Shown here: in pieces, positions 1-64,000 of the stretch
How the letters are laid out: the number at the start of each line of letters is the position of its first letter
Position numbering within the stretch: position 1 is the stretch's first letter
Assembly (NCBI RefSeq): GCF_030013205.1
Contig: NZ_CP122648.1
Length of the DNA: 64,000 nt
Reading direction: 5' to 3' (one strand)
Source of the DNA: Escherichia coli
GTDB lineage: Bacteria; Pseudomonadota; Gammaproteobacteria; Enterobacterales; Enterobacteriaceae
The notes under the pieces: model-generated
What the model was told of the DNA's origin: nothing
Database searches by the model: none
What the model saw: only the letters and a program-made list of their open reading frames with translations
Program-made: the position numbers and the translations under genes

Positions 1-21423: not shown

Positions 21424-23079
21424 TTAACTCATCACGCGGTCGTCAACATACTGACGTTTATCCGGCGCTGGCGGGAAATACTGATACAGCCATGTTTCAC
21501 TGATAGCGTCGCCCTGACAACGCAGATACATCCGCATATCGACCGGATCAGTGGAGTCCGAAGTCGGATACCAGTCAAACTGAATACGATAACCATCAAT
21601 GGGTTCAATATAGAGAATTTCGATTTGCTTCGCTTCCCCACTGGAAAGCGTAATCACCGGCTCAATGCCTTTTGGCGCGGCAGCTTTCAGATCACCACCA
21701 ACGAAATCGACGGCAAAACGACGCGCCCATTTTTCGGGATAGTGTTCACCTGGCGCCCAACCTTCCGGGAAACCACCCATGCCGGTACGCGTCGCCATAA
21801 CGCGCGCTAATGGGCAATGAACAGGCGGTTGCGCACTCCAGTACAGACGATACTGGAATGCAAACTCATCACCCGCTTTTACAGCTTTTTCTGGCTGCCA
21901 GAAGCAGACAATGTTATCCAGCGTTTCGCCCGTTGTTGGGATTTCCATCAGGCCGATGGTGCCCTTACCCCACTTGTTACGCGGTTCCACCCACAGACTT
22001 GGGCGTTTGTTATACCAGCCCATAATGTCCTGATAATGAGAGAAATCACGATCCAGTTGCAATAGACCAAACCCTTTCGGGTTGTTGTCGGTGTAAGCAT
22101 TGAACTGCAATTTTTGCGGATTATTCAGCGGACGGCAAATCCACTCGCCATTGCCCCGCCACATGGACAGACGATCTGAGTCATGGATTTGCGGATGAAT
22201 GGTGTCGCACATCCGACGTTCATTAGTACCGCAGCTGAACATGCTGGTCATCGGCGCAATGCCCAGCTGTTTAATGTCTTTGCGCGCATACAGGTGATTT
22301 TCCACATCCATAATCACCTGACTTTTCTCACAATGGATAGTGAACTTATAGGCACCAGTAATGCTGGCGCTATCGAGCAACGCATAAACGGTAAAGGTGG
22401 TTGCCCCCGGTTTTACCGTATCAAACCAGAAGGCAGTAAAGTCGGGGAACTCTTCTTTACTGTCGGTGTAAGTGTCGATCGCCAGGCCGCGAGCCGATAG
22501 ACCGTATTGATATGTATCATCAACCGCGCGGAAATAACTCGCGCCGAGGAATGATACGACATCACGGCGCGCCAGTTCGGGGGCTTTAAACACGCGAAAA
22601 CCGGCAAAACCGAGATCGCTTTGCCCTTCTAATTGTTTGGTATCAACACCCGCATCGTTGTATTTGAACAACTCCGGGCGAAAGTGAATTTCACGCGCCA
22701 GATGTGTTGCGGGATCAACAGAAAACATACGAACGCGGCGACGGAATCCCATTCCCATATGGAAGAACTGAGCGTCCAGTTGACGGTTCTCAACGTTATG
22801 CCAGAGCGATTTTTCGGCGTCGTATTGAATACTGTTATAAGCCTGCGGCGTCATTGTCGCCAGCGTGTCAGGTAACGGACGAGGCGCACCACGCCACGCT
22901 GTTTGCGCTAAGTCGTGCGCCATTGACTGTAGAATGGAGAAGTCAAAACGTTGGGTTTGCCCGTCGGCAATATCAGAATCTGCCGCGAATGCCGCCTGAG
23001 AAAAAAGAGAAGCAATGCCGCTGGTACCGCACACGGCGGCCATAGCCATTGAACCTTTAATAAATCGTCTACGATCCAT
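21424..23079 (-). CDS. opgD: Osmoregulated periplasmic glucan biosynthesis protein D
   Basis: 551 aa; Tat-type signal ([16 protein letters not shown]). Confidence 0.9.
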
Positions 23080-23303
23080 ACCTGAAAGTGAGTCCTTCTG
23101 GTGTTGTGAATGGTCCCGCGCTGGTCGTTTTCAGCGGCAAGAAAGTGCTTATTTATGACCGCTCACTCTAGACAATATTTATTAATAATCCAATTGTTGA
23201 ACTGAGAGAATATGCATAAATCGGCAATTTTTTTATGTCGATGGGATGAGCCTGATTCGTTTGTAAAATCAGGCAAATTTTTGCAAAGGCGGATGGTCAG
23301 AAT

Positions 23304-24647
23304 TTAAAGCAAACCACAGCGACGTTTACTGCGTTCTTCCGCTTCCTGATAAAGCTGGAACTCATCCAAAACCGGGCAGCCCAACGCCTGCTCAAATGCT
23401 TCGCGACTGGCATTACCGTGACTGCGTGCCTGCGTTTCATTACCCAGATTTGACTGGAAGATCCCCGCCGCGCTAACAGGCAAGAAATCTTCATAGGTAA
23501 TGGGTTGCGCCACTACCCAACCACGTTCAATTAAGGGCTGTGGATCGTCTCCGGAATGAATCGCCTGACGATGCGCCTCACCTGAAGGCGTCAGACGGTA
23601 CCGGAACCATGCCAACCCTTGCTGACGCATTAAAAACTCACTGTCAGGAAAAGTGCGGAAGGTTTCCTGTAAATGCATTTGGTGAGTGAGATTATCCTGC
23701 CCGGTTCCAGCGTTACGCAGAAGATCATCATACAGTTGTCGCCCTTTCGGCGTTAATGCCACACCACGCTGCTCTATTTCACCAAAGCGCGCGGTATGCG
23801 TACCCTGTTTCTGCCCTGCAAACAACACCGTCTCTTCCAGTGCTTTAAAGCTGGTCTGGCGTAGTAAAATCGGTACCTCGCGGCGCGGCGGCCCTTCGAT
23901 CAGAATTTTGGGTTCAATCCCGCATTCAGGCATCATCGACTGCACCCGGTCAATATCCAGCGTACGTGGCGTCAGGTGGTTGATATGGCATCCAGGAAAA
24001 CAGACCACATCAGCAATCAACCGATGTTCGTTGTGCAAGGCGCGATAGGTTTCTTCATCTACCGTTGCTGACTGGTGCCAACGAAACGTTTCCAGGGCTT
24101 CCTGCACAAACTCCTGTGCCTGTGTTTCGTTAAAACCGCCCCGCTGCTCATATTCCTCTAACAGTTGTCGACAACGTGGGGTGAAGATATCGCGCTGACG
24201 CAGAATCTCCTCCGCTTTCTGGCGCAAAATTTCGTTCTCGATAAGCTCAAGGCGGAGTAATGAAGTAAAAACGCGGAAGGGATTACGCGCCAGAGAAGCA
24301 TCATCAATGGGCCGAAATGCTGTGGAATGTACCGGCACTCCCGCCTGCGAGAGATCGTAATAGCTCACCGGGTACATCCCCATAATGGCAAACATCCGCC
24401 GAAGAGTAGCAAGCTCTTGTGCAGTCCCAACACGAATCGCCCCATGACGTTCAACATTCAGTCGCGCCAGCTCGTCTGCATTTACCATTTTTTCGTGCAG
24501 TTGAGGATTGTTTTCCAGCACAGCCAGATTCACATCAGCTACCAGTTCCAGCAGCGTGCCGTACTGCGGAACTTCTTGCTGGTACATGGCTGACATTGCC
24601 TGCGAAAACTGTTCCCGAATCTCATCCGCCGTGATGCTGTTCGCCAT
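23304..24647 (-). CDS. ydcJ: Uncharacterized protein (DUF1338)
   Basis: 447 aa ORF; divergent from ydcI. Confidence 0.85.
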   Translation of the reverse strand: MANSITADEIREQFSQAMSAMYQQEVPQYGTLLELVADVNLAVLENNPQLHEKMVNADELARLNVERHGAIRVGTAQELATLRRMFAIMGMYPVSYYDLSQAGVPVHSTAFRPIDDASLARNPFRVFTSLLRLELIENEILRQKAEEILRQRDIFTPRCRQLLEEYEQRGGFNETQAQEFVQEALETFRWHQSATVDEETYRALHNEHRLIADVVCFPGCHINHLTPRTLDIDRVQSMMPECGIEPKILIEGPPRREVPILLRQTSFKALEETVLFAGQKQGTHTARFGEIEQRGVALTPKGRQLYDDLLRNAGTGQDNLTHQMHLQETFRTFPDSEFLMRQQGLAWFRYRLTPSGEAHRQAIHSGDDPQPLIERGWVVAQPITYEDFLPVSAAGIFQSNLGNETQARSHGNASREAFEQALGCPVLDEFQLYQEAEERSKRRCGLL

Positions 24648-24863
24648 AGTGTCTGCCTCCAGTGGTCAGTAATCTGGAGTGTAGGTAACCGCATTCACTC
24701 CGGCGGGAAGAATTTACAAACTGTGATCTCGCCGCGAAAACATCAATATTATCCATTTTGCTGTAACATAATTGCTTTAATTGTTAATAATATTTTGCAA
24801 TCAAGTTATCATAATCAAACAACTTCACTTGTCAGCGACACCGCTTCGTTTTTAACATCGCTT

Positions 24864-25787
24864 ATGGAAAAAAATAGTCTGTTTAGTCAGCGCATCCGTT
24901 TGCGCCACCTTCATACATTCGTAGCTGTCGCACAACAAGGAACTTTGGGGCGCGCGGCTGAAACCCTTAATTTGAGTCAACCTGCGCTCTCTAAGACATT
25001 GAATGAACTGGAGCAGCTGACGGGCGCTCGCTTGTTTGAGCGTGGTCGTCAGGGGGCGCAACTTACTTTACCCGGCGAACAATTTTTAACGCATGCAGTC
25101 AGAGTTCTTGACGCCATCAACACTGCCGGACAGTCGCTTCATCGTAAAGAAGGTCTTAATAATGATGTCGTCAGGGTTGGTGCACTACCTACTGCGGCAC
25201 TGGGGATATTACCTTCGGTTATAGGTCAGTTTCATCAGCAACAAAAAGAAACGACCTTGCAAGTTGCGACAATGAGTAACCCTATGATTCTGGCGGGTTT
25301 GAAAACCGGGGAAATCGATATCGGCATTGGTCGGATGTCAGATCCTGAACTGATGACCGGGCTTAATTACGAACTGCTGTTTCTTGAATCGCTGAAGCTG
25401 GTTGTCCGCCCTAATCACCCGCTACTTCAGGAAAACGTAACGCTAAGCCGGGTGCTGGAATGGCCGGTCGTTGTATCACCAGAAGGCACTGCGCCACGCC
25501 AGCATTCAGATGCATTAGTGCAGAGCCAGGGATGTAAAATTCCTTCGGGTTGTATCGAAACGCTGTCTGCTTCGTTATCTCGTCAACTTACGGTTGAATA
25601 CGATTACGTGTGGTTTGTCCCTTCTGGCGCTGTAAAAGACGACCTGCGTCATGCCACGCTGGTGGCCCTGCCTGTTCCGGGACATGGTGCAGGCGAACCG
25701 ATTGGAATACTGACCCGCGTAGATGCGACGTTCTCTTCTGGTTGCCAGTTGATGATTAACGCTATTCGAAAATCAATGCCGTTCTGA
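24864..25787 (+). CDS. ydcI: LysR-family transcriptional regulator
   Basis: ORF 24723..25787; start at the internal Met (MEKNSLFSQRIRLRHLHTFVAVAQ...) giving 307 aa; LysR HTH. Confidence 0.85.
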   Translation: MEKNSLFSQRIRLRHLHTFVAVAQQGTLGRAAETLNLSQPALSKTLNELEQLTGARLFERGRQGAQLTLPGEQFLTHAVRVLDAINTAGQSLHRKEGLNNDVVRVGALPTAALGILPSVIGQFHQQQKETTLQVATMSNPMILAGLKTGEIDIGIGRMSDPELMTGLNYELLFLESLKLVVRPNHPLLQENVTLSRVLEWPVVVSPEGTAPRQHSDALVQSQGCKIPSGCIETLSASLSRQLTVEYDYVWFVPSGAVKDDLRHATLVALPVPGHGAGEPIGILTRVDATFSSGCQLMINAIRKSMPF

Positions 25788-25824
25788 AAGGTGAAGGGAT
25801 CTGTCGATCCCTCCTTTAACATTT

Positions 25825-27465
25825 TCACACCGTAGCGAAACTAACTGGTTTATCAACTCCGCGAGGTTCTGCGGACACAGAATGTTTGTTCAGACGGAAT
25901 ACGTCCACCGCCTCAGTTAATCGTGCAGCCTGTTCTTCAAGGGACACCGCCGCTGCTGAGGCTTCTTCTACCAGAGAAGCATTCTGTTGCGTCACCTTAT
26001 CCATTTCAGAAATCGCCTGGCTAACCTGCGTTATGCCCCTACTTTGCTCATCCGAGGCGGCGGCAATTTCCTGCATGATATGTGTGACACTCGCGACGGC
26101 ATCAACAATAGTGCTCATGGTTTTCCCTGCCGTTGCCACCTCATCCGACCCCAGGTCAATTAACCTGACTGATTCACTGATCAAGCCTTCAATCTCTTTC
26201 GCCGCCTGAGCGCTGCGGCTTGCGAGTGTCCGTACTTCGCTGGCGACAACGGCAAATCCACGTCCTTGCTCACCCGCTCGCGCGGCTTCAACGGCAGCAT
26301 TCAATGCCAGAATATTCGTCTGGAAAGCAATACTGTTGATGACGGCGGTGATCTCGGAAATTTTCTTCGAACTCGTGGAGATAGCGCCCATCGTTTTTAC
26401 TACACCGGAAACCGTCTGCCCGCCATCGCTGGCTTTAATAGAAGCCTCCTGCGCCAGTTTGCTGGCATGATGCGCGTTATCTGCATTCTGTTTCACCGTC
26501 GCAGTGAGTTGCTCCATGCTGGCGGCAGTTTGTTCAATTGCCGCCGCTTGTTCTTCAGTGCGAGATGAAAGGTCCGCATTGCCAGCGGAAATTTCGCTGG
26601 TGCCACGATAAATCTCTTCCGCGCCCTGTCGAACGGTCCCTACTGTCATCCCCAGCGAATGCTGCATTTGCTGTAAATGACGACTTAAGCGACCGATTTC
26701 ATTACGACCCGCCGGTTCATCATTCAACGTCAGATCGCCACTGGCGATTTTTTCAATCCGTTGTGCGGCATGTTGCAGTGGACGAATGACAATCCGACGT
26801 AGCACCATAAATGTTATCAGTGTCATGACCAGAGCAAGCACAAACGCGCCAATCATGAACATCCCACCCAAGCGGGTGCGCTGATGGGCCAGTTCCGCCA
26901 GTTGGTTGGCTCTGGTGCTACGTATCTTAACGGCTTTGCTCAAAATATCGGTATAAGCATTATCCAGCGGTCGGATCTGCTCACTTTCATGATTGATAAT
27001 CGCTTCAAACATGCCATTTTTGGCATATTTCAACATCGGTTGCATACCCGTGATATAAGCCTGGAAGCGTTGATTTAATTCAGTGTCGAGGGCTTCATCA
27101 GCAGGTGTTTTCACCGACCGATTCTGATAAGCACGATAACCTTGCTGCGACTGTTTAATCTCCGATTCGGCTTGCGCAATATTTCGCTTCATTGCTTCCA
27201 TTTCCGCAATACGACTCGCAGCACCGGCCTGAATCATATTGATCCGGGCTGAACGCAAAAAATCTGAACTGTTCGCTAACCCGGTCCGAATCTCAATCTC
27301 CGCAGTAACATCACGCTGATCGCGATCGGCCTGCCAAAGGAAATAGCCGGCCAGGGCTGAACTTAATGCGAATAGAACTAAGATACCGCCAAGAATGCAG
27401 GCAAATAACGGAACCAGCCTGATGTGATGCAAAAAACCTAATCGCTGTGAGGGAGTTGTATTCAT
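25825..27465 (-). CDS. trg: Methyl-accepting chemotaxis protein III (ribose/galactose sensor)
   Basis: 546 aa; two TM segments, HAMP domain, conserved MCP signalling domain with methylation-site context. Confidence 0.9.
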
Positions 27466-27761
27466 TACCGTTGTCTCTCTTCCAGGTTTACTCCTGATAG
27501 AAAGTCATCGGCACTTGACGGTAATTTCTTACGACCAAAAACCTCTTTGCGTCACATTTTTACAACAATTATGGCAGAGAAGAATAATGCCATTGGAATG
27601 AAGAGAGTAACGAATGATTAAACTGGCTAAACCGAATGACGAAAAATTCTGGAAAACAGCACGCAATTTCGTGAAGTGATTATTTTCGTCCCTAAGGAAA
27701 CCTCATAGGATGCCTGCGGGTGCCTGAGACTTTCTGTTTTCAGGCTAACCGGGAATCAGAA

Positions 27762-27805
27762 AGACGAAGGCCCCGACCGATATTTCTATCAACCGAGGCC
27801 AACGA

Positions 27806-27817
<12 letters not shown>
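27762..27817 (-). ncRNA. sokB: Sok-type antisense RNA of the hokB/mokB type I TA locus (approximate bounds)
   Basis: Minus-strand sigma70-like promoter (TTGCCT-17 bp-TAACAT) inside the mokB 5' region; downstream GC-rich hairpin plus U-rich tract about 55 nt away. Confidence 0.4.
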
Positions 27818-28013
<196 letters not shown>

Positions 28014-28084
28014 GGGCAAGCGCGGGGATTTTCCCCGCGCATCTGACTAGCAGATTCATTTTCTCATGGCACCCCTTTTACACT

Positions 28085-28258
28085 TCAGTTAGTGCATGTT
28101 TTTTTCGATGCACTAATAGAACCATCATTACAGACAAATTTGCCGCCTGCCGTACAGTGTGAGATCCCCCCTTTCGAACCAGAACAGGGTTTGCGCCCGG
28201 CATCGGCATAAAAGGAAACAAGCGTTCCCATAAACAAGATAAGTGCCAGTTTTTTCAT
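28085..28258 (-). CDS. ydcA: Small secreted Cys-rich protein, 57 aa
   Basis: Hand-translated MKKLALILFMGTLVSFYADAGRKPCSGSKGGISHCTAGGKFVCNDGSISASKKTCTN; signal peptide; RBS ggaggt upstream. Confidence 0.7.
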   Translation of the reverse strand: MKKLALILFMGTLVSFYADAGRKPCSGSKGGISHCTAGGKFVCNDGSISASKKTCTN

Positions 28259-28428
28259 ATAACCTCCATGGTTTATCGAATCTTATGTTCGATTTGAACG
28301 TTATACGCTGGTTTATTTTGATACCGTTGATGAGATCAAAGATCGGGCGAATTGATTAAAGATAAGCCAGATGGACGTATGGATAAGGATTATGGTTTTA
28401 TTTGTCATACAAATAAATATAATAGGCG

Positions 28429-28493
28429 CTTCCGATGTAGACCCGTATTCTTCGCCTGTACCACGGGTCGGTTTTAGTACAGGCGTTTTCTTT
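28429..28493 (+). ncRNA. rydC: Hfq-dependent small RNA RydC
   Basis: About 64 nt (cttccgatgtagacccgtattcttcgcctgtaccacgggtcggttttagtacaggcgttttctt) ending in a GC-rich hairpin (cgcctgtac/gtacaggcg) plus T-run; sits just downstream of cybB on the opposite strand. Confidence 0.6.
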
Positions 28494-28502
28494 AAATATC
28501 CT

Positions 28503-29033
28503 TCAGGAACGTTTACGCGGCATCATGCGTAGAAGTGTGTTGTCCTTCCAGAAATAGTGGTGTGCCAGTGCAGCCGCAGCGTGCAACCCGATGACAAAAT
28601 ATCCCAGATTCGCCAGCGTCTCATGCCACGACTTTAAGCTATCAACCCGTTCGAAATTGGCCTCTGATGCATAAGGCATCGTCATACCAAACGCAAACCA
28701 CGGGTTACCCCGGTTATACATCATCACCAAACCAATCACTGGCAGCGCAATAAACAGGAGATAGATCACCAAATGTCCCAAATGCGCCAGTCCCGTCATC
28801 ATCGGTTTTGGCTTAGGTATAATCGGCGGGGTTGGGTATTTCAGCCTTAACAAAAGACGAACCACCATCAGCACGAGAATTGATATGCCACAGGAAACAT
28901 GAATCATGTTGATGAGTGGTCGATCGCTACGTGGGAAGAAACCCCGAAACTCCATTGCGCAATACGCTGCGATAACCAGCAAAAAGACCAGCCAGTGAAT
29001 GCTGATTTGTAACCTTGAGTATTTATTTTCCAT
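28503..29033 (-). CDS. cybB: Cytochrome b561
   Basis: ORF 28503..29069; start at the internal Met (MENKYSRLQISIHWLVF...) giving 176 aa; four TM helices with conserved His. Confidence 0.85.
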   Translation of the reverse strand: MENKYSRLQISIHWLVFLLVIAAYCAMEFRGFFPRSDRPLINMIHVSCGISILVLMVVRLLLRLKYPTPPIIPKPKPMMTGLAHLGHLVIYLLFIALPVIGLVMMYNRGNPWFAFGMTMPYASEANFERVDSLKSWHETLANLGYFVIGLHAAAALAHHYFWKDNTLLRMMPRKRS

Positions 29034-29221
29034 AACATTTCCTGCTTTAAAACAATTTTCCGTTAACATAACGAGCTTTTCTTAAAATTTCATTAAATAT
29101 TGTTCACCCGTTTTCAGTACGTTACGTTTCACTGTAAGAATGGAGATTGCCCATCCCACAATCCTGGGCTAAGCCTGGAAAGGATCAATTTTCATCCGAA
29201 CGTTCCTGACAGGAGAAAACC

Positions 29222-30223
29222 ATGAGTAAAGTTGGTATTAACGGTTTTGGTCGTATCGGTCGACTGGTGTTGCGTCGATTACTTGAAGTCAAAAGCAACA
29301 TAGACGTTGTCGCTATTAATGATCTCACTTCCCCAAAAATTCTCGCCTACCTGCTGAAACATGATTCAAACTACGGACCGTTCCCCTGGAGCGTTGATTT
29401 TACGGAAGATTCACTTATCGTTGATGGAAAAAGCATCGCGGTTTACGCCGAAAAAGAGGCTAAAAATATTCCGTGGAAAGCGAAAGGCGCAGAAATCATT
29501 GTCGAATGTACTGGCTTTTATACCTCCGCCGAGAAATCGCAGGCGCATCTTGATGCTGGTGCGAAGAAGGTGTTGATTTCCGCCCCTGCCGGTGAAATGA
29601 AAACCATCGTTTATAACGTCAATGACGACACACTGGATGGCAACGACACCATTGTTTCCGTGGCGTCATGCACCACTAATTGTCTTGCACCGATGGCCAA
29701 AGCCTTGCACGACAGTTTCGGAATAGAAGTCGGCACGATGACGACCATTCATGCCTATACCGGCACTCAGTCACTGGTGGATGGCCCGCGTGGTAAAGAT
29801 CTACGCGCTTCACGTGCAGCGGCAGAAAATATCATTCCCCACACTACGGGGGCGGCAAAAGCCATTGGTCTGGTGATCCCAGAACTGAGCGGCAAACTGA
29901 AAGGTCATGCACAACGCGTACCCGTGAAAACCGGTTCGGTGACTGAACTGGTGTCTATTCTTGGAAAAAAAGTGACTGCCGAAGAGGTGAACAACGCGCT
30001 TAAAAACGCGACAAACAATAACGAGTCATTTGGTTATACCGATGAAGAAATAGTCTCTTCTGATATCATAGGCAGCCATTTCGGGTCGGTGTTTGATGCC
30101 ACGCAAACCGAAATTACCGCCGTGGGCGATTTACAACTGGTGAAAACGGTCGCCTGGTACGATAACGAATATGGCTTCGTCACACAGCTCATTCGCACCC
30201 TCGAAAAATTCGCTAAACTCTGA
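29222..30223 (+). CDS. gapC: Glyceraldehyde-3-phosphate dehydrogenase (intact)
   Basis: 333 aa uninterrupted ORF; NAD-binding GFGRIGR and active-site SCTTNCLAP motifs. Confidence 0.85.
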
Positions 30224-30229
30224 CGCACA

Positions 30230-30256
30230 CAGGCGGAGGAAAAAACCTCCGCCTCT
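30230..30256. terminator. Bidirectional terminator between convergent gapC and aldA
   Basis: Hairpin aggcggagg-aaaaaa-cctccgcct flanked by T-rich sequence. Confidence 0.6.
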
Positions 30257-30264
30257 TTCACTCA

Positions 30265-31704
30265 TTACGACTGTAAATAAACCACCTGGGTCTGCAGGTA
30301 TTCATGCAGGCCATGTTTGCCATCTGCGCCGCCAATACCGGATTTACGCCATCCGGCGTGGAATCCTTGCATAGCTTCGAAGTTTTCACGGTTGAAGTAA
30401 GTTTCACCAAACTTCAGCCCTTTAATGGCTTTCATCGCGACGTTCAGATTTTGGGTATAGATTGATGAGGTCAGGCCGTAATCACTGTCATTAGCCATTG
30501 CGATAGCATCTTCCAGCGTGTCAAATGCGACCACCGGCAGAACCGGGCCAAAGGTTTCCTCATGCATAATCGACATTTCCTGGCGAACATCCAGCAGCAA
30601 TGTCGGCGGATAATAATATCCTTTCCCCTCTACTGCTTTTCCACCCAACGCCACTCTCGCCCCTTCTTCTACTGCGCGCGCCACTTTTTGCTCGACCCTT
30701 TCCAGCGCCGCGGCGTTAATCAACGGCCCCATCGCAATGTCGTTGCGTTCAACGGGGTTACCAAATTGCACCGCCTGCATCGCTTCACCCAGCCGATTGA
30801 CAAACTGATCATAAATGCCTTTCTGTACATAAACACGTTCTGCACAGTTACACACTTGCCCACTATTAATGACGCGTGAATCAACGATGGCTTTGACTGC
30901 CAGTTCAAGATCGGCATCGTCCATTACGATAGCCGGTGCTTTACCCCCCAGTTCCAGGCACACTTTGGTGATGTTTTTCGCCGCAGTCGCCATAATCTTT
31001 TCACCTGCAGAGACGCTGCCTGTCATACTGACCATTGCGACCTTTGGGTTACCCGCCAGTTCTTGCCCAACGGTTTCACCACGCCCCAGAACAAGGTTAA
31101 ACACGCCGCGCGGAAGGCCTATTTCATCGACGATTTTGGCGAATGCAATCGCATTGTTTGGCGTAAATTCACTGGGTTTAATGACGATGGTATTACCGGT
31201 CAAAAGAGCGGGAGCCATTTTGCGGGCAATGAGGAAGAACGGGAAGTTCCACGGCAGAATGCCGGTAGTCACGCCAAGCGCACGTTTAAACAGAAGAATA
31301 TTTTCTCCTGGACGATCGCTTTGAATAATCTCGCCTTCATAACGCCGTGCCCACTCCGCCATGTAATCGATATAGTCCGCAGTAAAAGCCACTTCGACTT
31401 CAGCCAGCTGCTGGATCTTACCCCCTTCTTCAACAATCAGCGTACTGATTTCACTGGCGCGTTTGCGGATCCCGGCGGAGATTTTGCGCAACCAACTGGC
31501 GCGTTCAATAGCAGGCAACGCTTCCCATTCTGGTTGTGCACGTTCTGCTGCATCGATTGCCTTACGGGCATCCTCGGCCTGACCATCGGGAATGCGGGAA
31601 ATGACAGCCTCTGTAGCAGGGTTTACCACATCAATCCATGCGTCTCCACGCCAGGTAACAAACTGTCCATCAATATACATAGGATGTTGAACGGGTACTG
31701 ACAT
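30265..31704 (-). CDS. aldA: Lactaldehyde dehydrogenase (NAD-dependent aldehyde dehydrogenase)
   Basis: 479 aa; aldehyde dehydrogenase catalytic motifs (ELGGKAP, GQVCNCAE). Confidence 0.9.
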   Translation of the reverse strand: MSVPVQHPMYIDGQFVTWRGDAWIDVVNPATEAVISRIPDGQAEDARKAIDAAERAQPEWEALPAIERASWLRKISAGIRKRASEISTLIVEEGGKIQQLAEVEVAFTADYIDYMAEWARRYEGEIIQSDRPGENILLFKRALGVTTGILPWNFPFFLIARKMAPALLTGNTIVIKPSEFTPNNAIAFAKIVDEIGLPRGVFNLVLGRGETVGQELAGNPKVAMVSMTGSVSAGEKIMATAAKNITKVCLELGGKAPAIVMDDADLELAVKAIVDSRVINSGQVCNCAERVYVQKGIYDQFVNRLGEAMQAVQFGNPVERNDIAMGPLINAAALERVEQKVARAVEEGARVALGGKAVEGKGYYYPPTLLLDVRQEMSIMHEETFGPVLPVVAFDTLEDAIAMANDSDYGLTSSIYTQNLNVAMKAIKGLKFGETYFNRENFEAMQGFHAGWRKSGIGGADGKHGLHEYLQTQVVYLQS

Positions 31705-31900
31705 GAGCGACTCCTGTGATTTATATGTTTGTTTTTGGTAAATGCATTGTTAATTAACATCAATCATCATAGAGACGGCATCATGAAAGGACAATTCTGT
31801 GAAGGGCTTCATAAAAACAAGTGTAAAAGGAATAAGAGGCAGAAATAAAAGGCAGGAGTTATGCCCGTTTGCAAACAAGTGGTTCACAAACGGGCAATTT

Positions 31901-32701
31901 TTAACGTAACGAGCGACTTTCCATAGCCTCGATGAGCACCGCATCGTGTTTCAGCGTTTGCCATGCATGGATGACTTCTGCCGGAAAATCAACGTGAACA
32001 ATAAAATCTCGCCCGCGGGGACCATAGCCATCGCTATCATCGTGTAAACGCGGCAGCTCGCCAGTGAGTAGTGATAGATAACGCTCAACCGGCCATAATC
32101 CTTGTAACTGATTAATAAAGATTACACTGTCTGCGTTATTTCCTAACTGAGGAACTAATCCGGGATAACTCAACCAGCGTGGTGCATCGGGATTGTCCCC
32201 GGTCATACGGCGGAACGTCGCCATCGTGCGCCGCTGCATGGTGGGGTCCTGAACAACGATAGCCGTATGAACTCGTTCTACGGCCTGATTCAATAGCGCG
32301 ATGCTAAAGCGTGCGTTTTCACCGCAGTTTGTTGACTGGTCTTCAATCCAGATTTTTTCATGCGGAATGTGCCAGAACTGATGAGCGATATCCGCCAGGA
32401 TGGTGGCTTCTGCTCTGCCAGTGGTGCGGATAGTGTTGTAGTGCGGATGCTGTGCGATAGCGCTATACAAAAAAGTTGTCGAGTGACCGATACCACCACT
32501 AATCAGTAGAGGAATTTGCTGATCGCGGGCAATCTTACATGCCGCATCGATAGTCGGCATAACCGCATTGCCTGCAAGGATCACGCAATCGGCCTGATAC
32601 GGCATCTCACCGGAGAAATCATCCTGCGCCAGCCACTGTCCGATAACATTTATGGCATCTATGGTTGCCGTCGAAAGCGTCGGAAACGGGGTATTGTTCA
32701 T
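31901..32701 (-). CDS. ydcF: DUF218-domain protein
   Basis: 266 aa ORF. Confidence 0.85.
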
Positions 32702-32917
32702 GGTTCCTCCTTATCGTTCCCTCAAGAATACTGCGTGAGATAATAGTGAGAAGCGGAGCACTCTGAAAGGAGGAAGTCGTATTTCCTTAACCGCCACTCC
32801 GCAAGCCTGACATATCTTTTAAGGAAATGCTGTAGATAAACATTATTCATCTTGCAGCTGAGAATTGTATTTTTCTGAATTCCTGAATTTTTGCCCTTAC
32901 CGTTTTAGAATTAATAA

Positions 32918-32950
32918 AAAACCCGGCGCTAAATGCTTACCGGGTTTTAG
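32918..32950 (-). terminator. Rho-independent terminator of hrpA
   Basis: Hairpin aacccgg-(14 nt)-ccgggtt followed on the minus strand by a U-tract, about 25 bp after the hrpA stop. Confidence 0.6.
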
Positions 32951-32972
32951 ATTTATCAGGCAAATAGCAGGG

Positions 32973-35900
32973 TTAACCGCTAATCTGCTCCATCGCCTGC
33001 AAAATACGCTTATCCGAAATCGGATAAGGCGTACCAAGTTGTTGAGCGAAGTAGCTGACGCGCAGCTCTTCTATCATCCAGCGGATCTCTTTCACGTCTT
33101 CATCCTCACGACGTGCGGGCGGCAGTTTGTTGATCCATTGCTGCCACGCCTGCTGGACATTTTCGACTTTCAGCATCTGAGCACGGTCGCGATGTGGGTC
33201 AACCGCCAGTTTTTCCAGCCGTTTTTCAATCGCCTGCAAATAACGCAGCGTGTCGCCCAACCGTTTGAAGCCGTTACCAGTGACAAAACCGCGATATACC
33301 AACCCGCCCATCTGCGCTTTAATGTCAGAAAGCCCCAGCGCCATGGTCATATCCACCCGCCCTTTCAGACGTTTATTGATATTGAACACCGCAGTAAGGA
33401 TTTGCTCGACCTGCTTCGCAATATCCACCACCGTGTCGTTCAGTTCAGCACGGACTTTTTCATGCAGCGCAGCAAAACCTTCTTCCGTCCAGACCGGGCC
33501 ACCATTGGCGTCGATCAGTTGATCCACACCGCAGGAGATACAGTCGTCGATCAGCTCCAGCACTTTGCCATACGGGTTAAAGTACAGCCCCAGCTTGGCT
33601 TTGTTTGGCAACTTCTCATGCAAATATTTGATTGGCGAGGGAATATTCAGCAGCAGTAGACGGCGAAGACCGTTCCACATTGCCTGCTTTTGTTCCAGCG
33701 GATTATCAAACAGTTTGATCGCCACGCTGTCGCGTTCATCCACTAGCGCTGGCCACGCCTTCACTTTATAGTTGCCACGCTTCTGTTCGTAGCTTTCCGG
33801 CAGCTGACCAAAACTCCAGATATGTAAGCCGCTCTGCTCGATACCGTCATCCGCCACCGCAGACAGCGTTTCCTGCACTTTGCCTTTCAGCGCATCTTTC
33901 AGATCTTGTAGAGAGCGCCCTTCTTTTAGCTTCTTGTTTTTGTCATCCACCACGCGGAAGGTGATTTTCAGGTGATCGGGCACCTGATCCCAGTGCCAGT
34001 CTTCGCGGTCAACGGTAACGCCGGTCATCCGCCGTAACTCGCGCTCAAGGCTGTCGAGCAACGGTAACTCCAGCGGTGTGACGCGGCCTAAAAACGCTTC
34101 GGCGTAGTTTGGCGCGGGCACAAAATTACGGCGTACCGGTTTCGGCAACGATTTAATCAATGCGATGATCAGTTCACGACGCAGGCCGGGGATTTGCCAT
34201 TCAAACCCGCTCTCTTCTACCTGATTAAGCAGCGGCAGCGGAATATGCACGGTCACACCGTCAGCATCCGCGCCGGGCTCAAACTGATAACTCAAACGCA
34301 GCTTGAGATTGCCCTGATGCCAGAAGTTCGGGTAATCCAGCTTGCTGATCTTTTCCGCCCCTTCTTTGATCAACATGCTCTTTTCAAAGTTGAGCAAATC
34401 AGGCGTTTCGCGGCTGACTTTTTTCCACCAGCTATCGAAGTGACGAGCGGAGATTACATCGTGGCTGATGCGCTGGTCGTAGAACTCAAACAGCGTTTCG
34501 TCATCAACCAGAATATCGCGGCGACGTGATTTGTGTTCCAGCTCTTCCACTTCGGCCCGCAGTTTCAGGTTTTCACGGAAGAATGCGTGACGTGTCTGCC
34601 AGTCACCTTCCACCAGAGCGTGGCGAATAAAGAGTTCACGACATAACGTCGGATCGATCTGGCTGTAGTTGACCTTACGCGCAGCAACAATCGGCAAACC
34701 ATAAACAGTGACTTTTTCCGTTGCCATCACCGCGCCCTGCGCCCGTTCCCAGTGCGGTTCGCTGTAGGTGCGTTTAATCAAATGCTGAGCAACGGGTTCT
34801 ACCCATTCAGGGTCGATGCGTGCCGCAATGCGCCCCCACAGGCGGCTGGTTTCTACCAGTTCCGCCACCATTACCCATTTCGGCGGCTTTTTAAATAAGC
34901 CGGAACCGGGGAAAATGGAGAAACGCGCGTTACGTGCGCCGGTATATTCTTGTTTATCGGCATCTTTCATGCCGATATGGGAAAGCAAACCGGTCAGTAA
35001 GGCGATGTGAATTTCGCGATACTCCGCCGGTTCGCTGTTAACCGGAATGCCAAGTTCTTTCACTACCTGACGCAACTGGGTGTAGATATCCTGCCATTCG
35101 CGCACGCGCAGATAGTTGAGATAATCGGTACGACACAGGCGACGGAAGGCGTTAGAAGAAAGCGCCTTTTGCTGCTCGCCGAGATAATTCCACAGATTTA
35201 CAAACGCGAGGAAGTCGGATTCTTTGTCGTGGAAGCGGCGATGTTTTTCGTCCGATGCCTGCTGTTTATCCATCGGACGCTCGCGCGGATCCTGAATGGA
35301 GAGCGCGGACGTGATAATCATCGCCTCACGCACGCAGCCATGTTTTTGCGCTTCCAGCACCATACGCGCCAGACGTGGGTCGACAGGCAACTGCGAGAGC
35401 TGGCGACCGAGCGGCGTCAGTTTATAAGCGCTGGCCTGTTCATCAGTGGTGATCGCGCCCAGTTCTTCGAGCAGACGCACGCCATCCTGGATATTGCGTT
35501 TATCCGGTGCTTCGACAAACGGGAACGCCGCGATATCACCCAGCCCCAGCGCGGTCATCTGCAAAATAACCGAGGCCAGGTTGGTACGCAGAATCTCCGG
35601 ATCGGTAAACTCCGGGCGCGAGAGGAAATCGTCTTCGGAATAGAGACGAATACAGATCCCTTCAGACACACGACCACAGCGGCCTTTACGCTGATTGGCA
35701 GACGCCTGCGAAATCGGCTCAATCGGCAAACGCTGCACTTTGGTGCGATAGCTGTAGCGGCTGATACGTGCTGTACCGGGGTCGATAACGTATTTAATCC
35801 CCGGTACGGTCAGCGAGGTTTCCGCGACGTTGGTCGCCAGCACAATACGCCGTCCGCTGTGCGACTGGAACACGCGGTTCTGTTCGCTGTTCGAAAGCCG

Positions 35901-36875
35901 CGCATAAAGCGGCAAGATTTCGGTATGGCGTAAGTTCAGCTTGTTCAGCGCATCGGCGGTATCGCGAATTTCCCGCTCACCACTCATAAAGATCAGAATG
36001 TCGCCAGGGCTTTCCTGACTCAGTTCGTCTACGGCGTCAAAAATCGCCTGCAACTGATCGCGCTCGGTGTCATCGGCTTCTTCAACAATCGGGCGATAGC
36101 GTACTTCCACCGGATAGGTCCGACCGGAGACTTCGATAATCGGCGCATTATTAAAGTGGCGCGAAAAGCGTTCCGGGTCGATAGTCGCGGAAGTGATAAT
36201 GATTTTTAGGTCAGGACGTCGCGGCAGCAACTCTTTCAAATAGCCGAGCAGAAAATCGATATTCAGGCTACGTTCGTGCGCTTCGTCAATAATGATAGTG
36301 TCGTACTGCATCAGCAGGCGGTCTTGCTGGATCTCCGCCAGCAGGATCCCGTCGGTCATCAGCTTGACCATCGTGTTATCACTTACGTGATCGCTGAAAC
36401 GCACTTTGTAACCGATGCAACCGCCCGGCTCCGTTTTCAGCTCTTCCGCAATACGGTTCGCCACCGTTCGTGCCGCCAGGCGACGCGGCTGGGTATGGCC
36501 GATCAGCCCTTTAATCCCGCGCCCCAGCTCCATACAGATTTTCGGTAGCTGAGTCGTTTTACCGGAACCGGTTTCCCCGGCGACGATCACCACCTGGTGA
36601 TCACGAATCGCTTCGAGAATGTCCTGCTTTTTCTGACTAACCGGTAAATTGTCAGGATAAGCAATTTCCGGACGTGCCGCTTCACGCAGCAGGACTTTCC
36701 CTGCCGCCTGGTCAATCTCTTTCGCCATCTCCTGGAAAATGGCCTGTTGTGCATCAGGATTTTTAACCTTCTTCACACCGTGAAGACGGCGTAAAAAACG
36801 CTGTCTGTCGCGCAGCATCAGCGAATCCAGCCGCTGCTGCAAGGCCGTAAAGGTCAATTTTTGTTGTTCTGTCAT
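32973..36875 (-). CDS. hrpA: ATP-dependent RNA helicase HrpA (DEAH-box)
   Basis: 1300 aa; Walker A GETGSGKTT, DEAH box (IIIDEAHERS), helicase C-terminal and HA2/OB domains. Confidence 0.92.
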   Translation of the reverse strand: MTEQQKLTFTALQQRLDSLMLRDRQRFLRRLHGVKKVKNPDAQQAIFQEMAKEIDQAAGKVLLREAARPEIAYPDNLPVSQKKQDILEAIRDHQVVIVAGETGSGKTTQLPKICMELGRGIKGLIGHTQPRRLAARTVANRIAEELKTEPGGCIGYKVRFSDHVSDNTMVKLMTDGILLAEIQQDRLLMQYDTIIIDEAHERSLNIDFLLGYLKELLPRRPDLKIIITSATIDPERFSRHFNNAPIIEVSGRTYPVEVRYRPIVEEADDTERDQLQAIFDAVDELSQESPGDILIFMSGEREIRDTADALNKLNLRHTEILPLYARLSNSEQNRVFQSHSGRRIVLATNVAETSLTVPGIKYVIDPGTARISRYSYRTKVQRLPIEPISQASANQRKGRCGRVSEGICIRLYSEDDFLSRPEFTDPEILRTNLASVILQMTALGLGDIAAFPFVEAPDKRNIQDGVRLLEELGAITTDEQASAYKLTPLGRQLSQLPVDPRLARMVLEAQKHGCVREAMIITSALSIQDPRERPMDKQQASDEKHRRFHDKESDFLAFVNLWNYLGEQQKALSSNAFRRLCRTDYLNYLRVREWQDIYTQLRQVVKELGIPVNSEPAEYREIHIALLTGLLSHIGMKDADKQEYTGARNARFSIFPGSGLFKKPPKWVMVAELVETSRLWGRIAARIDPEWVEPVAQHLIKRTYSEPHWERAQGAVMATEKVTVYGLPIVAARKVNYSQIDPTLCRELFIRHALVEGDWQTRHAFFRENLKLRAEVEELEHKSRRRDILVDDETLFEFYDQRISHDVISARHFDSWWKKVSRETPDLLNFEKSMLIKEGAEKISKLDYPNFWHQGNLKLRLSYQFEPGADADGVTVHIPLPLLNQVEESGFEWQIPGLRRELIIALIKSLPKPVRRNFVPAPNYAEAFLGRVTPLELPLLDSLERELRRMTGVTVDREDWHWDQVPDHLKITFRVVDDKNKKLKEGRSLQDLKDALKGKVQETLSAVADDGIEQSGLHIWSFGQLPESYEQKRGNYKVKAWPALVDERDSVAIKLFDNPLEQKQAMWNGLRRLLLLNIPSPIKYLHEKLPNKAKLGLYFNPYGKVLELIDDCISCGVDQLIDANGGPVWTEEGFAALHEKVRAELNDTVVDIAKQVEQILTAVFNINKRLKGRVDMTMALGLSDIKAQMGGLVYRGFVTGNGFKRLGDTLRYLQAIEKRLEKLAVDPHRDRAQMLKVENVQQAWQQWINKLPPARREDEDVKEIRWMIEELRVSYFAQQLGTPYPISDKRILQAMEQISG

Positions 36876-37066
36876 AACGTTAGTGGGCAGTAGTCTGCCT
36901 GATTAATTTTCTTTTAAATGATAGATATAGAGTACCACATCGCGGCTTTCTATGCGTTGTTCAATAAATTCGAACATAGGCTTCGATTTATTGCGCTATC
37001 TCTGTGGCAGGATTGTGAATAAAGTGTCAACAAGCAACGGGGCATCGCCCATTCAAACATCTATAA

Positions 37067-37681
<615 letters not shown>

Positions 37682-37734
37682 CCGGACACGATCTTGATGT
37701 GGACTGTAGATATTCAGTCCACATCTCAATCCGC

Positions 37735-40797
<3,063 letters not shown>

Positions 40798-40812
40798 TTT
40801 CTCTATTTTCCT

Positions 40813-41709
40813 TCAGTAACAGCAGTAGCGAATAAAATAAAAAAATACTGGGGCGGTGAAAATTAATGAGTCAATCCTGTCAAGGAGTCCGCCATGTCCT
40901 GGTAATAGTTTTCCGCTATCTTTAACACCAACATCTCGTTTGATGGCTGACATCACTACATCGCCGCAAAAACCACAAATACCAATTAACAAACCCGCTA
41001 ATAATGCCTGTAATGTATTTAGCGGTGTCAGCAACGGTCCAATAATCAGTGACGCAATCATGGTGGTGATGACGCCCCCCACCAGACCTTCCAGCGTTTT
41101 TCCCGGGCTGACTTTGGGGACCACTTTTCTTCTGCCGCAGGATTTTCCCCATAAATACTGTGCAATATCGTTTGACTCGGTTAACGCCAAAAGAAATAAC
41201 ACCAGTAACGCCCCACCCTGGATATTTATGGTTGGCAACATTACTAACCAGGCGGCATGACTCAAGGCGAAAACGATCATTATCCAGCCCCAAAAAATGG
41301 CGCTCACAGTATGCAGAAAACCGGAGGGGTCCCCCACAAAAACTTGCCCGGTGGCTAATATCAGAAACCCAGCCAAAGGTATAAATAACAGATACAGCTC
41401 AAAGCAATTAAAACCGATAAACAAATAGTTAAGAGGAATAACCCAATATAACCACCGCGGAAGATGTACAGATATAAGCGTACAATATTCTTTCAATGCC
41501 AGAAAACTTATCAGCGCAAAAAACGTCAACGTCATCCAGCGTGGACCTGAAATCACCAGTGAAAAACAAATGACGATGCCCCACCAGGTACGAATACGTA
41601 ATGTAACTTCATCCCCTTTTCTCTCCGGTAACCGCCATACCCGAAAACGGTTTATCAGCGTTGCTAAAATTAACAACGCGAAAAGTGTTGCCAGAGATTT
41701 TTCCAGCAT
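40813..41709 (-). CDS. ynbB: CDP-diglyceride synthetase (CdsA)-like membrane protein
   Basis: ORF 40813..41745; start at internal Met giving 298 aa; polytopic membrane protein. Confidence 0.8.
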   Translation of the reverse strand: MLEKSLATLFALLILATLINRFRVWRLPERKGDEVTLRIRTWWGIVICFSLVISGPRWMTLTFFALISFLALKEYCTLISVHLPRWLYWVIPLNYLFIGFNCFELYLLFIPLAGFLILATGQVFVGDPSGFLHTVSAIFWGWIMIVFALSHAAWLVMLPTINIQGGALLVLFLLALTESNDIAQYLWGKSCGRRKVVPKVSPGKTLEGLVGGVITTMIASLIIGPLLTPLNTLQALLAGLLIGICGFCGDVVMSAIKRDVGVKDSGKLLPGHGGLLDRIDSLIFTAPVFFYFIRYCCY

Positions 41710-42314
41710 TATCTTTCTGCACTCATAAAAAGCACACTCCGACAACGATTAATCGCAGTCCAGAGAAGCAGAATTGAAGCAATGCCCCATAAAAGATTAT
41801 TCCATTGCATCCACTGTGGATAAATGGCAATGGCCAGACCCCACAGACCAAATATTAACGCGCGATCGCTTTTGCCAAATGGACCGGCATAACTGCGAAT
41901 ACCGTTAATCGTCTGCGCGAGTAAACCGCAAAACTCAGTCAATATGGTGCAAAATAACATGAGTATTACGAGTGATGCGTTACTTTCCGGTAAAAATAAA
42001 AACGGTAAATAAAGCGCAATATCGGAAATAACATCGCCTGTTTCATTCAAAATCGCCCCAAGACGTGTTTGCTGATTGCACTCACGCGCCATCATGCCAT
42101 CCAGCGCATTGAGTGCCATACGAATAAAAAGCACGATGGGCAATAGCAGAAACATGCCAGGATATGGCACCAACGCCAACAACAAAGCGGTGAGAAGAGA
42201 AAGTGCCAACGCGGCAAGTGTGATCTGATTTGCAGACACTTGCCGCTTATGAAGCCAAAACATCGTCGGCCTTAACAGCGACTGAAAGAGCGGTTTTATC
42301 TGGTAGAGCGTCAT
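41709..42314 (-). CDS. ynbA: CDP-alcohol phosphatidyltransferase-family membrane protein
   Basis: About 201 aa; membrane protein with CDP-alcohol phosphatidyltransferase-like D-G-x-x-A-R motif region (ALDGMMARE). Confidence 0.8.
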   Translation of the reverse strand: MTLYQIKPLFQSLLRPTMFWLHKRQVSANQITLAALALSLLTALLLALVPYPGMFLLLPIVLFIRMALNALDGMMARECNQQTRLGAILNETGDVISDIALYLPFLFLPESNASLVILMLFCTILTEFCGLLAQTINGIRSYAGPFGKSDRALIFGLWGLAIAIYPQWMQWNNLLWGIASILLLWTAINRCRSVLFMSAER

Positions 42315-42482
42315 TATCAATCCTTGATAATTCTGTTTGCGCTATGGTGCATCAATTGCCCTGACAGAGATATCGCAACACGCCGCTTCAATAAAAATTC
42401 AGAATATATCAAGGTATTGGGGCTCACTGTCAGGAATGATTATCCACAATTAATCAAATAGTTAAAAATATTACGCTGTTAT

Positions 42483-44789
42483 TCAATGCAACTCATCAAG
42501 TTTTCTCATCGCTTGTTCCCGTATTGCGCGCGTCTTATCGTTAAGCGCCAGCTGCCGAACTAAATCCAGTTCAGGGTTAACAAGCTCTAACGCCAGCAAA
42601 GGATCACGTTTCAGCCTCGCCTTTAATACATCAACTGGAAAACGGGGATTATTCATCGCCACAATCCACCACTCGGGATCAATTTCTGCCGCCAGTACTG
42701 CAGGCGGTGTGTGGCGGTTGTTAAGTGCGCCGAACTTGAAAAATGTGAGATTGCTTTTCGCCAGTGTACTCCACCATATACGATCCGGTTGTTTTGCCAG
42801 TTTATCCAGTTGTGCTAATGCATCGGGGTCAAGTGCATAATAAACACGTAACGCTTCGTTAACCTGCGCACGAGAGCTGTTTTCCTGCCTCAGAAAAAAC
42901 TTCGCCCAAATATCATTGCGTGGCATATTTTGCTGTAATTCCTTGAGGACAACAGCGGGTAAATTATCCCAACTAACTAATGCACTCTCTAAAAAGTCCC
43001 AGCCTTCCGAACGTATCAGAGAGGTGGCATTTAATAGCATCTGGTCATCAACTTCACCGTGGCTAATCAGCTCAGACAAAATCATATCAGCGCTGGTTTC
43101 ATATGCTGCAGAATCTGCTTTCGGATTATTTTTCCGATGCGATAAAGCACGTTGCCAAATTTTTTGTTTCATCGACGTGCTCAGATACTGATTTTTCGCC
43201 AAATTACTCCACCCCTCAGGATCGTTGAAACGTGTCAATAACCGTTGTAAAGCAGCGTCAGAGTGAATTATCTGCATATCCCGACAGCAAAAGTAGGCAG
43301 GGGATTTTTTCTCCATCCTTTTAACAAAATTAAACTGTAAGTTATCTGGCAACGCTAAAAATAACGTACCTATTAGATCATCGTCATTCTCGAATTTTTG
43401 GTATAAATATACTGCTATTTTGTGACTCTCTTGTGGCGTCATCCGCAACAATTGACCATGGTGTTTCATCTCTGCCAGCTTTGACGCTAAGCTTGTGACA
43501 ACATCGTTTGATGAATCGTTCGCCAACTGCATTGCCTGATTGTAGGTGAGTTGTCCTCCAGCACCGACCTGACGAATAGAGGAATCATCACTGCGGATAT
43601 AGCCATCAATAATGGATTCGGGCAATAACCACGCATCTTTATAAAGCTCCTGAATGATCATATCCCAATCTCTTTTCGCCAGAGTCATGACGATATCCAG
43701 AGGGAGATTTTCACGTAGCGCAAGATTCAACGGACCGACACCATCAGGTAGATGACTCATTCGCGTCATTATTTCGACAGAGAGCGGTTCTCGGTCGAGC
43801 AACCCCAGAACAACAGGCTGGTAACCCAATTGCTGATCGGTCAACTCCAGAATCTCATTGTCAGGCATATATCTCGCCATACTTGCAATCGTTTGTCCAT
43901 CATTGCTATTAATAAGTTGTTTGCGTAGGTTAGCTGAAATTCCTTTAAGCCTTGGGAGAGTTCGCATTATGGCAAGATCAAATGTCGCAATGTCTCGTCC
44001 TTCAAATGCAGCAACTTTGCCTTCATCCAGCATTTGTAATTCCTGCACTAATTCAGGTGAAGGCTTAGGGCGAAACAGCGCTTCTTTTTTCATCTGATTA
44101 CAGACATTCCCTGCTATGCGAATATTGCTTCGCTTAAAAATTTCTTTCAGAGCATCTTCATCATTTATTAGACCCCAATAATATGCATCAGGATTTATTA
44201 TCATCAGCGCTTTTTTGACATTTTCAGTGTCATTTTTGTCACTCGCACGGACCATGAATTCACTATTTGTCGAAGACGCAACAACAGGTGCAATTATGTC
44301 ATTGATAAATATCCCACGCGCATTAATACTTCCCTTAATCGTAGACGGATTATCGTAATATGAGTCGATAAATACCAGTCCACTTGCATTTATCGAACCG
44401 GTAATTAACAGTGGTGAATCCGTAACTATATTCGTTGCCGTCACATCACCGAGAATAACCCATGGATTAGAAAGAGAGAAAGTGGAAATATTTCCTTTGA
44501 CTGTCAAGTTGCCAGGAACAATCAATTTTTGATTACTCTCTATATTACCGTCTACCACTAAATCGCCACGATGCACTTTCCAGTCCGATGCAGATAAACC
44601 GAAGGGGACAAGATTCACGCTACTGTTGATAGCTTGTTCAACTTGTTGTTTATCTTCAGCGGTAGCCGCAGAAAAAAATGGTTCAATATCAACTGCATTT
44701 GCAACACATCGAAGTTCCGCCTGTACTGGAAGACTCAGCATAAACAGGAGAAGTAAACCTATCCAGCTGCAAATCCTGGGCTTAAACAT
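42483..44789 (-). CDS. ydbD: Large uncharacterized secreted protein (DUF2773-like)
   Basis: About 768 aa; N-terminal signal peptide (LLLFMLSLPVQA). Confidence 0.8.
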   Translation of the reverse strand: MFKPRICSWIGLLLLFMLSLPVQAELRCVANAVDIEPFFSAATAEDKQQVEQAINSSVNLVPFGLSASDWKVHRGDLVVDGNIESNQKLIVPGNLTVKGNISTFSLSNPWVILGDVTATNIVTDSPLLITGSINASGLVFIDSYYDNPSTIKGSINARGIFINDIIAPVVASSTNSEFMVRASDKNDTENVKKALMIINPDAYYWGLINDEDALKEIFKRSNIRIAGNVCNQMKKEALFRPKPSPELVQELQMLDEGKVAAFEGRDIATFDLAIMRTLPRLKGISANLRKQLINSNDGQTIASMARYMPDNEILELTDQQLGYQPVVLGLLDREPLSVEIMTRMSHLPDGVGPLNLALRENLPLDIVMTLAKRDWDMIIQELYKDAWLLPESIIDGYIRSDDSSIRQVGAGGQLTYNQAMQLANDSSNDVVTSLASKLAEMKHHGQLLRMTPQESHKIAVYLYQKFENDDDLIGTLFLALPDNLQFNFVKRMEKKSPAYFCCRDMQIIHSDAALQRLLTRFNDPEGWSNLAKNQYLSTSMKQKIWQRALSHRKNNPKADSAAYETSADMILSELISHGEVDDQMLLNATSLIRSEGWDFLESALVSWDNLPAVVLKELQQNMPRNDIWAKFFLRQENSSRAQVNEALRVYYALDPDALAQLDKLAKQPDRIWWSTLAKSNLTFFKFGALNNRHTPPAVLAAEIDPEWWIVAMNNPRFPVDVLKARLKRDPLLALELVNPELDLVRQLALNDKTRAIREQAMRKLDELH

Positions 44790-44852
44790 ATGCACTCCAT
44801 GCCATTAAAAAAGAAACAAAAGGGAAATGCATCTTTCCCTTTTGTATATTCG

Positions 44853-45713
44853 TTATTCTCGCGAAATACCATCCAACGTAGACAACACTTCCTCAGTAAG
44901 ATGCAATTTTTCAGCAGCCATATTCTCCCGTAAATGCGCAACAGAAGACGTCCCTGGGATCAGCAAAATATTCGGTGAACGTTGTAACAGCCACGCCAGC
45001 GCCACCTGCATTGGTGTTGCACCCAGGCTCGCAGCAACATCGGAAAGCGTGGAAGATTGCAGCGGCGTAAAGCCCCCGAGCGGAAAGAACGGCACGTAGG
45101 CAATGCCGTCACGAGCCAAAGCTTCAATCATTGCGTCATCAGCACGATGAGCAATGTTGTATTCGTTCTGCACACAGACGATTTCGGCAATCTTGCGCGC
45201 CTCTGCAACCTGCGTCGGTGTGACGTTGCTCAGGCCAATATGTTTTACCAGGCCTTGTTGTTGCATCTCTGCCAGCACGGTCAGGCTGGCTTCAATCGAT
45301 CCTTCCGCCGGGCCATGACCATCCCCCATCATGACGCGCAGGTTAACCACATCCAGTACGTCCAGGCCGAGATTACGTAGATTATCGTGTACCGCTTTTT
45401 GCAGCTCTGCCGGAGAAAATGCGGGCAACCAGGAAGCATCCTCACCACGCCGTGCACCAATTTTAGTGACAATTGTCAGCTCGTCAGAGTAAGGATGTAG
45501 CGCTTCGCGGATAATCTGATTGGTGACGTGCGGACCATAAAAGTCGCTGGTATCAATATGATTGACGCCCAATGCCAGCGCCTCGCGCAGCACGGTTATA
45601 GCAACGTGGCGATCTCTTGGGGGGCCAAAAACCCCAGGGCCTGCCAGTTGCATCGCGCCATAACCAAGACGGTTAACGGATTTTGTACCGAGAGTAAATG
45701 TGTTGCTGCTCAT
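44853..45713 (-). CDS. ydbC: Aldo-keto reductase (NAD(P)-dependent oxidoreductase)
   Basis: 286 aa; AKR-family fold. Confidence 0.85.
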   Translation of the reverse strand: MSSNTFTLGTKSVNRLGYGAMQLAGPGVFGPPRDRHVAITVLREALALGVNHIDTSDFYGPHVTNQIIREALHPYSDELTIVTKIGARRGEDASWLPAFSPAELQKAVHDNLRNLGLDVLDVVNLRVMMGDGHGPAEGSIEASLTVLAEMQQQGLVKHIGLSNVTPTQVAEARKIAEIVCVQNEYNIAHRADDAMIEALARDGIAYVPFFPLGGFTPLQSSTLSDVAASLGATPMQVALAWLLQRSPNILLIPGTSSVAHLRENMAAEKLHLTEEVLSTLDGISRE

Positions 45714-45867
45714 CGCACCCTGCCCTGTAATAAAACGGATTAAGAAAAATCAGTATAGAAACGAAAAGAGATAAATAATGCGAAGGCGTAAACAAGATTA
45801 CTGGATGAGTTGCTCTATTGTCCTTGAAGACACCAAAACAAAACGCCTAAAGCATCGCATCCGGCAA

Positions 45868-45903
45868 TAAAAAACCGCAACCTGTATCAGCATTGCGGTT
45901 TAG
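45868..45903 (-). terminator. Rho-independent terminator downstream of paaY
   Basis: Hairpin accgcaa-(12 nt)-ttgcggt followed on the minus strand by TTTTTTATT. Confidence 0.6.
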
Positions 45904-45943
45904 GTATCACATGCTAAAAATTAGAACGTCCAGCATCAGGACG

Positions 45944-46534
45944 TTACTGTTTCGGACGCAGATCCTCATCAAATACCAGACGCTGCCTGCCAGGTTCAAC
46001 TTCCCGCAATGGCTCGACTTGATGCAACGTCTGCTTACAGCGTGTCACCAGCACCTGATACTCATGCGTGCCCTGCTTTTTCCATGCCAGCTCCTGCTCA
46101 CTAAGTTCACGAATCGCTTTCGCCGGGCTGCCGACAATCAGGTAATTAGCAGGCATTTCTGCTTTGGCTTTCACAAATGCGGATGCACCCACAATACTGT
46201 TCTCACCAATCACCGCACCGTCCATCACTACCGCATTCATTCCCACTAATGCATTGCGGCGGATAATGCAGCCGTGAAGGATAGCGCTATGACCAATATG
46301 CCCGTCTTCTTCCACGACAGTATCCTGATCGGGAAAACCGTGCATAACGCAATTATCCTGAATGTTCGCGCCATCTTTCACCACGATACGACCAAAATCG
46401 CCACGCAGGCTGGCATTTGGCCCAACGTAAACGCCCTTGCCGAGAATAACATCGCCGATCAATACCGCTGTCGGATGGACAAAACTCTCTTCTGGTACAA
46501 CCGGAGTCAGACCGTCTATCTGGTAAATTGGCAT
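45944..46534 (-). CDS. paaY: Hexapeptide-repeat thioesterase/acyltransferase PaaY
   Basis: 196 aa; gamma-carbonic-anhydrase-like hexapeptide repeats. Confidence 0.9.
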
Positions 46535-47466
46535 AACGCCTCCTGTTCAATGTTCAAACCGCCAAAACGTTGAAAATACAGGCTTCCCGGCGCAGGCAGT
46601 TCACCGACCGAGGTTTCACCTTTTTCACTAACGAACGCTAAAGCAGCAGGCGCTACGCGCTGATAAATGTTGATACACAACTGACGCGCCGTATGCCCTG
46701 CCCAGTGTGCCGGAAGCAACTCCTCCGGCAACATTGGGTCTTTAAGGACGACACGGCGATAAAAATGGATCAGTAAAAGCTGAATATGAAATGCACGCTC
46801 CGGGGTTAATTCGTCTGCCGCCTCTTTTAACAGCGGCACCAGCGGGCGGAATGACTGAATAAAGGTTTCGTACATGGCATTTTGTTCAGTTAAATGCCAG
46901 CACTCTTCTACTCTGGCACGCAGTGCTGCGCGAGAAAGCGCCAGTGGTATTTGCGCTTCAAAACAAATCACGTTATCCGCCACACCCGCTTCATGCAAAA
47001 GTGTCTGTACATCGGCCAGTTTTTGCGACGGCGATGCCATCAGGCTGGGTGCCAGTGCGCCAAAACCTTGCCAGATCAACTGCTTTTTGACATCAGCCAG
47101 CGTTGATTTATCTAAACCTTCCGAGAGCAACAGGAGCCATTTACCATCCCATGCAGGTTGCTCTGCGCGATAAATTTTACTTTCTGCCCGTCGCGTCAGG
47201 CGCAAGCCTTTATCACTGAGGCTATAGAAACTGCGTCGCCCGATGCGGGAAACATCCAGCCAGCCTTCTTTATTAAGACGAAACAAAGCGGTGCGCACGA
47301 AACGCTCACCAAATCCCAGCCCTTCCAGCAAAGCAGCCAGACTACCCAGCCAGATTTCACCACCACGATGGGAAAGCGAATCACCATACAGAGAGGAGAT
47401 CAAAGATGTGCCACTGACCGGAACAGCGTTTACAGCATGTTGGATAAAAGTATCAAGTTTACTCAT
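46516..47466 (-). CDS. paaX: Phenylacetyl-CoA-responsive repressor of the paa operons
   Basis: 316 aa; overlaps paaY by 19 bp. Confidence 0.9.
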
Positions 47467-47566
47467 TCGATTCAGTCTGTTGTTATTGTTGTAATTTATG
47501 AATCATAGCACAGGTCGTATCGACTTCTGGCCCTGGCGCTTTACCTCACCAGGGCCAGACGACACG

Positions 47567-48880
47567 TCAGGCACCAACAATATTGCGCAGATCAAACACC
47601 CGACACGCCTTGCCTTCTGAACGCGGGATACTGCCACAGTTAACGATCATCACATCGGTAGAGATCCCCACCATCGACTTAATCCGATGGCGCAGCTGGT
47701 GGCATACCTGGCAACGCTGCTCATGCGTCAATGTCAGGCTACTTTCTTTCAACTCCACTTTCACAGAAAGTGAATCAAGATGCCCCCGGCGGTTCACCTC
47801 CAGTTGGTAATGCGGCGATAAATGTTCGAATTTGACAATCTCTTCTTCCAGTTGTGACGGGAAGACATTTACACCGCGAATGATCAACATGTCATCGCTG
47901 CGTCCGCTGATGCGATCCATGCGGCGCATAGTCCGCGCCGTTCCTGGTAACAGTCGGGTTAAATCACGCGTGCGGTAACGAATGACCGGCAATGCTTCTT
48001 TGGTCAGCGTGGTGAATAACAGTTCGCCATGTTCACCATCGGCAAGCGGTGTGCCGTCATGAGGATTAACAATTTCAGGATAGAAATGATCTTCCCAAAT
48101 AGTTGGACCGTCGGTAGTTTCCAGACACTCCATCGCCACCCCCGGCCCCATCACTTCTGACAGGCCATAAATATCCAGTGCGGTGATCCCCAGACGCCGT
48201 TCAATCTCTTTACGCATGGCCTGTGTCCACGGCTCAGCACCAAACACGCCAACCCGCAGCGAGCAACCGCTGGCATCACCGCCCAACTGCCGCTCCAGCT
48301 CTTCAATCAGGTTAAGGCAATAAGATGGCGTAACCATGATCATATCTGGTTGAAAATCGCGGATCAGTTGCGCTTGTTTTTCCGTCTGCCCGCCAGACAT
48401 CGGGATCACCGTAGCGCCCAGACGTTCGGCACCATAGTGCGCGCCCAGCCCACCAGTAAACAGGCCGTAACCATAGGCAACATGAATTTTGTCTTTGGGC
48501 GAGCCCCCTGCCGCACGCAAAGAACGCGCTACAATATTGGCCCAGTTATCAATATCGTTTTGCGTATAACCGACAACTGTCGGTTTACCTGTGGTTCCCG
48601 AAGAAGCATGAATGCGCACCACTTGTTCCATCGGCACGGCAAAGGTGTCAAAGGGATAGTTGTCGCGCAGATCCTGTTTGGTGGTACAGGGAAATTTACG
48701 CAGGTCTGAAAGTTCCCTGAAATCATCAGGATGTACGCCTGCTGCGTCGAATTTGCGCCGATACATCGGGACATTTTCATACGCGTGTTTGAGCGTCCAT
48801 TTCAGACGCTGTGTTTGCAACGCCTGTAACTCATCAACAGACGCGGTTTCAATCGGGTCAAGCTTTGTATTGGTTATCAT
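47567..48880 (-). CDS. paaK: Phenylacetate-CoA ligase
   Basis: ORF 47567..48964; start at internal Met (MITNTKLDPIE...) giving 437 aa; adenylate-forming enzyme motifs (SSGTTGKPT). Confidence 0.9.
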   Translation of the reverse strand: MITNTKLDPIETASVDELQALQTQRLKWTLKHAYENVPMYRRKFDAAGVHPDDFRELSDLRKFPCTTKQDLRDNYPFDTFAVPMEQVVRIHASSGTTGKPTVVGYTQNDIDNWANIVARSLRAAGGSPKDKIHVAYGYGLFTGGLGAHYGAERLGATVIPMSGGQTEKQAQLIRDFQPDMIMVTPSYCLNLIEELERQLGGDASGCSLRVGVFGAEPWTQAMRKEIERRLGITALDIYGLSEVMGPGVAMECLETTDGPTIWEDHFYPEIVNPHDGTPLADGEHGELLFTTLTKEALPVIRYRTRDLTRLLPGTARTMRRMDRISGRSDDMLIIRGVNVFPSQLEEEIVKFEHLSPHYQLEVNRRGHLDSLSVKVELKESSLTLTHEQRCQVCHQLRHRIKSMVGISTDVMIVNCGSIPRSEGKACRVFDLRNIVGA

Positions 48881-48906
48881 TGTAGGGTACTCGCAGGTTG
48901 ATATGC

Positions 48907-50112
48907 TCAAACACGCTCCAGAATCATGGCGATGCCCTGACCGACACCGATGCACATGGTGCATAATGCGTAACGACCGTTACGCCGATGCAGCTCATGG
49001 CTGGCAGCCAGTGCCAGGCGGGCACCACTCATTCCCAACGGATGGCCTAAGGCGATAGCGCCTCCGTTGGGGTTAACATGTGGGGCATCATCAGGCAGCC
49101 CCAATTCGCGTAGTACACCCAACGCCTGGGCCGCGAACGCTTCGTTCAGTTCAATCACGTCCATATCGTGAATACTCAGCCCCGCGCGTTCCAGCACCCG
49201 GCGAGTTGCAGGCACCGGACCAAGCCCCATCAGACGCGGTTCCACCCCGGCGGTTGCCATGGCTACGATACGCGCCCGCGGCGTCAGTCCTTGCGCTGCT
49301 GCCATCTGTTCACTGGCAATAATCAACGCAGCGGCTCCGTCATTCACCCCGGAGGCATTGCCTGCGGTAATCACCCCATTGGCACGAAACGGTGCTTTTA
49401 ACCCACGTAACTGTTCCAGCGTCGTTTCCGGGCGCAGATGCTCATCATGTTGTATTTCTGTTACAACGCCTTTCTTGTTTTTCAACACAACCGGAACAAT
49501 CTCCTCAGCCAGAATGCCTGAGGATTGCGCTTTTGCCGTACGTTGCTGACTGCGTAGCGCAAAACTATCTTGATCTTCTCGCGAGATTTTTAACAGTTCA
49601 GCTACATTCTCTGCCGTTTCCGGCATGCTGTCAGTTCCAAATTGTTGAGCCATGAGCGGGTTCACAAATCGCCAGCCAATAGTGGTATCAAACATCTCAG
49701 CCTGACGAGAAAATGCACTGGTTGCCTTGCCCATAACAAACGGTGCCCGAGACATTGACTCCACGCCACCAGCGATCAGCAAATCGCCATCGCCCGCTTT
49801 AATCGCCCGTGCGGCGAACCCCAGTGCGTCCAGCCCGGAACCACACAAGCGGTTAATGGTTGTGCCGGAAACACTCTGCGGCAGCCCCGCCAGTAACGTC
49901 GCCATCCGTGCTACGTTACGGTTGTCTTCTCCCGCCTGATTAGCACAGCCGAGGATCACATCATCGATACACTCCGCATCGAGACGCGGGTTTCGCACCA
50001 GCAGCTCCCGCAAAGGGATAGCAGCCAGATCGTCAGCCCGAACACCTGATAATGCCCCGCCGTAGCGACCAATTGGCGTACGAATTCCGTCACAGATAAA
50101 GGCTTCACGCAT
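48907..50112 (-). CDS. paaJ: 3-oxoadipyl-CoA / 3-oxo-5,6-dehydrosuberyl-CoA thiolase
   Basis: 401 aa thiolase (catalytic Cys context [10 protein letters not shown]). Confidence 0.9.
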
Positions 50113-50534
50113 CAGGCTTCTCCTGTAATGGTGCCGCCGATGCGGTGAGATTTACCGCGAAACAGCGCAACCGTTTTTTGTTGTTGGTTAACAATTTCGA
50201 TGTCGTAAACACCGGTTTGCTTGCCCTGATGACGAACCTGCGCAGTCGCAGTTAAGGTGTCTCCGGCAAAGCCTGGACGTAAAAAATCAATCGTGCAGGC
50301 AGAAGCGACAGCTGCCAACCCCTGGCTATTGCAGGCGTAGGCAAAGGCAGTATCAGCCAGTGAAAATAGCTGCCCGCCGTGGCAACTTTGATGACCATTA
50401 AGCATTTGTACAGTGACGGTCATGGTCACTACAGCAAAGCCTTCATCCATTGAGATAATGTCGATGCCAAGCGCTTTGGCGCAGGCATCGTTCTCATACA
50501 TTGCATGGGCATTTTGCCAGGCCTTATGACTCAT
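50112..50534 (-). CDS. paaI: Hotdog-fold acyl-CoA thioesterase
   Basis: 140 aa from internal Met. Confidence 0.85.
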   Translation of the reverse strand: MSHKAWQNAHAMYENDACAKALGIDIISMDEGFAVVTMTVTVQMLNGHQSCHGGQLFSLADTAFAYACNSQGLAAVASACTIDFLRPGFAGDTLTATAQVRHQGKQTGVYDIEIVNQQQKTVALFRGKSHRIGGTITGEA

Positions 50535-51951
50535 AACCGCTCTCCAGAAGCGCCCGTTGGCGCAGCAATGAACATGGGCGATAGCGTTCTTCGCCATAGT
50601 GATGTTGTAGATTTTCCAGGAGCCTTAATATTCGCTGCCAGCCAAGTTGCGCTCCCCAGGCAAGCGGGCCATATGGATAATTCACCCCAAGACGCATGGC
50701 GGTATCGATATCCTGTTCAGAGGCCACGCCTTTTTGCAGCGCATCAAGGGCTTCATTGATGATCATTGCTACCGTTCGCCAAATCAGCATTCCAGGGTAA
50801 TCTGCAATTTGCAGCACTGTTTTGCCCTGCTGTTGCAGGTAATAAATGGCCTTGTGGGTCGCTGAGTCCGGGTTCACCGCTGCCGCAGCAATGGTCACCA
50901 CCTTGCCCGCCATTTTGTCGATAACTACCACCGGGCGCGCCAGTCGTGTTGCCAGCGCCTGTGCCGTCTCGCCTTGTGTCTCAATCAATAAAACATCGTC
51001 AATTTCCGTGACACCGTCACTTTTCTTTTCTACTTTCATTGGGCTAAAACTGTCGCTTACCGCTTCCAGGCCAACAACTGCCTCACGTTCCGCGCGCCAG
51101 TCGTACACGCCCAGCCCACTTTTCTTGCCCAACCGTCCACCAATCACCAGTTCCTGTTGCACCAGCGAAGGTAAAAAACGACGCTCCTGCCAGAAAGCGT
51201 TAAACACCGAACAGGTGACAGCAAAATTGACGTCCTGACCAATCAGATCGGTTAATTCCAGCGGCCCCATCGGGAAACCAGCGCCATCGCGAAGCGCAGC
51301 GTCAATCACTTCTGGTGTAGCAATCTGCTCTTCCAGTGCCCGCCAGGCCTCGGAATAATAAGGACGCGCAACACGGTTAACGATAAATCCGGGGGTCGAA
51401 TGACAGCGCACTGGCTGCTTACCCCAACTCAATGTCAGTTCACACAGCTGCTCGACAACTTCCGCTGCCGTTGCCAGCCCACTGACCACCTCCACCAACT
51501 TCATCACCGGTGCCGGGTTAAAAAAATGCAGCCCCGCAACACGTTCAGGATTTTTCACCTCCGCAGCAATCGCGGTTATAGAGATTGACGAAGTGTTAGT
51601 GGTCAATAGCGTTTGTGGCGGGCAAACTTCCGCCAGCTGTGCAAAGAGCGCTTTTTTGACTTCCAGACGTTCAGACGCCGCTTCAATGACCAAGTCCGCA
51701 GCTGCCAGCGCGTGAATATCGGTCACCTGGATCAGGCGTTTCAATGTGCGTTCACAGGTTTCAGCAGTCAGTTTTCCCCGCGTCACTCGTGAATTTAGCC
51801 GCGCGTGTATCCCGTCGATTGCGCGGGTCAGCGCTTCAGCAGAAATGTCATACAGTAAAACCTGATGTCCATGACTGGCGGCAACTTCAGCAATGCCAGC
51901 CCCCATGGTGCCGCTCCCAATCACTGCCACAGTTTGCACATTTATCATCAT
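50524..51951 (-). CDS. paaH: 3-hydroxyadipyl-CoA dehydrogenase (NAD+)
   Basis: 475 aa from internal Met (MMINVQTVAVIGSGTMGAGIA...); Rossmann GxGxxG. Confidence 0.9.
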   Translation of the reverse strand: MMINVQTVAVIGSGTMGAGIAEVAASHGHQVLLYDISAEALTRAIDGIHARLNSRVTRGKLTAETCERTLKRLIQVTDIHALAAADLVIEAASERLEVKKALFAQLAEVCPPQTLLTTNTSSISITAIAAEVKNPERVAGLHFFNPAPVMKLVEVVSGLATAAEVVEQLCELTLSWGKQPVRCHSTPGFIVNRVARPYYSEAWRALEEQIATPEVIDAALRDGAGFPMGPLELTDLIGQDVNFAVTCSVFNAFWQERRFLPSLVQQELVIGGRLGKKSGLGVYDWRAEREAVVGLEAVSDSFSPMKVEKKSDGVTEIDDVLLIETQGETAQALATRLARPVVVIDKMAGKVVTIAAAAVNPDSATHKAIYYLQQQGKTVLQIADYPGMLIWRTVAMIINEALDALQKGVASEQDIDTAMRLGVNYPYGPLAWGAQLGWQRILRLLENLQHHYGEERYRPCSLLRQRALLESGYES

Positions 51952-51952
51952 G

Positions 51953-52741
51953 CTATTTCCCCGTGAACTGCGGTGAGCGTTTAGCCAGGAACGCACTGAC
52001 ACCTTCACGATAATCTGCGCTCCGTCCGGCAAGTCGCTGATAGTCACGTTCCAGATCCAGTTGCGTATCAAGCGTATTGGTTTCAGCGCTATTTATCGCT
52101 TGCTTGATAAGTCCAAGACCAAATGTCGGTTGTGTCGCCAGATGCCGTGCCAGCTGTTGCGCGGTATCTGCCAGCGTTTCATCATCAACAACCTGCCAGA
52201 TCATCCCCCATTCGTGCGCCTGTTCAGCACTCAGTTGATTCCCCAGCAGTGCCAGCCCCATGGCGCGCGCTCGTCCGGCAACGCGTGGCAGTAACCAGGT
52301 ACCACCGCAATCGGGTACCAAACCTAACTTACTAAACGCCATGACGAATTTTGCTGAACGGGCAGCAATAACGATATCGCACCCCAGTGCCAGTGTTGCG
52401 CCTGCCCCTGCAGCCACGCCATTAACTGCACAGATCACCGGTTTTGGCAGTTTTGCCAGGCGACGTACCAGTGGGTTATAGAAACGTTCAACTGACATCC
52501 CTAAATCCGGTGCGGGGCCTGTGGGATCAACGTTACGATCGTTAAGATCCTGACCAGCACAAAATCCACGTCCGGCACCTGTAATTAACAAGCAACGGAT
52601 AGTGTCGTCGCGCTCGACCTGTTTCAGGCACTCTGCCAGTTGTGCGTGCATCTCATCATTAAAACTGTTCAGGCGTTCCGGGCGGTTGAGCGTTAGTGTC
52701 ATCACGCCCTTTTCTACATGACTGAGGATGAATTCCATCAT
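51953..52741 (-). CDS. paaG: 1,2-epoxyphenylacetyl-CoA isomerase (crotonase family)
   Basis: 262 aa enoyl-CoA hydratase/isomerase fold. Confidence 0.9.
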   Translation of the reverse strand: MMEFILSHVEKGVMTLTLNRPERLNSFNDEMHAQLAECLKQVERDDTIRCLLITGAGRGFCAGQDLNDRNVDPTGPAPDLGMSVERFYNPLVRRLAKLPKPVICAVNGVAAGAGATLALGCDIVIAARSAKFVMAFSKLGLVPDCGGTWLLPRVAGRARAMGLALLGNQLSAEQAHEWGMIWQVVDDETLADTAQQLARHLATQPTFGLGLIKQAINSAETNTLDTQLDLERDYQRLAGRSADYREGVSAFLAKRSPQFTGK

Positions 52742-53508
52742 TAGCGTCCTTTAAAGTCGGGCGTGCGTTTTTGTAAGAAAGCGGAGATGCCTTCATGACG
52801 ATCTTCTGTTGCCGCCAGCAAGGTGAATAACTGTCGCTCCTGGGCAAGTCCGGCTTGTAAAGCCACTTCCTGCGACTGGCGCAGCGCTTGCTTTGCCGCT
52901 TGTAAGGCCAGCGGCGAGTGACGTGCCATTTTCGATGCCAACTGTAAGGCGTATTCGAGGGTTAAATCTCTGGGGAATACGTCGCTAACCAGCCCGGCCT
53001 GCTGTGCTTGCTGGGCGGTGATACTTTCTCCGCTCAGCACCATTTTGCTGGCTAACGATTTACCGACACTACGGATTAAACGTTGCGTTCCGCCTGCGCC
53101 AGGCATGATGCCGAGAGTGATTTCCGGCAACCCAAAACGCGCGTTCTCTCCGGCAACCACCACATCGCACAACAATGCCAGTTCGCAACCCGCACCAAGC
53201 GCGTAACCATTGACGGCTGCGATGAGTGGTTTGTTAAAGGCCTGCAATCGCGCCCATAGCTGGGGACGTGTATCGTTTAAGGTGGCCGCGAGATCTTTTT
53301 CTGCCATTTCGTTGAGATCGGCCCCGGCGGCAAAAAAGCGTGCATTACCGGTAATCACACAGACCGAAATGCTGCTATCGGTAGCCGCAGCTTCCAGTTC
53401 ATTTACCAGTTGCGTCAGAAGGGCATTATTTAGCGCATTACGTGCGGCGGGACGGTTAAGGGTCAGCAACAATACTCGTTGCTGACGGCTGACGATCAGT
53501 TCGCTCAT
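52741..53508 (-). CDS. paaF: 2,3-dehydroadipyl-CoA hydratase (crotonase family)
   Basis: 255 aa enoyl-CoA hydratase fold. Confidence 0.9.
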   Translation of the reverse strand: MSELIVSRQQRVLLLTLNRPAARNALNNALLTQLVNELEAAATDSSISVCVITGNARFFAAGADLNEMAEKDLAATLNDTRPQLWARLQAFNKPLIAAVNGYALGAGCELALLCDVVVAGENARFGLPEITLGIMPGAGGTQRLIRSVGKSLASKMVLSGESITAQQAQQAGLVSDVFPRDLTLEYALQLASKMARHSPLALQAAKQALRQSQEVALQAGLAQERQLFTLLAATEDRHEGISAFLQKRTPDFKGR

Positions 53509-54575
53509 GCCATCCCCTTCGCGTCAAAGTCAACCACCACATCGCTGGTCAGCGGCAGTGCCTGGCAACTCAACACATAGCCTGCGGACAGTTCATCCGG
53601 TTCCAGACTGTAATTGGTTTCCATCGCCACTTTGCCACGCAGCACTTTGCATTTGCAGGTCGCACAGACGCCGCCTTTGCAGGCATAGGGCAGATCCGCC
53701 CCCTGGCGCAATGCCGCATCGAGAATGCTTTCATCGTCGGCATTAAGCACGATTTCCCGATCCCGCCCATCCTGACGTACAGTCACTTTTTGTCCGTCAC
53801 TTTGCACGTTAACGCTACGTTTGACGCGCGTGCCAGGCGTATTAAACCGCTCCAGATGAATAGCTTTTTCTGGCATTCCCAGTGCTTTTAAGGCGGCTTC
53901 CGCGTCATCCATCATCGCCGCCGGACCACAAATAAACGCCTCATCATAAAGACGAAAATTAATGAGCGAGGCCCCAAGTGACTGTAATTTTTCACCGTCA
54001 ATACGCCCGTGAAGCAGATCGCTGTCGAGGGTTTCCTGACTGAAAATGCACAACAACTGTAAACGCTGAGGATATTTGTCTTTCAGGTCTGCCAGTGCCT
54101 GGCGAAACATCATGCTCTGGCTGGTACGGTTACCGTAGATCAGGGTGAACTGACTTTCAGGCTCGGTTTGTAAAGTGGTAGCGATAATCGCCAGCATTGG
54201 CGTAATACCTGATCCTGCTGCAATAGCCAGATAGCGCCCCTGGCGTTCGGCCTGCGGCTGATAGCCGAAATGCCCCTGCGGCACCATGACCTCCAGCGTC
54301 ATACCCTGGCGTATGTGTTCGCGGGCATAGCGGGAGAAACGTCCGCCTTCAATGGCTTTCACCGCCACACTAATTTCGCCAGGCAGGTAGCTGCGGCAAA
54401 TGGAGTAACAACGGCGTAATTCTTCACCATCAAAGCTGGCTTTTAAGGTCAAATGTTGACCGGGGCGAAAGCGATACGCCTCCTGCAAAGGCTGGGGCAC
54501 CGCAAAGGTAATGGTCACCGCATCACGGGTTTCCGGCTCCACTTTTGCCACCGTTAAGGAATGAAACGTTGTCAT
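53505..54575 (-). CDS. paaE: Phenylacetyl-CoA 1,2-epoxidase reductase subunit (ferredoxin-NAD(P) reductase with 2Fe-2S)
   Basis: 356 aa from internal Met; C-terminal 2Fe-2S Cys cluster (CKGGVCATCKC). Confidence 0.9.
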   Translation of the reverse strand: MTTFHSLTVAKVEPETRDAVTITFAVPQPLQEAYRFRPGQHLTLKASFDGEELRRCYSICRSYLPGEISVAVKAIEGGRFSRYAREHIRQGMTLEVMVPQGHFGYQPQAERQGRYLAIAAGSGITPMLAIIATTLQTEPESQFTLIYGNRTSQSMMFRQALADLKDKYPQRLQLLCIFSQETLDSDLLHGRIDGEKLQSLGASLINFRLYDEAFICGPAAMMDDAEAALKALGMPEKAIHLERFNTPGTRVKRSVNVQSDGQKVTVRQDGRDREIVLNADDESILDAALRQGADLPYACKGGVCATCKCKVLRGKVAMETNYSLEPDELSAGYVLSCQALPLTSDVVVDFDAKGMA

Positions 54576-54582
54576 GGCATCC

Positions 54583-55080
54583 TCAAATACATTTGAAATA
54601 ATCGAAAGGTTCGCGGCAACTATCGCAGCGATACAATGCTTTGCAGGCCGTGGAACCAAATTCACTGATAAGTGTGGTATGGACGCTGGCGCAGCGCGGG
54701 CAACGTACTTCTGGCGGCAAATGGGCATGGCAACTATGTCCTGCGGGCGGGCTAATGCCATACAGTCGCAGACGCTCACGGGCATCGGGGGTCATCCAGT
54801 CGGTGGTCCATGCCGGGTCGAGTTGCAGCACAACCTGAACGGGAGTAAACCCGTGGGTTGTCAGTGCCTCACGTATCGCGCCAATCAAATGTTCCGTTGC
54901 CGGACAACCGGAATATGTCGGCGTAAAGCCGATCACCCATCCTTCTCCCATCTGTGTCACATTACGCACCATGCCTAAATCGGTAATGGTCAGCACCGGG
55001 ATCTCCGGGTCCGGGATCTGGCTGAGTAGCGCCCATATCTCATGCACCTGCGGCGGTGCAATGGTGGCCAGACGTTGCAT
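54583..55080 (-). CDS. paaD: Phenylacetyl-CoA epoxidase accessory subunit PaaD
   Basis: 165 aa from internal Met (MQRLATIAPPQ...). Confidence 0.85.
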   Translation of the reverse strand: MQRLATIAPPQVHEIWALLSQIPDPEIPVLTITDLGMVRNVTQMGEGWVIGFTPTYSGCPATEHLIGAIREALTTHGFTPVQVVLQLDPAWTTDWMTPDARERLRLYGISPPAGHSCHAHLPPEVRCPRCASVHTTLISEFGSTACKALYRCDSCREPFDYFKCI

Positions 55081-55094
55081 ACCCATCTCCTCTG

Positions 55095-55841
55095 TTACCA
55101 TTGCTGACCGGGCAAGACACGCTGGAGATACTGCATTTCTGCCAGCATGGGTCCAAGGTGTTCGGTATGCAGTCCTTTTTTACCGCCAGTGCGATACGCC
55201 TGCTCTTGCGGTACGTTCAATGTGGCTTCGTTGATCCCGGCAAAAACTTCGGCTTCCCACGCTGCGCGTAAAGTGCGTGGATCAACCGCAATACCCTCTT
55301 CACTCAGTGCAATATCAATCTCGTCGGCATCGAACAGTTCGGCGGTAAAACGCCACAACTTGTCGATGGCCTGCTGCATTTTTTGCCCTGATACGTCAGT
55401 ACCATTGCCCAGTCGCTCCAGCCAGCCACGACTAAAACGCAGGTGATAACGCGCTTCTTTGATTGCTTTGGCAGAAATAGCCGCCAGTTGCGGATCACGG
55501 CTTTCCATCAGACGGGTAAAGAGCGCCACATGCCATGCATCGATGAAATACTGACGTGCAATGGTGTCGGCAAAATTGCCGTTTGGTTGTTCAACCAACA
55601 ATAAGTTGCTGAACTGGCGCTCGTCTCGGGTGAAGGCCAGGGTATCTTCATCGCCTTCTCCCGCTAATTCAGCGGCATACGATAAGAAGTTGCGTGCCTG
55701 ACCTAATAAATCGAGGCCAATGTTTGCCAGTGCGAGATCGATTTCCAGTTCCGGTGCGTGACCGCACCATTCACCCAACCGCTGGGAGAGCACCAGGCAG
55801 TTATCGCCCAGGCGCAAGGTGTAAGCCGTTAACTGATTCAT
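55095..55841 (-). CDS. paaC: Phenylacetyl-CoA 1,2-epoxidase structural subunit PaaC
   Basis: 248 aa from internal Met. Confidence 0.85.
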   Translation of the reverse strand: MNQLTAYTLRLGDNCLVLSQRLGEWCGHAPELEIDLALANIGLDLLGQARNFLSYAAELAGEGDEDTLAFTRDERQFSNLLLVEQPNGNFADTIARQYFIDAWHVALFTRLMESRDPQLAAISAKAIKEARYHLRFSRGWLERLGNGTDVSGQKMQQAIDKLWRFTAELFDADEIDIALSEEGIAVDPRTLRAAWEAEVFAGINEATLNVPQEQAYRTGGKKGLHTEHLGPMLAEMQYLQRVLPGQQW

Positions 55842-55849
55842 TTCCGACC

Positions 55850-56137
55850 TCACATGTGCTCAATGCCATCAGGGATGGTGTAAAACGTTGGATGGCGATA
55901 GACCTTGCTTTCAGCCGGATCAAAAAATTCACCGCGTTCTTCCGGTTGCGAGGCAACAATTTCACTCGCCTTCACCACCCAAATTGAACATCCTTCGCTA
56001 CGACGGGTATAAGCATCACGGGCATTTTCCAGTGCCATCCGCTCATCGGCAGCATGTAAACTGCCAACATGGCGGTGTGATAAGCCCTGTTTGCCACGCA
56101 CGAAAACTTCGTATAACGGCCAGTAAACATTACTCAT
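55850..56137 (-). CDS. paaB: Phenylacetyl-CoA 1,2-epoxidase subunit PaaB
   Basis: 95 aa ORF between paaA and paaC. Confidence 0.85.
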   Translation of the reverse strand: MSNVYWPLYEVFVRGKQGLSHRHVGSLHAADERMALENARDAYTRRSEGCSIWVVKASEIVASQPEERGEFFDPAESKVYRHPTFYTIPDGIEHM

Positions 56138-56148
56138 TTTGAAACTCC

Positions 56149-57078
56149 TTATGCGACCTTACAGGCATGTTGTTTTTGTGCATGGGCCAGCGCAGCTTCC
56201 CGTACCCAGGTACCTTCTTCCCAGGCTTTACATTTGGCGTCGAGCCGCTCCTGATTACAAATTCCGCGACCGTTTATCACTTCGTTAAACTCCTGCCAGT
56301 CGATCTCACCAAAGCGGTAGTGACCGCTTTCAGTATCAAAATGCAGATCCGGGTCAGGAACGGTCATACCGAGCATTTCAACCTGTGGAACGGTGTTATC
56401 CACGAAACGCTGGCGGAGTTCGTCGTTGGTGAAACGTTTGATTTTCCAGGCGAGACTTCTGGCGCTGTTTGGCGAGTTATCATCGTTTGGCCCGAACATC
56501 ATTAAGGCTGGCCACCAGAAACGGTTAATGGCGTCTTGCAACATCTGCTTTTGAGCTTCGCTGCCCTGCGCCAGTGCCATGCAGGCTTCAAACCCCTGAC
56601 GCTGGTGAAAACTCTCTTCTTTGCAGATTTTCACCATTGCTCTGGCATACGGGCCATAAGAAGTGCGGCATAACGCCACCTGATTGACGATCGCTGCGCC
56701 ATCCACCAGCCAGCCGATAACGCCGATATCACCCCAACTCAATGTCGGATAATTAAAGATGGAGGAATATTTCATCCGTCCGTCGAGCATTTTTTGGTAG
56801 ATGTCTTCTCTGGCACAGCCCAGTGTTTCGGCGGCGCTATAGAGATACAGACCATGACCGGCTTCATCCTGCACTTTGGCTAACAGAATGGCTTTACGCC
56901 GCAAGGTTGGTGCGCGAGTGATCCAGTTACCTTCAGGCAACATACCCACAATCTCGGAGTGCGCATGCTGCCCAATCTGGCGGATCAATGTCTTTCGGTA
57001 AGCATCGGGCATCCAGTCCTGCGGCTCGATAGCCGTTTCCTGGGCTATCCGTTGCTCAAAGCGTTCTTCTTGGGTCAC
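56149..57078 (-). CDS. paaA: Phenylacetyl-CoA 1,2-epoxidase catalytic subunit PaaA (di-iron)
   Basis: 309 aa; first gene of the paaABC... operon, apparently GTG-initiated. Confidence 0.9.
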
Positions 57079-57091
57079 GTCATCACCTTTA

Positions 57092-57130
57092 CGATTCCAA
57101 TTTTCGTGAATTAATTAAAAACACGAATCA
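57092..57130. promoter_or_regulatory. Candidate PaaX operator at the paaA promoter
   Basis: cGATTC-N27-GAATCA palindromic half-sites about 15-50 bp upstream of the paaA start, matching the recalled PaaX TGATTC-N27-GAATCA arrangement. Confidence 0.45.
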
Positions 57131-57308
57131 CATTGTTTTATGAAAGTTACACAATAGTTAACTAAAATCACAAATTTTGTATGTTTGAACTGTGACGGAT
57201 TTCGCACCCTATTTTTATAACTCATTATTTATCAGTGCATTAATGTTTTTAGTGGTTGATATACAGATCGCACAGTTAACATTTCGTTAAAATACTCCTT
57301 GCTTTTTA

Positions 57309-57348
57309 TGATTCGTGATTTAACTATTAGAAACAGAAATGTGAAACA
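57309..57348. promoter_or_regulatory. Candidate PaaX operator at the paaZ promoter
   Basis: TGATTCGTGAT box with an imperfect distal half-site GAAaCA about 28 bp away, just upstream of the paaZ RBS. Confidence 0.4.
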
Positions 57349-57362
57349 TCTGGAGAGTAGCG

Positions 57363-59408
57363 ATGCAGCAGTTAGCCAGTTTCTTATCCGGTACCTGGCA
57401 GTCTGGCCGGGGCCGTAGCCGTTTGATTCACCACGCTATTAGCGGCGAGGCGTTATGGGAAGTGACCAGTGAAGGTCTTGATATGGCGGCTGCCCGCCAG
57501 TTTTCCATTGAAAAAGGTGCCCCCGCCCTCCGCGCGATGACCTTTATCGAACGTGCGGCGATGCTTAAAGCGGTCGCTAAACATCTGCTGAGTGAAAAAG
57601 AGCGTTTCTATGCTCTTTCTGCACAAACAGGCGCAACGCGGGCAGATAGTTGGGTTGATATTGAAGGCGGTATTGGGACGTTATTTACTTACGCCAGCCT
57701 CGGTGGCCGGGAGCTGCCTGACGATACGCTGTGGCCGGAAGATGAATTGATCCCCTTATCGAAAGAAGGTGGATTTGCCGCGCGCCATGTACTGACCTCG
57801 AAGTCAGGTGTGGCGGTGCATATTAACGCCTTTAACTTCCCCTGCTGGGGAATGCTGGAAAAGCTGGCACCAACGTGGCTGGGCGGAATGCCAGCCATCA
57901 TAAAACCAGCTACCGCGACGGCCCAACTGACTCAGGCGATGGTGAAATCAATTGTCGATAGTGGTCTTGTTCCCGAAGGCGCAATTGGTCTGATCTGCGG
58001 TAGTGCGGGCGACCTTTTGGATCATCTGGACAGCCAGGATGTGGTGACTTTCACGGGGTCCGCGACGACCGGACAGATGCTGCGAGTTCAGCCAAATATC
58101 GTTGCCAAATCTATCCCCTTCACTATGGAAGCTGATTCCCTGAACTGCTGCGTACTGGGCGAAGATGTCACCCCGGATCAACCGGAGTTTGCGCTGTTTA
58201 TTCGTGAAGTTGTGCGTGAGATGACCACAAAAGCCGGGCAAAAATGTACGGCAATCCGGCGGATTATTGTGCCGCAAGTATTGGTTAATGCTGTCAGTGA
58301 CGCTCTGGTTGCGCGATTACAGAAAGTCGTGGTCGGTGATCCTGCGCAGGAAGGCGTGAAAATGGGCGCACTGGTAAATGCTGAGCAGCGTGCCGATGTG
58401 CAGGAAAAAGTGAACACATTGCTGGCTGCAGGATGCGAGATTCGCCTCGGTGGTCAGGCGGATTTATCTGCTGCGGGTGCCTTCTTCCCGCCAACCTTAT
58501 TGTACTGTCCGCAGCCGGATGAAACACCGGCGGTACATGCAACAGAAGCCTTTGGCCCTGTCGCAACGCTAATGCCAGCACAAAACCAGCAACATGCTCT
58601 GCAACTGGCTTGTGCAGGCGGCGGTAGCCTTGCGGGAACGCTGGTGACGGCTGATCCGCAAATTGCGCGTCAGTTTATTGCCGACGCGGCACGTACGCAT
58701 GGGCGAATTCAGATCCTCAATGAAGAATCGGCAAAAGAATCCACCGGGCATGGCTCCCCACTGCCACAACTGGTACATGGTGGGCCTGGTCGCGCAGGAG
58801 GCGGTGAAGAATTAGGTGGTTTACGGGCGGTGAAACATTACATGCAGCGAACCGCTGTTCAGGGTAGTCCGACGATGCTTGCCGCTATCAGTAAACAGTG
58901 GGTGCGTGGTGCGAAAGTCGAAGAAGATCGTATTCATCCGTTCCGCAAATATTTTGAGGAGCTGCAACCAGGCGACAGCCTGTTGACTCCCCGCCGCACA
59001 ATGACAGAGGCCGATATTGTGAACTTTGCTTGCCTCAGCGGCGATCATTTCTATGCACATATGGATAAGATTGCTGCTGCCGAATCTATTTTTGGTGAGC
59101 GTGTAGTACATGGGTATTTTGTGCTTTCTGCGGCTGCGGGTCTGTTTGTCGATGCCGGAGTTGGTCCGGTCATTGCTAACTACGGGCTGGAAAACTTGCG
59201 TTTTATCGAACCCGTAAAACCAGGCGATACCATCCAGGTGCGTCTCACCTGTAAGCGCAAGACGCTGAAAAAACAGCGTAGCGCAGAAGAAAAACCAACA
59301 GGTGTAGTGGAATGGTCGGTAGAGGTATTCAATCAGCATCAAACCCCGGTGGCGCTGTATTCAATTCTGACGCTGGTGGCCAGGCAGCACGGTGATTTTG
59401 TCGATTAA
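57363..59408 (+). CDS. paaZ: Bifunctional oxepin-CoA hydrolase / 3-oxo-5,6-dehydrosuberyl-CoA semialdehyde dehydrogenase
   Basis: 681 aa; N-terminal aldehyde dehydrogenase domain and C-terminal MaoC-like hotdog hydratase domain. Confidence 0.9.
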
Positions 59409-59655
59409 TCGGTGAATGAAGGGCAACGGCGAATAGTTGCCCTTTTATTTCACCAAATTTTGTGACGTTGTCACGTTATGCATGATGTGTATCTGTATTT
59501 TCAGGGCACTCACTGTATGAAAAGCTGGCACACCTGCCAAACAACCTGGCAGGTGCAGGCAATCCCCTTTACATCAGTACTGATAATGTGAACCTGACTA
59601 AACCGCCCACAGAGCGCGGTTGCTAACAAGAACACAACATCTGACGAGGTTAATA

Positions 59656-61929
59656 ATGGGAAGCCCCTCTCTGTATTCTGCCCGTAAAACAGCCCTGGCG
59701 TTGGCAGTCGCCTTAAGTTTCGCCTGGCAAGCGCCGGTATTTGCCCACGGTGGTGAAGCGCATATGGTGCCAATGGATAAAACGCTTAAAGAATTTGGTG
59801 CCGATGTGCAGTGGGACGACTACGCCCAGATCTTTACCCTGATTAAAGATGGCGCGTACGTGAAAGTGAAGCCTGGTGCGCAAACAGCAATTGTTAATGG
59901 TCAGCCTCTGGCACTGCAAGTCCCGGTAGTGATGAAAGACAATAAAGCCTGGGTTTCTGACACCTTTATTAACGATGTTTTCCAGTCCGGGCTGGATCAA
60001 ACCTTTCAGGTAGAAAAGCGCCCTCACCCACTTAATGCGCTAACTGCGGACGAAATTAAACAGGCCGTTGAAATTGTTAAAGCTTCCGCGGACTTCAAAC
60101 CCAATACCCGTTTTACTGAGATCTCCCTGCTACCGCCAGATAAAGAGGCTGTCTGGGCGTTTGCGCTGGAAAACAAACCGGTTGACCAGCCGCGCAAAGC
60201 CGACGTCATTATGCTCGACGGCAAACATATCATCGAAGCGGTAGTGGATCTGCAAAACAACAAATTGCTCTCCTGGCAACCCATTAAAGACGCCCACGGA
60301 ATGGTGTTGCTGGATGATTTCGCCAGTGTGCAGAACATTATTAACAACAGTGAAGAATTTGCCGCTGCCGTGAAGAAGCGCGGTATTACTGATACGAAGA
60401 AAGTGATTACCACGCCGCTGACCGTAGGTTATTTCGATGGTAAAGATGGCCTGAAACAAGATGCCCGGTTGCTCAAAGTCATCAGCTATCTTGATGTCGG
60501 TGATGGCAACTACTGGGCACATCCCATCGAAAACCTGGTGGCGGTCGTTGATTTAGAACAGAAAAAAATCGTTAAGATTGAAGAAGGTCCGGTAGTTCCG
60601 GTGCCAATGACCGCACGCCCATTTGATGGCCGTGACCGTGTTGCTCCGGCAGTTAAGCCTATGCAAATCATCGAGCCTGAAGGTAAAAATTACACCATTA
60701 CTGGCGATATGATTCACTGGCGTAACTGGGATTTTCACCTCAGCATGAACTCTCGCGTCGGGCCGATGATCTCCACCGTGACTTATAACGACAATGGCAC
60801 CAAACGCAAAGTCATGTACGAAGGTTCTCTCGGCGGCATGATTGTGCCTTACGGTGATCCTGATATTGGCTGGTACTTTAAAGCGTATCTGGACTCTGGT
60901 GACTACGGTATGGGCACGCTAACCTCACCAATTGCTCGTGGTAAAGATGCACCGTCTAACGCAGTGCTCCTTAATGAAACCATCGCCGACTACACTGGCG
61001 TGCCGATTGAGATCCCTCGCGCTATCGCGGTATTTGAACGTTATGCCGGGCCGGAGTATAAGCATCAGGAAATGGGCCAGCCCAACGTCAGTACCGAACG
61101 CCGGGAGTTAGTGGTGCGCTGGATCAGTACAGTGGGTAACTATGACTACATTTTTGACTGGATCTTCCATGAAAACGGCACTATTGGCATTGATGCCGGT
61201 GCTACGGGCATCGAAGCGGTGAAAGGTGTTAAAGCGAAAACCATGCACGATGAGACGGCGAAAGATGACACGCGCTACGGCACGCTTATCGATCACAATA
61301 TCGTGGGTACTACACACCAGCATATTTATAATTTCCGCCTCGATCTGGATGTAGATGGCGAGAATAACAGCCTGGTGGCGATGGACCCGGTGGTAAAACC
61401 GAATACTGCCGGTGGCCCACGCACCAGTACCATGCAAGTTAATCAGTACAACATCGGCAATGAACAGGATGCCGCGCAGAAGTTTGATCCGGGCACGATT
61501 CGTCTGTTGAGTAACCTGAACAAAGAGAATCGCATGGGCAATCCGGTTTCCTATCAAATTATTCCTTATGCAGGTGGTACTCACCCGGTAGCAAAAGGTG
61601 CCCAGTTCGCGCCGGACGAGTGGATCTATCATCGTTTAAGCTTTATGGACAAGCAGCTCTGGGTAACGCGTTATCATCCTGGCGAGCGTTTCCCGGAAGG
61701 CAAATATCCGAACCGTTCTACTCATGACACCGGTCTTGGACAATACAGTAAAGATAACGAGTCGCTGGACAACACCGACGCCGTTGTCTGGATGACCACT
61801 GGCACCACACATGTGGCCCGTGCCGAAGAGTGGCCGATTATGCCGACCGAATGGGTACATACCCTGCTGAAACCATGGAACTTCTTTGACGAAACGCCAA
61901 CGCTTGGGGCGATAAAGAAAGATAAGTGA
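59656..61929 (+). CDS. tynA: Periplasmic copper/topaquinone primary amine oxidase
   Basis: 757 aa from internal Met (MGSPSLYSARK...); signal peptide; TPQ consensus region (NYDY) and Cu-binding His. Confidence 0.9.
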   Translation: MGSPSLYSARKTALALAVALSFAWQAPVFAHGGEAHMVPMDKTLKEFGADVQWDDYAQIFTLIKDGAYVKVKPGAQTAIVNGQPLALQVPVVMKDNKAWVSDTFINDVFQSGLDQTFQVEKRPHPLNALTADEIKQAVEIVKASADFKPNTRFTEISLLPPDKEAVWAFALENKPVDQPRKADVIMLDGKHIIEAVVDLQNNKLLSWQPIKDAHGMVLLDDFASVQNIINNSEEFAAAVKKRGITDTKKVITTPLTVGYFDGKDGLKQDARLLKVISYLDVGDGNYWAHPIENLVAVVDLEQKKIVKIEEGPVVPVPMTARPFDGRDRVAPAVKPMQIIEPEGKNYTITGDMIHWRNWDFHLSMNSRVGPMISTVTYNDNGTKRKVMYEGSLGGMIVPYGDPDIGWYFKAYLDSGDYGMGTLTSPIARGKDAPSNAVLLNETIADYTGVPIEIPRAIAVFERYAGPEYKHQEMGQPNVSTERRELVVRWISTVGNYDYIFDWIFHENGTIGIDAGATGIEAVKGVKAKTMHDETAKDDTRYGTLIDHNIVGTTHQHIYNFRLDLDVDGENNSLVAMDPVVKPNTAGGPRTSTMQVNQYNIGNEQDAAQKFDPGTIRLLSNLNKENRMGNPVSYQIIPYAGGTHPVAKGAQFAPDEWIYHRLSFMDKQLWVTRYHPGERFPEGKYPNRSTHDTGLGQYSKDNESLDNTDAVVWMTTGTTHVARAEEWPIMPTEWVHTLLKPWNFFDETPTLGAIKKDK

Positions 61930-61941
61930 TTGTTTCAGACT

Positions 61942-61970
61942 AAAAAAACGGCACCAGGTGCCGTTTTTTA
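61942..61970. terminator. Bidirectional terminator between convergent tynA and feaB
   Basis: aaaaaaacggcacc-aggtgccgtttttta perfect hairpin flanked by A and T runs. Confidence 0.7.
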
Positions 61971-61987
61971 CTTATGAGCGAACCAGA

Positions 61988-63487
61988 TTAATACCGTACA
62001 CACACCGACTTAGTTTCACACCAACCGTCCAGCCAATCCGGGCCAAAATCACGGCCTGTTCCTGACTGCTTCATCCCACCAAACGGTAAGTTAGCGTCAA
62101 TTAAGGTATGGCTGTTTACCCACACCGTACCTGCCTGTAAGCGATCGCTATATTCCAGAGCCTGGGAGAGATTTTGCGTCCAGACGCTGGCAGTTAAGCC
62201 ATATTCCGTGTCGTTTGCCAGTTGTAACGCCTCTTCTCCATCCGCTACTCGCACCAGGTTAACCACCGGACCAAACACCTCTTCACGAGTTAAGCGCAAT
62301 TTAGCATCGGGATTAACCACCAGCGTTGGCGCAACATAATATCCCTCTCCGGCAGGTCCACTCGACCCGCGAATCAGTTCTGCTTGCTGTGCCTGCGCAT
62401 CGTCGAGGAATGAACGCACTTTGTCGCAATGCGCACGAGAAACCAAAGGGTTAATCTGTGCAACAGGTGACATCCCCGGTCCCACTTGCAACGATTTTAC
62501 CGCCTGCTCAAATCCACTAACCAGCGTGTCAAACAACGGCGCTTCAATATAAATTCGCGAACTGGCGGCGCATACTTGCCCCTGATTCAGGAAACTTCCG
62601 GTCATCAAACCTTCAATAACCCATTGCGGATCAGCATCTTTTAATACAATTGCCGGGTTTTTACCGCCCAGCTCCAGCGTTACACGCGTTAAGCGATCAG
62701 CCGCAGTTCTGGCGATACCTTTGCCCGTCGCGGTTGAACCGGTAAAACTAATTTTCGCGACATGAGGATGTGACGTCAGGGCCGCGCCGCATACAGCACC
62801 TGACCCGGTGACCACATTAAAAACGCCATCAGGGATACCAGCCTCGCTGGCCAGTTCCGCCACGCGCAACATCGTCAGTGGCGTGGTTTCCGAAGGCTTA
62901 ATCACGATTGAACAGCCTGCTGCCAGTGCTGGCATCACCTTCCACATACCAATCATCAACGGAAAGTTCCATGGCACAATTCCCGCCACTACGCCAACCG
63001 GCTCTTTACGCGTCCAGGCCTGATAACGCGCCCCCTGGGGTAAGGGAATCGACAAGTCCAGCGTTTTACCCGCGATTTTGGTCGTTAACCCGGCGGTATA
63101 ACGCATCCAGTTCAGCGTACAGCCCACTTCAAAAGCACGGGAAATGGCAATTGACTTGCCTTGCTCCAGGGTTTCCAGTTGCGCCAGCTCCTCACTGTGC
63201 TGCTCCACCAGATCAGCAAAACGTAGCAGAATACGTTCACGCTCTGCGGGTAATCGCCCGGCCCAGCGACGCGAGACAAAGGCCCGCCAGGCAGACATGA
63301 CTGCGTTATCTACATCCGCTTCGTTGGCATCAGCAGTAGACGCAATTTCTTGCCCGGTGGCCGGATCAAAGATCGCCAACCGTTTTTCACTTTGTGCGGG
63401 GCCAGGACGACCATCAATATAAAGACCGTGTTGACGATCGAGAAACTGTTGGACCTGGCTTAATACTGCTACATGCGGCTCTGTCAT
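61988..63487 (-). CDS. feaB: Phenylacetaldehyde dehydrogenase
   Basis: 499 aa aldehyde dehydrogenase ([15 protein letters not shown]). Confidence 0.9.
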
Positions 63488-63722
63488 CACTTTTCCTTAT
63501 CATTTACCCAGTGTGATTTCAGTGTACGCAGCGACAAGAAAAGTCACTTTTTTCGCTGTGACATTCGCTTTGTCAGCTGTGACAAGCTCCGCAAATCGTG
63601 ACAATAACCGCTTATGTCTCTATGCCTGACAAGACTTATTTCCTATAGTCAGGCTCATTAGCTTCGATTATCGCAACACAAATGCAACAATAAAAATACA
63701 TTTCACAGAGCGAAAACGTGCC

Positions 63723-64000
63723 ATGAACCCCGCAGTGGATAATGAGTTTCAGCAATGGCTTTCCCAAATCAATCAGGTATGCGGAAATTTTACCGGGCGC
63801 CTGCTGACTGAGCGTTACACGGGTGTACTGGATACGCATTTTGCCAAAGGACTAAAGCTGAGTACCGTGACAACCAACGGGGTGAATTTATCCCGCACCT
63901 GGCAGGAAGTAAAAGGCAGCGACGATGCCTGGTTTTACACCGTTTTTCAGCTTAGTGGTCAGGCAATAATGGAGCAGGATGAGCGTCAGGTGCAGATTGG
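63723..64000 (+). CDS. feaR: AraC-family activator of tynA/feaB (5' part; 3' end lies outside the window)
   Basis: ATG at 63723 (MNPAVDNEFQQWLSQINQVCGNF...), frame open to the window end; divergent from feaB. Confidence 0.8.
   Translation, partial: MNPAVDNEFQQWLSQINQVCGNFTGRLLTERYTGVLDTHFAKGLKLSTVTTNGVNLSRTWQEVKGSDDAWFYTVFQLSGQAIMEQDERQVQI

Follow-up and report, generated by a model that had tools for sequence, protein, structure and literature searches.

Intact gapC, an empty IS609 site and a ydbA-less junction in an Escherichia coli chromosome of very probable porcine origin

Introduction

In Escherichia coli K-12, gapC is a pseudogene, and an uninterrupted copy of this gene in another chromosome raises the question of which of the two states is the ordinary one for the species and what it reveals about the strain that carries it. 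We analysed this locus within a 64,000-nucleotide stretch of an E. coli chromosome, here called the window, which covers the region from pqqU to feaB and is inverted relative to the MG1655 numbering. A preliminary description of the window had pointed to three differences from the layout of K-12, i.e. an uninterrupted gapC, a gap between ydcO and ydcL that lacks a transposase-like gene, and a short gap between ydbC and paaY in place of an interrupted ydbA, and had taken them together as the mark of a non-K-12 lineage. In the following, the three sites are considered one after the other, before the origin of the chromosome is evaluated on the basis of overall sequence identity.

The gapC gene and its product

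In the window, gapC is located between the same neighbours as in K-12 and is arranged as follows.

28503-29033, minus strand: cybB (cytochrome b561), to the left of gapC and adjacent to it in K-12 too, assigned from the ETEC4079 annotation by offset and from the K-12 gene order
29034-29221, no strand assigned: divergent intergenic region between cybB and gapC with the presumed promoters, delimited by the gene ends
29222-30223, plus strand: gapC, type I glyceraldehyde-3-phosphate dehydrogenase (GAPDH) of 333 amino acids, assigned from the open reading frame, the TIGR01534 match, the alignment to PDB 7C5F and sequence motifs
30265-31704, minus strand: aldA (aldehyde dehydrogenase A), to the right of gapC and adjacent to it in K-12 too

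As the preliminary description had stated, gapC is a single ATG-to-stop reading frame for 333 amino acids without any interruption. Its product belongs to the TIGR01534 family, with a match of 446.8 bits (cut-off 367.2) that extends over the whole model (positions 1-330 of 330), and 331 of its 333 residues are identical to PDB entry 7C5F and its sister entries, which represent the E. coli enzyme EcGAPDH1. The two proteins have the same length, the same family assignment, the same NAD-binding motif GFGRIGR at residue 8, which conforms to G-x-G-x-x-G, and the same catalytic residues, Cys150 within SCTTNC (from residue 149) and His177 within HAYT (from residue 177). They differ by two substitutions near residues 262-265 (...LKNATNNNE in the window, ...LKQATTNNE in 7C5F), to which nothing mechanistic is attached. 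In the near-identical genome ETEC4079, the PGAP annotation labels the gapC orthologue as 'gap' and as non-pseudo. Comparison with nine other intact alleles revealed dN/dS values of 0.017-0.032 (dN 0.003-0.005, dS 0.14-0.18), which indicates that the gene is held by long-term purifying selection.

EcGAPDH1 is an active NAD-dependent GAPDH with a KM of 0.73 mM for glyceraldehyde-3-phosphate (G3P); the C150S exchange lowers its activity by about 3.8 x 10^4-fold and the H177A exchange by about 8 x 10^3-fold, and a thioacyl intermediate was trapped on Cys150 in the crystal (PMC8615399). From the activity of this 99.4% identical enzyme and from the dN/dS values, we infer that GapC of this strain catalyses the GAPDH reaction. 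By homology, the thiolate of Cys150 would attack C1 of G3P, hydride would then pass to NAD+, and the attack of phosphate on the thioester would release 1,3-bisphosphoglycerate.

An intact reading frame could nevertheless be cryptic in this strain, either because it is silent or because it encodes an inactive enzyme. GapA is the chief glycolytic GAPDH in E. coli, and K-12 together with about 20% of the complete genomes lives without gapC. However, dN/dS values of about 0.02-0.03 at a dS of 0.14-0.18 are those of a gene under lasting constraint, and the almost identical EcGAPDH1 is highly active. Signs of expression also argue against silence: the activity of the gapC promoter is environment-specific according to the summary given in PMC2949598, and PMC4447067 lists, for K-12, a ChIP-seq peak of sigma-S RNA polymerase upstream of the gene, in the gapC_1/cybB intergenic region. 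A non-functional gapC is considered most unlikely here, and the reading as a functional gene is retained below.

The gapC lesions of K-12 and their distribution

In MG1655 (NC_000913.3), the orthologous gapC is indeed the split pseudogene that the preliminary description had named. It is annotated as b4493 (formerly gapC_1/gapC_2, b1416/b1417), has a length of 1001 bp and occupies the same locus between aldA and cybB. The two alleles share 96.1% nucleotide identity and differ by 38 substitutions and one gap (39 differences in 1,002 nucleotides). The K-12 allele is inactivated by an AAA to TAA exchange at nucleotide 115 (K39*) and by a frameshift at nucleotide 744, where a run of seven A is reduced to six. 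The window contains neither of these lesions, as it has AAA at codon 39 and a complete run of seven A at nucleotides 738-744. An import of unusually divergent DNA was also considered as the origin of the gapC region and dropped, because 96.1% identity to K-12 fits the 96.9% of its surroundings.

The distribution of the K-12 lesions was determined in 5,426 RefSeq complete E. coli genomes, in which K-12 derivatives, O157:H7 and clinical clones are over-represented, so that neither these nor the later counts are population frequencies. The exact K-12 61-mer with K39* is present in 1,152 of these genomes and the exact K-12 60-mer with the A6 frameshift in 1,046; both numbers are lower bounds for the respective lesion, and other independent gapC lesions are outside the reach of such oligomers. 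The K39* 61-mer was matched with one to three mismatches, mostly one (98.4%), in a further category of 3,684 genomes. The carriers of K39* include isolates from pigs, cattle, chickens, ducks and humans, and thus both livestock and clinical strains. Hence, the gapC lesions of K-12 are not specific for K-12.

The state of gapC in genomes without K39* was assessed in a sample of ten annotated genomes, evenly spaced down the K39*-less part of the ranking. Nine of them contain an intact 1002-bp gapC coding sequence with a protein accession, and the tenth carries a 2-bp frameshift of its own. In view of this sample and of the lesion counts of about 1,050-1,150 genomes, intact gapC is the usual state. 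As summarised in PMC2949598, Espinosa-Urgel & Kolter (1998; also listed in PMC1796617) reported an intact gapC for isolates from the environment and mutations of the gene for laboratory strains. A dead gapC allele with K39* and the shortened A run was inherited by K-12 and by some of the other genomes, while the window carries the gene in what we take to be its functional state.

The ydcO-ydcL junction and IS609

The second difference concerns the gap between ydcO and ydcL, for which the preliminary description had listed only a terminator hairpin, at a position where it placed the transposase-like gene insQ in K-12. The features of this site are the following.

15603-16774, plus strand: ydcO (BenE-family transporter), frameshifted; its orthologues in ETEC4079 and K_EC180 are labelled 'frameshifted' by PGAP
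16774-16777, minus strand: empty IS609 target TTAT, assigned by flank comparison, BLAST break points and the K-12 annotation
16781-16800, minus strand: intrinsic-terminator hairpin with an 8-bp stem and a 4-nucleotide loop (fold -16.2 kcal/mol, z -4.32)
16809-17477, minus strand: ydcL (DUF3313 lipoprotein), assigned by annotation

The two genes are convergent, and the gap between them (16775-16808) comprises 34 bp and adjoins the stop codon of ydcL (16809-16811). On the minus strand, downstream of ydcL, a T run comes directly after the hairpin within this gap, an A run lies upstream of the hairpin on the plus strand, and none of 200 shuffled sequences folded as well. The frameshift in ydcO results from the loss of one T from a run of five at about 15892. 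As a side observation, ETEC4079 and K_EC180 carry the same pseudogene flag on ydcO, and the ynbD frameshift, with its A run at 38153, is common to ETEC4079 and the window.

In MG1655, the site between ydcL and ydcO is filled by IS609, an element of 1,748 bp that consists of the tnpA pseudogene yncK and insQ; the preliminary description was right in placing insQ here. In window coordinates, K-12 has the element precisely between 16773 and 16774, 3' of TTAT. In K-12, GGCGCTTTTTAT is followed by IS609 and then by TATCGG, whereas in the window GGCGCTTTTTAT continues directly into TATCGG. A target duplication is absent, as is expected for insertions of the IS200/IS605 family. Thus, the window contains the target TTAT with its two flanks and lacks only the element itself, so that the site is empty. 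The insertion point is spanned by the ydcO stop codon (16772-16774), which in K-12 is split as TA/A. As a consequence, K-12 ydcO ends with ...R-Y-stop, its last codon and stop being supplied by the end of the element, while the ydcO reading frame of the window would end with ...R-stop at its own TAA.

Both states of the site are widespread. The empty junction was detected in 2,043 of the 5,426 complete genomes, among them O157:H7 and PMV-1, when a 400-nucleotide query and a coverage of 80% or more were used, and the K-12-type junction between ydcL and IS609 in 3,267. The genomes with IS609 at precisely this position presumably go back to an ancestor in which the element inserted 3' of TTAT, and in the lineage of the window it would never have arrived or, less likely, would have been lost without a trace. 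Such a loss is conceivable, because elements of the IS608/ISDra2 type within the IS200/IS605 family excise precisely in a peel-and-paste manner that restores the target, so that a site that was never occupied and one that was precisely vacated look alike in sequence. The scar-free site in the window and the presence of IS609 at this position in 60% of the complete genomes would be compatible with seamless excision. On the other hand, tnpA of the K-12 copy is a pseudogene, which implies that this copy is incapable of mobilising itself, and lineages that did not acquire the element are the simplest explanation for the 2,043 genomes, O157:H7 and PMV-1 among them, in which the site is empty. We therefore judge excision to be very unlikely, and a site that never received IS609 is the preferred explanation for the window.

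The pdxI-paaY spacer and the probable loss of ydbA

The third difference is located between ydbC, now named pdxI, and paaY, where the preliminary description had noted a gap of about 230 bp instead of the ydbA autotransporter pseudogene. The coordinates of this gap were confirmed, and the interval contains the following features.

44853-45713, minus strand: pdxI (= ydbC), pyridoxal reductase
45714-45943, no strand assigned: pdxI-paaY spacer of 230 bp
45873-45901, minus strand: hairpin read as the retained ydbA terminator, followed by U6 (-14.0 kcal/mol, z -3.08)
45921-45938, minus strand: remnant of the ydbA 3' end, consisting of TTAGAACGT and, putatively, the 8-mer CAGCATCA
45925-45945, minus strand: small and weak hairpin (7-bp stem, -10.5 kcal/mol, z -2.5) that spans the proposed ydbA deletion junction and reaches into the paaY stop codon
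45944-46534, minus strand: paaY, last gene of the phenylacetate (paa) cluster

In MG1655, a segment of 8.9 kb with ynbG and ydbA (b4492) lies between pdxI and paaY, and ydbA is present in three fragments that are split by IS2D and IS30C, in agreement with the preliminary description. The window lacks this ydbA::IS2D::IS30C arrangement, and the entire K-12 ydbA segment (15064-24005 of the K-12 locus sequence L001) is represented by 13 nucleotides at 45930-45942. To the left of these, positions 45714-45929 are colinear with the K-12 spacer between pdxI and ydbA plus the last nine nucleotides of ydbA, which correspond to TTAGAACGT at 45921-45929, i.e. the ydbA stop codon and two further codons on the minus strand. 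The 13 nucleotides themselves have no BLAST counterpart in K-12, but they include at 45931-45938 the 8-mer CAGCATCA, which in K-12 and in strain 43905 sits 11 nucleotides further into ydbA. On that strand of the 8,952-nucleotide K-12 segment, CAGCATCA occurs once, at nucleotide 22 from the ydbA stop, and it has the same position in the intact ydbA of strain 43905. Beyond the first nine nucleotides, the remnant is thus defined by one 8-mer and a gapped alignment. The terminator at 45873-45901 is identical to the sequence beside ydbA in K-12 and in strain 43905, and in the window it is found about 40 nucleotides downstream of paaY.

The preliminary description had concluded that IS and ydbA material is absent from the window. 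This is correct for IS609, IS2, IS30 and nearly all of ydbA, but it does not apply to the remnant at 45921-45938 or to the end of an IS91-family element at positions 1-121.

A contiguous ydbA-less junction between pdxI and paaY is present in 2,032 of the 5,426 complete genomes. The identical junction is shared by four backgrounds, namely the window, GPEC606, an O145:H28 strain and 2014C-3061, and ydbA-less junctions are also found in diverse genomes with 94-96% identity to the window. Among the GTDB species representatives, a degenerate 35-nucleotide pattern of the deletion junction gave no match. Strain 43905 shows a further arrangement: its pdxI side is 99.7% identical to the window and is followed by an intact ydbA of 6,081 bp, which encodes a BigA/YdbA-type protein of 2,026 amino acids, but the paa-tynA-fea block is absent and ydbL follows directly after ydbA. 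Counting this layout, the species shows three or more architectures of the pdxI interval.

The survival of the ydbA 3' remnant and of the terminator leads us to read the ydbA-less state as a deletion, and it is best read as a single old one. Compared with K-12 and strain 43905, the window would have kept the stop codon of ydbA with some nucleotides of its 3' end and its terminator, and would have lost the remainder of the gene together with a 330-bp upstream region that includes ynbG; IS2 and IS30 are absent. The deleted stretch would extend from about 10-30 nucleotides inside the 3' end of ydbA to the base beside the paaY stop codon, and the ydbA terminator that was left behind would now serve paaY.

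The opposite direction of change was also weighed, in which the ydbA-less arrangement came first and K-12-type lineages gained ydbA along with its upstream region by insertion. The occurrence of the ydbA-less junction in diverse genomes at only 94-96% identity speaks for an old arrangement, and the adjoining paa-tynA-fea block is itself variably present. Genomes that never carried ydbA, however, would not contain the 3' coding end of the inserted gene, whereas the ydbA-less allele holds the stop codon, the two last codons, the displaced 8-mer and the terminator of this gene. In strain 43905, moreover, ydbA lies beside pdxI although the paa genes are absent. An ancestral ydbA-less state is accordingly regarded as unlikely, and the deletion remains the favoured explanation.

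Relationship to K-12 and to porcine isolates

Aligned to MG1655, the window forms five colinear, inverted BLAST blocks with 96.9-98.3% identity, compared with the more than 99.9% set as the mark of a K-12 chromosome. The breaks between them correspond to the IS609 site, the ydbA segment, a 673-bp deletion in ydcV at about 6922-6929, and the non-K-12 sequence at positions 1-121. The latter is the end of the IS91-family element, which truncates pqqU and whose transposase gene stops 65 bp before the window.

The search against complete E. coli genomes that the preliminary description had proposed returned ETEC4079 and other pig isolates as the closest relatives, and K-12 was not the best match. 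For a 4-kb stretch around gapC, 100% identity was found solely with pig isolates, namely K_EC180 from Korea, the O139:H1 strains W13-16 and P15-25, and a Belgian series of porcine ETEC; at 99% identity or more, this stretch is present in 23 of the 5,426 genomes. Positions 1-25000 of the window align in one piece and with 100% identity to ETEC4079 (NZ_CP122643.1), and likewise to O139:H1 and the Belgian porcine ETEC. None of the 5,426 genomes matches the window exactly; ETEC4079 is the closest of them, and when its positions 2655729-2719728 were compared with the window base by base, one SNP and one indel were found in 64,000 nucleotides. The SNP is a C/T difference at window position 4130. The indel lies in a T run at about 48587, which reads TTTT in ETEC4079 and TTT in the window; due to the extra T, paaK is annotated as 'frameshifted' in ETEC4079, while it is intact in the window. 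ETEC4079 also shares the IS91-pqqU junction, the ydcV deletion and the frameshifts in ydcO and ynbD with the window. K_EC180 is different in that positions 133-12567 of the window are missing, through a deletion beside its IS91 copy, and in that it has one extra gap.

That the window might stem from K-12 or one of its derivatives, and that the preliminary description had given the layout of K-12 wrongly, would be in line with a gene order that is colinear with MG1655 over about 61 kb. Yet the RefSeq entry of MG1655, with its gapC pseudogene, IS609 and ydbA::IS2D::IS30C, agrees with the preliminary description at all three sites, and identities of 96.9-98.3% to K-12 stand against 100% to pig isolates. 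The probability of a K-12 origin is negligible, and the non-K-12 background is thereby corroborated. Near-identity over the entire window, in combination with the ydcO and ynbD frameshifts, the ydbA-less junction and the empty IS609 site, places the window within the porcine O139:H1/ETEC group; loci for serotype, sequence type, phylogroup and virulence (Stx2e, F18, enterotoxins) are all located outside the window. Very probably, then, the window is part of a porcine E. coli chromosome of the O139:H1/pig ETEC type, with gapC in its functional state, an IS609 site that never received the element or, less likely, lost it, and one old deletion of ydbA.

It is the overall sequence identity that settles the lineage, which the three markers alone do not. 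Jointly they exclude K-12, but they carry less weight than the preliminary description had suggested; individually, each is a widespread polymorphism and none indicates a particular lineage.

Conclusions and perspectives

The intact gapC, the empty IS609 site and the ydbA-less junction are three presence/absence polymorphisms, for each of which one shared allele is found in roughly 20-60% of the complete genomes. Each of them is a common polymorphism, and no single one suffices as a diagnostic mark. K-12 is derived at gapC and appears to be derived at the IS609 site as well, whereas the lineage of the window is probably derived at ydbA; for IS609 and ydbA, we infer the direction of the events from sequence comparison.

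It is conceivable that the three are old and segregate independently, that selection and not drift maintains some of them at intermediate frequency, and that the ydbA-deletion allele has spread between phylogroups by recombination, but we hold this to be improbable. If it were true, the loss of the surface autotransporter YdbA would provide one example of such selection, and a second GAPDH that is lost in host-restricted lineages and kept in those with an environmental phase would provide another.

All components of this analysis have already been described, including the GapC/EcGAPDH1 structures, the gapC pseudogene, IS609 with insQ, the ydbA pseudogene and porcine genomes with this haplotype. 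The three differences from K-12 entail no new biology and reflect ordinary lineage history. They do bear on the way in which such a chromosome is read. The lesions of the window, i.e. the truncation of pqqU by IS91, the ydcV deletion and the frameshifts in ydcO and ynbD, should be judged against porcine O139:H1/ETEC genomes and not against K-12, and the labels 'gapC pseudogene', 'insQ' and 'ydbA pseudogene' that are attached to MG1655 describe one lineage and not the species.

gapC and neighbouring RNA genes

The two lesions that make gapC a pseudogene in the K-12 reference strain MG1655, K39* and an A7>A6 frameshift, are not K-12 laboratory artefacts. Among 5,426 RefSeq complete E. coli genomes, the exact K39* oligomer (gapC nt 85-145; window 29306-29366) is found in 1,152 and the exact A6 frameshift oligomer (gapC nt 715-775; window 29936-29996) in 1,046, and their carriers include isolates from pig (ETEC4085), cattle, chicken, duck and human. 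The intact gapC of the window (29222-30223) is 96.1% identical overall to K-12, in line with the surrounding region. Its dS of 0.14-0.18 to other intact alleles, compared with a mean of 0.085 for all sample pairs, indicates that the allele of this lineage is comparatively far from the other intact ones. Differences from K-12 are clustered at gapC nt 699-794, a pattern that hints at an old recombinant segment.

Two RNA genes were matched at the Rfam gathering threshold:

27718-27869, + strand, sok antitoxin RNA (sokB of the hokB/sokB locus)
28429-28492, + strand, sRNA RydC

As in the window, sokB and RydC are located immediately left of cybB and gapC in K-12.

Variable junctions at IS609 and ydbA

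The insertion point of IS609, a K-12 element between ydcL and ydcO whose site is empty in the window, is within the ydcO stop codon (window 16772-16774; 5906-5912 of the compared K-12 stretch, L003). The IS609 end supplies the completion of the last codon and the stop in K-12, which explains the 4-nt overlap of the MG1655 ydcO CDS with the IS609 feature; K-12 YdcO is consequently one residue longer, ending in a terminal Tyr.

The interval next to pdxI has at least three architectures, those of K-12, of the window and of strain 43905, a human urine isolate (NZ_CM135146.1; compared stretch L006):

L006 12292-19097, ydbA interval of strain 43905

In strain 43905, an intact gene for a 2,026-aa BigA/YdbA-type autotransporter adjoins pdxI and is directly followed by ydbL. 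The entire paa-tynA-feaB-feaR block is missing there; in the window it occupies about 18 kb, from 45944 to past 64000. The ydbA deletion junction of the window contains a hairpin with a 7-bp stem (AACGTCC...GGACGTT; 45925-45945). It overlaps the stop codon of paaY, and a U-rich stretch follows it. At -10.5 kcal/mol and z -2.5 the signal is weak, and the hairpin may be a coincidence.

Gene lesions and assembly differences in the porcine clone

Relative to K-12, single bases are lost from homopolymers in ydcO (T5>T4, window 15892) and ynbD (A4>A3, window 38153), which leaves both genes frameshifted. PGAP also annotates both genes as 'frameshifted' pseudogenes in ETEC4079, the closest complete genome, and in the Korean pig isolate K_EC180; since independent assemblies share them, these losses are probably genuine. 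Assemblies of the same clone also disagree at homopolymers: paaK (about 48587) is broken by an additional T in ETEC4079 and ydcF (31901-32701) is an 800-bp 'frameshifted' version in K_EC180, both being intact in the window. The likely cause of these differences is either sequencing error in the long reads behind those assemblies or very recent mutation.

A 673-bp deletion has removed most of ydcV, encoding an ABC transporter permease, with an overlap of about 8 nt at the break:

about 6922-6929, ydcV deletion break, between patD (5361-6785) and ydcU (6899-7852)

PGAP annotates only a 114-bp ydcV remnant in ETEC4079. In the O139:H1 pig relatives P15-25 and W13-16, the same query covers about 680 bp more; because both thus appear to retain ydcV, the deletion seems to be a recent event within the clone.

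The left edge of the window starts with sequence foreign to K-12, assigned by comparison with ETEC4079:

1-121, end of an IS91-family element, adjoining truncated pqqU (yncD; 119-1399)

In ETEC4079, an IS91-family transposase gene stops 65 bp ahead of the window start, upstream of the equivalent of 1-121. The element links truncated narZ to truncated pqqU, and the ~15 kb that separate them in the K-12 order (yncE, ansP, rhsE and others) are gone. K_EC180 shares this IS91 end and has additionally lost window 133-12567, reaching yncJ. The genes pqqU and ansP and an Rhs gene are still present in the clone members ETEC1748, 4070 and 4071. This looks like successive deletions beside IS91 inside one clone.

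Follow-up and report, generated by a model that had tools for sequence, protein, structure and literature searches.

What controls the divergent paaA and paaZ genes in this Escherichia coli DNA, and are the spaced inverted hexamers between them operators of the repressor PaaX? In the window, the whole 64-kb stretch that was analysed, the two genes are separated by a spacer with a G+C content of 30.3%, compared to 50.1% window-wide, and the paaA/paaZ spacer of K-12 is 284 bp long as well. A sequence-only reading of this DNA had described an AT-rich intergenic region of 284 bp, and its coordinates, length and composition were all borne out. A 901-bp stretch around the spacer shows 100% identity to strain K_EC180, in which the RefSeq annotation places paaA and paaZ at the matching stretch. 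The corresponding segment (window positions 56800-57700) is present in 3,132 of 5,426 complete E. coli genomes (58%), and the spacer allele of the window is about 97% identical to that of most genomes carrying it. The allele itself is rare, as identity of at least 99% was found in 17 of the 3,132 genomes, the others falling between 95 and 99%. At the paaY end of the cluster, pdxI (ydbC; 44853-45713) and paaY lie only about 230 bp apart (45714-45943); in K-12, this interval is occupied by ynbG together with ydbA, an autotransporter pseudogene disrupted by an IS element, and ydbA is wholly missing from the lineage of the window. The features discussed below are collected in Table 1.

Table 1. 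Genes, promoters and regulatory sites of the paa region; positions are those of the window, lower-case letters mark departures from the consensus and empty cells indicate that no value applies.
Feature	Position	Strand	Sequence or layout	Remarks
paaA/paaZ divergent control region	57079-57362			284 bp, non-coding; promoters Pa (leftward) and Pz (rightward)
paaA	56149-57078	-		GTG start; ORF and Pfam assignment
paaZ	57363-59408	+		ORF and Pfam assignment
paaB to paaK, paaX, paaY		-		remaining paa cluster, beyond paaA
paaX	46516-47466	-		repressor gene, intact; 316 aa
paaY	45944-46534	-		
Predicted PaaX operator at Pa	57092-57130	-	TGATTC (57130-57125), N27, GAATCg (57097-57092)	
15-bp PaaX motif, Pa copy	57134-57120	-	AATGTGATTCGTGTT	fits WWTRTGATTCGYGWT
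Predicted PaaX operator at Pz	57309-57348	+	TGATTC (57309-57314), N28, GAAaCA (57343-57348)	
15-bp PaaX motif, Pz copy	57305-57319	+	TTTATGATTCGTGAT	fits WWTRTGATTCGYGWT
Predicted PaaX operator at Px	47468-47505	-	TGATTC (47505-47500), N26, GAATCg (47473-47468)	
Pa transcription start	57137-57143, near 57140 (+/-3 nt)	-		derived from ArcA site at -46 to +11
Pz transcription start	57335	+	A	28 nt before paaZ ATG; derived from ArcA site at -62 to -42
ArcA-P multi-repeat site at Pa	57133-57186			published -46 to +11; overlaps Pa core promoter (PMC3798270)
ArcA two-repeat site upstream of Pz	57273-57293		cAGTTAACATTTCGTTAAAAt	published -62 to -42 (PMC3798270)
Candidate CRP-like site	57191-57206		TGTGAcggattTCGCA	TGCGA-N6-TCACA in paaA sense

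The consensus of the E. coli PaaX site is TGATTC(N27)GAATCA, as given in a 2022 review citing Kim et al. 2004, and both Pa and Pz are repressed by PaaX in E. coli (PMC9493321). The spacer contains two sites of this type, one on the paaA side and one on the paaZ side, each matching the published consensus at 11 of the 12 half-site positions. The sequence-only reading had pointed to the same two places. Its paaA-side pair, cGATTC (57092-57097) and GAATCA (57125-57130) with 27 bases in between on the + strand, was recovered in full, and so was its paaZ-side site, TGATTCGTGAT at 57309-57319 on the + strand, together with the degenerate distal half-site, which proved to be GAAACA (57343-57348) at N28 with five of six matches. 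The 3' limit of the Pa operator is 13 nt short of the paaA GTG. A third site, which that reading missed, precedes paaX at the promoter Px and likewise has 11 of 12 half-site matches; it ends 1 nt from the paaX ATG, and its strong half-site overlaps TGcTATGAT, an extended -10-like element. The sites are thus located directly upstream of paaA, paaZ and paaX, and the same window encodes an intact PaaX with all three Pfam domains (PaaX, PaaX_M and PaaX_C), which is identical to K-12 PaaX at 314 of 316 residues (99%) and matches PDB entry 8A39 with E = 7e-206.

Ferrandez et al. are said to have found in 2000 that a 15-bp motif around the strong half-site, WWTRTGATTCGYGWT, is required at both Pa and Pz, and the window holds a fitting copy at each promoter. 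The Pz copy in K-12 is TTTATGATTCGCGAT, with a C in place of the T of the window, both of which fit the Y position; the corresponding cores, TGATTCGCGAT in K-12 and TGATTCGTGAT in the window, therefore differ as alleles within the consensus. At Pa, one spacer base differs (T here, C in K-12) and the half-sites are identical. The operators of E. coli W and K-12 share with those of the window the species, the genes, the 284-bp spacer, the half-sites, N27 at Pa and both 15-bp motifs, and the comparison with the K-12 Pa and Pz operators (Ferrandez, Garcia & Diaz 2000) leaves allelic differences only. The known operators do not map elsewhere in the region, the agreement with them being with the consensus of the review and with the 15-bp motif attributed to Ferrandez et al. 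Taken together, the consensus fit, the half-sites identical to those of K-12, the intact paaX and the conservation described below support the earlier claim of PaaX control from both promoters, and we put at roughly 95% the probability that the Pa and Pz sites serve as PaaX operators of the divergent E. coli paa promoters.

A spacer with 30% G+C, in which short AT-rich words recur, could be expected to produce half-site pairs by chance, and an exact GATTC-N25-GAATC inside tynA (61497-61531) shows that random matches do occur in the window. To score the sites, we used a weight matrix of two half-sites whose training set consisted of 57 unique sites (Pa and Px) from other genera, with E. coli and Pz sites excluded, and scanned both strands of the 64-kb window at spacer lengths of 26-28, corresponding to 383,682 scored positions. 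The three best scores belong to exactly the three paa promoters, Px with 24.9 bits, Pa with 23.6 bits and Pz with 17.0 bits, and the next distinct locus reaches 9.4 bits; the scan that the sequence-only reading had proposed as a check thus places its two sites second (Pa) and third (Pz). When the spacer was shuffled 2,000 times with its dinucleotide composition preserved, scores peaked at 14.5 bits, no shuffled sequence attained 17.0 bits and none contained an exact GATTC-N26-28-GAATC. Across the window, GATTC-N25-29-GAATC was found three times, with 0.42 expected, and two of the three matches are directly upstream of paaA and paaX. We set the tynA pair aside as a chance match, given its spacing outside 26-28, its position in coding sequence and its absence from the matrix ranking; a lone left half-site in tynA, gatATGATTCact (60710-60722), was set aside in the same way, as its partner is missing, it lies in coding sequence and the matrix did not rank it. 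The shuffles and the ranking, together with half-sites that stay invariant in 43 loci of many genera while their spacers differ, make coincidence a vanishingly improbable explanation of the operator pairs.

The comparative set was obtained with a PaaA scan using one genome per species, which returned 80 loci. In all 43 Enterobacterales loci examined, among them Citrobacter, Enterobacter, Klebsiella, Kluyvera, Cedecea, Buttiauxella, Serratia, Providencia and Xenorhabdus, the 130 nt preceding paaA contain a single TGATTC-N26-28-GAATC, and in 17 loci TGATTC-N26-GAATCA stands directly before paaX. In an alignment of the whole spacer (19 sequences), the hexamers are invariant and the intervening 27-28 bases are essentially unconserved, a combination that characterises a bipartite protein-binding site. 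The strong half-site at Pz is invariant in the Enterobacteriaceae, as are the TTG 5-7 bases upstream of it and the AACTAT downstream, and the latter two elements are conserved across genera. The distal position in this family reads GAAACA, GTAACA or GAACCA, always at N28, and several other genera have an alternative AAATCA at N21 near Pz; judged from the sequences, the register of the distal Pz half-site is probably the least certain element of all the sites. Providencia, Xenorhabdus and Serratia have TGATAC at Pz and TGATTC at Pa.

To place the operators relative to the promoters, we made use of the ArcA site sequences of Park et al. 2013, which are numbered from mapped start sites (PMC3798270). 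With the resulting Pz start, the Pz operator would span about -26 to +14, and the strong half-site would fall between the likely -35 element, TTGCTT (57299-57304), and the likely -10 element, AACTAT (57322-57327). The Pa start is about 60-65 nt before the paaA GTG, and TAACTT (57149-57144) is the likely -10 element; TGTAACTT, in the area of the Pa start and -10, is invariant or nearly so in the spacer alignment. On the same ArcA-site coordinates, the Pa operator would lie wholly inside the transcribed paaA leader, at about +11 to +49. A consensus sigma-70 scan returned a single promoter-like site (57140-57168, + strand), no more than the shuffles gave and matching neither published start; that the scan was uninformative can be attributed to Pa and Pz being weak, activator-dependent promoters.

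Several other regulators act on the same spacer, and we asked if one of them could be the main reader of the hexamers. The regulators reported for both promoters are PaaX, CRP and IHF (PMC3798270). ArcA-P produces a footprint of 57 bp at Pa, and under anaerobic conditions, even with phenylacetate, paaA-lacZ gives 23 Miller units in the wild type and 404 in an arcA deletion (PMC3798270). The ArcA site at Pa differs from the K-12 sequence by one substitution and that at Pz, TAGTTAACATTTCGTTAAAAG in K-12, by two. The presence of the ArcA-P site explains the invariant GTTAAC/TGTAAC columns at Pa, and the TTAA/TTAAC columns at the Pz ArcA site are invariant in the spacer alignment too. These blocks (GTTAAC/TGTAAC and GTTAAC...GTTAA) are kept across the Enterobacteriaceae, suggesting that the family probably inherited the anaerobic shut-off of paa from its common ancestor. 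CRP activates paaA, and its site is overlapped by the ArcA repeats (PMC3798270). The 16-mer at 57191-57206 would be this CRP site, with its centre about 58-62 bp upstream of the Pa start and with G161, G163 and TCACA invariant among the 19 aligned spacers. SlyA shifts the paa spacer in EMSA (PMC5797941). The sequence-only reading, right on the Pa and Pz operators, had left out the CRP-like site, the ArcA-P sites and the binding of SlyA as well as the Px operator; with these added, the remaining conserved blocks of the spacer are all accounted for by known regulators.

That ArcA-P, CRP, IHF or SlyA, rather than PaaX, might be the principal protein recognising the hexamers is suggested by the 57-bp ArcA-P footprint at Pa, by the second ArcA site near Pz and by a candidate SlyA site, TTAAATCGCGAA, 239 bp upstream of paaA, which overlaps the Pz half-site. 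However, the two ArcA sites and the CRP-like site form separate conserved blocks with different motifs, and the TGATTC...GAATC architecture recurs before paaX itself and matches the PaaX consensus, which renders this assignment highly unlikely.

The position of the Pa operator downstream of the presumed start, ending close to the GTG, is also what one would expect if the inverted repeat acted as an RNA hairpin in the paaA leader, controlling stability or translation, instead of as a protein site; in E. coli, an inner repeat, TTCGTG-N13-CACGAA, adds to this impression. The calculated folding of the leader argues against such a function, with -9.3 kcal/mol corresponding to z = +0.55 and 137 of 200 shuffles folding equally well or better. 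RNAalifold on 21 leaders gave only 7 outer pairs, a covariation term of -0.21 and no compensatory changes, and a search of the leader against Rfam returned nothing at the gathering score, the sole match being a yeast snoRNA with E = 0.7. An apparent covariation of the inner repeat was rejected as RNA structure, as one arm is the left half-site in every case, many genera do not have the repeat and RNAalifold did not recover it. Moreover, the bases of the hexamers are conserved as sequence, beyond mere complementarity, and at Pz and Px these half-sites recur at places in the transcripts that do not correspond to that at Pa. We therefore regard an RNA element as very improbable, in favor of operators bound by PaaX.

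The inner repeat of the E. coli Pa spacer (57098-57124) has counterparts elsewhere. An inner copy of the right half-site, able to pair with the left half-site and its flank at N9-N15, is found in the Pa spacer of about half of the genera examined, e.g. as TGATTCACA-N11-TGTGAATCA followed by the outer GAATCA, or as TCACCAT-N10-ATGGTGA, amounting to a third half-site 5-7 bp ahead of the outer GAATCA; Leclercia, most Lelliottia and Providencia do not have it. In the Moraxellaceae (Acinetobacter and Psychrobacter), all 16 loci have GATAC-N27/28-GTATC instead of GATTC...GAATC, about 82-98 nt upstream of paaA and with a -35-like word, TTGAC or TTGAT, inside the spacer. Their PaaX is about 45% identical and consistently altered in the winged-helix region, RFVRT being replaced by RA/SVRT and GRRS by GRTS, which hints at a specificity change of one base that co-evolved in half-site and repressor. 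A tripartite operator at Pa and, separately, such a co-evolved switch in the Moraxellaceae constitute a possible reading, albeit one that we consider rather doubtful; if true, the tripartite operator would imply alternative registers of PaaX binding or a second dimer.

E. coli strains differ in their Px operator. Its promoter-distal half is GAATCG in the window and in strain E3, compared to GAAGCG in K-12 and BS74R-D, and strain H2 carries an extra AAC that extends the Px spacer to N29. The 91-bp Px stretch has at least 99% identity to the window in only 18 of 3,165 genomes. The set-point of paaX autorepression may change with these differences.

These features suggest how the circuit would operate; the sequences, their significance and conservation and the intact paaX are observed here, whereas binding, inducer and competition with polymerase come from the literature. 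PaaX, a GntR-type repressor with a winged helix-turn-helix whose gene lies some 10 kb from the spacer in the window, would read the two inverted hexamers, TGATTC and GAATCA. The half-site centres are 32-34 bp apart, approximately three helical turns, and hence both would be presented on one face of the DNA. The reported mode of action of PaaX is competition with RNA polymerase at Px and Pz and a different one at Pa (PMC9493321). At Pz, the operator overlaps the polymerase binding site, implying that PaaX would exclude the polymerase, while the Pa operator, being entirely downstream of the start, points to repression after, or independent of, polymerase binding. The Px operator, placed over the -10 element, would serve autorepression of paaXY, which has been ascribed to PaaX sterically blocking RNA polymerase (Fernandez, Diaz & Garcia 2014, as cited in PMC9493321); the site in the window has the same architecture as the known paaXY operator, with N26 and the overlap with a -10-like element, consistent with steric exclusion, and differs from that of K-12 in the distal half noted above. 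Phenylacetyl-CoA, and not phenylacetate, prevents the binding of PaaX at Pa, Pz and Px (PMC9493321). PaaK would convert phenylacetate to phenylacetyl-CoA, which would free the DNA of PaaX and induce all three units, and CRP, ArcA-P, IHF and SlyA on the same spacer would add control by carbon source and oxygen. A related logic is known from the TetR-type PaaR operators of Burkholderia, Thermus and Corynebacterium, which serve the same pathway, respond to phenylacetyl-CoA as inducer and repress at paaA and paaZ. PaaR, however, belongs to an unrelated family and uses a compact 15-bp palindrome, ACCGACCGGTCGGTT, between -35 and -10, unlike the PaaX hexamers three turns apart.

The feature is an ordinary one, a pair of PaaX operators of the E. 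coli paa genes that had been characterised before, accompanied by the Px operator, and its importance extends little beyond correct annotation. The E. coli lineage represented here keeps a complete PaaX circuit, consisting of three operators and an intact repressor, that gates phenylacetate catabolism, and the footprint of the PaaX box in the Enterobacterales, with its spacing of N26-28, could be turned into a position weight matrix to predict regulons.
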